Origin: an uncultured Schleiferiaceae bacterium
Lineage (GTDB): Bacteria; Bacteroidota; Bacteroidia; Flavobacteriales; Schleiferiaceae
Direction of reading: 5' to 3'
Length of the DNA: 64,000 nucleotides
Assembly: GCA_965658445.1 (NCBI GenBank)
Contig: CBFHSF010000001.1
Location: 5,793-69,792 of the forward strand
The notes below the pieces were generated by a model. It was not told where the DNA came from, ran no database searches, and worked only from the letters and a program-made list of their open reading frames with translations. The position numbers were made by a program, and so were the translations under genes. This document shows, in pieces, positions 1 to 64,000 of the stretch; position 1 is the first letter of the stretch, and each line of letters opens with the position of its first letter.

Positions 1-1
1 T

Positions 2-1279
2 ATGTCCCTTTTAAAGAATGTCGGTTTAGGGTTGTTTATTTCAGTCCTCCTTTGGTCTTGTTCAAAGGAAGATGCCAGCATTCCTGTAATTTCTATTGAG
101 AAACCTACTACTGGGACGGTTGTGTTTATCCCTGAAGATATGGTGGTTAAAGCGTCCGTAAGCGATCCTGACTTGGGTTCTATACGGGTAGAACTCGTGG
201 ACGATAGATTTCGTCAGGTCCTGCCTCCTCAATGGGTTAAAGTTACATCAACCAACATGGATTTTCAAATCAATTACCCAATATATGGGAAAGAATTATC
301 CACAGGGGATTACTACATTAAGATTACCGCCGCCAACAGTGATAACCAGGCGACTGCGTTTAAAAAGATTTGGGTAGAGGGCATTCCTCTCCATTACAAA
401 GGACTATTTGCTATAGGACAATCCGGACCACAAATTCAATGGTCTAAATTGGACTCTTTAGGAAATGTTTCTACGCTACCAGCCATCTCTTCAATGGTCT
501 ATGGATTGGCGGTAAATTCAGAGGAGAGTCAAGTTTCTATTGCCACCCAACAGACGGAACAAATCAAGACCTATTACACAGAAGATCTCCAAATGCCGGA
601 ATGGACTCAGAGCCTTATTGGTTCCAACCTTTCCATCACGCAATGGGTAGAACACGACGGGTTGTTTTTGGGTTTGTTTTCTGATGGTTGGATACGCGCC
701 TATCGATTCAACGGTACGCAGGCTTGGTCTACTCAATTACCAGACAGTTACGTCCCGTTTAAAATTTTCGATACAGAAGATCAATGGACAGTCTACGCGG
801 TTCAGACCGGAACCCAGTTTAAGAGAATCTACAAGTTAAACCGATCTACGGGTGCGCTCTTGTTGATTAAAGATGTGCTGCATCCCGTTCTCGATATTCT
901 TCCCAATTTTCAGGGATATTGGTTGATTTTTCAGGAATCTGATGGAACCTCAATCTTTCCTTTTGACGCCCCTAACAACAACATCGGTCCTTCTTTGTAT
1001 TCCACGGGTAAAACGGCACAGTCCGCAATTTCCATTACGGATCAAATTCAGATTTGGGCCTTAGAAGACGGTGTGTATCAGTTTACAGTGTCACCTCTAG
1101 GATTGACTCCAGTAGATGGAGTGGTGGTTGACAAAATGCTTTTTGATCCCCTTTCGCAAAGAATTCTCTATGCCTCTGGAAATACCCTAGAATGGGTTCA
1201 GTATCCAGGGTTTCAAACATCACAAACCATTGTGTTGCCTCACAATGCTGATTATGTGGATTTGTTGTATAATAAATAG
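2..1279 (+). CDS. putative lipoprotein, function unknown
   Basis: 425-aa ORF starting at ATG 2. N-terminal signal peptide ends in lipobox LLWSC. No family recognised. Confidence 0.6.
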   Translation: MSLLKNVGLGLFISVLLWSCSKEDASIPVISIEKPTTGTVVFIPEDMVVKASVSDPDLGSIRVELVDDRFRQVLPPQWVKVTSTNMDFQINYPIYGKELSTGDYYIKITAANSDNQATAFKKIWVEGIPLHYKGLFAIGQSGPQIQWSKLDSLGNVSTLPAISSMVYGLAVNSEESQVSIATQQTEQIKTYYTEDLQMPEWTQSLIGSNLSITQWVEHDGLFLGLFSDGWIRAYRFNGTQAWSTQLPDSYVPFKIFDTEDQWTVYAVQTGTQFKRIYKLNRSTGALLLIKDVLHPVLDILPNFQGYWLIFQESDGTSIFPFDAPNNNIGPSLYSTGKTAQSAISITDQIQIWALEDGVYQFTVSPLGLTPVDGVVVDKMLFDPLSQRILYASGNTLEWVQYPGFQTSQTIVLPHNADYVDLLYNK

Positions 1280-1347
1280 TGAACAGTGAACAGTGAGCAG
1301 GCAATGGGCAACGGGGATGAGTGGTGAGCCGAGTTCCCAATCCCCAA
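1278..1347 (+). repeat. degenerate heptanucleotide tandem array (about 10 heptads)
   Basis: AGTGAAC AGTGAAC AGTGAGC AGGCAAT GGGCAAC GGGGATG AGTGGTG AGCCGAG TTCCCAA TCCCCAA, beginning inside the stop codon of the upstream gene. Confidence 0.85.
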
Positions 1348-1353
1348 ATAAAA

Positions 1354-1377
1354 AAGCCCCTTCAACAGAAGAGGCTT
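1354..1377. terminator. hairpin between convergent genes (bidirectional terminator candidate)
   Basis: AAGCCCCTTC-AACA-GAAGAGGCTT with one mismatch. An A-run precedes it and a T-rich run follows it. Confidence 0.55.
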
Positions 1378-1402
1378 TGTTAGTTTTATTTGAAGAGAAA
1401 TC

Positions 1403-2365
1403 TTATCCCTTGGTTACTCCCATTTCACCGAATTTATCGATGCGTTGAGAAACCAATTTATCCACAGACATTCCCTGTAGGTCTTTGAGCTCTTTGAGGA
1501 TGGTTTTCTTAACCGTATCAAAGATGGCCTCGGGATTGTTGTGAGCACCTCCAAGGGGTTCTTTGATGATTCCATCAATCAATTTGTTTTTGAGCATGTC
1601 TTTGGCGGTAAGCTTTAGGGCTTCTGCAGCTTGCTCCTTGTAGTCCCAAGATCTCCATAGGATGGAAGAACAAGATTCAGGAGAAATTACAGAGTACCAA
1701 GTGTTTTCCAACATCAATACCTTGTCTCCAACGCCAATTCCCAATGCACCTCCTGAAGCACCTTCACCGATGATCACACAAATGATGGGCACTTTGAGTA
1801 CAGACATTTCAAAAATGTTGCGGGCAATGGCTTCCCCTTGACCTCTCTCCTCAGCTTCCAATCCTGGGAAGGCTCCTGGAGTGTCGATCAAACATACTAC
1901 CGGACGGTTAAACTTCTCGGCCATCTTCATCAAGCGAAGTGCCTTGCGGTAACCTTCTGGGTTGGGCATTCCGAAGTTGCGGTACTGGCGCATTTTAGTG
2001 TTTACCCCTTTCTGCTGACCTACAAACATTACGGATTGGTCGCCGATTTTTCCCCAGCCACCTACCATGGCCTTGTCGTCTTTTACGTGACGATCCCCGT
2101 GCAACTCAATAAAGTTACCATCTGTCATCGCCTCAATGTACGCCATAGTATAGGGGCGCTGAGGGTGTCTAGACAGTTGCACGCGTTGCCAAGGAGTTAG
2201 GTTTTTGGCAATATCTTTTTTGGTTTCTTCTAATTTTTTCTGGAGGTCAGAAATGGTTTTTGACATGTCCACCGCTGACTCCTCTTGCAATTGACTTGCT
2301 TTTTCAATCTGGTCTTCTACGTCCTTAATAGGTGTTTCGAAATCTAAATATTCCATGAATGACAT
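1403..2365 (-). CDS. accA: acetyl-CoA carboxylase carboxyltransferase subunit alpha
   Basis: Full-length AccA-like sequence: [59 protein letters not shown]. Confidence 0.95.
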
Positions 2366-2405
2366 GTTTAGGTCGGCAAATTACAAAATTTGGTATTCCA
2401 GCGCT

Positions 2406-3305
2406 TCACTCTTGGGGTAAAGCTTCCTTTTTTGCCTTGTTTTTTTTGATTCGTTTGATTACTCCGTTGGAAACCACTGCAATAAGAATGGTTGCACCTC
2501 CTAAATAAAAAGCAGGTGTCATTTTTTCTGCATCGCCAAAGAGCACAAAGGCAAGGAGAATTCCATAAACGGGTTCTAGGTTAATGGTCAGTAATATGGT
2601 AAAGGGACTCAAGTCTTTCATAACTCGCACGCTTTCCAAGAAAGGATAGGCCGTGGCAACGGAGCCCAAAATCAACAAATATCCCCAATCGTACATAGAA
2701 ACTTGAGTGAAGAAATCGAGGGTCAAAGGTTGGGTGAACAAAATGAAAATCCCCACAAAGAGCCATCCACCTATCATTTCCCAAGCAGTGATCGACGTGC
2801 TTGTCAATCCTCTTTTAACGTGAATGCCATTTATTACGGAAAACAGTGCCGATAAAAAGGCCGAGACCAATGCCGTTAGGATCCCTGCAAAATATTGCGT
2901 TTCTACCGCGAAAATGGTTGAAATCCCCACAATGACCAGAATGCCCATGACAATTTCAAAAATGTCAATTTTTCTCTTGTAAAAGATGGGTTCCAGTAGA
3001 GAACCAAAAAAGCTTCCCGAACTCAAACAGGCCAGCGTAACGCTGATGTTACTGATTTTTATGGCGTGGAAAAAGGTAATCCAATGCAGTGCTATGAGAA
3101 GCCCCGTTCCCAACAATGCCCAGCGGGCTTTCGCCGAAACTTTAAAGGGAATCTTGGCAATCCATAAATACCCCAAGAAAAAGGCAATGGCAATTCCCAT
3201 TCGGTACCAAACCAAAGAGACGGCTTCCAAGCTGATCAAATGACCCAGTATGGCGGTAAACCCCCATATGAAAACTATGAAGTGTAACTTGATTTGCGAG
3301 TTCAT
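2406..3305 (-). CDS. EamA/DMT family transporter
   Basis: 299-aa polytopic membrane protein with about 10 hydrophobic helices in two halves, as in EamA repeats. Its start overlaps the upstream stop (TAATG). Confidence 0.75.
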   Translation of the reverse strand: MNSQIKLHFIVFIWGFTAILGHLISLEAVSLVWYRMGIAIAFFLGYLWIAKIPFKVSAKARWALLGTGLLIALHWITFFHAIKISNISVTLACLSSGSFFGSLLEPIFYKRKIDIFEIVMGILVIVGISTIFAVETQYFAGILTALVSAFLSALFSVINGIHVKRGLTSTSITAWEMIGGWLFVGIFILFTQPLTLDFFTQVSMYDWGYLLILGSVATAYPFLESVRVMKDLSPFTILLTINLEPVYGILLAFVLFGDAEKMTPAFYLGGATILIAVVSNGVIKRIKKNKAKKEALPQE

Positions 3306-4390
3306 TACTTAGGCGCGGTTTTGTAAAGGAAAATGCCCAAGATGGCAAAGACAATATTGGGAACCCAAACGGCAACCATTGGCGTTAAATCGCCATGCGT
3401 GGAAAAGGTTGTGGACACCTGCATCAGGAATATGTAAACCGTGGACAACAGGAGCCCCAATGCGATATTGAGCCCCAAACCTCCTCTTGACTTTTTGGTA
3501 CTCAAAGAGACGGCTATCAAAATCAAAATAAAGGTAGAGAAGGGAAAGGCCGTTCGCTTGTACAGTTCGATTTCGTGGTAATTCACTTTTTCAGATCCCC
3601 TGAGAACTTCTGTGTCAATAAAAGACAGAAGCTCTGGAGTGTCCATCATGGAAGTGGTGAAGAGCTTGGGGACTACGTCCTCAGGCAAGAAGGGATAAAT
3701 GGTGTCCAATCTTCTGCCCGTGCTCAACAGTTCGGTGCCGTCTTCCAGAATTTCTCTTCGAACCCAATTGTCCAGCCTCCAGATTTTTTTGATGGAGTCG
3801 TAGCGAATAAAATCCGCATCCAACTTGTTGATCATGCGACTCTTCTCATACACTTCATAAGAGAAGTTGTATCCGCTCTGACCTCTTTCATTAAAGCTAC
3901 CCAAAAAGATGACGTGATTGGGCTTTACCTGAAAGTGAATGTCCTGAGATTTGAGGTCTTGATTTTGGTTGTTGTTGATGTAGGTGTTCTCGAAGTTGAG
4001 GCGATCAATATTGGTTTTGGGAATGACAAAGTGATTCATCCACATGCTCAATCCAAATACGACCAAGGCTCCGTAGAAAAAGGGCAGCATCAAGCGTCGA
4101 TAGCTAATACTTGCGGACAAGATGGCTACGATTTCTGTACGAGCCGTCATTCTCGAAGTAAACCAAATCGTAGAAATAAATACGATTAACGAAGAAAATA
4201 GATTGCCGTAAAAGGCGATGAAATTCACATAGTAATCCATGAAAATCTCCCTTCCTGAGGCTCCTTTGGACACAAAGTCTTCCAGTTTTTCAGAGACGTC
4301 AAATACGATGGCAATGAGCATGATGAGCATCAGCACCGTAAAGAAAGTCCCAAGGAACTTAAAGAATATGTAGCGGTCAATTAACTTCAT
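3305..4390 (-). CDS. LptF/LptG (YjgP/YjgQ) family permease
   Basis: N-terminus MKLIDRYIFFKFLGTFF is typical of the family, with TM helices at both ends and a central soluble domain. Start moved to ATG 4390, which overlaps the tgt stop by 1 nt (TAATG). The ORF-track start at 4432 lies inside tgt. Confidence 0.85.
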   Translation of the reverse strand: MKLIDRYIFFKFLGTFFTVLMLIMLIAIVFDVSEKLEDFVSKGASGREIFMDYYVNFIAFYGNLFSSLIVFISTIWFTSRMTARTEIVAILSASISYRRLMLPFFYGALVVFGLSMWMNHFVIPKTNIDRLNFENTYINNNQNQDLKSQDIHFQVKPNHVIFLGSFNERGQSGYNFSYEVYEKSRMINKLDADFIRYDSIKKIWRLDNWVRREILEDGTELLSTGRRLDTIYPFLPEDVVPKLFTTSMMDTPELLSFIDTEVLRGSEKVNYHEIELYKRTAFPFSTFILILIAVSLSTKKSRGGLGLNIALGLLLSTVYIFLMQVSTTFSTHGDLTPMVAVWVPNIVFAILGIFLYKTAPK

Positions 4391-5520
4391 TACAATCGGG
4401 TCTGAACCTTTTCTACCATGACGTTTTTCCAAGAGGCAAAGGTGCCTTCTACAATGTGCTTTCTCGCTTCAGTTACTAACCAAAGGTAAAACGAAAGATT
4501 GTGTATAGAGGCGATTTGCCTCCCTAAATATTCATTGGCGTGAAACAGGTGTCTTACATAGGACTTTGAGTAGGTCTGGTCCACGTACTGATCACTGTTG
4601 GGGTCCAATGGGGAGAAGTCTCTCTCCCATTTTTTGTTTTTGATATTGATGATGCCTTCGGAAGTAAAAATCATACCATTTCTACCATTTCTCGTGGGCA
4701 TAACACAGTCAAACATATCCACTCCCAAAGCAATGTTTTCCAAAATATTAGCAGGAGTTCCCACGCCCATTAAGTATCTGGGCTTGTCTTCAGGGAGAAT
4801 GTCACAAACTTCCTCCGCCATGGCATACATTTCTTCGTGGGGTTCTCCCACAGAAAGACCACCAATGGCATTTCCCTCGCGGCCTTGTTCAGCGATAAAT
4901 TCTGCACTGCGCTTTCTCAAATCCGAATACACCGATCCTTGAACGATGGGGAAGAGGGTCTGCGAAAAACCATAGAGAGGCTCTGTACTGTCAAATCGCT
5001 CTATGCATCGCTTGAGCCAGCGGTGCGTCATTTCCATGGAATCCTTGGCGTAGCCGTATTCGCAAGGGTAGGGTGTACACTCGTCAAAGGCCATAATGAT
5101 GTCCGCGCCAATAATGCGCTGAGTGTCCATTACGTTTTCTGGCGTAAACATATGAGAAGAACCGTCTATGTGACTTCTGAATTTCACACCGGCCTCAGTA
5201 ATTTTTCTCATATCGCCAAGAGAATACACTTGGTAGCCTCCGCTATCGGTTAGCATGGGTCTATCCCAATTCATATAAGCGTGTAAACCCCCCGCTTCTC
5301 TGAGGGTCTCCATTCCGGGACGGAGATAGAGGTGGTAGGTGTTTCCCAAAATAATCTGGGCCTTTACATCTTCTTTGAGCTCGCGCTGATGAACTCCCTT
5401 CACGGTTCCGGCAGTTCCCACGGGCATAAAGATGGGAGTTTGAATTTCTCCTCTATCGGTTTTTACCACGCCCGCTCGGGCTTTGCTCTTGGGGTCCTTA
5501 TGTTCAAGCGAAAATTCCAA
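4390..5520 (-). CDS. tgt: tRNA-guanine transglycosylase
   Basis: Motifs TPIFMPVGT, LTDSGGYQ and VMPTRNGRNG. There is no ATG near the 5' end. The candidate starts are TTG at 5520 and TTG at 5544. The 5544 TTG lies inside a TACTTTTG promoter-like box, so 5520 is preferred. Confidence 0.93.
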   Translation of the reverse strand: MEFSLEHKDPKSKARAGVVKTDRGEIQTPIFMPVGTAGTVKGVHQRELKEDVKAQIILGNTYHLYLRPGMETLREAGGLHAYMNWDRPMLTDSGGYQVYSLGDMRKITEAGVKFRSHIDGSSHMFTPENVMDTQRIIGADIIMAFDECTPYPCEYGYAKDSMEMTHRWLKRCIERFDSTEPLYGFSQTLFPIVQGSVYSDLRKRSAEFIAEQGREGNAIGGLSVGEPHEEMYAMAEEVCDILPEDKPRYLMGVGTPANILENIALGVDMFDCVMPTRNGRNGMIFTSEGIINIKNKKWERDFSPLDPNSDQYVDQTYSKSYVRHLFHANEYLGRQIASIHNLSFYLWLVTEARKHIVEGTFASWKNVMVEKVQTRL

Positions 5521-5541
5521 TGCTAATTCTTTTTGCGGATT

Positions 5542-5549
5542 CAAAAGTA
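5542..5549 (-). promoter_or_regulatory. Bacteroidota -7 box TACTTTTG (TAnnTTTG) upstream of tgt
   Basis: Reverse complement of CAAAAGTA, 22 nt upstream of the TTG at 5520. Confidence 0.45.
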
Positions 5550-5615
5550 CCTAATCTCACCGTATTGACCATCCTAATTAATGTTGGGTTAACTATGCCA
5601 AGAGTCAATTATTGT

Positions 5616-5623
5616 TAATTTTG
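5616..5623 (+). promoter_or_regulatory. -7 box TAATTTTG upstream of serC
   Basis: Matches TAnnTTTG, 27 nt before ATG 5650. Confidence 0.5.
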
Positions 5624-5649
5624 CCTGCAATAACATAGATGCACTCATA

Positions 5650-6717
5650 ATGAAGAAGCACAATTTTTCTGCCGGACCCTGTATACTCCCCGATTCGGTA
5701 ATGAAACAAGCCTCAGATGCCATCCTTAATTTTGATGGTTTAGACCTATCCCTCATCGAAATTTCTCACCGCTCAAAGAACTTCGTAGAAGTAATGGAAA
5801 GAGCTCAGCAATTGGTTAAAGACCTCATGGGTCTTCCCGAAGGCTACTCCGTTCTCTTCTTGCAAGGTGGAGCAAGTTTGGAATTCCTAATGGTTCCCTA
5901 CAACCTCATGAAAGAAGGTGGTAAAGCCGCTTACCTCGATACGGGTACTTGGGCAAACAAAGCCATCAAGGAGGCCAAGGCCTTTGGAGGTACTGATGTT
6001 TTGGGTTCTTCTGCTGACAAAAACTATAATTACATCCCAAAGGGTTACACCGTGGGATCTGAATACGATTACTTCCACTGTACTTCCAACAACACCATTT
6101 TTGGAACGCAGATGAAGTCTTTTCCACAAGTAGATACTCTTAAGGTGTGTGATATGTCTTCTGACATCTTTAGCCGCCAGTTGGACTTCTCTTCTTTTGA
6201 TTTAATCTACGCCGGTGCTCAGAAAAACATGGGACCTGCAGGAACTACTTTGGTCGTTGTAAAAGATGAAATCTTAGGCAAGACCGGAAGAAACATTCCC
6301 ACCATGTTGGATTACCAGACTCACATCAAGAAGGAGTCTATGTTCAACACGCCTCCTGTTTTCCCCATCTTCGTTTCTATGCTTACTCTAGAGTGGCTTA
6401 AGAACAATGGAGGAATTTCTTGGATTGAAGGTATCAACCGCCAAAAAGCAGACTTGTTGTACAACGAAATTGACAACAACCCCTTGTTTAAAGGAGCCGC
6501 TGCGACGGAAGATCGTTCGGATATGAACGCTACTTTCCTTTTGACAGAAGAAGGTCTCAAGGACGAATTCGATGCTATGTGGAAAGCGGCGGGAATCAAC
6601 GGACTTAACGGTCACCGTTCTGTTGGAGGTTACCGCGCTTCAATGTACAATGCCCTTCCTTTGGAGAGTGTACAGGTGTTGGTAGATGTAATGAGAGATT
6701 TGGCTAAAAAGGCCTAG
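5650..6717 (+). CDS. serC: phosphoserine aminotransferase
   Basis: NFSAGPCILP N-terminus, GAQKNMGPAG with the PLP lysine region, and a 355-aa SerC-like length. Confidence 0.95.
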   Translation: MKKHNFSAGPCILPDSVMKQASDAILNFDGLDLSLIEISHRSKNFVEVMERAQQLVKDLMGLPEGYSVLFLQGGASLEFLMVPYNLMKEGGKAAYLDTGTWANKAIKEAKAFGGTDVLGSSADKNYNYIPKGYTVGSEYDYFHCTSNNTIFGTQMKSFPQVDTLKVCDMSSDIFSRQLDFSSFDLIYAGAQKNMGPAGTTLVVVKDEILGKTGRNIPTMLDYQTHIKKESMFNTPPVFPIFVSMLTLEWLKNNGGISWIEGINRQKADLLYNEIDNNPLFKGAAATEDRSDMNATFLLTEEGLKDEFDAMWKAAGINGLNGHRSVGGYRASMYNALPLESVQVLVDVMRDLAKKA

Positions 6718-6742
6718 GCCTTTAAACATAAAAAGAAAGAAA

Positions 6743-7705
6743 ATGAAAGTATTAGCAAACGACGGAATTTCAGCCAGTGGAAAGGCGGCTCTAGAAGCCA
6801 ACGGCCACGTTCTATTGGAAACTACCGTTGCTCAAGATCAGTTGGCGGCCTTTATCCAGAGCGAGAACATTGAAGTTCTCTTGGTAAGAAGTGCTACCAA
6901 GGTGAGAAAAGACCTTATCGACGTATGTCCTTCTTTGAAAGTTATTGGAAGAGGTGGCGTAGGTATGGACAACATCGACGTGGAATACGCCAGAGAAAAA
7001 GGACTTAAGGTGATCAACACACCCGCGGCTTCTTCTCAGTCTGTTGCCGAATTGGTTTTTGCCCATTTGGCTGGAATGGTGAGATTCCTTCACGACAGCA
7101 ACCGCAACATGCCTTTGGAAGGCGACAGCAAATTCAAGCAATTGAAGAAAGCGTATGCTGGTGGTGTAGAGCTCAAGGGAAGAACTTTGGGTATCGTTGG
7201 TTTTGGAAGAATTGGACAAGCGCTTGCCAAGTTGGCCCTAGGTCACGGTATGGATGTTTGTTTCTACGATATGATCACCGGAGATGTAGAGTTGGATTTA
7301 GAATTGGGTAACGGGGCGTCTGCTAAGGCCACCGTAAAATGGACTGAATTCGAAGATCTTCTCAAGACTTCAGACTTTATTTCTCTTCACGTTCCCGGAG
7401 CTGGCAAGGCGCTTATCGGAGCGGAGGAAATGGCCAAAATGAAGCCCGGTTCTGGATTGCTCAACGCAGCACGCGGTGGAGTGATTGACGAGCCCGCTCT
7501 TTTGGCAGCTCTGGAATCTGGACAAATCAAATACGCCGGTTTGGACGTATTCGAAAATGAGCCCACTCCAGCGGTTCAAGTATTGATGAATGGAAAGGTA
7601 AGTTTGACACCTCACATTGGTGCCGCTACTGAAGAAGCTCAAGACCGCATTGGAACGGAATTGGCAGAACAAATTCACGCCATTTCTCAAGAGGTTACTG
7701 CGTAG
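6743..7705 (+). CDS. serA: D-3-phosphoglycerate dehydrogenase (short 2-hydroxyacid dehydrogenase type, no ACT domain)
   Basis: NAD-binding GIVGFGRIGQALA, catalytic region LTPHIGAAT, and position immediately downstream of serC. Confidence 0.85.
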   Translation: MKVLANDGISASGKAALEANGHVLLETTVAQDQLAAFIQSENIEVLLVRSATKVRKDLIDVCPSLKVIGRGGVGMDNIDVEYAREKGLKVINTPAASSQSVAELVFAHLAGMVRFLHDSNRNMPLEGDSKFKQLKKAYAGGVELKGRTLGIVGFGRIGQALAKLALGHGMDVCFYDMITGDVELDLELGNGASAKATVKWTEFEDLLKTSDFISLHVPGAGKALIGAEEMAKMKPGSGLLNAARGGVIDEPALLAALESGQIKYAGLDVFENEPTPAVQVLMNGKVSLTPHIGAATEEAQDRIGTELAEQIHAISQEVTA

Positions 7706-7734
7706 GTAGGAATTTCAAGAATGATAAATCAAAC

Positions 7735-7775
7735 GGGGAAGTCGAGAGAACATCTTTTGGCTTCCCCTTTTTTTT
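7735..7775 (+). terminator. rho-independent terminator after serA
   Basis: GGGGAAG ... CTTCCCC stem followed by T8. Confidence 0.8.
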
Positions 7776-7888
7776 GTCGCATACGTTGGCTACAAAAGTT
7801 AAAGTGCAAACCCAATGTCCAAATCCAATGTGTTGTATTCTCAACATAATTCTTAGAACCCTGAAGGCCCTAAAGTCGTTACAAAATG

Positions 7889-7896
7889 TAACTTTG
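7889..7896 (+). promoter_or_regulatory. -7 box TAACTTTG upstream of the DUF1015 gene
   Basis: Matches TAnnTTTG, 22 nt before ATG 7918. Overlaps the palindrome GTTACA-AAA-TGTAAC. Confidence 0.45.
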
Positions 7897-7917
7897 TCGT
7901 CCCCCAGATGATAACAC

Positions 7918-9141
7918 ATGATTAAGATTACACCTTTTAGGGCGTTGCGTCCTACCCGAGATAAGGCGAACCTTGTGGGTTCGAGAAATTACGTTGAGTA
8001 CACAGAAGAATCCCTTCAGGATAAACTCAATAACAATCCCTACACTTTTCTTCACGTCATCAACCCTGACTTTCACAGCCCCGATCGCGCTGTGGGTCAA
8101 GAGAAGTACGAAAAGGTAAGAAAAGCCTTCTTGAAGTTTATTGACAAGGGCATTTTCTTAGAAGACAAGAAAGACGCCTTCTACATCTATCAACAGCAAA
8201 CCGAAAATCACCTGTACACAGGAATTATCGGAGGCGCTTCGGTTGAAGATTATCAGAAGGGAAAAATAAAAAAACACGAGAACACCTTGGCTCCCAGGGA
8301 AGAGATGTTCAAAGAATATCTTCACCACACCGGTTTTAATGCCGAGCCCGTTTTGCTTCTACACCAAGAGCTCAACGAGGTATCTCAATTGATAGGGAAG
8401 TACATAGACACCCGAGCAGAGTACGAGTTTTCTACTACTGACAAAGTGGTTCACTACCTGTGGGTGGTCAATGACGATCAAGACATAGCCTCCATTCAGC
8501 ATGCCTTTTCTACTTTGGATGAGGTCTACATTGCAGACGGCCACCACCGTTCTGCAAGCTCTGCACTCTTGGGTGCGGAAAACGAAGGCAAGACGCCACC
8601 GCTGGATTCCTTTATGGCCTTTTTCCTTTCAGAAACCACGATCAAGATTCACGAGTTCAACCGTTTGGTAAAGACTCTGGGAGACTTGTCTGAGGAAGCG
8701 TTTTTGGAGAGAGTGTCGAAGAGGTTCTCTGTCGTGGAACTCAAAAAGGACGTTTACAAGCCCGAGACGTTGCACGAGATGAGCATGTACCTCAAAGGCC
8801 ATTGGTATGCATTGTACGCCAAGCCCGGAAGCTTTAATCCAGAAAACCCAGTGGAATCATTGGACTGTCATATTTTGTCTGAGAATCTATTGGCTCCCGT
8901 TTTGGGCATCGAAGATTTGAGAACCGACAACCGCGTTTCTTTCTTGCCCGGTGACTGCGGCCCCGAAGGTTTGATGGAGAAAGTAGATTCCGGAGACTAC
9001 GCGGTAGGTTTTGGTTTGCTGCCCGTTTCTGTAGATCAACTCAAGGAAGTGGCTGATGCCGAAATGGTCATGCCCCCAAAGAGTACGTATATTGAACCGA
9101 AATTGCGTTCCGGAATTACCATTTATAAACTCAGAGATTGA
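7918..9141 (+). CDS. DUF1015 family protein
   Basis: 407 aa. The N-terminal IKITPFRALRP and the ADGHHR motif are characteristic of DUF1015 as I recall it. Confidence 0.75.
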   Translation: MIKITPFRALRPTRDKANLVGSRNYVEYTEESLQDKLNNNPYTFLHVINPDFHSPDRAVGQEKYEKVRKAFLKFIDKGIFLEDKKDAFYIYQQQTENHLYTGIIGGASVEDYQKGKIKKHENTLAPREEMFKEYLHHTGFNAEPVLLLHQELNEVSQLIGKYIDTRAEYEFSTTDKVVHYLWVVNDDQDIASIQHAFSTLDEVYIADGHHRSASSALLGAENEGKTPPLDSFMAFFLSETTIKIHEFNRLVKTLGDLSEEAFLERVSKRFSVVELKKDVYKPETLHEMSMYLKGHWYALYAKPGSFNPENPVESLDCHILSENLLAPVLGIEDLRTDNRVSFLPGDCGPEGLMEKVDSGDYAVGFGLLPVSVDQLKEVADAEMVMPPKSTYIEPKLRSGITIYKLRD

Positions 9142-9806
9142 TGTCCATAGCACAAAACCTATCTCGTATTTCAGAAGAGCTCGCTGAGGGGGTAACCCTA
9201 GTGGCGGTCTCAAAAACCAAGCCCATAGAAGATTTGCAGGAAGCCTATGATTGGGGGCAACGCGTCTTTGGAGAAAATAAAATCCAAGAGATGGCCGCCA
9301 AGCACGAGCAGCTTCCCAAGGACATTCAGTGGCATATGATAGGCCATGTGCAGACCAATAAAATCAAATACATGGCTCCCTTTGTGAGCTTGGTTCACGG
9401 TTGTGACAGAGTAAAAGTTCTCAAAGAACTCAACAAAGAGGCTCGCAAAAACAATAGAGTAATCGATTGTCTTCTTCAAGTGCACATCGCCCAAGAAGAA
9501 ACCAAGTTCGGTTTTTCTGAAGAGGAAATTTTAGCTTTCGCCGAAAGCGAGGAAGCCCAATCCTATGAAAACATAAACATCGTAGGTCTCATGGGCATGG
9601 CAACTTTTACGGATGATAAAAGCCAAATTGAGCAAGAGTTTTCCTCTTTGGCTCAATTATTTAATTCGCTAAAGGCCAAGTCCCTTTTCCCCAATTTCTC
9701 TACCTTGTCCATGGGAATGTCCGGTGACTATGGCTTGGCCATAGAGTGCGGATCCAACATGGTAAGAATCGGCAGTTCCATTTTTGGAGCTAGGAACTAC
9801 AGTTAA
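9141..9806 (+). CDS. yggS: YggS family pyridoxal-phosphate homeostasis protein
   Basis: VAVSKTKP with the PLP lysine, HMIGHVQTNK, and a SMGMSGDY tail. ATG 9141 overlaps the DUF1015 TGA stop (TGATG). Confidence 0.9.
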   Translation: MSIAQNLSRISEELAEGVTLVAVSKTKPIEDLQEAYDWGQRVFGENKIQEMAAKHEQLPKDIQWHMIGHVQTNKIKYMAPFVSLVHGCDRVKVLKELNKEARKNNRVIDCLLQVHIAQEETKFGFSEEEILAFAESEEAQSYENINIVGLMGMATFTDDKSQIEQEFSSLAQLFNSLKAKSLFPNFSTLSMGMSGDYGLAIECGSNMVRIGSSIFGARNYS

Positions 9807-9807
9807 T

Positions 9808-11160
9808 TTGTACGCAGTAATTGACATAGAAGGAACCGGTGGTAAATACAATGAAGAATCCATCATTGAGATTGCTGTATTTCTATTTGATGGCCAGAAG
9901 GTCGTAGATCAGTTTATTACCCTGGTCAATCCTGAGAAGCCCATTCAGCCCTTCGTGGAGAAATTAACCGGCATCACCAACAAGATGGTGAGACGCGCTC
10001 CCAAATTTCACGAGATTGCCAAGCGCATTGTCAAGATTACGGAGGGGGCCGTTTTTGTAGCACACAATGTAGATTTTGATTATCGCATTTTGCGAAATGA
10101 ATTTGAGCGTTTGGGTTTTCCCTATGAGCGCAGAACTCTGGATACCATTAAACTTTCAGAAATGCTCATTCCCGGCCTTCCAGCCTATGGTTTGGAAAAG
10201 GTTTGCGATGAATTGGGTATTAACAATGGTCATCGTCACCGAGCGGATGGAGATGCTTTGGCCACTGTAGAATTGCTGAAAATACTAATGGAGAAGGACA
10301 CCAAAAAAGTCATTTCCCGTTTTTCTCACAATCGAACTCAGGACGGCGATTTTCCCTTTGCTCAGCAAACAGAAAAAATGAAAAATGCCACGGGCATTTA
10401 CTACCTCTTTGACAAGAAAGGAAAGGTCATTTACATCGGCAAGAGCCAGTCTTTGAGAAATGAGATCAACAAGCACTTCTTGCCCACGAGTTTGGAAGCT
10501 CAAGAAATTCAAGATCAAATACACTCCCTACAAGTGGAAGAGACCGGTTCCAAAACCTTAGCCTCCATAAAGTATTACATAGAGATTCAAAAGAACAAAC
10601 CTCCCTTTTCTCCCATGCCCAAAAAGCTCATGCCGTTTGGGATTTTTATTTCTGAAAAGAACAAGAGGATATCTACCTGCAAGGTGCGGAAAATGCAAAA
10701 AGGAGACCGTCCGGTACTGATGGTTTCTTCAGAGGCGGAAGGTTTAAAAATATTGGCTCGCATAGCCTTTGAATGCGACATCCCTCTCAACAAGTACATC
10801 CCTTCTTTTCAGTACAGGCAAGCCAAAAAGCTATTTCCACCCTTGGGCGCTCCCGTACAACGCAAGCGTAAAAGAGCCTGGAGAACCCTTTTAAAGGAAT
10901 TGGTTTTTCCGGAGAAAACCTTTTTGTGGACTGACAAGGGCAGAAACCCTCATGAGAAGTCATTTGTCTATGTGGAGAATCGCAAGGTGGTTGGATATGG
11001 TTTCTTTGAATTGCAATCTCAAGTAGATTCCCCAGAAAAAATTCATAAAATAATGACTCCCGTTCGCGATGACGCCTATGTGAGAAGTTTGATTTTTGAG
11101 CGTCTGCAGGCTGGAGATTCTTCGGTTACTCCTATCGACCTGAAAAATTCAAAGACATAA
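9808..11160 (+). CDS. DEDDh 3'-5' exonuclease (DnaQ-like) fused to a GIY-YIG nuclease domain
   Basis: Exo motifs AVIDIEGTGG, HNVDFDY and HRADGDA, followed by GIY-YIG (GIYYLFDKKGKVIYIGKS). TTG at 9808 is the likely start because it gives M-YAVIDIE and sits 2 nt after the yggS stop. The ORF-track TTG at 9784 overlaps yggS. Confidence 0.8.
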   Translation: MYAVIDIEGTGGKYNEESIIEIAVFLFDGQKVVDQFITLVNPEKPIQPFVEKLTGITNKMVRRAPKFHEIAKRIVKITEGAVFVAHNVDFDYRILRNEFERLGFPYERRTLDTIKLSEMLIPGLPAYGLEKVCDELGINNGHRHRADGDALATVELLKILMEKDTKKVISRFSHNRTQDGDFPFAQQTEKMKNATGIYYLFDKKGKVIYIGKSQSLRNEINKHFLPTSLEAQEIQDQIHSLQVEETGSKTLASIKYYIEIQKNKPPFSPMPKKLMPFGIFISEKNKRISTCKVRKMQKGDRPVLMVSSEAEGLKILARIAFECDIPLNKYIPSFQYRQAKKLFPPLGAPVQRKRKRAWRTLLKELVFPEKTFLWTDKGRNPHEKSFVYVENRKVVGYGFFELQSQVDSPEKIHKIMTPVRDDAYVRSLIFERLQAGDSSVTPIDLKNSKT

Positions 11161-11184
11161 AAAACCCCGAGCACAGCTCAGGGT
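11161..11184 (-). terminator. terminator candidate after the minus-strand OMP gene
   Basis: On the minus strand: ACCCTGAGC-TGTG-CTCGGGG, then TTTT. Confidence 0.45.
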
Positions 11185-11226
11185 CTTCGATATAGATCTT
11201 GAATTCTCCAGTTGTGTGGAAGGATT

Positions 11227-11841
11227 CTAAAAGGCGTATCCTAAACTCAGAATAACTTGAGGTGTTCTCTTGTCTATGTCAAAAGTGTAATCGCTTCCAG
11301 CCACCGGAATGGTAGCCTGATCGGCAGAAGAACCAAAGTTGCCTTCGTATTTGAGTTCTGCAAGGATTCCAAATAGTTTTACTCCAGCACCTACTTGGTA
11401 TCCCCAAGTTCCCTTTTTATATGTGGATTCAAAAATTTCACTAGGGCTTTGTAGGTTGTAGGAAAGAATCGGTCCAGCAAAAATTCCAGCGGGTCCCAAT
11501 TTTAATCCCACCATAATGGGAATGTCCATGCGATGCTGATTGTAATCGTAATCGGAAGTTCCACCCGTCTTTTCGGTAACAGTGACCTTTCCGTTGATAT
11601 TGGTATAGAGGATTTCTGGCTGAACGTATAGGAGCAGTAGATTTAACCTCGCAAAGGCACCGGCGTGGTACCCAAAGTTAGAAGAGGATCCATTAACACT
11701 TTCTATAATGGCATCGTTGATGTCATCCACTTTGATGTTGGAGGAGTTGACCCCCGCCTTGATTCCAAAGTCGAGGCCGATTTGTCCATACGCTGAGGTC
11801 GAGGCCCAAACCATGGCGCACAGAATTAGGAGCTTTTTCAT
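11227..11841 (-). CDS. outer-membrane beta-barrel (porin-family) protein
   Basis: Signal peptide MKKLLILCAMVWASTSAYGQ, alternating-hydrophobic beta-strand pattern, and C-terminal LGYAF. Confidence 0.7.
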   Translation of the reverse strand: MKKLLILCAMVWASTSAYGQIGLDFGIKAGVNSSNIKVDDINDAIIESVNGSSSNFGYHAGAFARLNLLLLYVQPEILYTNINGKVTVTEKTGGTSDYDYNQHRMDIPIMVGLKLGPAGIFAGPILSYNLQSPSEIFESTYKKGTWGYQVGAGVKLFGILAELKYEGNFGSSADQATIPVAGSDYTFDIDKRTPQVILSLGYAF

Positions 11842-11912
11842 AGGATTTTTTGGTTTTTCTAGGTTTGTGCGCTCTTTCTCAAGACAGCCCTATTGGTTGG
11901 TCTACAATAGGT

Positions 11913-12866
11913 TTACTGCTGATTTAAGAACGCGGTTACGTTTCTCATAATGCGGGCTTCAATTGAGGTAGTGTCGGCTTTTTCGAAAGTTTTCCCCGTG
12001 ATGTTTTCGTACAACTCGATGTATCTTTCGGATACTGAAATTACAAATTTTTCTGACATTTCTGGGATGGTTTCTCCATCTTTTCCGCTAAATCCGTTTT
12101 CGATTAACCACTGTCTTACAAATTCCTTAGAAAGTTGCTTTTGTGGTTCATTGGCGTCTTGACGCGCTTGGTATCCCTCGGCATAAAAGTAACGGCTTGA
12201 GTCGGGTGTATGAATTTCATCGATAAGAACGATATTGCCATCGGCGTCTTTTCCAAATTCGTATTTGGTATCTACCAAGATCAACCCTCTTTCCTTGGCC
12301 ATTTCCGAGCCTCTTGCAAAGAGCTTGCGCGTGTAGTCTTCGAGTTGAAGGTAGTCTTCTTCAGAAACCAAACCCGACTCCAAAATGGCCTCGCGGCTGA
12401 TGTCCTCATCGTGGAGACCTTGGTCTGCCTTGGTGGTGGGAGTAATGATGGGAGAGGGGAAGGGGGCATTTTCTTTCAATCCCTCTGGCATAGTAACACC
12501 ACAAAGTACTCTTTCTCCTGAGCGGTAGGTTCTCCAAGCATGGCCAGAGAGATATCCTCTGATCACCATTTCTACTTTAAAAGGCACCGCCTTGAGTCCT
12601 GCACTTACCACGGGGTCAGGAGTTGCGGTTTTCCAATTGGGAACCAAGTCTGCAGTTGCGTCCAAGAAATAAGAAGCAATCTGATTAAGGACCTGTCCCT
12701 TGTAGGGAATTCCTTTGGGAAGAACTACGTCAAAGGCGGAGATTCTGTCGGAGGCCACCATGACCAATAAATCGTTGTCAAAGCTGTAAACGTCTCTAAC
12801 TTTTCCGTGGTAAACGTCTGTCTGTCCTGGAAAATTAAATTCGGATTGAACCATTGCATTACTCAT
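11913..12866 (-). CDS. purC: phosphoribosylaminoimidazole-succinocarboxamide synthase
   Basis: [20 protein letters not shown] and [10 protein letters not shown] are typical of long-form PurC. Confidence 0.95.
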
Positions 12867-12888
12867 AACCTAATATCTGCTATATGTT

Positions 12889-13875
12889 TTATTTCGCGTT
12901 TTTCTCTTCTCTATCCGCCTTGTATTCGGCTTCTTCTACTTTGCTGTAGGCCTTGATAATGTCCTTGACCAATTGGTGTCTTACAACGTCCTTATCATCC
13001 AAAAACACCATGCCAATGCCCTTTACGGGCTTTAGAATTCTCAGCGCTTCAGACAATCCAGAGCGCTGCTTTCTCGGCAAGTCAATTTGACTTTGGTCTC
13101 CTGTAACAATAAATTTGGCGGAGGCACCCATTCTAGTAAGGAACATCTTCATTTGAGAAAGCGTCGTGTTTTGGGCTTCGTCCAAAATCACAAAGGCATT
13201 GTCCAAGGTTCTTCCTCTCATAAATGCCAAGGGTGCAATTTCAATAACTTGCGTTTCCAAGAGATAGTTGAGTCTTTCAAAGGGAATCATATCTCGCAGT
13301 GCATCGTACAAGGGTCTCATATACGGATCGAGTTTCTCCTTCATATCCCCTGGCAAGAAACCCAAGTTTTCCCCGGCTTCTACCGCAGGGCGAGTCAAAA
13401 TAATTCTCTTTACCTCTTTGTTTTTTAGCGCTCTTACCGCCAAGGCAACTCCAGTGTAAGTCTTACCGGTTCCGGCGGGGCCAATGGCAAAAACCAAGTC
13501 GTTCTTGTCCGCCAATTCCACCATCTTCTTTTGGTTGATGGTGCGCGCCTTTACGTGGTGGCCGGACACACCGTGCACCAATACGTCATCGTTTTTCTGG
13601 AGTTTTTGAACGACCTCTTTGCCGTTTTCCATTACGATGCGCTCAATTTGATTTTCAGAAATACTGTTAAAGCGAGCCAAGTGCTCTTGAATTAGAGCGA
13701 CCTTTTCTTCAAAAATTGCGATGGTATCCTCATCGCCATTGACTTTAATTTTATGGCCTCTGGCGGTTACTTTAAGTTTGGGATAAAACCCCTTGAGAAG
13801 GGTTAGATATTTATTTCCAGCCCCATAGAAATCTTGGGGTTCCGCTTCGGTCAGGTGAATGGTCTTTTCTGTCAA
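12889..13875 (-). CDS. phoH: PhoH family ATPase
   Basis: Walker A GPAGTGKTY, Walker B FVILDEAQN, and TGDQSQIDLP. The apparent start is TTG. Confidence 0.92.
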   Translation of the reverse strand: MTEKTIHLTEAEPQDFYGAGNKYLTLLKGFYPKLKVTARGHKIKVNGDEDTIAIFEEKVALIQEHLARFNSISENQIERIVMENGKEVVQKLQKNDDVLVHGVSGHHVKARTINQKKMVELADKNDLVFAIGPAGTGKTYTGVALAVRALKNKEVKRIILTRPAVEAGENLGFLPGDMKEKLDPYMRPLYDALRDMIPFERLNYLLETQVIEIAPLAFMRGRTLDNAFVILDEAQNTTLSQMKMFLTRMGASAKFIVTGDQSQIDLPRKQRSGLSEALRILKPVKGIGMVFLDDKDVVRHQLVKDIIKAYSKVEEAEYKADREEKNAK

Positions 13876-13927
13876 CTGCGTATGGGATTCTTTAATTTTT
13901 CTTTGCCAAAGGATGTTGATATATTGC

Positions 13928-13935
13928 TACCTTTG
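13928..13935 (+). promoter_or_regulatory. -7 box TACCTTTG upstream of the DUF62 gene
   Basis: Matches TAnnTTTG, 55 nt before ATG 13990. Confidence 0.45.
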
Positions 13936-13942
13936 GAGCTTA

Positions 13943-13950
13943 CAAAAGTA
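13943..13950 (-). promoter_or_regulatory. -7 box TACTTTTG upstream of phoH-purC
   Basis: Reverse complement of CAAAAGTA, 68 nt upstream of the phoH start. Divergent from the box at 13928. Confidence 0.4.
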
Positions 13951-13989
13951 ATTGAAAATACCCCAAACCTCTCGTTGCTAGGTTAAAAT

Positions 13990-14778
13990 ATGCCATTGAT
14001 CACTCTTATTTCTGATTTTGGGACGGTAGATCCTCATGTAGCTGCAGTAAAAGGTAGTTTGTATTCTGAAAATGAATCTTTTAACATCGTGGATGTATCA
14101 CACGAAATCGACCCCTTTCACCTTCAGCAAGCATCTTTCGTTCTCAAGTATGCCTATCCTCACTTTCCGGAAGGTACCATTCATTTGATTTTTGTGGATG
14201 AAGAGAAGACTGCCCAAAGAAAGCACATAGTGGTCAAGGCCAATGGACATTACTTTATTGGTGCAGACAACGGTATGTTGTCCTTAATGGACCTTCAGCC
14301 CGAAGAAATTTTTGAGATTGATCTGACCAATGCACCGGAGTTGGTTTCCTCCAAGCAAATCTTTGCTCGCATTGCCGGGCACATTGCCCGAGGTGGAGCC
14401 CTCTCTTTAATTGGTAAGAAAAAGGATGGATGGAAAGAGTTGGCTGTGTCCAATCCCATCATCAATGAAGCGGGAATCCAAGGAAGCGTGGTCTACGTTG
14501 ATCACTACGGAAATGTCATCACCAATATTCATCAAAGTGCCTTTGTTGCAGCGGCCAAAGGACGGTCTTTTGAGATTGAGCTCAACCGCCTTCGCACCAT
14601 GAAAAAAATCTCTGAGAGTTTTTCTGAAGCCACCAACGGAGACTTGATTGCCGTCTTTAACAACGAGGGATTCTTAAAGATTGGAATTATCAATTCCGTT
14701 CAAAAAACGCATTCAAGTGCCCATAGTCTTTTGGGACTCAAGGTAAATGACGTAATTCGCATTAATTTTTTTAGATGA
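13990..14778 (+). CDS. SAM hydrolase / SAM-dependent halogenase family protein (DUF62)
   Basis: N-terminal ITLISDFGTVDPHVAAVKG and VVYVDHYGNVITNI match the S-adenosyl-L-methionine hydroxide adenosyltransferase family. Confidence 0.8.
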   Translation: MPLITLISDFGTVDPHVAAVKGSLYSENESFNIVDVSHEIDPFHLQQASFVLKYAYPHFPEGTIHLIFVDEEKTAQRKHIVVKANGHYFIGADNGMLSLMDLQPEEIFEIDLTNAPELVSSKQIFARIAGHIARGGALSLIGKKKDGWKELAVSNPIINEAGIQGSVVYVDHYGNVITNIHQSAFVAAAKGRSFEIELNRLRTMKKISESFSEATNGDLIAVFNNEGFLKIGIINSVQKTHSSAHSLLGLKVNDVIRINFFR

Positions 14779-15068
14779 TCCGCATCGTAAAAATGGAATT
14801 TGATCCTGCCAAAGTGGAGGACTTTAAAACGCTCTTTGACGACGTTAAGGAGAAAATCAGAGCCTTTGAAGGCTGTCTGCACTTAGAATTGTTGCAACAG
14901 ACCCAAGGGGGAAATATTTTCTTTACCTACAGCGTTTGGGAGGATGAAAAATACTTAGAGAACTACAGGTCGTCAGAGTTGTTTGCCACCGTATGGGCAG
15001 AAACCAAAAAGGGGTTTGCCGGTAAGCCAGAGGCCTGGAGTGTAGATCAAAAAGTTATACTAGAGTGA
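14775..15068 (+). CDS. antibiotic-biosynthesis-monooxygenase (ABM) domain protein
   Basis: 97-aa protein with an ABM-like pattern (FxxxF...H..E.....G...F.YSVWEDE..L..Y). Its ATGA start overlaps the upstream stop, and its stop overlaps the downstream start (GTGA). Confidence 0.65.
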   Translation: MIRIVKMEFDPAKVEDFKTLFDDVKEKIRAFEGCLHLELLQQTQGGNIFFTYSVWEDEKYLENYRSSELFATVWAETKKGFAGKPEAWSVDQKVILE

Positions 15069-15796
15069 TCAGTTTATTTAGAAAGGAAATCAACCATTTT
15101 TTCAGCTCGTTGACGGGGTACCTTGTCATGGCGGTCTTTTTGGTTTTGACCAGTTTGTTCTTGTGGGTTCTCCCAGGGACGTTTAATATTTTCGACAGTA
15201 GTTACGCCGGTGTGGACAATCTTTTTTTGATTGCCCCATGGGTGTTTTTGTTTTTGGTACCGGCCACTACCATGAGAATGTTTTCTGATGAAAAGAGAAC
15301 CGGAACCTTAGAATTGCTGCTGACCAAACCGTTGACAGATTTTCAGTTGGTCTTCGCCAAGTTCTTGGCGGGATGGGTATTGGTCATCCTAGCTCTTTTG
15401 CCCACTCTTCTCTATGTCTACACGGTGTACCAACTTGGAAACCCCGTAGGTAACTTGGATACTGGTGCAACGTTGGGATCCTTTATTGGATTGCTATTGC
15501 TCGGAGCGGCCTACGTAGCCATTGGATTGTTTTCTTCTTCTTTGACGGACAACCCCATCGTAAGTTTTATCCTCGGTGTGATGCTGTGTCTGTTTATGTA
15601 CGTTGGCTTTGATCAGATTGCCGAACTCAAGTGGTTTGGAATTGCCGATTTGTTTTTGCTCAACCTGGGAATCAATGAACATTATACTTCTCTGAGCAGG
15701 GGAGTTATCGATACTCGTGATTTGGTGTATTACATCTCTTTGATGACGCTCTTTTTTGCGGCCACTCAATTGGTATTAAAATCTAGAAAGTGGTAA
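15065..15796 (+). CDS. gldF: gliding-motility ABC transporter permease GldF
   Basis: ABC-2 type six-helix permease of 243 aa, directly upstream of a GldG-like gene. GTG start. Confidence 0.8.
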   Translation: MISLFRKEINHFFSSLTGYLVMAVFLVLTSLFLWVLPGTFNIFDSSYAGVDNLFLIAPWVFLFLVPATTMRMFSDEKRTGTLELLLTKPLTDFQLVFAKFLAGWVLVILALLPTLLYVYTVYQLGNPVGNLDTGATLGSFIGLLLLGAAYVAIGLFSSSLTDNPIVSFILGVMLCLFMYVGFDQIAELKWFGIADLFLLNLGINEHYTSLSRGVIDTRDLVYYISLMTLFFAATQLVLKSRKW

Positions 15797-15798
15797 CC

Positions 15799-17505
15799 AT
15801 GAAGAGAAGAGTAAACGACCTCCTGCGCTTTTTGATTTTGGTAGTGATTCTCATCGCTGTCAACATGTTGTCTTCTCAGTTTTATGGTCGCTATGATGCG
15901 ACTTCTGAGAAGAGGTTTAGTCTGCATCCTGCCACTCAAGAGTTGGTGGATAATTTTGAAGAGAGAATTCTCGTTCGCGTATACTTAGATGGAGACTTCC
16001 CGTCGGGATTTCAGCGCTTGAGCAAAGAGACTCGCCAGATGCTGGACGAGTTTAGAGCCTACAATTCCAATATTGAATACGAATTCATCAACCCCAACGG
16101 AGACGATGATCCCAAGGTCAATCAACAGATAAAGAATCAGTTGGCGGACTATGGATTGCAGCCCATTCAAGTAGAAATCACCAAAGACGGAGAAAAGCGA
16201 CTCACAGAAATTTTCCCGGGAGCAGTGGTATTTATGGGAGATGTGATTCTGCCCATTTCTCTTTTGCAATCGCAATTTGCAACGGACCCAGAAGTCCAGG
16301 TGAATTCCTCCATCCAGAATTTGGAGTACCAGTTTGCCAACGTCTTTAGACAACTTCAAATAAAAAAGAAAAAGGCCATTGGTTTCTTGACGGGACACGG
16401 GGAATTGGGAGACAAATACATTGCGGATATCGCTCTAAGGCTCAGTGCATACTACTCGGTTTCCCGATTCAATTTAAGGGAAGTTGCAGATACTGCAGAT
16501 TTTTCTCTCTCTGCGCAACAGAGGCGAATCAATCGTTTTGATGCGGTAATTATTGCAAAACCTCAGAGTCAGTTCACGGATTTGGACAAGTTGCTCATTG
16601 ATCAATACGTAATGTCTGGCGGTAAGGTGATGTGGTTTTTGGACCCCGTATTTGCCAACATGGATTCACTTCAGTACGCCTCTGAGTTTATAGCGTATCC
16701 CATTGCAGATCAGCTCAATTTGACGGATCAACTATTCAAGTACGGGGTGCGTGTGAATCCCAACCTTGTCATGGACATGGTGGCAGCCGGCGTAAATGAT
16801 AGACGCTCGGTAAATCGTTGGGTGTATTTCCCCATGATTATGCCCATAGAAAAGCATCCCATCGTAAAGGATCTCAACGCCATTAAACTGGAGTTTGCTT
16901 CTACCTTGGATACCATTACATCTCCAGGAATCGAGAAAACAATATTGTTGAGGACTTCGCCTTACACGCGTGTTGTTCCCACACCTCACCGCGTATCTTT
17001 GGCCACTCTTTACGAAGAACCCAATCCGGCTTACTTCTCACAGAAGCACTTACCAGTGGGAATTCTATTGGAAGGGGAATTTGACAGTTACTTCGCCAAT
17101 AGAGTTATACCAACCGAGTCCCTCGATCCTACGTATACTTTGATAGAAAAGGGGAGGAAGACTCAGATGCTCGTCGTGGCAGATGGTGATGTCATCAAGA
17201 ATCAACTCAACCTAGTCAATCCCAATATTCCCAAGGGAACCCCATTGCCACTTGGCTTTGATCAGTTTACCGGAATGGAATTTGGGAACAAGGACTTCTT
17301 GCTCAACGCAGCCGATTTTCTCCTAGACGATACCGGATTGATAAATATCCGTTCACGAGAATTAAAAATTCGACTGTTGGACAGCAACAAAGTCCAGAGC
17401 CAACGTGTTACTTGGCAAATTATTAATACGGGGGTACCCGTTTTGCTCATCCTTTTGGCGGGCGCATTGTACGGCTTTATTCGCCGTCGCAGATACACAA
17501 AATAA
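15799..17505 (+). CDS. gldG: gliding-motility ABC transporter accessory protein GldG
   Basis: About 568 aa with N- and C-terminal TM anchors and a large external domain, paired with gldF as in Flavobacteriia. ATG 15799 is preferred over the ORF-track GTG 15790, which overlaps the gldF stop. Confidence 0.8.
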   Translation: MKRRVNDLLRFLILVVILIAVNMLSSQFYGRYDATSEKRFSLHPATQELVDNFEERILVRVYLDGDFPSGFQRLSKETRQMLDEFRAYNSNIEYEFINPNGDDDPKVNQQIKNQLADYGLQPIQVEITKDGEKRLTEIFPGAVVFMGDVILPISLLQSQFATDPEVQVNSSIQNLEYQFANVFRQLQIKKKKAIGFLTGHGELGDKYIADIALRLSAYYSVSRFNLREVADTADFSLSAQQRRINRFDAVIIAKPQSQFTDLDKLLIDQYVMSGGKVMWFLDPVFANMDSLQYASEFIAYPIADQLNLTDQLFKYGVRVNPNLVMDMVAAGVNDRRSVNRWVYFPMIMPIEKHPIVKDLNAIKLEFASTLDTITSPGIEKTILLRTSPYTRVVPTPHRVSLATLYEEPNPAYFSQKHLPVGILLEGEFDSYFANRVIPTESLDPTYTLIEKGRKTQMLVVADGDVIKNQLNLVNPNIPKGTPLPLGFDQFTGMEFGNKDFLLNAADFLLDDTGLINIRSRELKIRLLDSNKVQSQRVTWQIINTGVPVLLILLAGALYGFIRRRRYTK

Positions 17506-17529
17506 GACGGAAAAAACATTCCCATTGTT

Positions 17530-18555
17530 ATGAAAAACAACAGAGTTTTACTCCTTGTAGGCCTTTTGGCAGCATTCGTTGTTGCGTATTTTTTATTGGC
17601 GGATCAAGAGTCTAAATCCACTTTGGACGGCGTAGATAATTACACTTTCACCATAGAAGACACTGCGGCTGTGCATCGCATTGTTATCAAGGACAAGAGA
17701 CCTACAGAGGTGGACTTGGTCAGAGGAGAAAACGGATGGACGGTAAACGGAAAATTTAAGGCGAGAAAAGATGCCGTTGAAGTTTTGCTAGAGACCATGA
17801 ACCGCATGACTCTTAAAAACTTTACCAATGTCGCTTCGCGCGAAGCCATTCTCAAAAACATGTCGGTATACGGAAAAGAAGTTATGCTTTACGATGCCGA
17901 AGGAAATGAAATAAAGCACTTCTACGTGGGAACCAATACGGGCAACGACCTGGGAACCTACATGCTCATTGCAGGTGCCGATCAACCCTATGCGGTTTAC
18001 ATTCCGGGATTTAACGGGTATTTGTCCAGTCGATTTATCAGCGATGAACACCTTTGGCGAGATCGCAAAATTTTCGGAGTTCCCGTAGAAGCCATTACCT
18101 CAGTAACCATGGAATACCCCGGATTGGAAGAGAATTCATTCCGCATGATGCGCAATGCAGAGGGGAATATTCAGGTTTTAGACAACGAAGGGAATCCAGC
18201 AGATTTTAACCCGCAACGCGCCGCTGCCTTTTTGCAAGGGGTTTCTAAAGCCAATTACGAAGGGATGATTATTGAGACCGACGAAATCTGGTCCAAAAGA
18301 GATTCTGTGATTGCTTCCACCCCCGTGTTTACCTTAACCGTGGCGTATGGAGAAGGCAAAGAACTCTCCTTGTCAGGGTATCACATCAAAGCGGCAGAAG
18401 GTATTTTGGATGCGGCAGGCAATCCTGCAAAGTGGGATGCGGATAGGATGTATGGAGACATTTCTGACGGCCGCTTTACGCTGATTCAATACTTCGGATT
18501 GTCAAGAGTTCTGAAATCACTTCAGGAGATTGCCGACCCCGAACCGTTGATGTAG
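17530..18555 (+). CDS. DUF4340 domain protein (GldG-associated)
   Basis: N-terminal TM anchor. This family usually follows gldG-type genes. Confidence 0.6.
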   Translation: MKNNRVLLLVGLLAAFVVAYFLLADQESKSTLDGVDNYTFTIEDTAAVHRIVIKDKRPTEVDLVRGENGWTVNGKFKARKDAVEVLLETMNRMTLKNFTNVASREAILKNMSVYGKEVMLYDAEGNEIKHFYVGTNTGNDLGTYMLIAGADQPYAVYIPGFNGYLSSRFISDEHLWRDRKIFGVPVEAITSVTMEYPGLEENSFRMMRNAEGNIQVLDNEGNPADFNPQRAAAFLQGVSKANYEGMIIETDEIWSKRDSVIASTPVFTLTVAYGEGKELSLSGYHIKAAEGILDAAGNPAKWDADRMYGDISDGRFTLIQYFGLSRVLKSLQEIADPEPLM

Positions 18556-18688
18556 GACCACACCCGAAGGTTCCGCTATCAACAAATCGATTTGTTTTTT
18601 GGTAACTATTTGTTTTTCAGTGTGTAAGATTCTGTTCTTTTGTTGAAAAGTGGACGCTTTTTCCGTGGTGTAAGACAAGGGTTTCTGT

Positions 18689-18696
18689 TATATTTG
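18689..18696 (+). promoter_or_regulatory. -7 box TATATTTG upstream of dnaN
   Basis: Matches TAnnTTTG, 57 nt before ATG 18753. Confidence 0.45.
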
Positions 18697-18752
18697 TTCA
18701 ACAGGTGTATACCTACTGATTTTCCTATAGAAATAAACTTAATACTATACAG

Positions 18753-19874
18753 ATGAAATTTATCGTTTCAAGCGGCGCGCTTCTCAAGCAACTGCAAATG
18801 ATAGGCGGGGTAATTAACAATAACAACACCCTTCCCATACTCGATAATTTTTTGTTTGAGCTCTCAAGCAATTCCCTTAAAATTTCGGCATCGGACCTAG
18901 AAACTACTATGACCACTTCTTTGGAAGTTCAGTCGGATACAGAAGGTATGGCGGCCATGCCCGCAAAGATTTTGATGGATACGCTCAAGACCTTCCCAGA
19001 ACAACCTTTGACTTTTGTCCTAGACGCTGAGAAGCACACGGCAGAAATCTCTTCTGACCACGGTAACTATTCCGTTGCCTTTGTAGAAGGAGATGAGTTT
19101 CCTCGCCTTCCCGATTTAGAGGATGCCTCGACCACGGTTTTGCCGGGAGATATTTTGGCCACCGCTGTTCAAAAGACTTTGTTTGCTGCAGGTAACGATG
19201 AGTTGAGACCGGTAATGTCCGGAGTCTTCTTCCAGTTTACCCCATCAGAATTGACCTTTGTGGCTACGGATGCTCACAAATTGGTAAGATACCGAAGAAC
19301 GGATTTGTCATCGGAAGGAACCGCAGAGTTTATCATGCCCAAAAAGCCATTGACTTTGCTAAAGGCCTCTTTGGGAACTCACGACCACGAAGTTAAAATT
19401 CACTACAATACGACCAACGCTCGCTTTGAGTTCGAGAACGTAATCCTTACTTGTCGTTTGATCGACGGAAAATACCCCAACTACGAGGCGGTAATTCCAC
19501 AAGACAATCCCAACAAGATGATGATTGAGAGAACGTCTCTCCTCGGTTCTACCAAGCGTGTGGCTATTTTCTCTAACAAGTCTACACACCAGATTCGCCT
19601 TAAAATGGCAGGTTCTGATTTGTTGATTTCTGCTGAGGATTTAGACTTTGCCAACAAGGCCTCCGAAAGATTGACCTGCGAGTACGCTGGGGATGACTTA
19701 GAGATTGGATTCAACTCTCGCTTCTTGCTAGAGATGTTGGGCAACTTGGAGTCAGATGGCATTCGCATGGAGATGTCTGCGCCCAACCGCGCGGGAATTA
19801 TTCTTCCCATGGACGGTCAGGACGAAGGCGAAGATCTTCTGATGTTGGTGATGCCGGTTATGATCAATAGCTAA
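18753..19874 (+). CDS. dnaN: DNA polymerase III subunit beta (sliding clamp)
   Basis: MKFIVSSGALLKQLQ N-terminus, 373 aa, three-domain clamp length, and LVMPVMI C-terminus. Confidence 0.95.
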   Translation: MKFIVSSGALLKQLQMIGGVINNNNTLPILDNFLFELSSNSLKISASDLETTMTTSLEVQSDTEGMAAMPAKILMDTLKTFPEQPLTFVLDAEKHTAEISSDHGNYSVAFVEGDEFPRLPDLEDASTTVLPGDILATAVQKTLFAAGNDELRPVMSGVFFQFTPSELTFVATDAHKLVRYRRTDLSSEGTAEFIMPKKPLTLLKASLGTHDHEVKIHYNTTNARFEFENVILTCRLIDGKYPNYEAVIPQDNPNKMMIERTSLLGSTKRVAIFSNKSTHQIRLKMAGSDLLISAEDLDFANKASERLTCEYAGDDLEIGFNSRFLLEMLGNLESDGIRMEMSAPNRAGIILPMDGQDEGEDLLMLVMPVMINS

Positions 19875-19875
19875 A

Positions 19876-20523
19876 ATGGAAATCCTCGTTGTAGGAGATG
19901 TCCATGGGTGCTATTACACTTTCAAGAAATTATTGAAGAAGCACTGGGATCCGAGTTCCATGTATTTGGTTCAACTCGGAGACTTGGTCAATAAGGGACG
20001 CCATTCTGGGCGCTGCCTAAAGTTGGCTATGGAGCTTCAAGCTGAATATCCCTATCAAGTGTTTTTCCTTAAGGGCAATCACGAAATGAAACTCCTGCAA
20101 GCGGCCAAGGACCGTGGAGTTATCAAAACGAGAAAGAATGCACTCAAGCACAACATAGATTGGTCCACTGTGCGAAAATGGGTTAAGGAAAGACCCTTGA
20201 AATGGGAGAACCCTCACCTTCTCATTACTCATGCTGGCGTGGGAAAGGGGACCAAAAAGCCCTTTAGCGATGAGAATACCCGTGGGGTGGTTTATAATAG
20301 GTCGGCCATAAAGCCGTTAGAAAAAATGCAGGTCTTTGGACATGTAGCACAAAACACGGGCGAACCGCGTTATCTGGAAAAGGAAAATGCTTGGTGCATT
20401 GACACCGGTGCTTCCAACGGAAATTGTCTTACGGCCCTTCGACTGAGTTACAAAGGGAAAGTAAAGGAAGTAATCTCCTTGGAAACCCAAGAAGAAGACC
20501 TTGCAACGAGAAAAAAGAAATAG
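19876..20523 (+). CDS. metallophosphoesterase (Ser/Thr phosphatase-like)
   Basis: Calcineurin-like motifs VVGDVHGC, GDLVNKG and GNHE. Starts 1 nt after the dnaN stop. Confidence 0.8.
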   Translation: MEILVVGDVHGCYYTFKKLLKKHWDPSSMYLVQLGDLVNKGRHSGRCLKLAMELQAEYPYQVFFLKGNHEMKLLQAAKDRGVIKTRKNALKHNIDWSTVRKWVKERPLKWENPHLLITHAGVGKGTKKPFSDENTRGVVYNRSAIKPLEKMQVFGHVAQNTGEPRYLEKENAWCIDTGASNGNCLTALRLSYKGKVKEVISLETQEEDLATRKKK

Positions 20524-20647
20524 AACAAAGCGGATTCCTCTGGTCTTCTTTATTTTTTTAGATTTGAGCATTCGTAATGTATTAACCCTAAACGACAATT
20601 GATTGCGGGTTCAACCAAACCGCTGTCAGTGATTAAATTAAATACCG

Positions 20648-21307
20648 ATGAAGAAATTAGCGATTGTACTTTCATTGTTTGCGCTGGGAACTACGGTTTC
20701 TGCACAAAAGATAGATTTGGGAGTAGGTGGTGTTTTTGCACTTCCTATGGGTGATTTTGCCGATGCTACAGAGATGGGCTACGGTGGAAACATTTCCGTA
20801 AACTACTTTATCATGCCCAACGTTTCTGCGGGTATTGAGGTAGGAGGAATTTTCTTCCAGGAAAAGTCAGAAGGCGGGGTTTCTAACCTCTTTACTTCTT
20901 TCCCTATCCAAGCCGTAGGTAAGTACTACTTTATGGACAATGCTTTTAAACCCTATGGAGGTTTGGGATTGGGATATTTCTTGATGCAGAATGAAGTGAG
21001 ATACTCTGATGATCTACAGGCTTTGGGATTGACCAATCAAACCACGGATCAAGCGGGTTTTGGAATCTCTCCACGTTTGGGTTTTGACTACGCTTTTAAC
21101 AAATGGGTAGCCCTAAACTTTGAGGTGAACTACAATTTGCTTTTCAACGAGACCAAGGAAAAGATCACAGTGACTATCGACAATCCGTTGGATCCAGCAA
21201 ATCCCATTGAGTCTGAAGCGGAAGTAACCTACCCAGCGACTCCATTTTTGGGAGTTAACGTGGGTCTCAAGTTCACTTTGTTCGACAATTCTCCGGAGAT
21301 ATTCTAA
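20648..21307 (+). CDS. outer-membrane beta-barrel protein
   Basis: Signal peptide MKKLAIVLSLFALGTTVSAQ and alternating Gly/aromatic beta-strand pattern. Confidence 0.65.
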   Translation: MKKLAIVLSLFALGTTVSAQKIDLGVGGVFALPMGDFADATEMGYGGNISVNYFIMPNVSAGIEVGGIFFQEKSEGGVSNLFTSFPIQAVGKYYFMDNAFKPYGGLGLGYFLMQNEVRYSDDLQALGLTNQTTDQAGFGISPRLGFDYAFNKWVALNFEVNYNLLFNETKEKITVTIDNPLDPANPIESEAEVTYPATPFLGVNVGLKFTLFDNSPEIF

Positions 21308-21389
21308 TACGGTTTCCTCGTCTTTAGGACGGCTTTAACAGCATTTGGAAAATAATATACACAGAGACCATTCTTTGTGAAATAAGTCA

Positions 21390-21414
21390 CCCCGCCCTAC
21401 GGCGGGGTTTTTTT
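21390..21414 (+). terminator. rho-independent terminator
   Basis: CCCCGCC-CTAC-GGCGGGG followed by T7. Confidence 0.85.
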
Positions 21415-21421
21415 ATATTTG
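21414..21421 (+). promoter_or_regulatory. -7 box TATATTTG upstream of pruA
   Basis: Matches TAnnTTTG, 40 nt before ATG 21461. Confidence 0.5.
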
Positions 21422-21460
21422 TGCTCATCAAAATTGAGAATCAAATAAAATCTATAACAT

Positions 21461-23086
21461 ATGCCAAAAGGTGTTTTTCAAGTTCCGGTTCCCGTTAACG
21501 AACCCGTTCTTTCATACGGCCCAGGTACAGCAGAGCGCGAGTCGCTTCAGAAAACCTACGCGGAGCTCAAGTCTGCACAAGTAGACATCCCCATGTATAT
21601 TGGAGGAAAAGAGATTACTACCAATGACAAAGTGGAAATGAATCCTCCACACGACAAAAATCACGTGTTGGGTCACTTTAACAGAGGAACCCAAGAGCAC
21701 GTAACCATGGCAATTGATACGGCTTTGGAAGCCCGCAAAAAGTGGTCTCAACTCTCTTGGGAGCACAGAGCGGCAATCTTCCTCAAAGCTGCCGATTTGG
21801 TTGCGGGTCCATACCGTGCAAAAATCAATGCAGCTACTATGTTGGCGCAGTCAAAAAACGCATACCAAGCTGAGATTGACGCAGCGTGTGAGTTTGCAGA
21901 TTTCTTGCGCTTCAACGTACAGTACATGGTAGATATTTACGAGCAACAGCCCGAGTCTGTAGATGGACTTTGGAACCGCTTGGAATACCGTCCTCTAGAA
22001 GGATTTGTATTTGCCATTACTCCGTTTAATTTCACCGCCATTGCCGGAAACCTTCCCGCTTCTGCTGCCCTAATGGGGAACGTAGTGGTTTGGAAGCCTG
22101 CGGATACACAAGTGTACTCTGCCGGAGTCGTTATGGAAATCTTCAGAGAAGCCGGTTTGCCTGATGGCGTTATCAACTTGATCTTCACGGACGGTCCAGA
22201 GGCTGGGGATATCGTATTTAAGCACCCAGATTTTTCTGGATTGCACTTTACGGGATCAACAGCGGTTTTCCGTCACCTGTGGAAGGAAATCGGTTCTAAC
22301 ATCGAAAAGTACAAAACATACCCTCGCATTGTGGGAGAAACGGGAGGTAAGGACTTTATCTTGGCGCACCCCAGTGCAAACCCTGCTGAGGTGGCTACGG
22401 GAATTTCAAGAGGAGCTTTTGAATTCCAAGGACAGAAATGTTCAGCAGCTTCTAGAGCCTACATTCCTGCCTCTATGTGGGATGAGGTAAGACAGTACGT
22501 AATTGACGATGTGTCTTCCTTTAAGATGGGTTCTCCAGAGGACTTCTCTAACTTTATCAACGCGGTAATCGACAAGCGCTCTTTCGATAAGATTTCTGGA
22601 TACCTTGAGTACATCAAGTCGCAAGAAGATGCTGAGATTATCATTGGAGGAAATGCAGATGATAGTGTAGGTTACTTCGTGGAACCAACTGTAGTGGTTA
22701 CTAGCAATCCTAAGTTCCGCACCATGTGTGAGGAGATTTTTGGACCGGTTATCACGATCTTCGTTTACAATGACGAAGATTGGGACGCTACACTTTCACT
22801 CATTGATGAGACTTCTGAGTACGCACTTACAGGTGCTATTTTCTCTAAAGATCGCTACGCTGCAGAGCAGGCGACCAAAGCTTTGGAGAATGCAGCCGGA
22901 AACTTCTACATCAATGACAAGCCAACAGGTGCGGTTGTAGGACAACAGCCATTTGGTGGAGCGAGAGGTTCGGGTACAAATGACAAGGCAGGATCTTACC
23001 TCAACTTGTTGAGATGGGTGAGCCCACGTACCATCAAGGAAACCTTTGTTCCTCCTGTAAATTACAGATACCCTTTCTTGGACTAA
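21461..23086 (+). CDS. pruA: L-glutamate gamma-semialdehyde (1-pyrroline-5-carboxylate) dehydrogenase
   Basis: Aldehyde dehydrogenase fold with VVWKPA, FTGS, ETGGKD and catalytic GQKCSAASR. The 541-aa length is PruA-like. Confidence 0.9.
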   Translation: MPKGVFQVPVPVNEPVLSYGPGTAERESLQKTYAELKSAQVDIPMYIGGKEITTNDKVEMNPPHDKNHVLGHFNRGTQEHVTMAIDTALEARKKWSQLSWEHRAAIFLKAADLVAGPYRAKINAATMLAQSKNAYQAEIDAACEFADFLRFNVQYMVDIYEQQPESVDGLWNRLEYRPLEGFVFAITPFNFTAIAGNLPASAALMGNVVVWKPADTQVYSAGVVMEIFREAGLPDGVINLIFTDGPEAGDIVFKHPDFSGLHFTGSTAVFRHLWKEIGSNIEKYKTYPRIVGETGGKDFILAHPSANPAEVATGISRGAFEFQGQKCSAASRAYIPASMWDEVRQYVIDDVSSFKMGSPEDFSNFINAVIDKRSFDKISGYLEYIKSQEDAEIIIGGNADDSVGYFVEPTVVVTSNPKFRTMCEEIFGPVITIFVYNDEDWDATLSLIDETSEYALTGAIFSKDRYAAEQATKALENAAGNFYINDKPTGAVVGQQPFGGARGSGTNDKAGSYLNLLRWVSPRTIKETFVPPVNYRYPFLD

Positions 23087-23138
23087 GAACGTTCAAGGAG
23101 AATTGAATACGGATTTAATCCCACGAATTTAAAATGAT

Positions 23139-23171
23139 AAGCCCCGAAGCACCGCTTCGGGGCTTTTTTTT
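23139..23171 (+). terminator. rho-independent terminator after pruA
   Basis: AAGCCCCGAAG ... CTTCGGGGCTT stem followed by a T-run. Confidence 0.88.
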
Positions 23172-23185
23172 GGTTGTCGAAAGTT

Positions 23186-23235
23186 CGTTTTTTGTTTTCG
23201 TTTGGTGTTTCCGTTTGGTGTTTCCGTTTGGTTCC
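23186..23235. repeat. 13-nt tandem repeat, about 4 copies
   Basis: CGTTTTTTGTTTT, CGTTTGGTGTTTC, CGTTTGGTGTTTC, then CGTTTGGTTCC. Ends 7 nt from the stop of the minus-strand gene. Confidence 0.85.
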
Positions 23236-23241
23236 AAGCAA

Positions 23242-24162
23242 CTACTTGGCCTTTTCCTCTCTGGGGGGAGGAGGAGGCGCCTGAAGACCCTTGTCAATAG
23301 TCTCTCCGCGTTCTGGGGTGACGATTGGGCTGTCAAAGACCACGCGCTTTTGAAGTATCCAAGATCCATCTACCCATTCCAATCCATCGTAGCTAAAATC
23401 GGGACCGTAAAATTCCCACTGCTTTTTCTGTGAGGCGTCGGGTGGGGCCAAGTGGTCCACGAGAATCATTTTCTCGTTTTTCATCCAACGCAGTGTGGCA
23501 TTGTGTTGTGGCGAATATCGAAAGACCAGGCGATGAGGTTTTCTCTTGAATTCAATGTCCTCAACAATGGGGGTATTAAAAATCTGAGCTCCCCATCTCA
23601 ATTCGGGCAGGGTTTCCACTTTCTGAATGGGTTCTACCACCTTCTCTTGATGTCCTTGTAGGCGTGGTCTAAAGCCTAACAAATTGTAGTATACGTCTCC
23701 TTTGTACTTTGTGGTAACGATGTCATAATAATAGGCTCCGTACCATTTTTTGGAACCCATCCAATGGTATTCAATGCCCTCTGAGTGCAATCCCGATGAG
23801 TCGATAAGTTCTATCCAATTTCCATTGTAATGCATCCACCCGTAAAATTCAAAAATGCCACCTGCTCTGGGAAATACCCAAGTGTAGATTTCAAGATTTC
23901 CGTCGTCAGAAGCCACTTTGGAGATGGGCTTGATTTGCGCTAATTCCTCTGCCGTTGGTTGGGATCTAACGTATTGAGCAAATTTCTCATTGAAAGAAAA
24001 AAGCGCTTTGCGACGCTGTGGCTCTCGGGGTGCAGAAGAAAAAGTTTGAGACCATTGAACCAAGGAATCAATGGGTGGGCGATCTCCAAGAATTTGTGAA
24101 AAAGAGGAGGATCCCGTTAGAACAAAAGCACTGAGAACTATGGTTTTTAGAAGCTGTTTCAT
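23242..24162 (-). CDS. secreted hypothetical protein
   Basis: Signal peptide MKQLLKTIVLSAFVLTGSSSFSQ and a Pro-rich C-terminus (APPPPPREEKAK). No family recognised. Confidence 0.55.
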   Translation of the reverse strand: MKQLLKTIVLSAFVLTGSSSFSQILGDRPPIDSLVQWSQTFSSAPREPQRRKALFSFNEKFAQYVRSQPTAEELAQIKPISKVASDDGNLEIYTWVFPRAGGIFEFYGWMHYNGNWIELIDSSGLHSEGIEYHWMGSKKWYGAYYYDIVTTKYKGDVYYNLLGFRPRLQGHQEKVVEPIQKVETLPELRWGAQIFNTPIVEDIEFKRKPHRLVFRYSPQHNATLRWMKNEKMILVDHLAPPDASQKKQWEFYGPDFSYDGLEWVDGSWILQKRVVFDSPIVTPERGETIDKGLQAPPPPPREEKAK

Positions 24163-24219
24163 CTGGAAGGTTTTCTGGAAACGAGGAGAAATTTAAACGT
24201 TTACACCCGAAAGATAGTA

Positions 24220-24244
24220 TAAAAAAATCCCGCCGAAGCGGGAT
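24220..24244 (-). terminator. rho-independent terminator after the ferredoxin gene
   Basis: On the minus strand: ATCCCGC-TTCG-GCGGGAT followed by T7. Confidence 0.8.
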
Positions 24245-24290
24245 CTGTATGAGTTTGTGGTTCGCAAGGAACGTTTTGTCAAAAGGAAAT

Positions 24291-25746
<1,456 letters not shown>

Positions 25747-25767
25747 ATTGCGGCCTTTGAGGTTTTC

Positions 25768-27261
25768 CTACTGATTTTCGTAGGCTCCCAAATCGGGAAT
25801 ACCACTTCTAACGATTCCCAAAATGTCCTCAGGAACCGCTACGCCATCGGGTAAATTCCCCTGGTTTATCGCAGGAGAAATGGAATCCAGTCGGTAATCA
25901 TTGAGATCGGTGTCCAAGAATTCGGGATCTTGATTGAAAAGACAATTGGTGAAAAACGCAGGATCCGTAATGTCGTAGCTGTTGTCAATGGGGTTGGGGT
26001 CCAACCTAAGCAGAGACGTGTTGAATTGATAATCCATGCCGTCGGCACCTTCTTGAGAAATGGTGACCTCAGAGGTCTTGTTTCCGTAGACAATACAATT
26101 TCCAAAATACGCCTGATTGAGGTCTCTAACATATCGCGTTCCAAAGCCGTCTTCAAAGAAGTTGGTCAAGAAAACAGCAGGCGTAGATCGAGACGATTGA
26201 TTCCAATAGTTGGCAAACGTAGAATGTTTAAAAGAATACCTTCCGCCAAGAGCGTAAAAATTGGAAACGCCACAGTTGGCAATCACAACATTTTCACCTT
26301 CAATAAGAGAATAGCCTCCGTATAGACCCACGCGTGAGTGGTTTTTGATGATGGAATTGCGCAGAATTAAATTGGGAATGGAACTGTTATCTCCCACAGA
26401 GTCGGCCCTGATGGCAATGCTTCCATTCTTGATGATGGCGTGGTTGATGAGGTTGTTTTCGCTGCCTTGCATGATAAAGATGCCTCCCAGAACGCCGCCC
26501 CATTGTCCGGGTATATCTTCGTAGGCGGGTTCCAATCGGTCCCCTTGAAATACCACAGGATTCATTTCGATGTCTCCGACGTCTGCAGGGTCCACCTCAA
26601 GTTGCCCACCTCGATACACCCAAAGGCCTGAGCCATTGTGAAAGTAAACTTCGGCCCCAGCCTCAATGGTTAACGAGCACGTGCTATCAACAACCGCATA
26701 GCCATAGACCACGTGGGGTTTGTCATTGGTCCACACTTCATTACAGGGAAGTATAGAAAAGGGCACGATGATGTCTTGTGCTGGCGGATTTTGAGGTATG
26801 GTTAAAGATCGGTTGGCATAGTGAAAATAAGCGTCCTTGGCCAGAGTGACCAAGTCAACGTCTTGGAAAACACCTCCGGTATTGAAAAGGATGGAATCCG
26901 TATACAGCAGCTCCAAGGAACCGGTCACATCAGCCGTGACTTCCACAAAAATGTATAGAGAATCATTGGCCAGTAACTCTACGTCATTTATACTTTTGGT
27001 AGACGTTCCGTTGACATTCATTCGGTAGTAAGAACCTTGTCCATTGGCCAGCCTAATGTTGTTGATGTAAATGTCTTCTGAGGAAGGGTTGAATACCTTA
27101 AGAGTTCGGGTAGAAGAACCAATGGTCGCAAATACGGTATCTAAAAAGACGGTATCGGTAGAAAACTGAAGTTGCACGGCAGAGCGAGAAAAAGTTTCCT
27201 TTTTTCTACATCCCATCGTAACGATGATGCCCAACGTCAATAAAATCAGAAGTCTTTTCAT
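25768..27261 (-). CDS. lipoprotein with right-handed beta-helix (PbH1-like) repeats
   Basis: Lipobox IVTMGC. Repeated motifs such as NHAIIKNGSIAIRAD, LRNSIIKNHS and VVIANCG resemble parallel beta-helix repeats. Confidence 0.6.
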   Translation of the reverse strand: MKRLLILLTLGIIVTMGCRKKETFSRSAVQLQFSTDTVFLDTVFATIGSSTRTLKVFNPSSEDIYINNIRLANGQGSYYRMNVNGTSTKSINDVELLANDSLYIFVEVTADVTGSLELLYTDSILFNTGGVFQDVDLVTLAKDAYFHYANRSLTIPQNPPAQDIIVPFSILPCNEVWTNDKPHVVYGYAVVDSTCSLTIEAGAEVYFHNGSGLWVYRGGQLEVDPADVGDIEMNPVVFQGDRLEPAYEDIPGQWGGVLGGIFIMQGSENNLINHAIIKNGSIAIRADSVGDNSSIPNLILRNSIIKNHSRVGLYGGYSLIEGENVVIANCGVSNFYALGGRYSFKHSTFANYWNQSSRSTPAVFLTNFFEDGFGTRYVRDLNQAYFGNCIVYGNKTSEVTISQEGADGMDYQFNTSLLRLDPNPIDNSYDITDPAFFTNCLFNQDPEFLDTDLNDYRLDSISPAINQGNLPDGVAVPEDILGIVRSGIPDLGAYENQ

Positions 27262-27319
27262 TTTAAATGTTGTTCAAAATCATGTCCTGGTTGTTTAACA
27301 CAACAAGGTCAGTTACTGG

Positions 27320-27327
27320 CAAAAGTA
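27320..27327 (-). promoter_or_regulatory. -7 box TACTTTTG upstream of the beta-helix lipoprotein gene
   Basis: Reverse complement of CAAAAGTA, 59 nt upstream of the start at 27261. Confidence 0.4.
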
Positions 27328-27421
27328 TGTATCCTCAACAGAATGAGGGACAAAAAATTGTAAGGATGTTCACAAAATTAGTTTTCGACATTCTGTGTTG
27401 CCATTTGAAGGAAACGTGCTT

Positions 27422-27805
27422 TTATGGGGTCGTCACTTTCCATGGAGGATTGAGGCGGTATTCACCGGCGCGGTACAGAATAATCCGATGATCGTCAGGG
27501 TCTTGCGTTGTGGCCTCTGTCCATCCCCAGTCTTTATCCTTTATCTGCTCGTGGAATACAATGCCTTTGGATTCTAAATCAGCCACCTGCTCTTCCAAAT
27601 TTTCGCATTCAAAGTAAAGTACCATCCCCGGTTGTTGAGGAGGCGTTTCCGAACGATGAAGAGAAAAAGTGGTGTTTCCTACAGGCGCTTTAAACCTAGA
27701 ATACCTCGGAATGGAATCCACAATGAGTATGCAACCCAACAATTGGTAGAAGGCCGCCGAGGCTTCCATTTGGGTCGTGGGAAGGGTGATTTGATTTAAT
27801 TCCAT
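27422..27805 (-). CDS. VOC (glyoxalase/bleomycin-resistance) family protein
   Basis: 127 aa with a beta-alpha-beta-beta-beta module pattern and a typical N-terminus (ITLPTTQMEASAAFY). Confidence 0.75.
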   Translation of the reverse strand: MELNQITLPTTQMEASAAFYQLLGCILIVDSIPRYSRFKAPVGNTTFSLHRSETPPQQPGMVLYFECENLEEQVADLESKGIVFHEQIKDKDWGWTEATTQDPDDHRIILYRAGEYRLNPPWKVTTP

Positions 27806-27843
27806 CGGGAGAGTATGACGCCTTTTAGAATCATTGGTTTGGT

Positions 27844-27978
27844 CTAATTATCTCGGTCTTCAAACGTTTCCGCTTTCTTGTCTTTTACGCGTTTGATGAT
27901 CAAGTAAATCAATAGAATAAAACCGACAGTCCAAATCATAAAATTCAAGCCCATTGCAATCATTGTAGGAGTATCCAT
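27844..27978 (-). CDS. small single-pass membrane protein (44 aa), unannotated by the ORF track
   Basis: My translation is MDTPTMIAMGLNFMIWTVGFILLIYLIIKRVKDKKAETFEDRDN: one TM helix followed by a charged tail. It lies in the gap between two same-strand genes. Confidence 0.4.
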   Translation of the reverse strand: MDTPTMIAMGLNFMIWTVGFILLIYLIIKRVKDKKAETFEDRDN

Positions 27979-27994
27979 GGAAGGTGTGTTTGTG

Positions 27995-28309
27995 TTATGA
28001 GAGTTTTACAGCCGTTCCGTAGGCCAAAATCTCAGAAGCACCTTGCATAACCATGCTTGTGGTCAACCTGACGTTTACAATGGCATCGGCACCAAGCCTT
28101 TCTGCATCCTGAATCATTCTCTGCATGGCTTGCTCTCTAGATTGCGCTTGCAATTTGGTGTATTCGTCAATTTCTCCACCTACGAGATTCTTGAGCCCGG
28201 CAAAAATGTCATTTCCTAAGTGACGCGCTCGAACAGTAGATCCTCTTGCGATGTCAAGTACTTCTGTAATCTGTCTATTGGGAACGGTTTCTGTGGTTGT
28301 AATAATCAT
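27995..28309 (-). CDS. YbjQ (UPF0145) family protein
   Basis: MIITTTETVP start, GSTVRARHLG.D, and about 104 aa. The ORF-track start at 28333 adds 8 atypical residues. Confidence 0.85.
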   Translation of the reverse strand: MIITTTETVPNRQITEVLDIARGSTVRARHLGNDIFAGLKNLVGGEIDEYTKLQAQSREQAMQRMIQDAERLGADAIVNVRLTTSMVMQGASEILAYGTAVKLS

Positions 28310-28412
28310 TTTTGTTGTTTTTTTGTAGCTCAAAAGTTAGTGAAAAAGAAACAGGCTTTTTCTCAGGAGATAAAGAATCTTTAAAACCTTATGAATCACC
28401 GGAATTCTTTCC

Positions 28413-28420
28413 TATATTTG
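28413..28420 (+). promoter_or_regulatory. -7 box TATATTTG upstream of rpmE2
   Basis: Matches TAnnTTTG, 63 nt before ATG 28483. Confidence 0.5.
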
Positions 28421-28482
28421 CGCCCCTCAAAAGATGGAAAAAGGGAGCTGGGCAAAAACTCAGCTCAAAAACAATAAAGATT

Positions 28483-28737
28483 ATGAAAAAAGGAATTCAC
28501 CCAGACAACTACCGCTTGTGTATCTTCAGAGATATGGCAACTGGTGATGAGCGTTTGATTCGCTCTTGTGCAAACACTAAAGAAACAGCAGAATTCGAAG
28601 GAGCAGAGTACCCATTGGTAAAAATGGAAGTATCTTCTTTCTCTCACCCATTCTACACTGGAAAAGTTAAACTTCTCGATACTACAGGTCGTGTGGATAA
28701 ATTCCGCAACCGTTACGCGAAGTTCCAAAAGAAATAA
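28483..28737 (+). CDS. rpmE2: 50S ribosomal protein L31 type B
   Basis: MKKGIHPDNY start, no CxxC zinc motif, and HPFYTGK...GRVDKFNRY-like tail. The ORF-track start at 28312 is a spurious upstream extension. Confidence 0.92.
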   Translation: MKKGIHPDNYRLCIFRDMATGDERLIRSCANTKETAEFEGAEYPLVKMEVSSFSHPFYTGKVKLLDTTGRVDKFRNRYAKFQKK

Positions 28738-28789
28738 TCCGAGAGGAAGTTCTCTTATAAAATATACCAAGTCATTGTCTTGGTTTATG

Positions 28790-28825
28790 AGCCCTGATTT
28801 GCAAATGCATTTCAGGGCTTTTTTG
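28790..28825 (+). terminator. rho-independent terminator after rpmE2
   Basis: AGCCCTGA ... TCAGGGCT stem followed by a T-run. Confidence 0.85.
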
Positions 28826-28877
28826 TTATTTTTACCTCGGTTTCATACAATAGTAATAACCACATTCAACCATTCCA

Positions 28878-30050
28878 ATGAACTTAATTCTCTTTGACGG
28901 TCCCCAGCGCGACCACTTGCTGCCGTTTACATTTACTCGCCCCGTTGCGGATCTCCGCTTGGGAATCTTAACCATTGCTGAGAAATGGGAGAGAAGACTG
29001 GAAACCAAACCATCATTTTACACACCGGGATATCTTAGAGATTGCTTTAAGCCGCAGATTCAAGAAGACAATGTAATGGTCAACGGAGGACTCACTCCCA
29101 ACTTGCGACTGCTGTCTAAGATTGTTGAGCTCAAGATGGGGCAAGGTCTCTTTGCTGGAGAGGAATTGCTCTCTTGCAGAATTTCGGGTGAGCAGGTGGT
29201 GGACTTTCCAGATATTGAATTGGAAAGAGTGGAGTTTGAAGCCGACTTCACCATGGTGAGAAAGCCGTGGGATTTATTTCTACTCAATAAAGCAGAACTC
29301 AAAAAAGACTTTGAGCTGGTAACCGGAGGCAGGACTTCTGCGTCCATCAGTTCCACGAATACCGTTATGGGGGACCAAATCTTCTTAGAAGAAGGCGCCT
29401 ATGTCGAAGCCAGTATTCTCAATGCTACAGACGCTCCTATTTACATCGGAAAAAACGCTCAAGTTTTGGAGGGTGCTATGATACGAGGCGGTTTGGCCAT
29501 CGGTGAATCTTCCGTAATAAAAATGGGTGCCAAAATGTATGGAGCTACCACTTTGGGACCTCACTGTAAGGTGGGAGGAGAGGTTAGCAATTCCATTCTC
29601 ATGGGCTACTCCAACAAGGGTCATGATGGCTATTTAGGGAATTCCGTTTTGGGCGAATGGTGTAACCTCGGTGCCGATACCAATAACTCTAACCTCAAGA
29701 ACAACTACGATGAGGTAAAAGTGTGGGATTACACAACCGGTCGTTTTGCGAAATCTGGCCAGCAGTTTGTGGGACTTCTTATGGGAGATCACAGTAAAGC
29801 GGGTATTAATACCATGTTCAATACGGGTACCGTGGTAGGAGTAAGTGCCAACGTTTATGGTGCGGGCTTTCCCAGAAACTTTATCCCCAGTTATAGTTGG
29901 GGCGGAGCTTCCGGAACCATGGTCTATAAATTGGACAAGGCCTTTGATACAATGCAGCGCATGATGTCAAGACGTGGTTTAGAGCTGACGGATGAGTTGC
30001 GAGCGATGTATGAAAAGGTATTTGAATTGACGGAAGGGGATAGGCGATAA
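28878..30050 (+). CDS. GlmU-family / left-handed beta-helix sugar-nucleotidyltransferase-like protein
   Basis: N-terminal MNLILFDG nucleotidyltransferase-like start and C-terminal hexapeptide repeats (IGKNAQVLEGAMIRGGLAIGESSVI...). Confidence 0.7.
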   Translation: MNLILFDGPQRDHLLPFTFTRPVADLRLGILTIAEKWERRLETKPSFYTPGYLRDCFKPQIQEDNVMVNGGLTPNLRLLSKIVELKMGQGLFAGEELLSCRISGEQVVDFPDIELERVEFEADFTMVRKPWDLFLLNKAELKKDFELVTGGRTSASISSTNTVMGDQIFLEEGAYVEASILNATDAPIYIGKNAQVLEGAMIRGGLAIGESSVIKMGAKMYGATTLGPHCKVGGEVSNSILMGYSNKGHDGYLGNSVLGEWCNLGADTNNSNLKNNYDEVKVWDYTTGRFAKSGQQFVGLLMGDHSKAGINTMFNTGTVVGVSANVYGAGFPRNFIPSYSWGGASGTMVYKLDKAFDTMQRMMSRRGLELTDELRAMYEKVFELTEGDRR

Positions 30051-30339
30051 GTCGATAGTTCTGTTTTTCCCGGAAGTTCCGCCGGGGGCCTCCAACCTCC
30101 TCCCCGGAGACAATCTCGACATTTTTCTTCAAGTGCACGAGTATTTTTCAACGTACAACCGAATGTAAGCGATTACAAAAGTTTACAATCGTTCTGACGT
30201 GTTGTCAGCGCAACGGTATGGCAAATCTATTGGCATGCCTATTGAAGTATAGCTACCCAGCTGCGGAAACGGAGAGAAAGACTCTCCAATGTGTCAATAT
30301 GACTTGGATCTGCAGTTCTTTTACAGAAGAGTGAAGCAA

Positions 30340-32784
30340 ATGAAAAACTTTGAATCTATAGATTTTTCTCAGATCAACGAGGATACGGAATTTATCCCCT
30401 TAATGGCATCTGATAACGAACCGGAATTGACCCAAGAGGATCTTCCCGAGTTCATCCCCATACTTCCCTTGAGAAATACGGTGGTATTTCCAGGAATTGT
30501 TACCCCCATTACGGCCGGAAGAGATACTTCCATAAAGCTCATTAATGAAGCACAAGAGGGCCCCAAGTTTATTGGAGTTGTGGCGCAAAAAAATGCGGAA
30601 ACTGAAACCCCTAAAGAAGGTGATTTCTATCCCATTGGAACCCTTTCTAAAATTGTAAGACTCTTTAAAATGCCCGATGGAAACTTAACGGTTATCATCC
30701 GAGGAAAGAAGCGCTTTAAGATTTTGGAGATGGTGGAGAGTCATCCCTATCACAAGGCGAGAATTGAATTGTTGCCAGATGTGGAGCCGCCCGAAACGGA
30801 TAAGGAGTTTTCGGTTTTGATAGACAGTATCAAAGACTTGGCAAACACCATTATTGAAGAGTCTCCCAATATTCCTACGGAAGCACAGGTGGCTCTAAAA
30901 AATATAGATAACGACTCCTTTTTGCTAAATTTTATCGCCTCTAACATGAATCAAAATGTGAAGGGCAAGCAAGAGATTTTGGAATTGGACAACATCGTAG
31001 AGCGTGCCACGCAGGTTCTCAAACACTTGCATACAGAAGCTCAGATGTTGGAGGTAAGAAATGAAATTCAGAGCAAGGTCAAAACAGAAGTTGACCAACA
31101 ACAAAGAGAGTACTTTTTGCACCAGCAGATGAAGACCATTCAAGAAGAGTTGGGTGGTTCCTCAGTAGAGGGAGAGTTGGAAGAAATGCGCACTAAGGGC
31201 AAGAAGAAAAAATGGGGAGAAAAAGTTGCTGAACACTTTGAAAAGGAGTTGGGCAAGTTGCAAAGACTCAACCAACAAATGCCTGAGTTTAGCATTCAAA
31301 GAAATTACCTCGAGTTGATGTTGGAACTCCCTTGGAATGAATACTCAAAGGATCACTTTGACTTGAAGAAGGCGCAAAAGGTTTTGGATAGAGACCACTT
31401 TGGTTTGGAAAAGGTGAAGGAGCGCATCATTGAGCATTTGGCAGTTCTAAAACTCAAGGGCGATATGAAATCTCCCATTTTGTGTTTGTACGGACCTCCG
31501 GGAGTGGGTAAAACGTCTCTTGGGAAATCCGTTGCAGAAGCTTTGGGAAGAGAATACATAAGAATGTCTTTAGGAGGTCTTAGAGACGAAGCGGAAATTC
31601 GCGGTCACAGAAAGACTTACATAGGCGCTATGCCAGGGCGAGTTATTCAGAATATTAAAAAAGCCGGAACGTCTAACCCCGTGTTTGTTTTGGATGAGAT
31701 CGATAAACTAAAGTACGATGGCCACGGAGATCCTTCCAGTGCCATGTTGGAGGTGTTGGACCCTGAGCAAAACAACGAGTTCCACGATAATTACTTGGAG
31801 CAGGGTTACGATTTGAGTAAGGTGATGTTTGTGGCAACCGCCAACAACCTCAATACCATACAACCTGCATTGCGTGATCGCATGGAGATTATTGAAGTGA
31901 CGGGATATACTTTGGAGGAGAAGGTTGAAATCGCCAAGCGACATCTCTTGCCAAAACAGTTGAAGGAGCATGGCTTGGATGCCGATGCTTTGAAAGTAGA
32001 TAAGAAGACCTTGGGGTACGTTATTGATAAATACACTCGTGAGTCTGGAGTACGTGGATTGGACAAGACCGTCGCCAAATTAGTTCGCTACGCTGCTAAG
32101 GCCAAGGCTATGGATGAAGAATACGAGAAATCTCTTACGCCGGATTTGGTAAAAGATATCTTGGGGCCTACTCGATTTGAGAAGGATTCTTACCAGGGAA
32201 ACGATGTGGCAGGAGTGGTTACCGGATTGGCTTGGACTCCCGTTGGTGGAGACATTCTCTTTATTGAGTCTTCCGTTTCTCCAGGATCTGGAAAAGTAGC
32301 CGTTACTGGGAATTTGGGAGATGTGATGAAAGAGTCCGCCACCATCGCCATGGCGTATTTAAAATCTCATGCTGAAGAGTGGGAGATTTCCATGGATGCC
32401 TTTAAAAAGTGGGACGTAAACATTCACGTTCCCGAAGGAGCGACGCCAAAGGACGGACCTTCTGCAGGGGTAACCATGTTGACGGCATTGGCCTCTCTGT
32501 ACACTCAGAGAAAAGTAAAAGCCAAATTGGCTATGACGGGAGAGATTACTTTACGAGGAAAAGTATTGCCTGTAGGCGGGATTAAGGAAAAGATTTTGGC
32601 CGCTAAGCGCGCTGGAATTACCACCTTGATTTTATGTGAAGAGAACCGAAAGGACATTGAAGAAATTACACCTTCCTACCTCAAGGGTTTGACCTTCCAT
32701 TACGTTACTCAAATGAAAGAGGTTTTGGACATTGCTCTTTTGAATCAGCAAGTCAAGAATCCGAAAAACATCAATGGCAAGTAG
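30340..32784 (+). CDS. lon: Lon protease (endopeptidase La)
   Basis: LON N-domain, Walker A GPPGVGKTS, VLDEIDK, and catalytic PKDGPSAG with a downstream K. ATG 30340 (MKNFESIDF) is preferred over 30289. Confidence 0.95.
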   Translation: MKNFESIDFSQINEDTEFIPLMASDNEPELTQEDLPEFIPILPLRNTVVFPGIVTPITAGRDTSIKLINEAQEGPKFIGVVAQKNAETETPKEGDFYPIGTLSKIVRLFKMPDGNLTVIIRGKKRFKILEMVESHPYHKARIELLPDVEPPETDKEFSVLIDSIKDLANTIIEESPNIPTEAQVALKNIDNDSFLLNFIASNMNQNVKGKQEILELDNIVERATQVLKHLHTEAQMLEVRNEIQSKVKTEVDQQQREYFLHQQMKTIQEELGGSSVEGELEEMRTKGKKKKWGEKVAEHFEKELGKLQRLNQQMPEFSIQRNYLELMLELPWNEYSKDHFDLKKAQKVLDRDHFGLEKVKERIIEHLAVLKLKGDMKSPILCLYGPPGVGKTSLGKSVAEALGREYIRMSLGGLRDEAEIRGHRKTYIGAMPGRVIQNIKKAGTSNPVFVLDEIDKLKYDGHGDPSSAMLEVLDPEQNNEFHDNYLEQGYDLSKVMFVATANNLNTIQPALRDRMEIIEVTGYTLEEKVEIAKRHLLPKQLKEHGLDADALKVDKKTLGYVIDKYTRESGVRGLDKTVAKLVRYAAKAKAMDEEYEKSLTPDLVKDILGPTRFEKDSYQGNDVAGVVTGLAWTPVGGDILFIESSVSPGSGKVAVTGNLGDVMKESATIAMAYLKSHAEEWEISMDAFKKWDVNIHVPEGATPKDGPSAGVTMLTALASLYTQRKVKAKLAMTGEITLRGKVLPVGGIKEKILAAKRAGITTLILCEENRKDIEEITPSYLKGLTFHYVTQMKEVLDIALLNQQVKNPKNINGK

Positions 32785-32858
32785 ATTGTAAATAGATCTG
32801 AAAGGGCGATTTTCCGCCTTGTTTTCAGTCATTCGCATTTTACAAAAACCACATATTT

Positions 32859-32902
32859 AAGCCCCTTTTGATGCTGGCATCAGTGTTTAAGGGGCTTTTT
32901 TT
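32859..32902 (+). terminator. rho-independent terminator after lon
   Basis: AAGCCCCTT ... AAGGGGCTT stem with an inner GATGC-TG-GCATC hairpin, followed by T7. Confidence 0.85.
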
Positions 32903-33106
32903 ATGCAGAATCGGCTATTTTTTCGGAGTTTAGGAGTTTGATTCGATTTTTGGTTTTGGGGTAAATTCCCTTCTTATTACCTTAATAACATGTTTGGATT
33001 TCACGGTTACTATCAAGCCCAAAATCTATCCAAAAGAAGAGCCAAACGCACGTCAGTTTTTGGAAAATGGACCTTGGTTACTCAACCTTATTAAATACGT
33101 TTCATC

Positions 33107-33391
33107 ATGAGCGCAGGAGGAACTATGGCCGCTGCTCAAAGCAGCTTAAAGAGCAATGCAAGAAAGCGCACCAAGCTCTTCGATAAGGGATATCAGAAGT
33201 ACTCTAAATCTTGGAAGGGGAGAAATACGGTGCGAAAAATGACCTCTGTGCAAAGGCAGTATTGGGCCCAAAAGCAGCGGGAATTTCAAAGAGAAAGTAG
33301 AGTGCGAACCATCAAAATTCTATTGGTAACAGGAGGTGTTACCAGTTTATTATTGTTGGGTGGTTATGGCATCCTTTCGCTCTGGTTTTAA
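33107..33391 (+). CDS. small basic tail-anchored membrane protein, function unknown
   Basis: 94 aa with a Lys/Arg-rich N-terminal part and a C-terminal TM (ILLVTGGVTSLLLLGGYGILSLWF). It is in frame with a 34-codon ORF upstream (see findings). Confidence 0.4.
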   Translation: MSAGGTMAAAQSSLKSNARKRTKLFDKGYQKYSKSWKGRNTVRKMTSVQRQYWAQKQREFQRESRVRTIKILLVTGGVTSLLLLGGYGILSLWF

Positions 33392-34479
33392 AAAGGATCC
33401 GCGAAAGTGGTATCCGTTAAAAACTGAATGTCAGACAGCGTGAAAAGAAAGGCTAAAAGGTCATCTTTCTGTGTCTGTGTCCAATTTCTTCCCACTCCAG
33501 CAGCCTTCATGTTGGGATCCAATGTAGGAGTAACATGTCCTCCAAAATTGTAGAATTCAATAACCTCTTGGAGGTTTTGAAATCTTCCATCGTGCATATA
33601 AGGGAAGGAAAATTCAATATTTCTCAAGGTGGTCACCTTGAACTTTCCTCTGTCTGCGGGGTCTCCTGAAACTCCTTCTCTCCCTGAGCCAGGAGCTAAG
33701 ACTGAGTCCAAACCATTGTTAGAAAATTGCAACTCCCCAAAGGCTCCAAAGGTGGGGTTGGAGTGGCAGTGAAAACAGTCTCCTTGTTCGTTAAAAAACA
33801 GGTCTTTTCCTCGATTTTCCTGGTCTGTAAAGTTGGGGAAGGGCTGCAGAACATCATTAGTTACAGCAAATCCTTGGTCAAATTTGGAGTTGCCAGAAAT
33901 CATAGTTCTTTCAAACTGGGCAATGGCCTTGGTTGCATTTTCTTTAGTGAAAGAGTTAGGGCCAAAAGCTGCGGTAAACATAGCTTGGTATTCGGGGTCT
34001 GCTTCCAATTTCATAAGAACCTTATCCCACGTTGTGTGCATTTCTATGGGGTTGATAACCGGTTCTTCCGCTTGCTCCTCCATGGTAACCGATCTGCCGT
34101 CCCAAAAGAAGAAATCTTGCCATGCCAAGTTGATGATGGCCATTGCGTTTTTATCGCCTTCAATGCCGTCTATTCCTGTTGAGAATTGATTAAAATCAGA
34201 GAAGGCATAGTCCTGTAAGTGACAGCTAGCACATGCCTGTGTATTGTCATCAGATAGTCGCTTATCATAGAACAAATGTCTACCCAAGTTTATTCCTTCA
34301 ACGGTCTGTGGATTGTCTACGGGAATTTCTGGAGGAGGAAATCCGATGGGAACGGGCAACTCTGCAGGTGTAGTCACCACATAGCTATTGGATACGGTTT
34401 GATCCTTTTCACACGCAGCCAATATGAAAACTGCACCAAGGACGCCGGGTACAGTCATTTTTATCCAATAGTTTCTCAT
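33388..34479 (-). CDS. di-haem cytochrome c peroxidase (CCP/MauG family) lipoprotein
   Basis: Two CxxCH motifs (CASCH, CFHCH) with CCP-like spacing, and a lipoprotein signal FILAAC. Start placed at M29 (ATG 34479); ATG 34458 is also possible. Confidence 0.85.
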   Translation of the reverse strand: MRNYWIKMTVPGVLGAVFILAACEKDQTVSNSYVVTTPAELPVPIGFPPPEIPVDNPQTVEGINLGRHLFYDKRLSDDNTQACASCHLQDYAFSDFNQFSTGIDGIEGDKNAMAIINLAWQDFFFWDGRSVTMEEQAEEPVINPIEMHTTWDKVLMKLEADPEYQAMFTAAFGPNSFTKENATKAIAQFERTMISGNSKFDQGFAVTNDVLQPFPNFTDQENRGKDLFFNEQGDCFHCHSNPTFGAFGELQFSNNGLDSVLAPGSGREGVSGDPADRGKFKVTTLRNIEFSFPYMHDGRFQNLQEVIEFYNFGGHVTPTLDPNMKAAGVGRNWTQTQKDDLLAFLFTLSDIQFLTDTTFADPF

Positions 34480-34681
34480 CTTTATTTCGAGTAGTTTTTT
34501 CATGCTAAAAATATACAATACTTTACGAGTAAGAAAATATTCTTTTCTTGGGTGTCTACGCATTGTCCTCTGTAGGTCAATGGGTTAGCCCAAAAGAATA
34601 ATTACTTTTAACCCCGATATCAGTCAATGACTCATTTGTCAGTGGTCTGGATATTAAAAAATCTAACACGTGTATTACTAC

Positions 34682-37132
34682 ATGTATCCAAACATGGTGT
34701 CCCAAACTCGACTCAAATCTAAACTAACAACCATTCTCCTCTTGTTGTGGTCATGGATGGTTGTCGGACAAAATTCAACCCCACCGTCCACGGAAAAGAT
34801 AGAAGGGATTGACTTTTTGTTGACGACCGGTCGTTCTTTACAAACAACGAATCCGGATTCTAGTTTGTTCTTGGGCCGTCAGGCCAAACAACTTTCCCAA
34901 AAAGTAGAGTATACCAAGGGAATTGCAAATGCCAATCTCTTGATTGGCACATCTCATTTATTGAAAGAGAATTTGGATAGCGCCAGTTATTTCATCAAAA
35001 TTGCCATTCGTAAAGCGGAATACTACAACTTAGAGGGATTACAAAGTCGTGCTTACTCCAATTATGGTATTATCATGTTGTACATGGGAAATCTCGATTC
35101 CTCTGAAATATACTTTCATCGAGCGCTAGTACTTTACAATAAAACGCAAAATTACCAGGGAGCCTATAAAGCTCAAGACAATTTGGCAACCATTGCCATT
35201 CTCAACGACGATTATCCCTTGTCTTTGGACTATCTGTTCCAGTGTTTGGAGTTGTCTGATCATTTGAAGGATCCGAGTCTATTGCCAAGGACCTATTCCA
35301 ATATCTCCTCTAGTTACCAAAACATTGGCGAATACGAAGAAGCGTTAAAATACCTCAAGAAGTCCATGTCTTATGGGATCGAGGATGGGGATGACGAGTT
35401 GCGAATTAGCAACACCAACAAACTGGGAGATATCTACTTACAGATAGGTGATTTGGAGTCTGCGCATGAAATGTTCACCTCCAATTTAAAGTTATACAGA
35501 GGAAAGGATGATTGTTGGCTTTTGGAAAGTCACTTGGGTATCAGTGATACCTATGTTGAAATGGAAGATTTGGACAGTGCCCTTTTTCACGCCAATATCG
35601 CTTACGATATGGCTCAGGATTGTGGCTTTTTTCACTTCAATTATCAGACCCTGTTTCAGAAAGGACACATTTACTTGGCTATGGGCAGGTACGACGAGGC
35701 AGAGTACAACCTCAAGCAATGCGAAGCCTCCATTAACAGCATGCAGATCGAAGAGGGCTTTTACGAACTCTTTGCGGTCTTGAGTGAATTGTATGAGAGA
35801 AAGGGGGACTACAAGACGTCTCTATCTTATTATAAACAGTACAAGGCCTTGCAAGATTCTTCCCTCAATGAGCAAAACCTAAGGGACTTGTCTCGGTTGG
35901 AAATGAACAAGGAGTTTGCCGCTGAAAAGCAAATTCTTCTGACAAAACAAGAGGCTCAAGAAAGAATCTTGGAAGAGAAGGTTGCATACGAGACCCAGAC
36001 TAGAAACTATATTTTGGCGGGGCTTATCATTTTAATCATTGCGCTGGCCGTTGGTACGAGGTCCTATATGCAAGTCCGATTGGCCAACCGAACTTTGGCC
36101 AAGAATAATAAGATCATCAAGAATCAGAGTCAAGAATTGGGATACAAGGCAGAGCTTCTCAAAAACTCCAATGAAGAGGTCAAAAAATTATCTGCTTATC
36201 GAGAAGGATTGGCACATATGGCCGTCCATGATATGAAGAATCCGCTCAATACGATAATGGGGCTTTCTGAGGAAGGCCATGTCACCCGAGAGCAGGTTCG
36301 CAAAATCAACAAGGCAAGCCGCCACATCTTCACCTTTCTTACCAATATCCTGGACATCTATAAGTTTGAAGAAACCAGTATTTCACTGGACGTGAAGCCG
36401 CACCGCGTCATGGATCAAATCAATGAGGCCGTTCACGATGTGGAGATCTTGGTTGAGGAGAAGGGGATTAGCATTCTCAAGGAACTTTCCTTGGATTTGG
36501 TGGGAACCTACGATGCTCAATTGGTTCGTAGAATTATGACCAATCTGATTACCAATTCCATTAAGTACTCAAAATATGGACAGGATATTTTGATTAAAGG
36601 CTATGCCACGGAAACAGAAATTGTTCTGTCTGTAGTTGATTTTGGTCAAGGAATTAAATCCAACCACATTCCCCATTTGTTTGAAAAGTTTACCTCCACA
36701 AAGCCACAACGCATAACGGGATCTGCTTCCACTGGGATTGGCCTAAATTTCTGTCAATTGGCTGTGGAGGCTCATGGCGGGAAAATTTGGGCAGAGTCTG
36801 AAGTGGGCAAGGGGACCAAGGTTTCTTTCACTTTCCCCTTACAAGAAATTCCAGATTACTACCTCGATGAAAATGGGATCGAAGCCATAGCGGAGGAGAT
36901 AAACCAAAAGTTAGTGATCCCAGAAGAGGTTGACATTATTCTCAGCTTCACCGAAGAACTAAAGAAGTACCGAGTCTATCAAATTGGAAAGATAAATCAG
37001 GTGATTGCTCACCTTGAGGAAATTGAAATTTTGAGTCCCTGGAAGAACAAGCTCAAGGCGATTGCATATAGAGGGGATCAAAAGGATTACTCAGATTTTT
37101 TAACCGAAACTTTAACTCAGTATGGCAAGTAA
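34682..37132 (+). CDS. TPR-repeat sensor histidine kinase
   Basis: N-terminal signal/TM, about 400 aa of TPR-like repeats, and a TM (ILAGLIILIIALAVG). Followed by H-box AHMAVHDMKNPL, N-box ITNSIKYS and G-boxes DFGQGI / GIGLNF. About 100 aa extra follow the ATPase domain. The first ATG is at 34682 (ORF-track start is GTG 34670); ATG 34694 is possible. Confidence 0.85.
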   Translation: MYPNMVSQTRLKSKLTTILLLLWSWMVVGQNSTPPSTEKIEGIDFLLTTGRSLQTTNPDSSLFLGRQAKQLSQKVEYTKGIANANLLIGTSHLLKENLDSASYFIKIAIRKAEYYNLEGLQSRAYSNYGIIMLYMGNLDSSEIYFHRALVLYNKTQNYQGAYKAQDNLATIAILNDDYPLSLDYLFQCLELSDHLKDPSLLPRTYSNISSSYQNIGEYEEALKYLKKSMSYGIEDGDDELRISNTNKLGDIYLQIGDLESAHEMFTSNLKLYRGKDDCWLLESHLGISDTYVEMEDLDSALFHANIAYDMAQDCGFFHFNYQTLFQKGHIYLAMGRYDEAEYNLKQCEASINSMQIEEGFYELFAVLSELYERKGDYKTSLSYYKQYKALQDSSLNEQNLRDLSRLEMNKEFAAEKQILLTKQEAQERILEEKVAYETQTRNYILAGLIILIIALAVGTRSYMQVRLANRTLAKNNKIIKNQSQELGYKAELLKNSNEEVKKLSAYREGLAHMAVHDMKNPLNTIMGLSEEGHVTREQVRKINKASRHIFTFLTNILDIYKFEETSISLDVKPHRVMDQINEAVHDVEILVEEKGISILKELSLDLVGTYDAQLVRRIMTNLITNSIKYSKYGQDILIKGYATETEIVLSVVDFGQGIKSNHIPHLFEKFTSTKPQRITGSASTGIGLNFCQLAVEAHGGKIWAESEVGKGTKVSFTFPLQEIPDYYLDENGIEAIAEEINQKLVIPEEVDIILSFTEELKKYRVYQIGKINQVIAHLEEIEILSPWKNKLKAIAYRGDQKDYSDFLTETLTQYGK

Positions 37133-37985
37133 AATTTTAATCGTTGACGACGACCCCAATAACATGGAGTTGATCTATGACTTTTTAGAAGACAAAACGC
37201 ATGAATTGTTATGGGCTCCTAACGGGTTCAGAGCCGTTGAGTTAGCGCTTTTGGAACAACCAGATCTCATTATTATGGACTGGCAAATGCCCGTCATGGA
37301 TGGCATTGAAGCCATTCACGTTCTCAAAGAAAATGAAACTACAAAGAACATTGCCATCATAATGACCACGGGGGTAATGATGAGCCCAGAGAACACCAAA
37401 ACCGCCTTGGATACCGGAGCGGTTGATTTTTTGAAAAAGCCATTTAATCCCATTGAGTTTAACGCACGGGTTAGAGCGAACATGAGAATTAAGCAACAAC
37501 ACGAGTTAATTACTCAGTTGTTAAAGAATGAAAAAAGGCTTATGCAAGAGGCGTTGGAGAGAAAAGAAAGAGAATTGAGTTCAGCAGCAATGTTTGAACA
37601 CGAGAAGAATACCATGCTTATTAAGATCCTCAAAGAATTGGATAAGCTTGATGATATTGACAACCCAGAGGTCAAGGAGAATATCATACATATCCGAAGA
37701 CAACTCAAAACGCAATTGAACTTGGAGAGGTCCTGGGCCAACTTTAAAATTCACTTTGAAGAAGTGCATCCCTCGTTCTTCCTTCGATTGGAAGAACAGT
37801 TTGAAGGGCTGAGTACCAATGAGAGAAAAATCTGCGCTTACTTAAAGATCGGATTGGAAAACAAGGAGATCGCCATTCTTACCAATGTTGTTTCTGCCTC
37901 AGTGAGAAAAGCATTGAACCGTTTAAAATCGAAAATGGGACTCTCTGAGGACGAAAACCTAAGAGCCTTTATCTCTAGGATTTAA
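37122..37985 (+). CDS. response regulator: receiver domain, coiled-coil linker, LuxR/GerE-type HTH
   Basis: ILIVDDDP and IIMDWQMPVMDG (phospho-Asp), with KKPF. C-terminal ERKICAYLKIGLENKEIA...VRKALNRLKSKMG resembles a GerE HTH. Overlaps the kinase stop by 11 nt. Confidence 0.85.
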   Translation: MASKILIVDDDPNNMELIYDFLEDKTHELLWAPNGFRAVELALLEQPDLIIMDWQMPVMDGIEAIHVLKENETTKNIAIIMTTGVMMSPENTKTALDTGAVDFLKKPFNPIEFNARVRANMRIKQQHELITQLLKNEKRLMQEALERKERELSSAAMFEHEKNTMLIKILKELDKLDDIDNPEVKENIIHIRRQLKTQLNLERSWANFKIHFEEVHPSFFLRLEEQFEGLSTNERKICAYLKIGLENKEIAILTNVVSASVRKALNRLKSKMGLSEDENLRAFISRI

Positions 37986-38105
37986 GGGCTTTTCGGGTCT
38001 GATTTCCAGTTTCTTACAGTCTGTCCACTCATTGTCTACGTAGGGTTCTGGGTTCGCTTTTGATTTCGTAATACTTTCGTACCATATCCAAATTACTGGC
38101 AATTC

Positions 38106-38471
38106 ATGGCCCACGAAAAGAATTTGTTACTTGTAGACAATAGTCCGTTTTCTCTTGCGATTATTCACCGTCTACAAAAGACTTTTAGTCTACGTATTGA
38201 CTATGCCTCATCTGTGGAAGAAGCTCATGCGGTTTGTGAGGATGTAGATTATGTAGTATCCAATTTTGACCTGTCGGGTATGAACGGCATTGAGTTTTTG
38301 CTCAAAGCTAAGCAGTTAACACCTGGATTGAAGTTTGCTCTATTAACAGGAAGGGAAGAAGGAGATGCAAAGAATGAGGAGTTGGAGTTTATCATTACTA
38401 ATTTGTCCTTTGGCAAAGTAGTGGAAAATCCGCTCTCCATTCCCAATCAATCTGAACTATTAATCGTGTAA
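38106..38471 (+). CDS. stand-alone receiver (CheY-like) domain protein
   Basis: LLLVDNSP (DN instead of DD), VVSNFDLSGMNG and ALLTG. 121 aa with no output domain. Confidence 0.6.
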   Translation: MAHEKNLLLVDNSPFSLAIIHRLQKTFSLRIDYASSVEEAHAVCEDVDYVVSNFDLSGMNGIEFLLKAKQLTPGLKFALLTGREEGDAKNEELEFIITNLSFGKVVENPLSIPNQSELLIV

Positions 38472-38473
38472 TC

Positions 38474-39181
38474 ATGTCTACTCGTTTTCAGGAAAAACTC
38501 GCAAAATATTTACAATCTCGATTCCCGAGGCATTTAAACTTTGGGTTGAGCTATACCAAGCTCAAAACGGGACACAATGATACTCTGGATTATTACCAGT
38601 ATTACAACCTAGCGAATCAAAATTATTCGGACCTAGAAAAGCTATGTCCACCGGATCTAAAGTTGGTTAATTTTAGTGCTTTGATTGGGGTGTTTTCCCC
38701 ATATGGCGTGACCATAGGATCTTCCTTATCGCAAGTGAGGAAGGTGTTGGGAAAACCCCTTTTCAAAATCTTTAACTGTCCAATTATTAGAGGGTACAAA
38801 ACGTTCTATTACAAAAGGAAAGTAAATCACCTGAACCTGACATTCCAACTTCATTTCCACAAGAAGCAATTATTCCTTGCTCAGGTAAATATTCACAATG
38901 ACAATAGTGATCAAGATCCAAAGGATTTAATTAAGTCCTTGATCTTTAATCATCAAACATGTGAAGAAGGAGAGGAAAAACCTATTTATGAAATTCAATA
39001 CTTCAAGGATTGTGACGGCAATTCCATCAGTGCCTATTGCGATCACTTTAAGACACAGATTATTTGTTTTAACCCTGAAAACAAAACGTTTCAGGCGTTA
39101 ATTGAAAAGAAGGAGGGGATGGAGGACCGCAAGAGATCTGCGAAAAAGCCGATTGACAATCTAATTGTAAAGACGTATTAG
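38474..39181 (+). CDS. hypothetical protein
   Basis: 235-aa ORF starting 2 nt after the receiver gene stop. No signal peptide and no family recognised. Looks A+T-richer than its neighbours by eye. Confidence 0.5.
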   Translation: MSTRFQEKLAKYLQSRFPRHLNFGLSYTKLKTGHNDTLDYYQYYNLANQNYSDLEKLCPPDLKLVNFSALIGVFSPYGVTIGSSLSQVRKVLGKPLFKIFNCPIIRGYKTFYYKRKVNHLNLTFQLHFHKKQLFLAQVNIHNDNSDQDPKDLIKSLIFNHQTCEEGEEKPIYEIQYFKDCDGNSISAYCDHFKTQIICFNPENKTFQALIEKKEGMEDRKRSAKKPIDNLIVKTY

Positions 39182-39300
39182 ATCAACACAAAGCACACCA
39201 TAAAAAAAACAGAAGAGATTAATTCTCAGAAAGTAAAAACAAACCCAAAAGCAACCTGAAACTCAATAGAAACTTAAAACTCTACTCAAACATACTTAGG

Positions 39301-40407
39301 TTATTCATCCATTTCGTTTGCGGAGCGAGATTGGGTGTAAGTTTCAAATTTTTGGATTAGCGCCAACATGTCCTCCGGCAGGTCAGAAGTAAACGAAAGT
39401 CTATTGCCCGCAGCTGGATGATCAAAAGCTAAAGACTTAGCATGGAGGGCATGTCTGTCGCAAACCTTAAAGCAGTTCTGAATAAACTGTTTGTATTTCG
39501 TGTGATGTGTCCCTCTTAGAATCTTCTCTCCTCCGTATTCTGGATCATTAAATAAGGGATGTCCCAGATACTTAAAGTGTGCTCTAATTTGGTGGGTTCT
39601 GCCGGTCTCCAATTTACATTCAACCACAGTTACGTAACCAAAGCGCTGTAATACCTTATAGTGGGTTACAGCGTGTTTTCCGTAATCTCCATCGGGGAAA
39701 ACGTCCATTACTTTTCGGTTTTTGAGAGAACGTCCTATGTGACCCGTAATGGTTCCACGGTCTTCTTTTACATCTCCCCAGACCACGGCAATGTATTTTC
39801 TGTCGGTGGTTCTATCAAAAAATTGCTTCGCAAGGTGTGTCATGGCTTTTTCGTTGACAGCCACGACCATAATTCCCGATGTGTTTTTGTCCAATCTATG
39901 TACTAGTCCCGGACGGTCTTCTCCGTTCTTGTTGGGGAGGTTTTCGAAGAGATACATCAAAGCGTTGACCAAAGTACCTGAATAGTTTCCGTAGCCTGGA
40001 TGTACAACCAACCCCGCAGGTTTATTGATAACTACAACATCTTGATCTTGGTATAAAATGTCCAGTGGGATGTTTTCTGGAATCAGCTCAATCTCCCTCG
40101 GGGGATGGGCCAAAACCATTTGTACCACGTCTCCTGGCTTCACCTTGTAATTGGCTTTGACAGCCTTTCCATTGACGTGAATGGAGCCCGCAGATGCAGC
40201 GTCCTGAATTTTATTACGGGAAGTGTTTTCTAAGAAATTGCCCAAGAATTTATCTACGCGCAAAGGGGTTTGACCCTTGTCGGCTTCAAAGCGATAATGC
40301 TCGAACAATTCCTCTTCTTGATCGTTGAGTTCGCTGTCTTGATTGACTCCCTTGGGATTTACGCCTTTAGGATTTAAGTCATTGGGATTTTTGTTATCCT
40401 GATTCAC
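39301..40407 (-). CDS. rluD: RluA/RluD family 23S rRNA pseudouridine synthase
   Basis: S4 domain, then catalytic HRLDKNTSG, then GRTHQIRAH. Confidence 0.9.
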   Translation of the reverse strand: MNQDNKNPNDLNPKGVNPKGVNQDSELNDQEEELFEHYRFEADKGQTPLRVDKFLGNFLENTSRNKIQDAASAGSIHVNGKAVKANYKVKPGDVVQMVLAHPPREIELIPENIPLDILYQDQDVVVINKPAGLVVHPGYGNYSGTLVNALMYLFENLPNKNGEDRPGLVHRLDKNTSGIMVVAVNEKAMTHLAKQFFDRTTDRKYIAVVWGDVKEDRGTITGHIGRSLKNRKVMDVFPDGDYGKHAVTHYKVLQRFGYVTVVECKLETGRTHQIRAHFKYLGHPLFNDPEYGGEKILRGTHHTKYKQFIQNCFKVCDRHALHAKSLAFDHPAAGNRLSFTSDLPEDMLALIQKFETYTQSRSANEMDE

Positions 40408-40464
40408 CGTTTGCTGCCTTGATGTGCTTTTATTCGAAACGGTCGAGGTAAATAAGGATGCTCT

Positions 40465-42249
40465 TTATTGAACAATTACCTTGACCACTTGGGGATTCTC
40501 CCTTTCGGAGGCAAATATATGAACTAAATATAGGCCAGCAGGAAGGCTGGCTACATCCAATGTGGTCTCGTTTCGGATTTCTGCAAGTTGCCTTCCGCTG
40601 AGGTCAAAAAGCGAAACTTTGCTTGGGCTTTCTCCCTCGGGATGACCAATGTGAATTCTATCATCTGTAGGATTGGGATAAACCGTCCATCGTGCGTCGG
40701 ACGCTTCGTCAATATTGAGGTCGTAGGCCTCGTCAAGGAAGTAAGGTCTCAGCATCAATGCGCCTTCAAATACTGATTGATACCAGGTTTGGAGGTCTCC
40801 ATAAAACAATGTTGGCCCCTTGGTTCGGATGTCATAACCAATGTTTAGGGGCTGGGCGGTTTTCTGACGCACTCCAATAAATACCGTTCCCGAAATATCG
40901 ATTGCGGTGTCCAAAGAGTATGGGATGAATTTATTTCGTTGCCAGCTGTATTGCGGGGTGTACAACGAATCTGATTTGTAAATAACATTGCCCGGTTGGC
41001 CATTGTCAAATTCCCAAACCATAATTTGAAATTCATTGTCAGTGGCATCTGTGCCTGCATGTGCAAAGTAGAGGTATAGCCCTCTGAGTTTGTCCGCTGT
41101 TTTGATTTGGAACTGCATGGCAGTCTGGGCCGCCACCGTATTGCTAATGCCGTACGCTCTTTCCGCAGATCCATCGTCAAAAGCGTAGTAATTGCTAAAC
41201 GACTGGCCGTATACCAAAGTGTCATTTGTTCGAATTCCCGCCGCGGTCCCATCAAACCATGTAGTCATTGACAAACGAAAGGTATCCGTGGGAACCAGAG
41301 GCAGTGGGGCCAAGGGAACATCAAAAAGTAGATCTTGGTTGTGAAGGGTATTGGTAATTACCGGAACGCTCAATCGTTGACCGATGACGGTTCCGTTGTT
41401 GTACAATTCGTATTTACCGAGGTTTAGTGGCCATCCTCCAGGAGGAACGGGACCATTTCTTCGATATCCAAAGGTTAAAGAATCATTGAAGTCAGAAGGT
41501 GAAACGTGGAACCAGGGAATAGAGAATCCTTCCTTGAGAAGGGATGGCGGAGGTAGGTTGTATGCAGGGTCCTCAATGACTGTGTCATTAATATTTCTGG
41601 TTTCGTCAAACTCAACGTAATCTACATGCCAATGGTCAAAATCTCCAGAACGCGCGCCATACGTTCCCAGTCTAAATCTAAAGCCATCTCGCAAAAGACT
41701 ATCCGCAACGGGAAGAATTACATTTTTAAAACGGTGAAAAGAACTCCCCTCCACGCTCCACTGTCTGATCCAAAGAGAATCATCCACAGACCAGAAATCA
41801 ACGACCAAAGAGTCATCAGATTCTGGGGATTCTCCCAAGCCCTGTGGTTGATACAAAAAGGACAAAAAGACGTCCACCTTGCCTGCGAGATTGATGTAAT
41901 GAGTGGTAAGTACGTCACTTAACGTATCAGACAAGTCGTTTCCAGGTAAATAAGGCCAACCGTATTCGTCCAAGCCATCGAAGGTTGCAACACCAACAGA
42001 AAGCATAGAATCCGCCATTTGGCTGTTTACGTAGACTTTTTGATCGGCCCAGAAATTGGGATTGGGTCGAATGCTCTTGTATGAAAAATCATCATTGATG
42101 GGGAGATCAATGGTGTCTCCTGTTGATTTTTGTGATGAGGTTACTGGGGAGGGACGTGCAGATAGAAAACCCAAGTTCTCTTCAATCTGCGCATTTGCGC
42201 ACATTGCGAACCCTAGGGAAAAAATCAAAGTAGAGAAGAAGTTTTTCAT
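40465..42249 (-). CDS. T9SS C-terminal-domain (Por secretion tail) cargo protein
   Basis: Signal peptide MKNFFSTLIFSLGFAMCANAQ. The C-terminal about 80 aa has a T9SS type-A sorting-domain pattern (VYPNPTDDRIHI...LFDLSGRQL...LPAGLYLVHI). Start moved to ATG 42249. Confidence 0.75.
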   Translation of the reverse strand: MKNFFSTLIFSLGFAMCANAQIEENLGFLSARPSPVTSSQKSTGDTIDLPINDDFSYKSIRPNPNFWADQKVYVNSQMADSMLSVGVATFDGLDEYGWPYLPGNDLSDTLSDVLTTHYINLAGKVDVFLSFLYQPQGLGESPESDDSLVVDFWSVDDSLWIRQWSVEGSSFHRFKNVILPVADSLLRDGFRFRLGTYGARSGDFDHWHVDYVEFDETRNINDTVIEDPAYNLPPPSLLKEGFSIPWFHVSPSDFNDSLTFGYRRNGPVPPGGWPLNLGKYELYNNGTVIGQRLSVPVITNTLHNQDLLFDVPLAPLPLVPTDTFRLSMTTWFDGTAAGIRTNDTLVYGQSFSNYYAFDDGSAERAYGISNTVAAQTAMQFQIKTADKLRGLYLYFAHAGTDATDNEFQIMVWEFDNGQPGNVIYKSDSLYTPQYSWQRNKFIPYSLDTAIDISGTVFIGVRQKTAQPLNIGYDIRTKGPTLFYGDLQTWYQSVFEGALMLRPYFLDEAYDLNIDEASDARWTVYPNPTDDRIHIGHPEGESPSKVSLFDLSGRQLAEIRNETTLDVASLPAGLYLVHIFASERENPQVVKVIVQ

Positions 42250-42294
42250 GTGGAGGTGCCAAGCTGGCGTCAATGTTTTTAGATTCCTTGATTT

Positions 42295-43143
42295 TTAAGG
42301 GTGTGCCGTCGTGTCAGGGACAAAATAAAGTAACGAATCGTTGACGATTTTATTTTTATCTGTTGTAAGCCAAATATCAATAGAACTGCCTAAGTATGCA
42401 GTGTTTTTATGTGAAGGAGGAGGGCTCTGCTTGTAGACCAATGCAGCGCTTGAATCCACAACATCTTCATCAAATACCGTAACGCCTACATTTAAAGAGT
42501 GGGCTATGAGTTCTTCTTTGGCCTGAGCCAACGTCAAGTATTTGACATAGGGAACGCTGATTTTTTCTTTGCTCTGACCCAATCCAAGAATGAGATTGAC
42601 AACCGTTCCCTTGGCAATGGGTGTACCGGCTTCAATGGGTTCGCCGTCTTTTTCTACGGATAAAACCACGTCTTTGGCAAGATTTGGGCGGTAAATCAAC
42701 TCACCGACAACCAGGCCTTTGGATTCCAAGTCATAGGTGGCTCTTCTCTTGGTTTTGTCGATGAGGTCAGGCAACCCCACTTTTCGAGGTTGCAAAGGGT
42801 TTACAGTAAGCTTTATGGCTCGATGTTCTTTTACTTCGGCGAAAGCCTCTGGGTACTGGTCCACAATACCTCTGGGCGCAATCTTTGGATTGTACTCGGC
42901 GCTGTCAATAACCTCAAAAGTCAGTACCAATTCCCCGAGTTTTTTAGAGGCTTCAGCCAAGGTCATTCCGTTGAGATCGGGAACCACAATGGTTTCATCG
43001 TGATGGGTAAAAGACTTTAGAAAGGCATTGGTAGCGTACAAAATCACAAAACCGAGGGCAATGAGAACCACCACATTGAGGACAAAGGTCTTACTCTTAA
43101 TAAATCTAAAAATCTTCATTCGCATCTTTTGTTTTACTCGCAT
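42295..43143 (-). CDS. PASTA domain-containing membrane protein
   Basis: N-terminal TM followed by three PASTA-like repeats of about 65 aa (VPDLNGMTLAEA..., LPDLIDKTKRRA..., VPYVKYLTLAQA...). Confidence 0.8.
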   Translation of the reverse strand: MRVKQKMRMKIFRFIKSKTFVLNVVVLIALGFVILYATNAFLKSFTHHDETIVVPDLNGMTLAEASKKLGELVLTFEVIDSAEYNPKIAPRGIVDQYPEAFAEVKEHRAIKLTVNPLQPRKVGLPDLIDKTKRRATYDLESKGLVVGELIYRPNLAKDVVLSVEKDGEPIEAGTPIAKGTVVNLILGLGQSKEKISVPYVKYLTLAQAKEELIAHSLNVGVTVFDEDVVDSSAALVYKQSPPPSHKNTAYLGSSIDIWLTTDKNKIVNDSLLYFVPDTTAHP

Positions 43144-43237
43144 TACAATGATAATGTGAGTGTTGGGTGTTTTTAGGTGGGTTGGACTTCACCGGTGGAT
43201 TCCGAAAAATCAACTAGGTAAAATCGGCCTTAAGCCA

Positions 43238-43245
43238 CAAAGATA
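43238..43245 (-). promoter_or_regulatory. -7 box TATCTTTG upstream of the PASTA / T9SS-cargo / rluD genes
   Basis: Reverse complement of CAAAGATA, 95 nt upstream of the start at 43143. Confidence 0.35.
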
Positions 43246-43343
43246 ATAATTGGCACCTCATGTACATTACATGGTAAAGAAACGTATAATATTGATTAAT
43301 TTAGCCATTCGCGAAGTGATGAAACCCCTCAAATCAATCATTC

Positions 43344-44339
43344 ATGAAAATCCGTGTAGGTGTGCTGATGGGAGGATATTCCTCCGAATTTGAAATCTCC
43401 CACAAAAGTGGAATGGCAGTGTATGGAGCATTGTCTCAAAGAGAGGAATACGAGGTGTTCCCCATTCACATCACCAAAGAGTCATGGAAAGTAATTGCTC
43501 CCGATTCTGAATTGGAAATAGACAAGAATGATTTTTCAGTTGAAATCGCCGGTGAAAAGCTTCAGTTTGATGTCCTGTTTAACGCCATTCACGGTACCCC
43601 GGGAGAAGATGGTTTGTTGCAAGGGTATTTAGAAATGATGGGAATTCCTCAAACAGCTAGTCATCACTTTGAATCGGCCTTGACCTTTAACAAGGCCGAA
43701 ACCTCCAGTCTGCTGAGTCATTTTGGGGTAACTATTCCCAAGTCCTACTACAGCGCCAAAGGGGAATCTGTTGATACCAAGGAAGTCATTGATAACTTGG
43801 GCTTGCCTGTATTTGTTAAGCCCAATAGAGCGGGTTCCAGTTTTGGAGTTTCCAAAGTGGACAGCATGGATCAATTGATTCCCGCCGTTGAAAAAGCTAG
43901 GGAAGAGGATTTTCAAGTGGTTATCGAAAGTGGAATCATTGGAACCGAATTGGCCTGTGGAGTGGTGCGCCTCGAGGGTGAAATCAAAATTTTGGGACTT
44001 ACAGAAGTGGTTACGGACAGAGACTTTTTTGATTTTGAAGCCAAATACAGTGGAAAGTCTCAAGAAATCACACCGGCCCGAATTCCCGACGCCATTGCCG
44101 ATAAGATTAAGTCCGAAACTCGATTTATATACGAAAGCCTGAACCTTTCTGGAATCGCTAGAGTGGATTACATTTTGAGCGATGAGGATCAAAAACCTTA
44201 TTTTATTGAGGTAAACTCCGTTCCTGGGCTGGGAGGGGAGTCCATTGTCCCCAAGCAGATTGCTTTCAACCAATGGGAGCCCTCTGCGTTTTATCACAGA
44301 GTCATCCAACAAACACTATCGGACGCCAAATCTAAATAA
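43344..44339 (+). CDS. ddl: D-alanine--D-alanine ligase
   Basis: ATP-grasp fold with LHGTPGEDG-like IHGTPGEDGLLQG and VKPNRAGSSFGVSKV, plus the C-terminal EVNSVPG. Confidence 0.95.
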   Translation: MKIRVGVLMGGYSSEFEISHKSGMAVYGALSQREEYEVFPIHITKESWKVIAPDSELEIDKNDFSVEIAGEKLQFDVLFNAIHGTPGEDGLLQGYLEMMGIPQTASHHFESALTFNKAETSSLLSHFGVTIPKSYYSAKGESVDTKEVIDNLGLPVFVKPNRAGSSFGVSKVDSMDQLIPAVEKAREEDFQVVIESGIIGTELACGVVRLEGEIKILGLTEVVTDRDFFDFEAKYSGKSQEITPARIPDAIADKIKSETRFIYESLNLSGIARVDYILSDEDQKPYFIEVNSVPGLGGESIVPKQIAFNQWEPSAFYHRVIQQTLSDAKSK

Positions 44340-44348
44340 CATCTGATC

Positions 44349-44819
44349 ATGAGTAGAGTTGCTGTTTTTCCAGGTTCTTTTGACCCCATCACCAATGGCC
44401 ACGTAGACATTATAGAAAGAGCCTTACCTCTTTTTGACAAGATCATCATTGCGGTCGGTGAGAACGCAACCAAGAATTATATGTTCTCTTTGGAACAGCG
44501 CGTTAAGTTCATCAAAGATGAATTTCAATCGGAGCCCACTATAGACGTCGTTACGTACAGCGGGCTGACCGTTGATTTTGCCTTGGATTCGGGAGCGGCC
44601 TTTATGTTGAGAGGAATTAGAAATCCTGCGGACTTTGAATTCGAAAAATCCATCGCCCAAGCCAACCGTCAAATGGTACCTTCCTTGGAAACCGTTTTTC
44701 TATTGACCAGTGCTCGTTACGCCTATATCAGCTCTAGTATTGTGCGAGATGTGATAAGAAACAACGGCGATTACACGCAGTTTGTGCCCGATTCTGTACG
44801 AGTACCTGCGAGTAAGTAA
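44349..44819 (+). CDS. coaD: pantetheine-phosphate adenylyltransferase
   Basis: AVFPGSFDPITNGHVDII (HxGH), GIRNPADFEFE and ISSSIVR. Confidence 0.95.
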   Translation: MSRVAVFPGSFDPITNGHVDIIERALPLFDKIIIAVGENATKNYMFSLEQRVKFIKDEFQSEPTIDVVTYSGLTVDFALDSGAAFMLRGIRNPADFEFEKSIAQANRQMVPSLETVFLLTSARYAYISSSIVRDVIRNNGDYTQFVPDSVRVPASK

Positions 44820-45428
44820 CTAAGGGGCAGTCGCCTCTCTCAAAACTTCCTGAATGGAAGGGTAGGTGTTTTCAATTTTTTCGGCCTCATCTTCTGGTTT
44901 GACCCAAACCACTTCTGATATGTCCTCCTCCGTTTGAGGGGTCAATGGACCAGTGTAATCAGTGGTCATGTGGAACCAATACGTGATCTTAAAAATCCAA
45001 CGGCCTTTGAGAAAGTACATGTGGTAAGAATTGGGAAGAGCCTTTCCCAAGGTTGGGGCTGGCAATCCACATTCTTCTTCCACTTCTCTAACCGCAGCGA
45101 GTTCTTTGGATTCTTCTGCTTCTATTTTTCCCTTGGGGAGATCCCATGTTCCCAAACGATGAATCCAAAGTTTCTGGCCCTTCTGGTTTTTTACCCATCC
45201 TCCGGCGGCTTCCAGAATTTTAAATTGACTGGAAAAGGTTTTTAAAGATTCGCTGGGATTTTTGGAAAAGTGGACTACCTCCCTTCGGCCTTCAGCCAAG
45301 TCTTCTACAAGGTCAATGCACGACGCAGAATCTTCGGGGTTAAACGCTGGAAAATCCTCTGAATATTTGCTCTCAGAAGTGAACAAAATAGAGGAATCAT
45401 TGATGAAAACTTTATACCTTTGGCTCAT
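44820..45428 (-). CDS. NUDIX hydrolase
   Basis: Nudix box GKIEAEESKELAAVREVEEECGL. Confidence 0.85.
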   Translation of the reverse strand: MSQRYKVFINDSSILFTSESKYSEDFPAFNPEDSASCIDLVEDLAEGRREVVHFSKNPSESLKTFSSQFKILEAAGGWVKNQKGQKLWIHRLGTWDLPKGKIEAEESKELAAVREVEEECGLPAPTLGKALPNSYHMYFLKGRWIFKITYWFHMTTDYTGPLTPQTEEDISEVVWVKPEDEAEKIENTYPSIQEVLREATAP

Positions 45429-45438
45429 GATTGCAAAA

Positions 45439-46068
45439 ATGGAAATCGCTAAAAAAACGGCTGAGTTACTATTGCAAATTAAAGCAATAAAACTTCAACC
45501 TCAAGACCCTTTTACTTGGGCCTCAGGATGGAATTCTCCCATCTACTGTGACAACAGATTGTCTTTGAGTTATCCAGAAGTTCGCAGGTTTTTGTGTGAC
45601 TCCTTGGTAACAGAAATCAAACAGAAATACGGAAAAGCTGACGCCATTGCAGGTGTGGCCACAGGAGCCATTGCCATGGGAATTATGGTCGCGGAGGCCA
45701 TGGACTTGCCCTTCGTTTACGTAAGGCCAGAAGCCAAGAGCCACGGACGCAAAAACCAAATAGAAGGTCAACTTCCCGAAAACGCCAAGGTCATTGTTGT
45801 GGAAGATTTGATTTCTACCGGAGGATCTTCACTTAAGGCTGTTGCCGCTTTGCGCGAAGCGGGAGCTGAAGTTTTGGGAATGGCTGCATTGTTCACCTAC
45901 GGCTTCCAAGTTTCTCGAGACAACTTTAGTGAATCCAACTGTGAATTGTTTACCTTGAGCAATTATGAAGTTCTCATCGAGCAGGCCATAGCCTCAGGCT
46001 ACGTAAGTTCAGAGGATCAAGAAACGTTGAACAATTGGAGGATAGCCCCTGACCAATGGAATAAATAA
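45439..46068 (+). CDS. pyrE: orotate phosphoribosyltransferase
   Basis: FTWASGWNSPIYCDNR and the PRPP motif VIVVEDLISTGGSS. ATG 45439 (or 45427) is the start. The ORF-track start at 45262 is antisense to the NUDIX gene. Confidence 0.92.
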   Translation: MEIAKKTAELLLQIKAIKLQPQDPFTWASGWNSPIYCDNRLSLSYPEVRRFLCDSLVTEIKQKYGKADAIAGVATGAIAMGIMVAEAMDLPFVYVRPEAKSHGRKNQIEGQLPENAKVIVVEDLISTGGSSLKAVAALREAGAEVLGMAALFTYGFQVSRDNFSESNCELFTLSNYEVLIEQAIASGYVSSEDQETLNNWRIAPDQWNK

Positions 46069-46075
46069 AGCACTG

Positions 46076-46471
46076 ATGAACCTAAAAATTGAAGGGGATA
46101 AAATCCCCATGAAAAAGTCCCCAGACGAGTTGTTTAACTTCTTTAGCAAGCCTGCGAACTTTGCTGAAATCATGCCGGAAGACATCGGTAAGTTTGAAGC
46201 GGGAGATGATTGGTTCATCTTTGGCCTTAAGGGTATGCCGGACGTGAAATTGAAGGTTGCCGAGTTGGTTCCTGGAAAATTGATTCACTTGGTTTCTGCC
46301 AGTGACAAAATTCCCTTCAGCCTCAAAGCAGAATTTGAACCACAAGATGAAGGGTGTACGGCTCAGCTAAATTTTGAAGGGAACTTCAACCCCATGCTAA
46401 AAATGATGGTAGAGCGTCCTCTCAAGTCTTTTTTGGGTAAACTCTCTGATAAATTGAAAGTCCATTCTTAG
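46076..46471 (+). CDS. SRPBCC (START/Bet v1-like) family protein
   Basis: 131 aa. The assignment rests on weak pattern recognition only. Confidence 0.5.
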   Translation: MNLKIEGDKIPMKKSPDELFNFFSKPANFAEIMPEDIGKFEAGDDWFIFGLKGMPDVKLKVAELVPGKLIHLVSASDKIPFSLKAEFEPQDEGCTAQLNFEGNFNPMLKMMVERPLKSFLGKLSDKLKVHS

Positions 46472-46489
46472 ACTGCGGTCCTCAAAATA

Positions 46490-47227
46490 TCAATACACAA
46501 ATTGTATTTCTTTAAAGTCAAAGCGGAGTTTTTCTCCGCTTTCTTTTTGGATTAAAACGTGGCCACTGGGTTCTACTTCAACTATGTGTCCTGTAAATTC
46601 ACCACTTCCGTCCACAAATTTTTCAGGTGTTCTTCCGATGAGTTTAGAATAGTAGAAGGGGTACAAGGCTTCCCAATCTTTTAAATGCACTTTGTTTGCG
46701 TTGTAAGCCATTTCTAATTGGTCCAAGAATAAATCCAAGGGAACGTGAATACCTGTCAATCCCTCTACAGACCCGGCATTTGGTGTTTCGTCAAACTCTT
46801 GACGATATAAATTAAGTCCCAATCCCATAAGGGCGTGAGAAATGTTTTCGCCTCGAATTCCGGTTTCTATCAATATGCCTCCAACTTTTTTGCGATTGAG
46901 TACAATGTCATTAGGCCATTTGAGTTCAGCCAAAACACCAAAGGTTCTCAAGGCGTCAACTACAGAAACCGAAAAGAGCATATTTAGTGAAAAACGAAGT
47001 GACAGGGGAGTGGATTTGGGTTGCACTACCAATGTCATGAGTAGGGATTTTCCGGCGGAATCCTGCCATTGTGTCCCTCGTTGGCCTCTGCCTTTGCGTT
47101 GTGTTTGAGCCAGTATGACAGAGCCATCCATGGAGGGATTTCTCTTTAGCCATTCCAGTGCGGTCTCATTGGTGGAATCTAAGTCGCTGAATTTAAGAAG
47201 GTTCCATCTTTTCAAATAGTCTGTCAT
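46490..47227 (-). CDS. birA: biotin--[acetyl-CoA-carboxylase] ligase (no N-terminal HTH)
   Basis: QRKGRGQRGTQW (GRGRxGR-type biotin/ATP loop), KWPNDI, and a C-terminal SH3-like tail. Confidence 0.88.
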   Translation of the reverse strand: MTDYLKRWNLLKFSDLDSTNETALEWLKRNPSMDGSVILAQTQRKGRGQRGTQWQDSAGKSLLMTLVVQPKSTPLSLRFSLNMLFSVSVVDALRTFGVLAELKWPNDIVLNRKKVGGILIETGIRGENISHALMGLGLNLYRQEFDETPNAGSVEGLTGIHVPLDLFLDQLEMAYNANKVHLKDWEALYPFYYSKLIGRTPEKFVDGSGEFTGHIVEVEPSGHVLIQKESGEKLRFDFKEIQFVY

Positions 47228-47277
47228 TTGGCTTTAATTTAGGATTGTTGGCATGTGTATTGCTCTTCCGAATTACC

Positions 47278-47285
47278 TATTTTTG
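47278..47285 (+). promoter_or_regulatory. -7 box TATTTTTG upstream of rsfS-ftsH
   Basis: Matches TAnnTTTG, 26 nt before ATG 47311. Confidence 0.5.
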
Positions 47286-47310
47286 AAAGAACATTGAGTC
47301 AACCAATATA

Positions 47311-47682
47311 ATGAGTAAAGACCTAGAACAAAACTTTCCGGACCTGATACAGCAAATCGTAGAAGGAATGGATGACCTCAAGGCGCTGGACATTACCGTA
47401 ATGGATATGCGCGAAATTGAAAACTCTGTCACCGATTTTTTTGTTATTAGCCAAGGAACCTCCACCACACAGGTGAAGTCCATTAGCGATTCTATAGAAA
47501 AGAAGGTTAGAGAAGAGCTCGGCGAAAAGCCATGGCACATTGAAGGGGAAGCAGAATCCAACTGGATCTTACTCGATTATGTTTCGGCAGTAGCTCACGT
47601 TTTTTTAGATGAGCAGAGAAAATTTTATGACCTTGAAGGGTTGTGGGGTGATGCGAAAATCACTGTACTCTCTCAAGACTAA
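47311..47682 (+). CDS. rsfS: ribosome silencing factor
   Basis: DFFVISQGTSTTQVKSI and WILLDY..V.HVF are RsfS/iojap motifs. Confidence 0.92.
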   Translation: MSKDLEQNFPDLIQQIVEGMDDLKALDITVMDMREIENSVTDFFVISQGTSTTQVKSISDSIEKKVREELGEKPWHIEGEAESNWILLDYVSAVAHVFLDEQRKFYDLEGLWGDAKITVLSQD

Positions 47683-47709
47683 AAGACATCAAGTTAGAAA
47701 TGACATTTC

Positions 47710-49794
47710 ATGGAAAATAAAAACGACAAAAAAGAAAACCAGTTTAATAAACTGAAAGACCAGTTTTCTCCCAAGGGGCGAGGCAACCAGCCGGATCCCA
47801 AGAAGAAATTCAATTGGTACTGGGTCTACCTCGGACTCTTTGTACTCTTTATCGGAATGAACTTCTTTGGTGGAGTAGAAACGGAATCTAAAGACATTGG
47901 CTTCTCACAGTTCTCAGAAATGTTGGAGAACCAAGATGTGGACAAAGTCAAAATCATCAATGAGAAGGACATCCAAGTCTTCATCAAAGACGAAGCACTT
48001 AAAGAAAACGAACAATACAAGGAGGTTGCTAAACCTCGATTTGGCGATGGGCTCAACCCGGGACCTCACTACGTTTTTGAGATGCCCGCAGAGACTTTTG
48101 AGTCTCGCTTGGATCGCTTCTACGACGAGCATCCCGATTTGGCTAAGGCCAATGGTCGCTTGGAGACCCAATACGATACTCAAACGGATCGTTGGGGAGA
48201 TATCATCGCATGGACTTTCCCATTCATTATCATGATTGCCATCTGGCTCTTTATTATGAGAAGGATGAGTGGCGGAGGTGCCGGTGGAGGTTCGCAAATC
48301 TTCAACATTGGTAAGTCCAAGGCACAAGTATATGACCAAGACACTAAGGTCAAGGTGACCTTTAACAATGTGGCTGGACTAGAAGGTGCCAAAGAGGAGA
48401 TTCAGGAGATTGTTGACTTCCTTAAAAACCCCAAAAAATACAATGACCTAGGAGGTAAGATTCCGAGAGGGGTATTGCTTTCAGGACCTCCGGGAACCGG
48501 TAAAACCTTATTGGCCAAAGCCGTTGCCGGCGAAGCCAAAGTTCCCTTCTTCTCCTTGTCTGGTTCTGACTTTGTGGAGATGTTTGTAGGAGTGGGTGCC
48601 TCTCGGGTTCGCGACTTGTTCAAACAAGCCAAAGAAAAGTCGCCGTGTATCATCTTTATTGATGAGATTGACGCCATTGGACGCGCACGTGGTAAATCCA
48701 ATTTTAGCGGAGGTAATGACGAGAGGGAAAACACCTTGAACCAATTGCTTACCGAAATGGACGGCTTTGGAACGAATCAACACGTGATCGTTATTGCGGC
48801 CACTAACCGTGCAGATATTCTCGATAGAGCCTTGACGCGTGCGGGACGTTTTGATAGAATTGTATACGTTGATCTTCCAGACCTCAATGAGCGCCAAGAA
48901 ATCTTCGAGGTACACCTCAAGCCACTGAAGCTCTCAGGAGATTTAGATATCGAATTATTGGCCAAGCAAACGCCTGGATTCTCAGGTGCTGATATTGCCA
49001 ACGTTTGTAACGAAGCGGCCTTGGTAGCGGCTCGTAAGGACAAGAAGTCCATCGACAAGCAAGACTTCCTAGATGCCATTGATAGAATCGTAGGTGGTTT
49101 GGAGAAGAAATCTAAAATCATTACTCCTGAGGAGAAAAAGGTTATCGCATTCCACGAAGCGGGTCACGCAACGGTGAGTTGGATGACAGAATTTGCCTCA
49201 CCCTTAGTTAAAGTAACCATCGTACCCAGAGGTAAGAGCCTCGGTGCTGCATGGTACCTTCCAGAGGAAAGACAGATTACCACAGCCGAGCAGATGAATG
49301 ACGAAATGGCGGCAGCTCTCGGTGGGCGCGCAGCAGAAGAAATCATCTTTGGGAAAATTTCTACAGGAGCCTTGAGTGACCTAGAGAAAGTGACCAAACA
49401 AGCTCGTGCCATGGTAACGGTTTATGGTCTCAACGACAAACTAGGTAATATCACCTATTACGATAGCTCAGGTCAGTCAGATCAAACCTTTAGCAAGCCT
49501 TATTCTGAGAAGACGGCTCAGATGATTGATGAGGAGATTCACACCCTTATCGAAAATCAATATCAGAGAACGTTAGATATTCTTAGAGATAATAAAGACA
49601 AGCTTACGGAATTGGCGGAGCGTCTTTTGGAGAAAGAAGTGATTTTCAAGGAAGACTTGGAAAGCATCTTTGGACCCAGAAAATGGGGAAAACCAGAAGA
49701 AAATAAGAATACCCTTACAGAACCCGAAAAGCTGGATGATGCCATTTTACCTTCTGAAGGCAGCTCGGAAAAGCCTTCTGAGTCAGAGGTTTAG
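47710..49794 (+). CDS. ftsH: ATP-dependent zinc metalloprotease FtsH
   Basis: Two N-terminal TM helices, Walker A GPPGTGKT, Walker [30 protein letters not shown], and Zn motif HEAGH. Confidence 0.97.
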
Positions 49795-49832
49795 AGACTT
49801 ATCCAAACATAGGGATTAAGAAAATCAGAAAA

Positions 49833-49877
49833 CATTGGCAGGGAAATTATGATAGTTCTCTGTCAATGTTTTATTTT
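49833..49877 (+). terminator. rho-independent terminator after ftsH
   Basis: 13-bp stem CATTGGCAGGGAA / TTCTCTGTCAATG. It contains two G-U pairs that form only on the plus-strand RNA. Followed by TTTTATTTT. Confidence 0.75.
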
Positions 49878-49905
49878 AGTTCCATGTGTCAAATTATCTC
49901 GTTAA

Positions 49906-50538
49906 ATGGGTAGCGATTCCAAAGGCGGTTTTTTCTCAAAATTTATATCAGCTCTCAGTGGTAGACCTTCCGTTTCTGAGCAGGAGAATCCTGAGGTAAG
50001 TCCCTATGCGCCCAAAAAAGACGAGCCGGATGATTTGAAGTTTGTAAAGAAGTTTACCGAAGCTGGAGGTAACTTTCTCTACTGCGAATCCAATGAAGAC
50101 GCCGTCTTCAACCTTCAAAAAATTCTTTTGGAAACCGGTGTCCGAAACTTATTTGTTCCGGAAGACCCCATTCGTTCTCTTTTGAACGGTCAAAAAGTAC
50201 CCACTTCACAAAATTGCGATTTAGCTGATGGTATTCTCACTTCGTGTGAAGCTTTGGTTTCTTTCAATGGAGGCATTATGATCGATGGGTTTCAGACGGG
50301 AGGAAAGACGCTCTCTAGCCTTCCAGAGACACATATCATTTTTGGTAAGACCTCGTTGATTGTTCAGAACCTCTCTGCGGGAATGTCCAAAATCAACAAC
50401 AAGTACAAAGAAAAACGCCCTTCTCAAATTACTACTCTTAAAGGGCCTAGAGACAAGGGTGTGTTGCAGGCTTCTGCTGATCCCAACAAAAAAAGAAACC
50501 TCTATTTACTTCTCATAGAGGACGATTTAAAAGTATGA
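49906..50538 (+). CDS. LUD (LutC/YkgG-like) domain protein
   Basis: The C-terminal half resembles LUD_dom. The ftsH-LUD-cdsA-psd gene order is typical of Flavobacteriia, from my memory. Confidence 0.55.
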   Translation: MGSDSKGGFFSKFISALSGRPSVSEQENPEVSPYAPKKDEPDDLKFVKKFTEAGGNFLYCESNEDAVFNLQKILLETGVRNLFVPEDPIRSLLNGQKVPTSQNCDLADGILTSCEALVSFNGGIMIDGFQTGGKTLSSLPETHIIFGKTSLIVQNLSAGMSKINNKYKEKRPSQITTLKGPRDKGVLQASADPNKKRNLYLLLIEDDLKV

Positions 50539-51329
50539 ACGAAACATTAGTCAGAGCGCTCTCGGGTGCTGTCTACGTGGCTTTGATTGTGGCTGGAATC
50601 TGGTTTGGTCCTGAATCATGGGTTGCGCTCTCCACTGTATTTTTCATTTTGTGCGGATTGGAGTGGAGTCGACTTTCCAAAGCTGCCTTTGAAAAGCGCA
50701 CCGTCACTCAATGGATATTAGGCCTTGCTCTCTATGGAGGATTTGCAGCTTGGGTAATCCAAGGTAATCCGCTTCCTGCATTACCTCTCGCAATACTCGC
50801 AGGTATTTTACTGATAGGCCACACGATTTACCTCTTTACGGATCAGCCCAAGAATTCAACGCTTTCTGCTGCCACATACTTGGCCTTTCCCCTGGGGATA
50901 GGATTGTTAATTCCCTATTCTACTGGAGAGTATAACCCATTGCTCCTCGTTGCTGTCTTTGCTGGAATTTGGGCCAATGATACCTTTGCCTACCTATCTG
51001 GTCGAGCTTTCGGAAAAACGAAACTGGCCCCTTCCATTAGTCCTAAAAAAACTTGGGAAGGATTTGCGGGAGGGCTCTTAGGCGTTTATGCAGTGCTGTT
51101 TCTGTTCAAAGAAAACTTGCCCTCCAATCAATGGTGGGAATTGGCCATTTTGGCCATTTTACTATCATCCGGATCTACGGTGGGAGATTTACTCGAATCC
51201 AAAATCAAGCGCAAAGCCGGCGTCAAAGATTCTGGAAATATCATGCCTGGGCACGGCGGAATGCTCGATCGATTGGATAGTTACCTTTTTGTGGCTCCTT
51301 TGTTTTACCTTTACGCCGCCGTACTTTAA
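50535..51329 (+). CDS. cdsA: phosphatidate cytidylyltransferase
   Basis: Polytopic membrane protein with the CdsA signature SKIKRKAGVKDSGNIMPGHGGMLDRLDS. ATGA overlap with the upstream stop. Confidence 0.9.
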   Translation: MNETLVRALSGAVYVALIVAGIWFGPESWVALSTVFFILCGLEWSRLSKAAFEKRTVTQWILGLALYGGFAAWVIQGNPLPALPLAILAGILLIGHTIYLFTDQPKNSTLSAATYLAFPLGIGLLIPYSTGEYNPLLLVAVFAGIWANDTFAYLSGRAFGKTKLAPSISPKKTWEGFAGGLLGVYAVLFLFKENLPSNQWWELAILAILLSSGSTVGDLLESKIKRKAGVKDSGNIMPGHGGMLDRLDSYLFVAPLFYLYAAVL

Positions 51330-51350
51330 TCGACCAAACACTATTGATTC

Positions 51351-52004
51351 ATGAAATTACACAGAGAAGGAAGGGCTTCATTGCTATTGGGAATGGTATT
51401 TATGTTGATCATTTACCTCCTGACAGAGTTTGCCATTGAAAATGTAATTGTCAATTCCATACTTTGGGGAGTTGCGATTTTTATTCTTTTGTTTTTGATG
51501 TGGTTTTTCCGCGTTCCCAGCAGAAAAATGACCTTCGCCGACGATCAGGTGATTGCTCCAGCCGATGGAAAAGTCGTTGTGATTGAGGAAGTTGAAGATT
51601 CAGAATTCTTCAAAGGAAAGAGACTACAATTGTCTATTTTCATGTCTCCTTTAAACGTTCACGTAAACCGTTTTCCCATTCCTGGGAAAGTTACATATGC
51701 TAAATACCATCCGGGCGCGTTCCTAGTAGCATGGCACCCTAAGAGTTCTACGCTCAACGAAAGAACCACCGTTGTAGTAGAGAATGAAAAAGGAGCTGTG
51801 ATGTACCGTCAGATTGCCGGAGCGCTTGCCAGAAGGATTGTTATGTATGCAAAAGCAGGCCAAACCGTAAACCAAAACCAAGAATCTGGGTTTATTAAAT
51901 TTGGGTCCCGTGTTGATTTGTTACTTCCCTTAGATGCTGAGATTCACGTAAAAGTGGGCGATAAGCCCCAAGGAGGAGTTACCAAAATTGCGACCCTTCC
52001 TTAG
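51351..52004 (+). CDS. psd: phosphatidylserine decarboxylase proenzyme (short Bacteroidota type)
   Basis: FMSPLNVHVNR and the self-cleavage region FIKFGSRVDL (G-S). Confidence 0.9.
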   Translation: MKLHREGRASLLLGMVFMLIIYLLTEFAIENVIVNSILWGVAIFILLFLMWFFRVPSRKMTFADDQVIAPADGKVVVIEEVEDSEFFKGKRLQLSIFMSPLNVHVNRFPIPGKVTYAKYHPGAFLVAWHPKSSTLNERTTVVVENEKGAVMYRQIAGALARRIVMYAKAGQTVNQNQESGFIKFGSRVDLLLPLDAEIHVKVGDKPQGGVTKIATLP

Positions 52005-52019
52005 AACAGAGAAGTACAT

Positions 52020-52043
52020 TGTTCACAATTGCCTGTTCACAAT
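52020..52043. repeat. direct repeat TGTTCACAAT x2 at 14-nt spacing
   Basis: Copies at 52020-52029 and 52034-52043, just after the psd stop. TGTTCAC is the reverse complement of the GTGAACA heptad at 1279. Confidence 0.8.
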
Positions 52044-52109
52044 CCCTTAAATTAGTGAGGCTTCTCACAGGGATTAATTACTAGTTTTGAATAATCAAGG
52101 AATAAGCAC

Positions 52110-52406
52110 ATGCCAAAAGAGTCCATTCAAGAGGAGTTTGAGCGATTTATAGAAATTGGACGTGTCATGCCAAAGCAGACGCCGGACAAAATGCTAATCG
52201 CTTATGGCTTTTACAAGCAGGCCCTAGTAGGGGACTGTGTAGAAGACCGTCCCAAAGAAAACTCTACGGTGGTAGAAACCTTTATGCACGATTCCTGGAA
52301 GCGCCTAAAGGGTATGGCAAAAGAAGAGGCAATGGGCAAGTACATAGCCTACATCAAAGAGTTATTGGTCGAAGAAAAGTTGACCGTAGCGAGTTTTTCC
52401 AAGTAA
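52110..52406 (+). CDS. acyl-CoA-binding protein (ACBP)
   Basis: Aligns by eye along its length with canonical ACBP: PDKMLIAYGFYKQALVGDC, DSWKRLKG and KEEAMGKYIAYIKEL. Confidence 0.88.
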   Translation: MPKESIQEEFERFIEIGRVMPKQTPDKMLIAYGFYKQALVGDCVEDRPKENSTVVETFMHDSWKRLKGMAKEEAMGKYIAYIKELLVEEKLTVASFSK

Positions 52407-52470
52407 AGAATTTATTGGTGTTGAGTAGTTTGCGGTGAACTGAGTGCGGGTTTTTAGAAAACATATTTTC

Positions 52471-52540
52471 CTAGTTCCTAGTTCCTAGTTCCTAGTTCCC
52501 AGTCCCTAGTTCCCAGTCCCTAGCCCTTAGTCCCTACCTT
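52471..52540. repeat. heptanucleotide tandem array (10 heptads, CTAGTTC family)
   Basis: CTAGTTC x4, CCAGTCC, CTAGTTC, CCAGTCC, CTAGCCC, TTAGTCC, CTACCTT. Confidence 0.95.
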
Positions 52541-52723
52541 CAGGGGCCACACCCCTGTCCCCGGTCTCAAGCTACAAGTTATTCCGAAAGTAACCCGTCA
52601 AGTAAACGCTTTCAGACGACACAATTCGCCTTCGGAAAAATCAACAAAGCCGAAAAGATAGATTCGGCTACAATCGATTGTTTTACGACTAATTAAATTT
52701 CGGTTTGTAACTTCTCTTGGGGA

Positions 52724-52740
52724 GGGCGTGATACACGCCC
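52724..52740. repeat. unit 1 hairpin GGGCGTG-ATA-CACGCCC
   Basis: Perfect 7-bp stem with a 3-nt loop. Confidence 0.95.
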
Positions 52741-52828
52741 CGACTGAGGCGTTTTGAATCGGTTTCAACCGAATACAATTGATTAAATGACGCTTGGTGG
52801 TTTCGATCTGTGTAACTTTCCATGGGGA

Positions 52829-52845
52829 GGGAATCGTGGATTCCC
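52829..52845. repeat. unit 2 hairpin GGGAATC-GTG-GATTCCC
   Basis: Perfect 7-bp stem with a 3-nt loop. Confidence 0.95.
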
Positions 52846-52934
52846 CGGCCTAAGCTCATTCAGCCGAGTACTACCGAACGTAACCGATTCTTATAGTCTC
52901 AGATTTGGAATAATTCCGAAATTCACTCAGGGGA

Positions 52935-52949
52935 GGGGTCGTAGACCCC
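52935..52949. repeat. unit 3 hairpin GGGGTC-GTA-GACCCC
   Basis: Perfect 6-bp stem with a 3-nt loop. Confidence 0.95.
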
Positions 52950-52963
52950 CTCAATAATCCAAG

Positions 52964-53009
52964 TTATCTGTTACCTGTTATCTGTTGCCTGTTGCTCGTT
53001 GCCTGTTTC
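52964..53009. repeat. heptanucleotide tandem array (TTATCTG/TTGCCTG family, 6-7 heptads)
   Basis: TTATCTG TTACCTG TTATCTG TTGCCTG TTGCTCG TTGCCTG TTTCC, abutting the cmk stop codon (53010-53012). Confidence 0.92.
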
Positions 53010-53702
53010 CTATTCCCCAATCTCCTCCATCGCCCAATCCACAGCAATGACAAACTGTTCTTCGCGGCTTAGGTGTGAGTTGTCCAGAACGCGAGCATCA
53101 TCTACTTGAATCAACGGGCTCTCTTCACGAGTCATATCAATATGATCTCTCTCCGTCAGGTTTTGTGCAACCGCTTCTAAAGTGACATCGTCACCCTTTG
53201 CCTTGAGCTCATCGAATCGCCTTTGCGCTCTGATTGCGGGATCTGCGGTCATAAAAATTTTCAATTCGGCATCGGGGAATACCACGGAGCCAATGTCCCT
53301 ACCGTCCATTACCACTTCCTTTTCTCTGCCCATTTCCTGTTGCAAGGCCACCATTTTTCTTCTGACCTCTGGGATGGCTGCAACCGAACTTACTTTTGAG
53401 GAGACTTCCAGGGTTCTAATGGTATCCTCGACGTTTTTACCGTTTAGGAAAGCGGAGTTTTTGTCCTCCTCGGGCATATACTCAAATGAAATGGTAATCT
53501 CAGAGAGTGCCTCAATGAGTTTCTCAACACGTATGCCCTCTGTGCCAATGAAATTGTTTTCTATAGCGTATAGGGCCACACAACGGTACATTGCGCCGGT
53601 ATCTATATATCGATAGGAAAGTTTCTTTGCGAGGTTTTTAGCTAGCGTACTCTTCCCCGTAGAAGAGTAACCGTCTATGGCAATGGTGATTTTGTTTGGC
53701 AT
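53010..53702 (-). CDS. cmk: cytidylate kinase
   Basis: ITIAIDGYSSTGKSTLAKNLA P-loop, IDTGAMYR, and MDGRDIGSVVFPDA. Confidence 0.95.
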   Translation of the reverse strand: MPNKITIAIDGYSSTGKSTLAKNLAKKLSYRYIDTGAMYRCVALYAIENNFIGTEGIRVEKLIEALSEITISFEYMPEEDKNSAFLNGKNVEDTIRTLEVSSKVSSVAAIPEVRRKMVALQQEMGREKEVVMDGRDIGSVVFPDAELKIFMTADPAIRAQRRFDELKAKGDDVTLEAVAQNLTERDHIDMTREESPLIQVDDARVLDNSHLSREEQFVIAVDWAMEEIGE

Positions 53703-53713
53703 GAGGATCAGTT

Positions 53714-54736
53714 CTAGAAATCTCCCAGGCGAGTGGTCACAGAAATGTGATGCATTCTTCCCGCGACATTCATATTGGTATTGGAGTATCCCAGTTTGAA
53801 TTTGTAGAGCTTGAAGCCCAATCCAAAACTCAAACCCGCAGAAGACCTGCGCGTGGGAATCGCCATTTCTAATTGTTGTCTAAAGTGGTAACCTACGTTT
53901 AGGTAAAATTTATCCGATGGGCTGAGTTCCGCAGAAAGGGCCACGTGACGGATTAATTTATTCCAAAAGTTGGGTTCGTTGTAAACCAGTTCTCCCGTTA
54001 CAAAGTCACGTGTATAGGCGTTGGGGTCGTCGTAAGTCAAATCCCATTGATGGAGCTTTTCTAAGTGAATTCCCCAACGTAGCGGAACGTGTTTGAATCG
54101 CTGTGAAATGCTGTATTGCAAATCAAAGGGAAGTGTTTCTGTTGAGTTCGAAAACGGTGTGACCTGATAACCCACGTTTTTTGCCATCATGGACATGATG
54201 ATCTGAGTGTTGGGAATTCTATACGTTGCCGCTAAGTCAAAGGCCATTCCCCATGACGAAAATTCAGCGTAAGCACCGTTGATGAGCTTCATGTTGGCTC
54301 CCACATTCCAATTGGTATCCAATGCATAACCCCATCCGATCTGAAACATGTAGTCGGCGGCGGTAAATTGCCCCACTACCTGAGAGTTGACCAAAGTTCT
54401 CTGAAAATCTCCATAGTAGGCATACTTAAATCCCGCCATAAAAGTTCCGTATTTTTTGAAGTCATGGGCGTAGGCTACTTCTCCTAAACTCACATCAGCC
54501 GCCAAGGCAACGTAGTGAAATCCAAGTTGTCCACTGTATTCGGGATTGAGCAGAGAAGGGTTTACAAAACCAAAGCTGACATCTGCATCGGGGTGAGCTA
54601 AGTGCAATCCGGAGAGCCCTGAAATTCTTGCAGAAGGGGTTACGTTCAAAAAACTGTAGACAGAAGTTCCTCCCACCTGAGAAAAACCGGTGAGGCTTGA
54701 GAGAATTCCCAAACTGAGGAGTAGTTTTTTGATCAT
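53714..54736 (-). CDS. porQ: PorQ-like type IX secretion outer-membrane beta-barrel protein
   Basis: Signal peptide MIKKLLLSLGILSSLTGFSQ, then GGTSVYSFLNVTPSARISGLSG, which I recall as PorQ-like, then a beta-barrel pattern. Start moved to ATG 54736. Confidence 0.55.
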   Translation of the reverse strand: MIKKLLLSLGILSSLTGFSQVGGTSVYSFLNVTPSARISGLSGLHLAHPDADVSFGFVNPSLLNPEYSGQLGFHYVALAADVSLGEVAYAHDFKKYGTFMAGFKYAYYGDFQRTLVNSQVVGQFTAADYMFQIGWGYALDTNWNVGANMKLINGAYAEFSSWGMAFDLAATYRIPNTQIIMSMMAKNVGYQVTPFSNSTETLPFDLQYSISQRFKHVPLRWGIHLEKLHQWDLTYDDPNAYTRDFVTGELVYNEPNFWNKLIRHVALSAELSPSDKFYLNVGYHFRQQLEMAIPTRRSSAGLSFGLGFKLYKFKLGYSNTNMNVAGRMHHISVTTRLGDF

Positions 54737-54804
54737 AGAACAAAGAAAAGAATTATTGTCTAAACGCAGGTCTAGCCTGAATATTGAATGCGAAGAAAAA
54801 AAGC

Positions 54805-54834
54805 TCAAAAAGAAAGAATCCCGCCGAAGCGGGA
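54805..54834 (-). terminator. rho-independent terminator after fadD
   Basis: On the minus strand: TCCCGC-TTCG-GCGGGA followed by a T-rich tract. The 18-nt core is identical to the hairpin at 24226-24243. Confidence 0.7.
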
Positions 54835-54860
54835 CCTTTCCGTAGGATGAAAAAAGAAGA

Positions 54861-56654
54861 TTATACTTCCTTCTTATGTCCGTATATCTTTTCGTACAAA
54901 TCGTTGTATTTAGAGATAATGGGCTTTCTTCTCAATTTGAGAGTAGGTGTAACATGTCCAGCATCAATAGACCAAACATCAGGAGTCAATTCAAATTTCT
55001 TGACTTGCTCCCATTTTCCAAAGTTCTTGTTATGGTGCTCAATCTCGCGACCAATTCGATTTACAATGCGCTCCATTTGAATCATCTCAGCATCTGAAGT
55101 ATAAGGGATGTCCTTGCGCTTACACCATGACTTCAAGAATTCAAAGTCGGGTTGTACAAAAGCAGCAGGGTGCTTTTCTCCCTCGCCAATGACCATGATC
55201 TGCTCAATAAAGTGTGATTCTTTGAATGAGTTTTCCATGATTTGAGGGGCGATGTATTTTCCTCCAGAGGTCTTAAAGATCTCTTTCTTTCTATCGGTGA
55301 TTTTCAGGAACTCTCCTTCTACAAATGTTCCGATATCTCCCGTGTGGAAGTAACCGTCTTCGTCAATAACTTCGGCAGTTTGTTCGGGTTTGTTGTAGTA
55401 TCCCATCATCACGTTGTGTCCCTTTACCAAGATTTCACCGTCGTCGGCAATCTTAACTTCTACACCGTCAATAATGCGACCCACACAACCTATGCGAGTT
55501 CCGTCGTTGTCTGGGCAGTTCACTGAGACTACCGGAGAGGTTTCCGTGAGACCATACCCCTCCTGAATATTGATATCTGCTGCCAAGAACACTCTTGCCA
55601 ATTTGGGGTTCAACGCAGCAGAACCTGAGGCCACTGCCAATACGCGTCCTCCTAAAGCTTCTTTCCACTTAGAGAAAATGATCTTGCGGGCAATTTTTAG
55701 CTTAAAGTGATACCAAGAAGACTTTCCATGGATATCGTATTCTTCCCCGAGAGAAACCGCCCAAAAGAAAAGGGCTTTTTTGATTCCCGTAAGGCTTGCT
55801 CCTTTGTCAATGATTTTGTCGTAAACCTTTTCCAGCAATCTAGGTACTGCGGTAAATACATGAGGCTGAACCTCTCTAATGTTGTCTCCAATGGTTTCCA
55901 TACTTTCTGCATAGTACAATCCCATACCCGTGTAACAGTAGAGGTAAATAAGCATTCTCTCGTAAATGTGACACAAGGGAAGGAAACTCAATCCAATGGC
56001 ATCCGATCCCACGGGAAGGCGGCCTCTAGAAACTTTGGCGTTCATGCTCACGTTTTTGTGAGAAAGCATAACCCCTTTGGGTTTTCCCGTCGTTCCTGAG
56101 GTGTAAATCAACGTGGCCAAATCCTCTTCTTTGACTTCGGCCTTAATGGCTTCAATCGCGTCGATGTCTGGATTGGCACCGAGTTCTAACACTTCGTTCC
56201 AGTTTTTACAACCCTCGATGTCTTCGAAGGAGTAAATCTCTTTTAGCGTTGGAACCTTTGATTGAATGGCCTTTACTTTGTCATACAGCCCTTGGTCAGA
56301 CAAGAAACAGTACGATACACTGGCATCGTTAAAGATGTATTCGTAGTCGTCTTCAGAAATGGTGGGATACACCGGTACATCGATGGCCCCTGCTTGAAGG
56401 ATTCCCAAATCGGTAATGTTCCACTCTGTGCGGTTGGTGGTAGAGATAATGGCAATTTTATCTCCCGGCTTTACGCCGAGTTTAATCAGTCCCGCACTCA
56501 ATTGATATCCCTTGTCAATAAATTCTTGGGTCGATGTTTTAACCCATTCGCCATTAACTTTTGTTACCAAGCAATCCTCTCTGGGATGGGTTTTTAGCGC
56601 GTAATGCGCGAAGTCAAATAAACGGGTAGGTTCTGAAGCGCCAGTTGTTGACAT
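54861..56654 (-). CDS. fadD: long-chain-fatty-acid--CoA ligase (AMP-dependent synthetase)
   Basis: AMP-binding motif IYTSGTTGKPKGVMLSH, plus GYGLTETS, TGDIG and GKYIAPQ. Confidence 0.9.
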   Translation of the reverse strand: MSTTGASEPTRLFDFAHYALKTHPREDCLVTKVNGEWVKTSTQEFIDKGYQLSAGLIKLGVKPGDKIAIISTTNRTEWNITDLGILQAGAIDVPVYPTISEDDYEYIFNDASVSYCFLSDQGLYDKVKAIQSKVPTLKEIYSFEDIEGCKNWNEVLELGANPDIDAIEAIKAEVKEEDLATLIYTSGTTGKPKGVMLSHKNVSMNAKVSRGRLPVGSDAIGLSFLPLCHIYERMLIYLYCYTGMGLYYAESMETIGDNIREVQPHVFTAVPRLLEKVYDKIIDKGASLTGIKKALFFWAVSLGEEYDIHGKSSWYHFKLKIARKIIFSKWKEALGGRVLAVASGSAALNPKLARVFLAADINIQEGYGLTETSPVVSVNCPDNDGTRIGCVGRIIDGVEVKIADDGEILVKGHNVMMGYYNKPEQTAEVIDEDGYFHTGDIGTFVEGEFLKITDRKKEIFKTSGGKYIAPQIMENSFKESHFIEQIMVIGEGEKHPAAFVQPDFEFLKSWCKRKDIPYTSDAEMIQMERIVNRIGREIEHHNKNFGKWEQVKKFELTPDVWSIDAGHVTPTLKLRRKPIISKYNDLYEKIYGHKKEV

Positions 56655-56657
56655 ATG

Positions 56658-58334
56658 TTATTTTTTTTGTGGATGTACCTGCTCACCTCTTACGTAAGTG
56701 GCAGTCACCGTGGAGGTTAATATTTCAGATTCGTCACATTGTAACCAATCAGTGTCTAATATAGTAAAGTCCGCGTATTTACCCACCACAATCTGACCTT
56801 TTTGGTCTTCTTGAAATTGAGCATAGGCAGCCCAATGAGTCATTCCTTCGAGGGTTTGTTTGCGCGTTAATCCTTCTTTCATCCTAAAACCACCTTCTGG
56901 ATAGCCCATGGCGTCCTTGCGGGTCACTGCAGCGTAAAAGGTTTTGTGTGTCGAAATGTCTTCGACCGGAAAGTCTGTTCCCAGCGGCATGGTTCCCGTC
57001 ACTTCCAACAAACTTTGGTAGGAATAGGCGTGGTGAATTCTTTCGGGACCCAATCTCTCTTCTGCCCAATACATATCTGAGGTGGCATGGGTGGGCTGTA
57101 CCGAAGGCAATATGTTGTATTCACCAAACTTCGCCAAGTCTTCAGGATTTACGATTTGCGCATGCTCAATTCTCCAACGCTTTCCATTGCCCTTTTCTAA
57201 AACTTGGGCGTAGGTATCCAAAATAAGTCGATTGGCAGAATCCCCAATGGCATGTGTGTTTACTTGGAAATCCATGGCAAGCGCTTGGCGCGAATACATT
57301 AAAAAGTCTTCCGGAGTGTGAATGAGCAAACCACTATTCCCAGGATCGTCGTGATAGGGGTGAAGAAGACACGCCCCTCGAGAACCCAAGGCCCCATCGG
57401 CATAGACTTTAAAAGATGATATTTGGAATCGGTCTCGGATCAGTTTTCCGTTTTCCCCGAAATAGTCCAAGTTCTCCTGATTCATCGCCGCCATAGAATA
57501 TAGAGGCATGGTCAAGACTTCCATTTGGTATAAGGAGTCAAGCCACATCAGGGTTTGTAAATCCAAACCGGCGTCGCATATTCCAGTAATTCCGGCGGCA
57601 AAACAATTTTGCTCTGCTACCAAAAGACGTTTTGTAAATTCTTCAAAATCCACAGAGGGAGTTTCAATTAACTGTTCTGCGTTGTCAATAAAAATCCCTG
57701 AGGGTTGGCCATCCACCAGCATAACTAATCCTCCGTCAATTTCTGATTCGACGGTAATTCCGCTGAGGTCCATGGCTTTTTGATTGGTCCAAACGCCGTG
57801 TCCATCCACTCGACTTAGAACAATGGGAAGTTCCGGATAGGCTTCAGTAAGTTTATGATGGGTGGGGAATCGCTTTCCTTCAAAAAGATTTTGATCCCAA
57901 CCTCTCCCCAAGACAAAGTCTGTGTTGGGGTTGTTTTTTAGAAAATCTGCAATGCGTTCTACTACCTCCTCCTCAGATTGTGCTCCGTACAATTGAACTT
58001 CAAAAAGGGTATTGGCATACCCCACCAGGTGAGCGTGGGCGTCAATAAAACCGGGGTAAATAAATTGATTTTTCAATATCGTAGTATCAGCACTCGGCAT
58101 TTCAGAATTTTCGGAAGTGGCGATAATTTTGCCTTCGTCAATTCCGATCCATCCGGTTACGTACTCGCCACTGTGATAGTAGGTTCCGTGCATCCAAGTG
58201 TCTATGGTGTTATCTCCTTTAGAGGAAGGGTTTTCCATAGAACAAGAGGTTCCTAAAAAAAGAAGGGAAGCCGCTGCGAGTAGAGGGCTATTAAATACAA
58301 ACGTTTTCAATCGATTAGACGGGTTTAGAATCAT
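56658..58334 (-). CDS. amidohydrolase-family (YtcJ-like) metal-dependent hydrolase, lipoprotein
   Basis: Lipobox FLGTSC, FIDAHAHL metal-binding motif, downstream HAIGD, and 558 aa. Confidence 0.8.
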   Translation of the reverse strand: MILNPSNRLKTFVFNSPLLAAASLLFLGTSCSMENPSSKGDNTIDTWMHGTYYHSGEYVTGWIGIDEGKIIATSENSEMPSADTTILKNQFIYPGFIDAHAHLVGYANTLFEVQLYGAQSEEEVVERIADFLKNNPNTDFVLGRGWDQNLFEGKRFPTHHKLTEAYPELPIVLSRVDGHGVWTNQKAMDLSGITVESEIDGGLVMLVDGQPSGIFIDNAEQLIETPSVDFEEFTKRLLVAEQNCFAAGITGICDAGLDLQTLMWLDSLYQMEVLTMPLYSMAAMNQENLDYFGENGKLIRDRFQISSFKVYADGALGSRGACLLHPYHDDPGNSGLLIHTPEDFLMYSRQALAMDFQVNTHAIGDSANRLILDTYAQVLEKGNGKRWRIEHAQIVNPEDLAKFGEYNILPSVQPTHATSDMYWAEERLGPERIHHAYSYQSLLEVTGTMPLGTDFPVEDISTHKTFYAAVTRKDAMGYPEGGFRMKEGLTRKQTLEGMTHWAAYAQFQEDQKGQIVVGKYADFTILDTDWLQCDESEILTSTVTATYVRGEQVHPQKK

Positions 58335-58387
58335 GCTTTTGAATTTCAGAAAGCCTAAGTTAGTTGAAACCTTTTAATTGAGTCATT

Positions 58388-58567
58388 ATGCGACGTATTG
58401 TACAACCGCTGTTGTTGTTCTTTTGTTTTTTATCAACCCTTGGGTTGTTGGCCCAACCCAACCTGCCCGATGAACCGGTTCCCTTGCCCGCAGGGGCATT
58501 GTGGTTTCTCGGGGCCGTTTTGGGAGGGCTCGGTCTTTGGCCGCGAAAACGCAAATCAGAGGAGTAA
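58388..58567 (+). CDS. 59-aa mini-protein: signal peptide plus VPLPA/PEP-CTERM-like sorting domain
   Basis: My translation is MRRIVQPLLLFFCFLSTLGLLAQPNLPDEPVPLPAGALWFLGAVLGGLGLWPRKRKSEE. It has a signal peptide, a P-D-E-P / VPLPA motif, a Gly/Leu-rich TM and an RKRK cluster. It is one codon short of the ORF-track cutoff. Confidence 0.45.
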   Translation: MRRIVQPLLLFFCFLSTLGLLAQPNLPDEPVPLPAGALWFLGAVLGGLGLWPRKRKSEE

Positions 58568-58668
58568 AATTTCTCTGTAGAAAAACCGCAACAGAGGTTG
58601 GGGAGTGAGTCCTAAAATATCACGTGAACTAATTGTATCTGACACTTTATTCTAAAATGGAATTGACG

Positions 58669-58676
58669 TACCTTTG
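58669..58676 (+). promoter_or_regulatory. -7 box TACCTTTG upstream of purL
   Basis: Matches TAnnTTTG, 15 nt before ATG 58691, implying a very short leader. Confidence 0.4.
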
Positions 58677-58690
58677 CGGCACAATTCAAA

Positions 58691-60934
58691 ATGATCATTA
58701 TGTCATCAGTTCCTGCAGAGGTAACGGTAGAAACCGCCAAAGACCTCGGACTACTACCGGAAGAGTTTGATAAAATTTGTGAAATCTTGGGGCGCACTCC
58801 CAACTATACGGAGTTGAGTATATACTCTGTGATGTGGAGTGAGCACTGTTCTTACAAGAACTCCATCGTATGGTTAAAGACCCTCCCAAAAGACGGCCCC
58901 CACATGTTGGTGAAAGCCGGGGAAGAAAATGCCGGATTGGTTGACATTGGTGATGGATTGGCTTGTGCCTTTAAAATTGAATCACACAACCACCCTTCTG
59001 CGCTAGAGCCTTACCAAGGTGCTGCAACAGGAGTAGGTGGTATCAACCGCGATATTTTTACGATGGGTGCTCGCCCCATTGCTCAATTGAACTCCCTTCG
59101 CTTTGGTGATGTAGATACCGACAGAACCAAGTGGCTACTCAACGGAGTGGTTAAGGGAATTGGTAACTACGGGAACTCCTTTGGGATTCCAACCGTAGGT
59201 GGAGAAGTTTACTTTGACAAGAGTTACGAGCAAAACCCATTGGTTAACGCATTCTCTGCGGGAATCGTTGAAGTAGGTGGACAAATTTCTGCCAAGTCAG
59301 GCGGCGTTGGAAACCCCGTTTACATCGTAGGTTCTTCTACAGGTAGAGACGGTATCCACGGAGCGGCTTTTGCTTCAAAGGATCTTACTGAAGATTCTGC
59401 CGATGACATCCCATCTGTACAGGTAGGTGACCCCTTCCAAGAAAAACTCTTGCTAGAAGCTACAATGGAATTGGCCAAGTCAGGTGCCGTAGTTGGTATG
59501 CAGGATATGGGAGCTGCGGGTATTACCTGTTCAACTTCAGAAATGAGTGCCGGAGGTGAAGTAGGTATGAGAATTGACCTAGACAAAGTTCCATTGCGTC
59601 AAGACAACATGGAGCCTTGGGAGATCTTGCTTTCAGAATCACAAGAGCGTATGCTTGTAGTGGTTGAGAAAGGTAAAGAAGAAATCGTAGAAAAGATTTT
59701 TGACAAGTGGGATATCCACTGTATGAATATTGGTGAAGTAACGGCCGAAGACAACCTTGAGTACTACTGGAATGGAGAATTGATTGCTCAAACTCCTGCA
59801 TCTCCATTGGTATTGGGAGGTGGAGCTCCGGTTTACTACCGCGAGTTTAGAGAGCCTGCTTACTTTAAGGAAAACCAGAAGTTCGACATCAACAGCATTA
59901 AAGAACCTAAGGACCTTAGAGACTTTGGTAAGAAGATGGTGGGACTTCCCAACATCGCTAGCAAGCGCTATGTTTACGAGCAGTACGACAGCATGGTAGG
60001 AACTATCAACATGTCTACCAACGCTCCTTCCGATGCGGCCATTGTAAACATCAAAGGTTCTAACAGAGCTTTGGCGATGACTGTGGATTGTAACGCTAGA
60101 TACGTTAATGCTGATCCTGAAACAGGAACAGCCATTGCCGTTTCTGAAGCCGCTAGAAATATTGTTTGTTCTGGAGGTCTTCCTTCGGCAATTACCAACT
60201 GTCTAAACTTTGGAAACCCATACAACCCAGAAGTTTACTGGCAGTTTGTAGGAGCTATCAAAGGAATGAAAAAGGCCTGTGAGAAGTTTGCGACTCCGGT
60301 AACCGGAGGAAACGTAAGTTTCTACAACCAAACGGCCATTGGCGATTCAGTTGAGCCTGTATTCCCAACGCCTACCATTGGAATGATTGGTGTGGTTGAA
60401 GACAAGAAGAACATCATGACCATCCCCTTCAAGCAAAAAGGAGATTTGATTTACATGATTGGAGAAAACAGAAATGACATTAACTCTTCTGAATACCTAG
60501 TGCGCATGCACGGGGTAGAAAACTCTCCCGCACCTTTCTTCAGCTTGGAAGAAGAATACGCTAACCAGGAGCAATTGAAGATGTTGATTCGCAAGGGCGT
60601 TATCAACGCGGCTCACGATGTATCGGAAGGTGGAATTTTTGTCGCCCTAACTGAGATGGCCATGGCCTCTGATTTGGGTTACGATATCACTACAGACGCT
60701 GCCATCAGAAAAGACGCTTACCTCTTCGGAGAAAGCCAATCTCGTATTATGGTGACCGTTTCTCAGGATACTGAAGATGACTTCATCGATTTGATGATGC
60801 TCAACGGTGTTGAATTTGATTTGGTAGGTCACGTAACCAAAGGCGCTATTCGCATTGACGATGAGGACTGGGGAGAAGTAGCCGACTACAAGTCAGTTTA
60901 CGACAACTCTTTGGGAGAAAAGATGGCTCACTAA
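58691..60934 (+). CDS. purL: phosphoribosylformylglycinamidine synthase subunit PurL
   Basis: [26 protein letters not shown], and 747 aa. Confidence 0.95.
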
Positions 60935-60980
60935 GACCATCATCTACAAATAGATTACATCACAAGGTGTGATAATGAGA

Positions 60981-61006
60981 AAGGCAGCCCCATGGCTGCC
61001 TTTTTT
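60981..61006 (+). terminator. rho-independent terminator after purL
   Basis: AAGGCAGCC-CCAT-GGCTGCCTT followed by T6. Confidence 0.85.
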
Positions 61007-61064
61007 ATTCGTTCTCTTTTTTGTCGCTGCTTTTTCTGTTTCTATTTTTTCGATGATTTTAGAA

Positions 61065-61694
61065 TCAAACCAACTTGTGTTCCAAGGCATACTTTACAAG
61101 CCCTGCGGTATTTCGCGCACCGGTCTTCTCCAATAGTCGCTTTCTGTAGGTTTCTATGGTTCTCGCACTGAGAAAGAGCTTGTCCGCAATTTCTGCCGTG
61201 GTGTATTCTTGACAAATCAACTGGAGAACCTCCAATTCTCGTTCTCCCAATTTCTCTGATGAATCCGTTGGGTTGGTCAATTGCCCCAACAAAACCTCGG
61301 ACACCTTGGGAGTGAGGAATTGCCCGGTTTGATGAACTTTCTCAATGGCCTCAAAAACCAAATCTTGAGCGGAGTCCTTGAGCAAATAGCCATTGGCTCC
61401 TTGAGATAAAAAGTCGACGATAAACTGTGGCTGCTCATACATGGTGAGCATGAGAACTTTCTCTTGACGTCGATTCTTCTGAATCCAATCCAAAGTTTGA
61501 GATCCGTTCATTTCCGGCATTTCAATATCCAGTAGAATGACATCGGCTTCCAGGCTGTTCCAATTTTTGGTCAAATCCAAACCTGAAGATGCTTCGAAAA
61601 CCACTTCAAAGCCATCGTGCCCATTGAGTAGGGTCTTGAGCCCGGACCTAAAAAGTTCGTGGTCATCTACGATGGCAATTTTTATTTTCTCCAT
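61065..61694 (-). CDS. NarL/FixJ-family response regulator (REC + LuxR HTH)
   Basis: IAIVDDH, ILLDIEMPEMNG, and C-terminal LGERELEVLQLICQEYTTAEIADKLFLSARTIETYR. Confidence 0.92.
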   Translation of the reverse strand: MEKIKIAIVDDHELFRSGLKTLLNGHDGFEVVFEASSGLDLTKNWNSLEADVILLDIEMPEMNGSQTLDWIQKNRRQEKVLMLTMYEQPQFIVDFLSQGANGYLLKDSAQDLVFEAIEKVHQTGQFLTPKVSEVLLGQLTNPTDSSEKLGERELEVLQLICQEYTTAEIADKLFLSARTIETYRKRLLEKTGARNTAGLVKYALEHKLV

Positions 61695-61716
61695 GAGTGT
61701 AGCGAAAACTGTGAGG

Positions 61717-62472
61717 TTAGGAAGTTAGTGGAATCTCTAAGGTAAGACTAAATCCCTTGGTGGGTTCTGAGTACATTTTATGTTGTGCTCTTAATACATC
61801 TGCTCGTGATTGAATATTGTGAAGCCCCAAGTTCTTCTTCGTAGACTCCATGTCAAAGCCCTTTCCGTTGTCCCTGTACAGAACGTGAAGGTGAGATCCT
61901 TCGTCAGAGATTTCTATGCTAATGCGATTGCAATCCGCGTATTTGATGGAATTGTTGAGACATTCTTGCAGTATGCGGAAAAGAAGAATTTCTCTTTCCT
62001 TTTCTAAGAGATCCTCGGTGGCAAAGTATTCCAAGTTGATTTTTATTTCTGAGTTGGATTCCACTGATTTTATTCGCTCTTCCAACGCTGCTTTTAAACC
62101 GTATTCCTTGAGAGTAGGAGGTAGCAAGTCGTTGACAATCCTTCGTACGCCTTCCATGCCTTCGAACATTAAACCGTCCAGTTCTGCCAATTGTGGATTG
62201 GATGAAATCTGTAATCGCGCGGTGGAAAGGATGGCACCAATGTCATCGTGAAGATCTTGAGCAATCCGTTGTTGCTCATTTTCTCTGGACTCCACTGTGG
62301 CCTTGAGAAGGTTTTCTTGGTGCTTGAGTTTGAGTTCTTGAACGTCCCTCTCCTGTTTGAGCACGCGCTTTTGATAAGTGATTACAAAGAGAATAATCGC
62401 CCCCACAAAAAATAGGATGATAAGTCCTGCGGTGAAAAATAGAACGCTTATTTGTTGCTCTTCGGGTTGCAT
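61717..62472 (-). CDS. HisKA_3-type (NarX/DesK-like) sensor histidine kinase
   Basis: One TM, a coiled coil, H-box QRIAQDLHDDIG, then ECLNNSIKYA and DNGKGF. ATG 62472 lies 25 nt inside the end of the upstream membrane gene. Confidence 0.88.
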   Translation of the reverse strand: MQPEEQQISVLFFTAGLIILFFVGAIILFVITYQKRVLKQERDVQELKLKHQENLLKATVESRENEQQRIAQDLHDDIGAILSTARLQISSNPQLAELDGLMFEGMEGVRRIVNDLLPPTLKEYGLKAALEERIKSVESNSEIKINLEYFATEDLLEKEREILLFRILQECLNNSIKYADCNRISIEISDEGSHLHVLYRDNGKGFDMESTKKNLGLHNIQSRADVLRAQHKMYSEPTKGFSLTLEIPLTS

Positions 62473-63131
62473 AGTACGGCTACTGAATAACTTAAATATA
62501 AGAGAATATTGAGTACGGCATGAACAGACCACAAGCTCCGGAAAAGGGGAGAGGATCGATCCGAAATATAGTTTCCAAATATGAACAGCAACAGGTTGCA
62601 GCTAAAGTAGATGAGAAGACCGGAGGCCAACCAAAAGAGTGGACTCCTCAGAAGGTTCTTTTCCATTTTTTGAATCAGTGTGGAATAGAAGTAATAAATA
62701 GAAACGGCAATGATTAAAATGCTTTCTGTGGTCCTTGTGAACGATGGATATTCAGACATGTCCTGAATCCATGCGGAGTTGATAATAACAAATACCTCGA
62801 AGGCCAGAAGCACTCCAACAAATAGGGCGGATGAATTTTTAGGCGTGGGAATAATGGGTTTTAAAAGTATCCATATCCAGAAAAACTCTATCCCAACATA
62901 GAGGTGGTACAAGGGCATGTTATTGCCCGAGCCTTCTATGCCGAGATAGAGTGCTAAAAATTGGATGATGCCAATGGTAATGAGATAGAATCCCATCACC
63001 CAATAAAACCTTTCTCTCCAACCATTCTTCCAAGGTTGCTTCCCTAAAAGCATTGCGAATGGCAAGAGAAAGGAGAGGCTACTCACCCAAATCAGCGGCG
63101 GATATTGACTAATCAAAGAGTCCGTTTCCAC
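62448..63131 (-). CDS. polytopic membrane protein (about 6 TM), probable sensing partner of the kinase
   Basis: Hydrophobic-helix pattern throughout. Overlaps the kinase start. Uses a GTG (63131) or TTG (63116) start, and either one overlaps the upstream lipoprotein stop. Confidence 0.6.
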   Translation of the reverse strand: METDSLISQYPPLIWVSSLSFLLPFAMLLGKQPWKNGWRERFYWVMGFYLITIGIIQFLALYLGIEGSGNNMPLYHLYVGIEFFWIWILLKPIIPTPKNSSALFVGVLLAFEVFVIINSAWIQDMSEYPSFTRTTESILIIAVSIYYFYSTLIQKMEKNLLRSPLFWLASGLLIYFSCNLLLFIFGNYISDRSSPLFRSLWSVHAVLNILLYLSYSVAVLCNPKSNK

Positions 63132-63978
63132 AGTACTGAGGACATGGATTGGCGAAGTCTAAGAAATCACAATCGATTTTTCCCATTGAAACATCTGCGG
63201 AAAGACTGCTAAAAGCAATTTTTATAGCATTCATCCCCCCTTGGTCATACTCTCCACAATTTGATTCCGGCGCATATGCATTTGCGTAGGCAGGGTCCGA
63301 ACCCACGGGTGTATATCCAAACACAGCATATAAGTCTCCCGTGCCCGCCAGACTTTGTAGTTCTGACATGTTAAAGGTGTAGGCCTTTATGGGGAAATAC
63401 GCAGGGTTATGACTATTGCGTGTGCTGTTAAAGGTATTCCAAGTGTTTATGTATTCTTGGGCAGTACCTAAATTGATAAAATCAAAGATGAAAACTTCTT
63501 CCTCTAAATTATACGCTGATCTTCCAATGGTAGTGCCTCCTGTATCTACATTGGTGTCGTTTCCTTCTGTGGTAACTGGTACGTACAATAATTGGGGTTT
63601 GTAGGTATTGTTTTCTGAAAGGACGGCGCCAAAGTATACCCTCATTCCAGGACATTCTGGACAAAGCTCTGCGAGTTGCGTCACGTGGTTATTGGTGAGT
63701 TTGAGCTCAACATACGAGGAGTCTAAATACCCTTGCCCCTCAGGATGCTTTCTGTGAGTCGTGAAAAACTCATATCCCGCTTTCCAGAGCATGTAAGTAG
63801 AACGTCTTACTTTTTTGTTGTGTAAGCCAGACTCCTCTTCGTTAGTAGTGGTTGTTTTGATTTCAGAATTTGCTTTATCTGATGCTGGGGCTTCCGTTGG
63901 TTGATTGCAACTCGCTACGGTAAAGGCGAGTCCCAAGAAAAGAGTCCCTAAAGGGGCCCATCCATTGATTGATTTCAT
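63109..63978 (-). CDS. lipoprotein, function unknown
   Basis: Signal plus lipobox FTVASC. Thr/Glu-rich linker and a Cys-containing C-terminus (CDFLDFANPCPQYC). No family recognised. Confidence 0.55.
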   Translation of the reverse strand: MKSINGWAPLGTLFLGLAFTVASCNQPTEAPASDKANSEIKTTTTNEEESGLHNKKVRRSTYMLWKAGYEFFTTHRKHPEGQGYLDSSYVELKLTNNHVTQLAELCPECPGMRVYFGAVLSENNTYKPQLLYVPVTTEGNDTNVDTGGTTIGRSAYNLEEEVFIFDFINLGTAQEYINTWNTFNSTRNSHNPAYFPIKAYTFNMSELQSLAGTGDLYAVFGYTPVGSDPAYANAYAPESNCGEYDQGGMNAIKIAFSSLSADVSMGKIDCDFLDFANPCPQYCGNGLFD

Positions 63979-64000
63979 GGTTTTTGGATTTGATAGGTTA

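Follow-up and report, generated by a model that had tools for sequence, protein, structure and literature searches.

A tandem array of covarying hairpin units between convergent ACBP and cmk genes in marine Schleiferiaceae

Introduction

REP/BIME elements of enterobacteria and pseudomonads and BOX elements of Streptococcus pneumoniae consist of clustered imperfect palindromes that are GC-rich and carry a conserved short motif on the 5' side. They lie in non-coding DNA, at the 3' ends of genes and often between convergent genes, and are built from tandem modules whose number varies. REP hairpins protect the 3' ends of mRNAs upstream of them, and in E. coli both gyrase and IHF bind to BIMEs. The hairpin array described here resembles these elements in composition, location and modularity. 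However, REP/BIME and BOX elements occur as tens to hundreds of scattered copies, whereas no second copy of the array was found in ~235 kb. In addition, REPs within BIMEs alternate in orientation, while cores 1 to 3 of the array share a single orientation with a 105-nt period, and the REP 5' motif GTAG is replaced by GGGG-A/T-GGG. No RAYT or other transposase was detected among 20 scanned open reading frames (ORFs) of the analysed DNA or among the flanking genes of the orthologous locus L068.

In Gramella, Aequorivita and Elizabethkingia, long intergenic assemblages of heptamer repeats have been described that are missing in close relatives (MacGregor, 2015; PMC4679880). The locus studied here is similar to these assemblages of Flavobacteriia, and to the STRR heptamers of cyanobacteria, in that a long intergenic region carries several different arrays, is missing from close relatives that share the gene neighbourhood and has contigs ending inside its repeats. 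However, the published description covers heptamers only, and hairpin units of 105 nt between the arrays fall outside it.

Sibling small RNAs (sRNAs), such as LhrC1-5 of Listeria, Qrr1-5 of Vibrio and PrrF1/2 of Pseudomonas, are diverged structured copies of ~100 nt that are arranged head-to-tail in one intergenic region, with each copy conserved between species. The array shares this layout, but each sibling sRNA gene has its own promoter and intrinsic terminator, neither of which was found here. In the dCas12f-sigmaE systems of Flavobacteriia, single guide RNAs of 85-105 nt, sometimes in tandem, are encoded immediately downstream of dcas12f (-rpoE), and tandem copies are nearly identical (Hoffmann et al., 2026; PMC13472631). 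The array likewise consists of tandem stem-loop units in this size range in a member of the Flavobacteriia, but adjoins ACBP and cmk rather than dcas12f-rpoE. Flavo-1, an Rfam family of hairpin-containing non-coding elements of Flavobacteria, is comparable in kind, but the array showed no match to it.

Results

The DNA analysed (the window) was a 64-kb stretch from an uncultured marine Schleiferiaceae bacterium, in which the array constitutes a 600-bp non-coding spacer between the convergent genes ACBP (stop codon 52404-52406) and cmk (stop codon 53010-53012). Assignment of the flanking genes as ACBP (PF00887) and cytidylate kinase (PF02224) was based on Pfam matches of orthologues with 95-98% identity. 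Gene order around the spacer was the same in all relatives compared. The spacer measured 603-796 nt in the window and the orthologous loci L086, L068 and L076/L077. In L072-75 and L079-82, it was only 82 nt long and formed a canonical bidirectional hairpin-plus-T-tract terminator, and L083-85 had just 8 nt between the two genes. By these comparisons, the long spacer is a lineage-specific insertion at a fixed site. A scan of a genome collection with cmk yielded only relatives of at most 61% identity, and exact look-ups of the window's own cmk protein and of a second one, P0128, found neither on record. A replication terminus or origin at the spacer was considered and rejected: neither gene orientation nor GC skew switched at this position, and no DnaA-box-like sequences were seen by reading. 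No tRNA or tmRNA genes were detected in the 64-kb window.

The array comprises three to five diverged units of ~105 bases, each with a strong hairpin at its end. All sequences quoted in an earlier note on this DNA were recovered where it had placed them. Cores 1 to 3 are composed of GGGGAGGG, a 6-7-bp stem with a 3-nt loop and CCCC, while a weaker core occurs at 52541. GGGGAGGG starts at 52719 (unit 1), 52824 (unit 2) and 52930 (unit 3), so that the cores, all in one orientation, are spaced 105 and 106 nt apart. The weaker core, hairpin 0 (52541-52557, plus strand; RNA fold -10.2 kcal/mol), consists of CAGGGG-CCACA-CCCCTG followed by TCCCCGG. It includes the degenerate fourth core AGGGG-CCACA-CCCCT (52542-52556) that had been noticed before, with the stem now extended to CAGGGG/CCCCTG. 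The block after hairpin 0 (52558-52639, plus strand) holds the invariant 20-mer GTCAAGTAAACGCTTTCAGA at 52597-52616. CCCCGGTCTCAAGCT, at 52559, has its counterpart CCCCGGCCTAAGCT at 52843.

All three full units were read on the plus strand. In unit 1 (52640-52745; covariance model 45.5 bits), a perfect palindrome of 12 nt, ACAATCGATTGT (52670-52681), is accompanied by the motif GTAACTTCTCTT, the G-tract GGGGA and hairpin 1 (52724-52740, plus strand; GGGCGTG-ATA-CACGCCC). Unit 2 (52746-52850; 44.7 bits) contains the invariant AATTGATTAAATGACG (52777-52792), TTTCGATCTGTGTAACTTTCCAT, GGGGA and hairpin 2 (52829-52845, plus strand; GGGAATC-GTG-GATTCCC). Unit 3 (52851-52956; 39.5 bits) contains the conserved blocks (C/G)AGTACTAC(C/G)GAA-N-GTAACC and TTCCGAAATT, followed by GGGGA and hairpin 3 (52935-52949, plus strand; GGGGTC-GTA-GACCCC). 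Of the related flanks reported for units 1 and 2, the positions of ATTAAAT (52692 and 52782) were correct, whereas the adjacency described for unit 2 was not, since 13 nt separate ATTAAAT from the sequence that begins with TTCGATCTG.

Mean column identity among the four units was 55%. Perfect hairpins (stem of at least 6 bp, loop of 3-5 nt) numbered four distinct structures, or six counts, in the region, as compared with a mean of 0.41 in 1000 dinucleotide shuffles, none of which reached the observed number. Folding of entire units was unremarkable (z-scores -0.15 to -2.3). The units are interpreted as sibling copies of one ancestral ~105-bp unit, each combining a short A/T-rich motif (GWAAYTT), a G-tract (GGGG-A/T-GGG) and a hairpin that is GC-rich and has a loop of 3 nt. 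The E. coli consensus of the FtsK-orienting sequence KOPS is GGGNAGGG, which GGGGAGGG fits. A KOPS function was nevertheless rejected: GGGGAGGG occurs four times in the 64-kb window (2.0 expected), three of them within the array, and is not over-represented outside it, while orthologues have GGGGTGGGG and AGGTAGGG instead.

Base pairing was evaluated in 12 hairpin copies, both paralogous and orthologous. Covariation of the hairpins, claimed previously from the window alone, was borne out. Changes on both sides occurred at five of the seven stem pairs, 89% of cells were paired, and the covariation score of 0.561 was reached by none of 500 shuffles (0.211 ± 0.041), with slid partners scoring at most 0.305; this support applies to the core hairpin only. 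The fifth pair of hairpin 3 is T-A in the window, T-G in L068 and L086, and C-G in L069 and L071, and its loop varies between GTA, GCA and GAA but is always C-GNA-G. In L076, the closing pair of hairpin 2 changed from C-G to A-T on both sides. Hairpin 0 in L068 reads CTGGGG/CCCCAG, with A-T changed to T-A on both sides, and is degenerate in L076. Four lineages share the same hairpin 1 stem, with loops that read ATA, GTA or TCA. These results demonstrated that purifying selection maintains hairpin pairing. No helices beyond the core hairpins were supported. For a single large structured RNA, RNAalifold proposed long-range helices on both strands, but most of these break in L076, and this reading was not adopted.

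Well-supported stems had few wobbles, and all of these read as G-U on the plus strand; they occurred in L068 (hairpin 3 and a CGGTT/AATCG mini-hairpin), L086 (hairpin 3) and L088 (outer pair of hairpin 0). Over all 12 hairpin copies, three G-U cells versus two A-C cells did not separate the strands. This lack of significant strand asymmetry would also be expected of a role at the DNA level, in which the hairpins are palindromes and the invariant blocks operators, together forming phased sites for protein binding or cruciforms capable of extrusion, recognised for example by a nucleoid, topoisomerase or recombination protein, as BIMEs are by gyrase and IHF in E. coli. Such a role is consistent with perfect or near-perfect palindromes within conserved blocks (ACAATCGATTGT, and TTAAT-TG-ATTAA in L076), with the constant 3-nt loops, with the 105-106-bp period and with a spacer devoid of canonical promoters and of conserved canonical terminators. 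C-GNA-G, the invariable form of hairpin 3, is a very stable DNA mini-hairpin motif, and 105 bp corresponds to ~ten helical turns. However, no candidate binding protein is encoded nearby, the T-G mismatch in hairpin 3 of two lineages would be more easily tolerated in RNA than in a cruciform, and a single site in the ~235 kb examined is unusual for architectural DNA sites. On balance, a DNA-level role was considered rather unlikely.

Hairpins 1 to 3 occur in the same order in four full orthologous spacers. In the core region, the window and L076, the most distant of these, were 66.5% identical over 418 aligned columns (P = 7e-28), as compared with 40% at four-fold sites and 41.6% for shuffled sequences aligned likewise. 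Conserved positions were clustered in blocks, the identical runs reaching 21, 16 and 16 nt (permutation p = 0.0004). Relative to L068, with 76% identity at four-fold sites, hairpin 0 and the following block were identical at 91 of 98 positions (P = 1e-5) and a second stretch at 201 of 238. The 20-mer GTCAAGTAAACGCTTTCAGA is identical in the window, L086, L068, L076 and L088. The palindrome ACAATCGATTGT was kept in the window, L086 and L076, and in L076 TTAAT-TG-ATTAA is found at the homologous place in unit 2. The covariation had initially been interpreted as selection on structure rather than on sequence. Its structural part stood, but "rather than on sequence" did not, since lineages with saturated synonymous sites still share identical unit-specific blocks of 16-21 nt. 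These observations demonstrated that purifying selection also maintains unit-specific sequence blocks. In L068, another sequence replaces the 5' part or most of the body of unit 1, which indicated that not every block is essential. Apparent conservation is inflated by recombination between lineages: L086 resembles the window in its left part and L068 in its right part.

In agreement with the earlier note, Tandem Repeats Finder detected two different heptamer arrays that bracket the hairpin units. The left array (52468-52540, plus strand), downstream of the ACBP stop codon, holds ~10 copies of TTCCTAG / TCCCAGT / CCCTAGT (called by the program as TTCCTAG at 52468-52536). The right array (52963-53011, minus strand; called as GTTACCT), right after the cmk stop codon, consists of GCAACAG / GTAACAG / ATAACAG. 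Among orthologues, the left array is represented by ~3 copies in L086 and by CCCAAGT-type repeats in L068 and L090, while the site of the right array is occupied by the unrelated heptamers GTGAGTA/GTGAGTG in L068, L069-71 and L086. L076 has neither array and thus carries hairpin units without any heptamer array. An extra unit 4 is present in L068 and L086, as compared with three units and hairpin 0 in the window. A 29-nt stretch, composed of the end of an AGTGAGC heptamer run and the hairpin CCCGATGGATATCGGG, adjoins ACBP in L068, whereas in L086 it is inverted and lies on the cmk side (96.6% identical), with more AGTGAGC-type heptamers flanking it. These results demonstrated rapid turnover at the edges of the array, where heptamer arrays, additional units and small hairpin modules are gained and lost. 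The flanks, though not the hairpin units, correspond to a heptamer-repeat assemblage, with several arrays in a long spacer and outgroup spacers of 8-82 nt.

Such turnover is also what would be expected of a neutral or selfish minisatellite that expanded in a permissive convergent spacer through slippage and tandem duplication, similar to BOX, MIRU or the heptamer assemblages of Flavobacteriia, and whose perfect hairpins were restored by template switching or gene conversion instead of selection. Variation in unit number, the different sequences and copy numbers of heptamer arrays at the same site and the relocated 29-nt stretch are all consistent with this explanation, as are the breaks of short-read contigs within the array and the absence of comparable heptamer assemblages from close relatives (PMC4679880). 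Moreover, a stem of the hairpin 1 type has replaced that of hairpin 2 in L086, suggestive of gene conversion. However, the order of the central units and the invariant blocks of 16-21 nt were kept despite synonymous saturation, and orthologous units are 66-95% alike, as compared with ~55% for paralogous units, which argues against ongoing homogenisation of whole units. The wobble intermediate in hairpin 3 further argues for stepwise compensation and against one-step templated repair. That the array is essentially neutral or selfish DNA was regarded as unlikely.

The statement that the spacer contains no ORF of 60 codons or more was confirmed, the longest start-to-stop ORF encoding 56 amino acids. 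Mismatches by position modulo 3 were 50/39/51 in the array (p = 0.39), versus 55/22/151 in cdsA (p = 2e-26). Substitutions in the array were without codon periodicity, in line with the earlier conclusion that it is not coding. The small ORF itself (52787-52957, 56 amino acids) is, by reading, open for ~34 codons in L068 and L076, and was rejected because its substitutions lacked a codon pattern.

Promoters were sought with the sigma-A criterion for Bacteroidetes (-7 box TAnnTTTG, with a -33 TTG ~19-21 nt upstream). No exact TAnnTTTG box was found between 52090 and 53390. The canonical -7 box of ACBP is located at 52082-52089, and such boxes occur upstream of many genes in the window. One-mismatch boxes in the spacer lacked a properly spaced TTG and were not conserved, except for a weak TAACTTTC-type motif. 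Neither strand carries a T-tract at hairpins 0 to 3, so that the earlier assessment that they are not classical terminators was correct. The sole terminator-like site in the spacer (52669-52648, minus strand) is not conserved, and terminator-like hairpins elsewhere in the window differ in having longer stems, 4-6-nt loops and A/T flanks.

These data bear on the proposal that the units are independent tandem sibling sRNA genes, comparable to LhrC1-5, Qrr and PrrF, that start at the G-tracts and use GWAAYTT as a weak -7 box. A TAAnTT-like motif does occur 2-3 nt upstream of every GGGG (12 copies) and matches TAnnTTTG at 6-7 of 8 positions. The tandem paralogous layout and unit-specific conserved stretches, as possible seed regions, would fit as well. 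However, no unit has a full TAnnTTTG or a correctly spaced -33 TTG, even though the genome uses this promoter upstream of its genes, and no unit ends in a hairpin and U-tract or has an Rfam match. Independent small-RNA genes, one of the candidates originally listed, were accordingly judged decidedly improbable.

Searches with Rfam 15, whose families include Flavo-1, 6S-Flavo, IMES, GOLLD and self-cleaving ribozymes, gave no match at gathering score in the whole window. A permissive search of the spacer produced three chance-level matches (E = 2.7-7.7) and a search of the orthologous loci L086 and L077 a single match (E = 0.33). The Flavo-1 motif, suggested earlier as a candidate, had no match at gathering score, at E ≤10 in the spacer or at E ≤1 in the two orthologous loci, so that it is not present. 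With BLASTN against the window and 75 loci, only orthologous spacers matched. A covariance model (R1) scored 39-45 bits at the three array sites but did not exceed 12.8 bits in the rest of the 64-kb window, and in 171 kb of relatives it identified the orthologous sites only. No further copies were therefore found in the ~235 kb searched (64-kb window and ~171 kb of related loci), so that the dispersed REP/BIME-like family that had been considered before found no support. A metagenome scan with the invariant 20-mer returned one unrelated AT-rich contig, with the match inside an ORF, that was judged a chance hit; the scan also missed L086, which indicated that the collection is without these lineages. 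Phage, plasmid and viral collections gave no real match, two plasmid matches being confined to the heptamer array. In these searches, the hairpin array matched no catalogued RNA or repeat family.

A CRISPR array, with its near-identical direct repeats of 23-50 nt and unique spacers of comparable length, was rejected because the "repeats" differ in their stems and the ~82-nt intervals are homologous to each other and hence are not unique CRISPR spacers. If the units were orphan guide-like RNAs serving an RNA-guided protein whose gene lies elsewhere, they would agree with the described guide RNAs in bacterial class (Flavobacteriia), unit length and tandem, stem-loop-rich organisation, and the conservation of unit-specific 16-21-nt stretches between orthologues is as expected of guides. 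However, no Cas12f/TnpB or ECF sigma factor was found among the 20 Pfam-scanned ORFs of the window or the flanking genes of L068, and the three long ORFs without a Pfam match have no adjacent sigma-factor gene. The ~55% identity of the units also contrasts with the near-identity of described tandem guide RNAs, and the window contains no match of at least 14 nt to the array outside it. Guides of the described kind are expected to match a genomic target next to a 5'-G with 14-16 nt at their 3' end. This explanation was considered very improbable.

Discussion

The explanation that we tentatively favour, as possible rather than probable, is that the array is a selected non-coding element that is expressed by read-through and whose hairpins act as barriers at RNA 3' ends. 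According to this model, the element would have taken the place of the simple bidirectional terminator found between ACBP and cmk in related genomes. Lacking its own promoter, the spacer would be transcribed by read-through from both converging genes. The stable hairpins would then form barriers at the 3' ends or insulate the convergent transcripts from each other in a terminator-like manner, and the invariant single-stranded blocks may be contact sites for a protein or partner RNA, or could be released as 3'-UTR-derived RNAs. Transcription of the array, its strand and its RNA ends are all inferred from sequence. Hairpins without U-tracts are poor intrinsic terminators, which counts against a barrier function.

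The units may alternatively represent undescribed sibling structured RNAs of a marine Schleiferiaceae clade, acting either as regulators derived from 3' UTRs or as guide-like RNAs of a protein whose gene lies elsewhere, in which the invariant 16-21-nt stretches would mediate target recognition. We regard this as somewhat doubtful.

Marine Schleiferiaceae are uncultured and have tightly packed genomes. A non-coding region of 600-800 bp that is conserved past synonymous saturation in such a packed genome very likely does something. If it acts at the RNA level, the array would add a new class of structured RNA to a phylum in which little is known of RNA biology; if at the DNA level, it would be a rare single-locus hairpin array under selection. 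The palindromes (ACAATCGATTGT), the C-G-closed G-N-A triloops and the 105-bp period fit a DNA role equally well, and a barrier role leaves the invariant blocks between hairpins unexplained.

The unexplained heptamer assemblages of Flavobacteriia are, at this locus, tied to a conserved structured core, and the array thereby offers a concrete locus for testing the origin and function of such assemblages. Among the Bacteroidota loci fetched, period-7 repeats were the commonest short tandem repeats (41 arrays).

Layout and origin of the spacer

The spacer between the convergent genes for an acyl-CoA-binding protein (ACBP; 52110-52406, encoded on the plus strand and ending at 52406) and cytidylate kinase (cmk; encoded on the minus strand, with its stop codon at 53010-53012) contained three copies of the core motif GGGGAGGG, starting at 52719, 52824 and 52930, at intervals of 105 and 106 nt. 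After every copy came a perfectly paired stem of 6-7 bp, capped by a 3-nt loop, and then CCCC. A weaker hairpin (hairpin 0, CAGGGG-CCACA-CCCCTG, 52541-52557) preceded the three units, and a heptamer array was present on each side (52468-52536 and 52963-53011). All sequences quoted in an earlier note on this region were recovered at the positions reported there. Four distinct perfect hairpins (six counts) were present in the region, as compared with a mean of 0.41 in 1000 dinucleotide shuffles, none of which reached the observed count. The spacer contained no start-to-stop ORF of more than 56 aa. Four aligned units shared a mean column identity of 55%, indicating descent from one ancestral unit of ~105 nt.

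The nearest cmk protein (95% identity) originated from a Schleiferiaceae MAG, and a scan of one genome per species yielded no cmk match above 61% identity. Orthologous loci, obtained via exact-protein look-ups, provided four full and a few partial orthologous spacers. Full spacers measured 603 nt in the window, 685 nt in locus L086, 779 nt in L068 and 796 nt in L076 and L077, the latter a Tara Oceans scaffold whose spacer was identical to that of L076. Further loci had spacers of 82 nt (L072-75, L079-82) or 8 nt (L083-85). Gene order was identical across all compared loci, whatever the spacer length, and the 82-nt spacer was a textbook bidirectional terminator, with a hairpin and T-tracts on both strands. 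The array is a lineage-specific non-coding insertion, made of sibling units, at the site of this ancestral terminator. Protein identities indicated a roughly three-way split between the window clade, L076 and L079, so that the array was either gained before L076 and the window clade separated, or else lost or transferred once.

The partial spacers came from independent short-read contigs (L069, L070, L071, L087, L088, L090) that terminated within the spacer; those of L069 and L070, which stem from separate runs, each ended 52 nt past the cmk stop, just beyond hairpin 3. These contig ends are consistent with assemblies broken by repeats or strain heterogeneity. In the comparison of the window with L076, ACBP showed unusually high conservation (95% aa), with lower values for neighboring genes (cdsA, 79%; LUD-domain protein, 85%; psd, 88%). 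It is a rare gene, with just three protein clusters at E <= 1e-20 in a 5.8-billion-protein collection, and might co-evolve with the array or be transferred together with it.

Comparison with known elements

A search against Rfam yielded no family match to the array, also not to Flavo-1, which the earlier note had proposed as a candidate. No tRNA-like gene was found in the window, and phage, plasmid and viral collections yielded no real match. Neither BLASTN nor R1, a covariance model of the units, detected further copies in the 64-kb window, where array sites reached 39-45 bits and the runner-up 12.8 bits; among ~171 kb of related loci, R1 scores were confined to orthologous sites. A dispersed repeat, including the suggested REP/BIME-like element, found no support within the sequence covered by these searches. 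The general kind is known from clusters of intergenic hairpin repeats, from sibling RNAs and from heptamer assemblages, and the array belongs to none of the named families tested. Three traits seldom combined occur in it: a single-locus position, covariation along with long-term conservation, and rapidly changing heptamer flanks.

In dCas12f-sigmaE systems of flavobacteria, the guides are stem-loop RNAs of 85-105 nt, in some cases with tandem genes (Hoffmann et al., 2026, PMC13472631). That the spacer represents an orphan array of such guide-like RNAs is nevertheless highly improbable. Described guides are nearly identical copies located directly downstream of dcas12f, whereas the array units are ~55% identical and lie beside ACBP and cmk, with no such gene among the window ORFs scanned or listed. 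Moreover, no array match of at least 14 nt occurred elsewhere in the window.

Sequence conservation and covariation

Four-fold degenerate sites were used as a neutral baseline, with identities to the window of about 76% for L068, about 43% for L088 and about 40% (saturated) for L076. Over 418 aligned columns, the array core (hairpin 0 to hairpin 3) was 66.5% identical between the window and L076 (P = 7e-28 against the 40% baseline), while shuffled sequences aligned in the same way reached 41.6 ± 2.8%. Conservation in this comparison was concentrated in blocks, including stretches of 21, 16 and 16 nt without any difference (permutation p = 0.0004). Identity between the window and L068 also exceeded the 76% baseline, both over hairpin 0 and the following block (91/98) and from hairpin 1 to hairpin 3 (201/238). 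Blocks that were invariant or nearly so across all lineages comprised GTCAAGTAAACGCTTTCAGA, GGGGAGGGCGTG...CACGCCCC, AATTGATTAAATGACG, TTTCGATCT..GTAACTT, GGGAAT.GTG.ATTCCC, AGTACTAC.GAA.GTAACC and TTCCGAAATT. Protein-coding constraint, already doubted in the earlier note, was rejected because mismatches were evenly distributed over codon positions (50/39/51, p = 0.39), as opposed to 55/22/151 in the neighboring cdsA. These alignments indicate purifying selection on unit-specific sequence blocks, with the caveat that apparent conservation can be inflated by recombination between lineages. A metagenome search with an invariant 20-mer gave a sole match, within an ORF of an unrelated AT-rich contig (L089, 3239-3258), which was judged to be due to chance.

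Covariation was analyzed for a 7-bp helix in 12 distinct core copies, comprising paralogues and orthologues from five lineages. Standard pairs occupied 89% of cells, and five of the seven stem pairs had changed on both sides. The covariation score of 0.561 was reached by none of 500 shuffles (0.211 ± 0.041), and slid partners scored at most 0.305, which bore out the covarying hairpins originally noted from the window alone. Individual changes included a stepwise series in hairpin 3 (T-A in the window, T-G in L068 and L086, C-G in L069 and L071), a closing pair of hairpin 2 that was A-T in L076, from C-G, and an A-T to T-A exchange of hairpin 0 in L068. Judged from these patterns, hairpin pairing is under purifying selection. 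No other supported structure was found: long-range helices predicted by RNAalifold were broken in L076, and folds of single units were unremarkable. Counts of G-U and A-C cells (3 versus 2) did not settle the strand; in the best-supported stems, the few wobbles were all plus-strand G-U.

Unit 1 of the window contained a perfect 12-nt palindrome, ACAATCGATTGT (52670-52681), which was also conserved in L086 and L076; in unit 2 of L076, both arms of the corresponding sequence had changed symmetrically (TTAAT-TG-ATTAA). Such palindromes, together with C-GNA-G triloops and the 105-bp period, speak for an array that acts at the DNA level, as protein-binding sites or cruciforms, a reading considered rather unlikely overall.

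Transcription and proposed mechanism

Canonical Bacteroidetes -7 boxes (TAnnTTTG) were present upstream of many window genes, including ACBP (52082-52089), and none was found in the spacer; a promoter-driven gene set was rejected on this basis. Exact boxes occurred ~20-65 nt upstream of many starts (e.g., 5616, 7889, 18689, 21414, 52082, 58669), which indicated that this lineage uses the canonical -7 element and short 5' UTRs. A set of independent sibling sRNA genes is considered improbable; their promoter would be a weak TAAnTT motif that precedes each G-tract by 2-3 nt.

Terminator-like hairpins elsewhere in the window had A/T flanks and 4-6-nt loops. The array hairpins had neither, in line with the earlier view that they are not classical terminators, and canonical terminators were rejected. 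One long terminator-like hairpin, AAGCCCCGAAGCACCGCTTCGGGGCTT, lay between convergent genes (23139-23232), and after it a 13-nt repeat, TGTTTCCGTTTGG, occurred three times (23193-23232).

Since the array lacks a promoter of its own, its transcription probably depends on read-through from ACBP and from the operon whose last gene is cmk. In this case, its stable hairpins could serve as barriers at RNA 3' ends or as terminator-like insulators that separate the convergent transcripts, and the invariant blocks could serve as contact sites for a protein or partner RNA. This combination is tentatively put forward as the most likely mechanism.

Turnover of the array flanks

The flanks of the array turn over quickly. 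Heptamer arrays at the same position had completely different sequences in close relatives: after the cmk stop, read on the minus strand, GCAACAG was found in the window and GTGAGTA/GTGAGTG in L068, L069-71 and L086. Copy number varied, and L076 lacked heptamer arrays. Assemblages of such heptamers, described from long intergenic regions in Gramella, Aequorivita and Elizabethkingia, are similarly absent from close relatives (MacGregor, 2015, PMC4679880). In 1.27 Mb of mostly Bacteroidota loci, period-7 repeats were the commonest short tandem-repeat class (41 arrays). AT-rich heptamer arrays began within ~10 nt of the cmk stop in two Bacteroidaceae MAGs (L033, 2877-2957; L034, 8375-8409), and another lay ~80 nt downstream of it in L047 (10746-10778); in these three loci the next gene was co-directional and the heptamers were unrelated to those of the window.

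Units had also changed. L068 and L086 carried an extra unit 4, and most of the unit 1 body was replaced in L068. Hairpin 2 of L086 (spacer 355-402, locus about 799-752) had a hairpin 1-type stem, GGGCGTG-GTA-CACGCCC, in a unit with a different 5' flank and an otherwise unit 2-like sequence, a pattern suggestive of gene conversion or of recombination, either among units or among lineages. Overall, L086 was window-like in its left part and L068-like in its right part. Gene conversion, or template switching, would also mend the hairpins if the array were a largely neutral minisatellite, a reading regarded as unlikely.

A 29-nt stretch, consisting of the end of an AGTGAGC heptamer run and hairpin CCCGATGGATATCGGG, was 96.6% identical between L068, where it lay at the ACBP end (11440-11412, spacer 33-61), and L086, where it lay inverted at the cmk end (580-552, spacer 574-602). 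Its orientation relative to transcription of the adjacent gene was the same in both loci, and additional AGTGAGC-type heptamers flanked it in each. In L088, whose cmk was 85% identical to that of the window, an inserted small hairpin module, CGCCGACAATGGTCGGGACAAGCTA (2999-3023), separated the CCCC downstream of hairpin 0 from the GTCTCAAGCT block; L086 carried a related sequence, CCCGACTGTTGTC.

What the first reader, a model, noticed from the sequence alone, without database searches (positions are those of the whole stretch)
58388..58567. Cargo-less 59-aa protein: signal peptide fused directly to a VPLPA/PEP-CTERM-like sorting tail
The ORF lies between the amidohydrolase gene and purL. It encodes MRRIVQPLLLFFCFLSTLGLLAQ / PNLPDEP / VPLPAGALWFLGAVLGGLGLW / PRKRKSEE.

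**Architecture.** A Sec signal peptide is followed almost immediately by a Pro-acidic-Pro motif, a Gly/Leu/Ala-rich TM helix and a basic cluster. That is the tripartite layout of PEP-CTERM exosortase sorting signals. The literal VPLPA matches the VPLPA-CTERM variant that I recall from TIGRFAMs/NCBIfam, mostly from Alphaproteobacteria; the accession needs checking.

**Why it is odd.** Fewer than 10 residues lie between the predicted signal-peptidase site and the sorting motif, so there is essentially no cargo.

**Context.** No exosortase gene is present in this window. From memory, Bacteroidota carry a distinct exosortase family (XrtF) whose cognate substrates are poorly defined. The ORF looks more G+C-rich than its surroundings. 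It is one codon too short for the supplied ORF track, which instead lists two overlapping ORFs with no recognisable features.
Basis: partly seen in the sequence, partly recalled or inferred. Interest (0 to 1): 0.65.

Follow-up and report, generated by a model that had tools for sequence, protein, structure and literature searches.

The report
Orphan, divergent PID-CTERM-type membrane mini-protein
The 59-codon ORF is a real, selected gene for a tiny exported membrane peptide. It is a divergent, oddly placed member of a large, uncharacterised Bacteroidota family (signal peptide plus "PID-CTERM" tail) whose typical members sit directly behind type IX secretion cargo genes.

Summary
**Observation:** confirmed. 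ORF 58388..58567 (+) encodes the stated 59 residues.

**Real gene:** positional orthologs lie between the same amidohydrolase and purL genes in three diverged Schleiferiaceae lineages. They show codon-level purifying selection: differences at codon positions 1/2/3 are 12/5/30, pN/pS is 0.25 and p is 5e-8. All other frames carry stops.

**VPLPA-CTERM reading fails:**
- TIGR03370 scores 16 bits against a cutoff of 25.35.
- The orthologs do not hit it.
- A scrambled motif gives similar weak hits to several PEP-CTERM models.

**What it is instead:** a full-database profile search links the ORF to more than 600 proteins of 55-75 aa with the same layout. Typical members pass NCBIfam NF046080 and carry Pfam PF28310 (PID-CTERM). 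hhalign gives 97.9% probability and a score of 64, against at most 28 for shuffles. Being "cargo-less" is therefore normal for this family. The window protein itself fails the curated model, because PIDGG has become PLPAG.

**Context:** 60 of 62 typical members directly follow a large ORF, and 41 of 43 of those ORFs end in a T9SS type A sorting domain. The window gene does not follow such an ORF.

**Not found or untested:** no exosortase was found near any copy. The XrtF link remains untested.

**Most likely product:** a Sec-exported, signal-peptidase-cleaved (A22|Q23), N-out/C-in membrane peptide of 37 aa.

The parts
58388..58567 (+). Mini-protein gene: 59 codons plus the TAA stop.
   Evidence: ORF confirmed. 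Positional orthologs are present in L001/L002, L003/L086, L083-85 and L087-89. Purifying selection acts on this frame only.
58388..58453 (+). Predicted Sec/SPase I signal peptide, residues 1-22 (MRRIVQPLLLFFCFLSTLGLLA). Predicted cleavage is A22|Q23.
   Evidence: The n-region, h-region and c-region are read from the sequence. Gln-Pro after the predicted cleavage site is invariant, and the residue before it is Ala in all but one (Gly), across the 9 diverged sequences aligned. Canonical members read A-Q-P or A-Q-A. This fits the Bacteroidetes Q-rule (PMC5837995, PMC10653852). Cleavage is inferred; no signal-peptide predictor was available.
58454..58492 (+). Short extracytoplasmic segment, residues 23-35 (QPNLPDEPVPLPA). 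It contains the family-conserved V-P-[LI] motif just before the membrane stretch.
   Evidence: P30, V31 and P32 are invariant among the positional orthologs. hhalign aligns this segment to VPIDGG of canonical PID-CTERM members.
58493..58540 (+). Gly/Leu/Ala-rich transmembrane stretch, residues 36-51 (GALWFLGAVLGGLGLW).
   Evidence: Read from the sequence. L38, L41, G42 and G46 are conserved among orthologs. Shuffling the residue order here removes the TIGR03370 hit.
58541..58564 (+). Cytoplasmic basic tail, residues 52-59 (PRKRKSEE).
   Evidence: Read from the sequence. Replacing RKRK lowers the TIGR03370 score from 16 to 11 bits. All family members carry a K/R cluster here.
58356..58377 (+). 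Upstream block CCTAAGTTAGTnnAAACCTTTTAA, shared with the L087 clade. It includes TAAGTTAG, one mismatch from the Bacteroidetes -7 consensus TAnnTTTG. This is a possible promoter of the mini gene (weak inference).
   Evidence: Comparison of upstream sequences. The consensus is recalled from my own knowledge and was not tested.
58669..58676 (+). TACCTTTG, a -7-like box of purL's own promoter, 31 nt before the conserved ATGTCATCAG start at 58700. It shows that purL does not depend on the mini gene.
   Evidence: The box is at the same position in all four clades, with the sequence conserved (TACATTTG in L087). Relatives that lack the mini gene keep purL next to the amidohydrolase gene.

Best explanation
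**Claim.** The ORF is a genuine gene restricted to a narrow lineage (about genus level within Schleiferiaceae, order Flavobacteriales). It encodes a divergent 'orphan' member of the Bacteroidota PID-CTERM mini-protein family.

**Proposed mechanism.**
1. The 22-residue N-terminal signal peptide takes the precursor through Sec. *(Inferred from the sequence.)*
2. Signal peptidase I cuts at LLA|QP and exposes Gln23, which Bacteroidota usually cyclise to pyroglutamate. *(Inferred from the invariant Gln-Pro after the predicted cut site and the Q-rule literature.)*
3. This leaves a 37-residue bitopic inner-membrane peptide.
   - About 13 Pro/acidic residues face the periplasm.
   - A Gly-rich helix with GxxxG-type spacing spans the membrane.
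   - An RKRK cluster sits in the cytoplasm.
   *(Inferred from the positive-inside rule.)*
4. The peptide most likely acts through its conserved V-P-[LI] juxtamembrane motif and its Gly-rich helix, by binding a membrane partner. *(Inferred.)*

**What is shown.**
- The gene is real.
- It is under selection.
- It is homologous to the family.
- It is placed differently from typical members, which sit directly behind T9SS cargo genes.

**What is not shown.** It is not known whether the tail is then cut by an exosortase-like enzyme. The replacement of the family's D-G-G by P-A-G, P-T-H or S-P-H makes identical processing doubtful.
For: **Real gene.**
- The 62-aa ORFs in L003 and L083 differ at 47 of 186 sites, distributed 12/5/30 over codon positions.
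- pS is 0.60 and pN is 0.15, with Fisher p = 4.7e-8.
- The five other frames carry 3-6 stops each.
- Cross-clade comparisons also give pN < pS (p from 4e-3 to 3e-7).

**Synteny.** The order amidohydrolase(-) / mini(+) / purL(+) holds in three clades. Against the window, these clades share 90-93% purL identity but only 38-41% mini-protein identity.

**Family link.**
- A profile of the orthologs searched against 1.84 billion representatives returned only 54-74-aa proteins of the same layout.
- Three of these pass NF046080 PID-CTERM, with 29.3, 47.2 and 43.9 bits against a cutoff of 26.
- A wider search gave 668 hits. Nearly all of the 120 listed are 60-75 aa and carry PF28310; one is named PID-CTERM by NCBI.
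- hhalign of the ortholog clade against the canonical clade gives 97.9% probability, E = 5e-13, over 56 collinear columns.
- The hhalign score is 64.1. Within-segment shuffles reach at most 28.4 and full shuffles at most 16.6.
- An HMM built only from canonical members picks the window ORF as the top hit among the 1,526 ORFs of the window (E = 1e-4).
- The same HMM picks the ORF's orthologs as the only non-canonical hits among 24,945 ORFs.

**Signal peptidase site.**
- Gln-Pro after the predicted cleavage site is invariant, and the residue before it is Ala in all but one (Gly), across the diverged members aligned.
- Other secreted proteins of the window also end their leaders in xAQ, GQ or SQ.
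- The Q-rule is described in PMC5837995.
Against: - The window protein does not reach the curated PID-CTERM models: there is no NF046080 hit at E<=10 and no precomputed PF28310.
- An HMM of the canonical tail alone does not detect it. For the window sequence itself, most of the direct similarity therefore lies in the signal peptide, AQP and linker-VP[LI] part. The link to the tail rests on intermediates: P0005, P0008, P0089 and the L003 clade.
- It is not adjacent to a T9SS cargo gene, unlike 60 of 62 typical members.
- Signal-peptide cleavage, topology and any partner are inferred, not measured.
- The function of the whole family is unknown, and no paper in the searched library mentions PID-CTERM.
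Confidence: 0.7

Rival explanations
1. **True sorting-signal substrate.** After Sec export, an exosortase-family enzyme (XrtF in Flavobacteriales) recognises the V-P-[LI] motif at the membrane surface, removes the TM-plus-basic anchor, and transfers or releases the short pGlu-Pro-rich peptide.
For: - The tripartite tail lies at the extreme C-terminus, after a signal peptide. This is the layout that defines PEP-CTERM (PMC1569441).
- NCBI curators named the related domain a 'protein-sorting domain'.
- XrtF targets are still unknown, and XrtF mutants of F. johnsoniae share biofilm and colonisation phenotypes with T9SS mutants (PMC10936215; bioRxiv 10.1101/2024.12.02.626408).
- Canonical family members are tied to T9SS cargo genes.
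Against: - No exosortase was found in the 64-kb window.
- No exosortase was found among the real-looking polytopic ORFs (5 of 19 candidates were scanned; the others were set aside by eye) within +-10 kb of 90 family loci, about 0.85 Mb.
- The window clade has lost the D-G-G of the signature.
- Only one copy is seen in the window, whereas PEP-CTERM domains usually occur many times per genome.
- With only about 13 residues of 'cargo', it is unclear what would be sorted.
Confidence: 0.2
2. **Two-helix hairpin membrane protein.** The N-terminal hydrophobic stretch is not cleaved. The protein stays as an N-in/C-in hairpin with a 13-residue periplasmic loop.
For: Positive charges flank both ends (MRR and RKRK). 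No signal-peptide predictor could be run.
Against: - A Gln-Pro junction invariant across the 9 diverged sequences aligned and AQP/AQA in the canonical members read, with a small residue at -1, fits a signal peptidase I site and the Q-rule (PMC5837995).
- The leader sequence itself diverges freely between clades, as signal peptides do.
Confidence: 0.12
3. **Member of the VPLPA-CTERM (TIGR03370) or PEP-CTERM (TIGR02595) families proper.**
For: The literal VPLPA is present. The TIGR03370 hit runs over the whole model, 1-25 of 25, at E = 0.009.
Against: - The score is 16.0 bits against a cutoff of 25.35.
- Orthologs P0002 and P0003 give no hit at E<=10.
- P0004, which also reads PVPLPAG, scores 13 bits over 15 of the 25 model positions.
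- A scrambled LVPAP version gives 12-14.6 bits to four other PEP-CTERM-type models.
- TIGR02595 gives no hit on the native sequence.
Confidence: 0.02
4. **Spurious ORF, non-coding element, or purL leader peptide.**
For: - The ORF is short and lies in an intergenic gap.
- Its G+C content is atypical.
- Related genomes lack it at this position.
Against: - There is codon-position-specific divergence, and the frame stays open across lineages whose mini-proteins are only 38-41% identical.
- There is no Rfam match.
- purL keeps its own conserved -7-like box downstream of the ORF.
Confidence: 0.02

Closest known systems
PID-CTERM protein-sorting domain mini-proteins (NCBIfam NF046080; Pfam PF28310) of Bacteroidota
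   Same: - Total length is 55-75 aa.
- The leader ends in A|Q-P.
- An acidic/Pro linker of about 10-15 residues follows.
- Then comes V-P-[IL], a Gly/Ala/Leu-rich TM stretch and a K/R cluster.
- Profile-profile homology is 97.9%.
   Different: - The signature PIDGG is replaced by PLPAG.
- The GYGxKK end of the helix is replaced by GLGLWPRKRK.
- The curated HMM cutoffs are not met.
- The gene does not follow a T9SS cargo gene.
- The subfamily is confined to a few close Schleiferiaceae lineages.
PEP-CTERM / exosortase (EpsH) system (TIGR02595; Haft 2006, PMC1569441)
   Same: A signal peptide, then a C-terminal motif at the periplasm-membrane interface, then a hydrophobic stretch of about 14-17 residues, then a basic cluster.
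   Different: - There is no PEP motif and no HMM hit.
- No exosortase was found nearby.
- There is a single copy in the window rather than many.
- There is essentially no passenger domain.
VPLPA-CTERM (TIGR03370)
   Same: The literal VPLPA precedes a Gly/Leu-rich helix and a basic cluster.
   Different: - The score is sub-threshold (16 against 25.35 bits).
- The motif is not conserved in orthologs.
That range was not checked here.
LPXTG / sortase anchors (TIGR01167)
   Same: The same tripartite logic. Mutated versions of the tail drift to weak LPXTG hits.
   Different: LPXTG anchoring is a Gram-positive cell-wall system, and no LPXTG motif is present. The resemblance is only one of layout.

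Membership tests
VPLPA-CTERM (TIGR03370) | Score at or above the curated cutoff of 25.35 bits. | tested here: not met
   16.0 bits, E = 0.009. The mature peptide alone scores 16.6 bits.
VPLPA-CTERM (TIGR03370) | Signature motif conserved in orthologs. | tested here: not met
   Orthologs read PVPISPH and PVPIPTH and give no hit at E<=10. P0004 (PVPLPAG) scores 13.1 bits over a partial match.
PEP-CTERM (TIGR02595) | Near-invariant Pro-Glu-Pro motif and an HMM hit of at least 16 bits. | tested here: not met
   No TIGR02595 hit at E<=10 for the native sequence. Only a scrambled construct reached 12 bits.
PEP-CTERM (TIGR02595) | N-terminal signal peptide, plus a TM stretch and basic cluster at the extreme C-terminus. 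| tested here: met
   Read from the sequence. The layout is as defined in PMC1569441.
PEP-CTERM (TIGR02595) | Exosortase (EpsH/Xrt) gene in the same genome. | not testable with these tools
   None was found in the 64-kb window.
PEP-CTERM (TIGR02595) | Several tail-bearing proteins per genome. | tested here: inconclusive
   There is one such tail in the 64 kb and none in the flanks of the orthologous loci. The whole genome was not seen.
PID-CTERM (NF046080 / PF28310) | Score at or above the curated cutoff of 26 bits for NF046080. | tested here: not met
   No NF046080 hit at E<=10 for the window protein, P0002, P0003, P0004 or P0007. Relatives P0005, P0006 and P0008 pass with 29.3, 47.2 and 43.9 bits.
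PID-CTERM (NF046080 / PF28310) | Signature V-P-I-D-G-G before the helix. | tested here: not met
   V-P-L is kept, but D-G-G has become P-A-G. 114 of the 120 proteins retrieved (114 of the 120 held, i.e. all but the window's own orthologs, P0005 and P0007) have P[IVLA]DGG.
PID-CTERM (NF046080 / PF28310) | Whole-protein layout: leader ending in A|QP, a short acidic linker, then the tail, for 55-75 aa in all. | tested here: met
   Alignments A4 and A5 and the length distribution.
PID-CTERM (NF046080 / PF28310) | Detectable homology to family members. | tested here: met
   - hhalign gives 97.9% probability, E = 5e-13.
- Shuffle controls reach a score of at most 28.4, against 64.1 for the true alignment.
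- The canonical-only HMM gives E = 1e-4 in the window and 4e-5 for the L003 ortholog.
PID-CTERM (NF046080 / PF28310) | Gene lies directly downstream of a T9SS type A CTD cargo gene. This is an empirical trait found here, not part of the curated definition. | tested here: not met
   The upstream neighbour is a divergently transcribed amidohydrolase lipoprotein gene. Typical members show the pairing in 60 of 62 cases, and 41 of 43 of the upstream ORFs hit Por_Secre_tail.

The most novel reading that the evidence does not exclude
PID-CTERM mini-proteins, including this unlinked and motif-altered copy, may be the missing link between the Bacteroidota exosortase XrtF, whose substrates are unknown, and type IX secretion. 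In this reading each mini-protein is co-expressed with a T9SS cargo protein. It is then either processed by XrtF or serves as a membrane-embedded partner or acceptor for that cargo. The window's orphan copy would be a variant that has escaped both the cargo linkage and the D-G-G processing site. That would make it a natural separation-of-function allele.
Probability: 0.12. Interest if true: 0.8.

Novelty: new variant of a known kind. Interest (0 to 1): 0.42.

Why it matters
**For annotation.** The ORF should be called as a gene. Gene callers did call it in metagenomes but left it as 'hypothetical'. The curated PID-CTERM models miss this subfamily.

**For biology.**
- The finding points to a very large and entirely uncharacterised family of Bacteroidota proteins of about 65 aa. 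Each consists of little more than a signal peptide and a sorting-type tail.
- In the samples examined here, these genes almost always sit directly behind large T9SS cargo genes.
- XrtF substrates are still unknown (PMC10936215; bioRxiv 10.1101/2024.12.02.626408).
- XrtF mutants resemble T9SS mutants in F. johnsoniae (PMC10936215).
- The family therefore offers a concrete, testable candidate link between XrtF and T9SS.

**The window copy itself.** It is a minor, lineage-restricted offshoot. Its value is as a natural variant that lacks both the signature D-G-G and the cargo linkage.

Tried and rejected
1. **Rfam scan** of 58200-58800 at E<=10 gave only chance-level CRISPR-repeat, miRNA and preQ1 hits far below threshold. 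A structured RNA was rejected.
2. **Promoter/terminator scan** gave nothing above the shuffle expectation that bears on the ORF.
3. **Close relatives L001 and L002** are 98% identical in DNA and so too close for any selection test.
4. **Single-sequence protein search** found one 97%-identical protein only. Progress needed the syntenic ortholog from L003 and then profile searches.
5. **Lipoprotein reading** was considered because of the Cys in the leader. It was rejected by eye: residues -3 to -1 (FFC, ILC) do not fit a lipobox, and the Cys is not in register between clades.
6. **HGT reading of the high G+C** was rejected. The other clades have ORF G+C equal to locus G+C.
7. **purL leader-peptide reading** was rejected. 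purL has its own conserved -7-like box, and relatives without the ORF keep purL at this position.
8. **Exosortase search** among polytopic membrane ORFs of the window and of 90 loci found none. This test has low power because only +-10 kb was visible.
9. **The local Pfam copy does not hold PF28310.** hmmscan therefore returned nothing for proteins that carry a precomputed PF28310 hit.
10. **Haft 2012 (PMC3256604)** is not held in the library.
11. **'PID-CTERM'** occurs in no searchable paper.

Full report
**1. The observation**

ATG 58388 to TAA 58565-58567 on the + strand gives MRRIVQPLLLFFCFLSTLGLLAQPNLPDEPVPLPAGALWFLGAVLGGLGLWPRKRKSEE.

- It lies in the 356-nt gap between a divergently transcribed amidohydrolase gene and purL. 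The amidohydrolase gene is 56658..58334 on the - strand. Its product begins with a lipoprotein-like leader ending in LGTSC.
- purL is listed from 58691. The conserved start ATGTCATCAG is at 58700.
- In a six-frame search of the 64 kb, it is the only ORF ending in a P.P motif, then a hydrophobic stretch, then a basic cluster.
- Its G+C is 53% against 37-45% nearby.
- Two overlapping ORFs of similar length exist on other frames.

**2. Is it a gene?**

Near-identical copies (L001 from JGI, L002 from Logan) are 98% identical in DNA and say nothing about selection. A scan of one genome per species with purL as query placed the window in Schleiferiaceae/Cryomorphaceae, order Flavobacteriales.

*Orthologs at the same position.*
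- The closest genome (L003, purL 90% identical) has a 62-codon ORF at the same position that is only 38% identical in protein.
- Profile searches then found two more versions at the same position: P0003 (L083-85) and P0004 (L087-89, purL 93% identical).
- More distant relatives (L007, L009, L014, L015; purL 75-81% identical) have the amidohydrolase gene directly beside purL. By my estimate from the tblastn coordinates, the spacer there is about 170 nt. No such ORF is present.

*Selection.*
- L003 and L083 differ at 47 of 186 sites, distributed 12/5/30 over codon positions.
- pS is 0.60 and pN is 0.15, with Fisher p = 4.7e-8.
- The other five frames show no such pattern and carry 3-6 stops each.
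- Between clades, synonymous sites are near saturation, yet pN remains below pS (p from 4e-3 to 3e-7).
- The gene evolves much faster than its neighbours. Against L087 and L003 respectively, the mini-protein is 41% and 38% identical; for the neighbours, purL is 93% and 90%, the acyl-CoA ligase 92% and 81%, and the amidohydrolase 71% and 57%.
- It still keeps A22, Q23, P24, P30, V31, P32, L38, L41, G42 and G46.

*Other readings excluded.*
- Rfam finds nothing.
- purL has its own -7-like box (TACCTTTG, 58669-58676), at the same place in all clades with the sequence conserved (TACATTTG in L087), so the ORF is not a purL leader.
- The high G+C is peculiar to the window lineage.

**3. The VPLPA / PEP-CTERM reading**

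TIGR03370 (VPLPA-CTERM) does exist. It matches residues 31-56 over its whole length, but at 16.0 bits against a cutoff of 25.35. Pfam gives nothing, and TIGR02595 gives no hit.

I scanned the two L003-clade orthologs and eight test constructs of the window protein:

| Sequence scanned | Result |
|---|---|
| Orthologs P0002 and P0003 | no hit at E<=10 |
| VPLPA changed to AAAAA or STSTS | TIGR03370 hit removed |
| RKRK replaced | score drops to 11 bits |
| Helix residue order shuffled | TIGR03370 hit removed |
| Motif scrambled to LVPAP | 9-15 bits to six models: five PEP-CTERM-type models and TIGR03370 itself (12.7 bits) |

Scores of this size therefore reflect the generic layout of a Pro motif, a Gly/Leu helix and a basic cluster. 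They do not show membership. That assignment is not supported.

**4. What it belongs to**

*Database searches.*
- A profile of the four ortholog sequences was searched against 1.84 billion representative proteins. Beyond the orthologs it returned five proteins of 54-74 aa with the same collinear layout.
- Three of these pass NCBIfam NF046080, 'PID-CTERM protein-sorting domain', with 29.3, 47.2 and 43.9 bits against a cutoff of 26.
- A search with all nine sequences gave 668 proteins at E<=1. Nearly all of the 120 listed are 60-75 aa and carry a precomputed Pfam PF28310 (PID_CTERM) hit. NCBI names one 61-aa member 'PID-CTERM protein-sorting domain-containing protein'.
- The typical sequence is ...LLHA|QPGFGDDVDDVPIDGGLSLLVAAGVGYGVKKxxKRKK.

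*Homology tests.*
- hhalign of the ortholog clade against 45 typical members gives 97.9% probability, E = 5e-13, over 56 collinear columns.
- The hhalign score is 64.1. Forty within-segment column shuffles reach at most 28.4, full shuffles at most 16.6, and the reversed alignment scores 15.3.
- An HMM built only from typical members ranks the window ORF first among the 1,526 ORFs of the window (E = 1e-4). That match covers the leader, AQP and the linker with VP[LI]. An HMM of the tail alone does not see it.
- The same whole-protein HMM aligns the L003-clade ortholog end to end (23.6 bits). At E<0.01 it hits nothing else among 24,945 ORFs except true family members.
- Intermediates bridge the motif: PVPLPAG (window, P0004), PVPLHG (P0005, which passes NF046080), PVPLDGG (P0089) and PVPIDGG (P0008).

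*Conclusion.* The window gene is a divergent offshoot of the PID-CTERM mini-protein family. It fails the curated thresholds and has lost the Asp-Gly-Gly of the signature.

**5. Context of the family**

For typical members the genomic context is strikingly uniform.
- All precomputed contexts examined show the mini gene 12-50 nt after a large gene on the same strand that carries Por_Secre_tail. L095 holds two such pairs in tandem.
- In 80 metagenome loci every PID tail lies in a short stop-to-stop ORF of 49-123 codons, apart from a few 21-22-codon tail-only fragments.
- 60 of the 62 copies with at least 700 nt of upstream sequence follow a same-strand ORF of at least 150 aa. The median gap is about 50 nt, and the median size of complete upstream ORFs is 1,113 aa.
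- The C-terminal 130 residues of 41 of 43 such ORFs hit Pfam Por_Secre_tail.
- The 798-aa protein upstream of P0005 passes TIGR04183.
- P0007 has a 63-aa cluster-mate (at least 90% identical), WP_151694002.1, in cultured Phaeocystidibacter marisrubri. It too follows an ORF whose end looks CTD-like by eye.
- The cargo proteins are otherwise diverse and mostly unannotated.

One caveat applies. The metagenome loci were confirmed against a full-length mini-protein, so they cannot show that the tail never occurs on large proteins.

The window ortholog group breaks this rule in all three clades.

No exosortase was found among the polytopic ORFs scanned (five real-looking ones out of 19 candidates, chosen by eye) within +-10 kb of 90 loci, about 0.85 Mb, or in the window. 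This is a weak test, because XrtF need not be adjacent to its substrates.

**6. Mechanism**

*Shown.*
- The gene is coding and under selection.
- It is homologous to the family.
- It has lost the linkage to a cargo gene.

*Inferred.*
- Sec export.
- Signal peptidase I cleavage at LLA|QP. Gln-Pro after the predicted cleavage site is invariant across the diverged members aligned, and the residue before it is Ala in all but one, which has Gly.
- A pyroglutamyl N-terminus. Other leaders in the window also end in AQ, GQ or SQ, which fits the Bacteroidetes Q-rule (PMC5837995, PMC10653852).
- A 37-aa N-out/C-in peptide that works through its juxtamembrane V-P-[LI] motif and its Gly-rich helix.

*Open.* Whether an exosortase then cuts the tail is not known. 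XrtF substrates are reported as unknown, and XrtF and T9SS mutants share phenotypes in F. johnsoniae (PMC10936215; bioRxiv 10.1101/2024.12.02.626408). The T9SS linkage found here therefore makes a testable hypothesis for the family. It is not evidence about this particular gene.

**7. Verdict**

- This is a new variant of a known but uncharacterised kind.
- Interest is moderate. It comes mainly from what the finding reveals about the family, not from the orphan copy itself.

Noticed in passing
L093 6347-10192; L095 1-10195; L090 7593-10165; L097-L176 (metagenome loci): Typical PID-CTERM mini-protein genes sit directly downstream of large genes on the same strand whose products end in a T9SS type A sorting domain. 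The median gap is about 50 nt. 60 of 62 copies are paired in this way, and 41 of 43 upstream C-termini hit Por_Secre_tail. Several loci hold two cargo-mini pairs (L095, L154, L172, L158). I found no paper that mentions PID-CTERM.
   Followed up: partly
L105 853-994; L119 664-726; L124 1586-1651: Extra stop-to-stop ORFs of 21-22 codons match only the PID-CTERM tail (22-36 bits). They lie immediately after the mini gene, and L105 has two in a row. They may be decayed tandem duplicates or very short additional tail peptides.
   Followed up: no
window 58669-58700 and the same place in L003, L083, L087: The block TTGACGTACCTTTGC...CAATTCAAAATGA before purL is conserved across clades. It contains TACCTTTG (TAnnTTTG type) 31 nt before ATGTCATCAG. 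This is probably the purL promoter and suggests that the true purL start is 58700, or the in-frame 58691.
   Followed up: partly
window 58573-58596: The inverted repeat CTCTGT-N12-ACAGAG lies just after the mini gene's stop. It is present only in the window lineage, where the spacer to purL is 132 nt against 78-89 nt in the other clades. No T-run follows it.
   Followed up: no
window 62448-63131 (-), overlapping 61717-62532 (-): A 227-aa ORF with about 5 hydrophobic segments has no NCBIfam hit. It overlaps the start of a histidine-kinase ORF by 85 nt. It may be the sensor half of that kinase, split by a frameshift or a miscalled start.
   Followed up: no
window 53714-54808 (-), 15065-17505 (+): T9SS and gliding genes are present in the window: PorQ (316 bits) lies 3.5 kb from the mini gene, and GldF and GldG lie further away. 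The block FtsH-LUD-CdsA-Psd-ACBP-Cmk-PorQ-acyl-CoA ligase-amidohydrolase-mini-purL is syntenic in L086 and L087.
   Followed up: partly
L003/L086 vs window, 56658-58334 (-): The amidohydrolase next to the mini gene diverges far faster than the genes around it: 57-71% identity against 90-93% for purL and 81-92% for the acyl-CoA ligase. The mini gene and this neighbour thus form a fast-evolving pocket in an otherwise conserved block.
   Followed up: no
tools: vs 48/52: The local Pfam-A library used by hmmscan does not contain PF28310 (PID_CTERM), although precomputed annotations list it. A negative Pfam scan for this family is therefore uninformative.
   Followed up: yes
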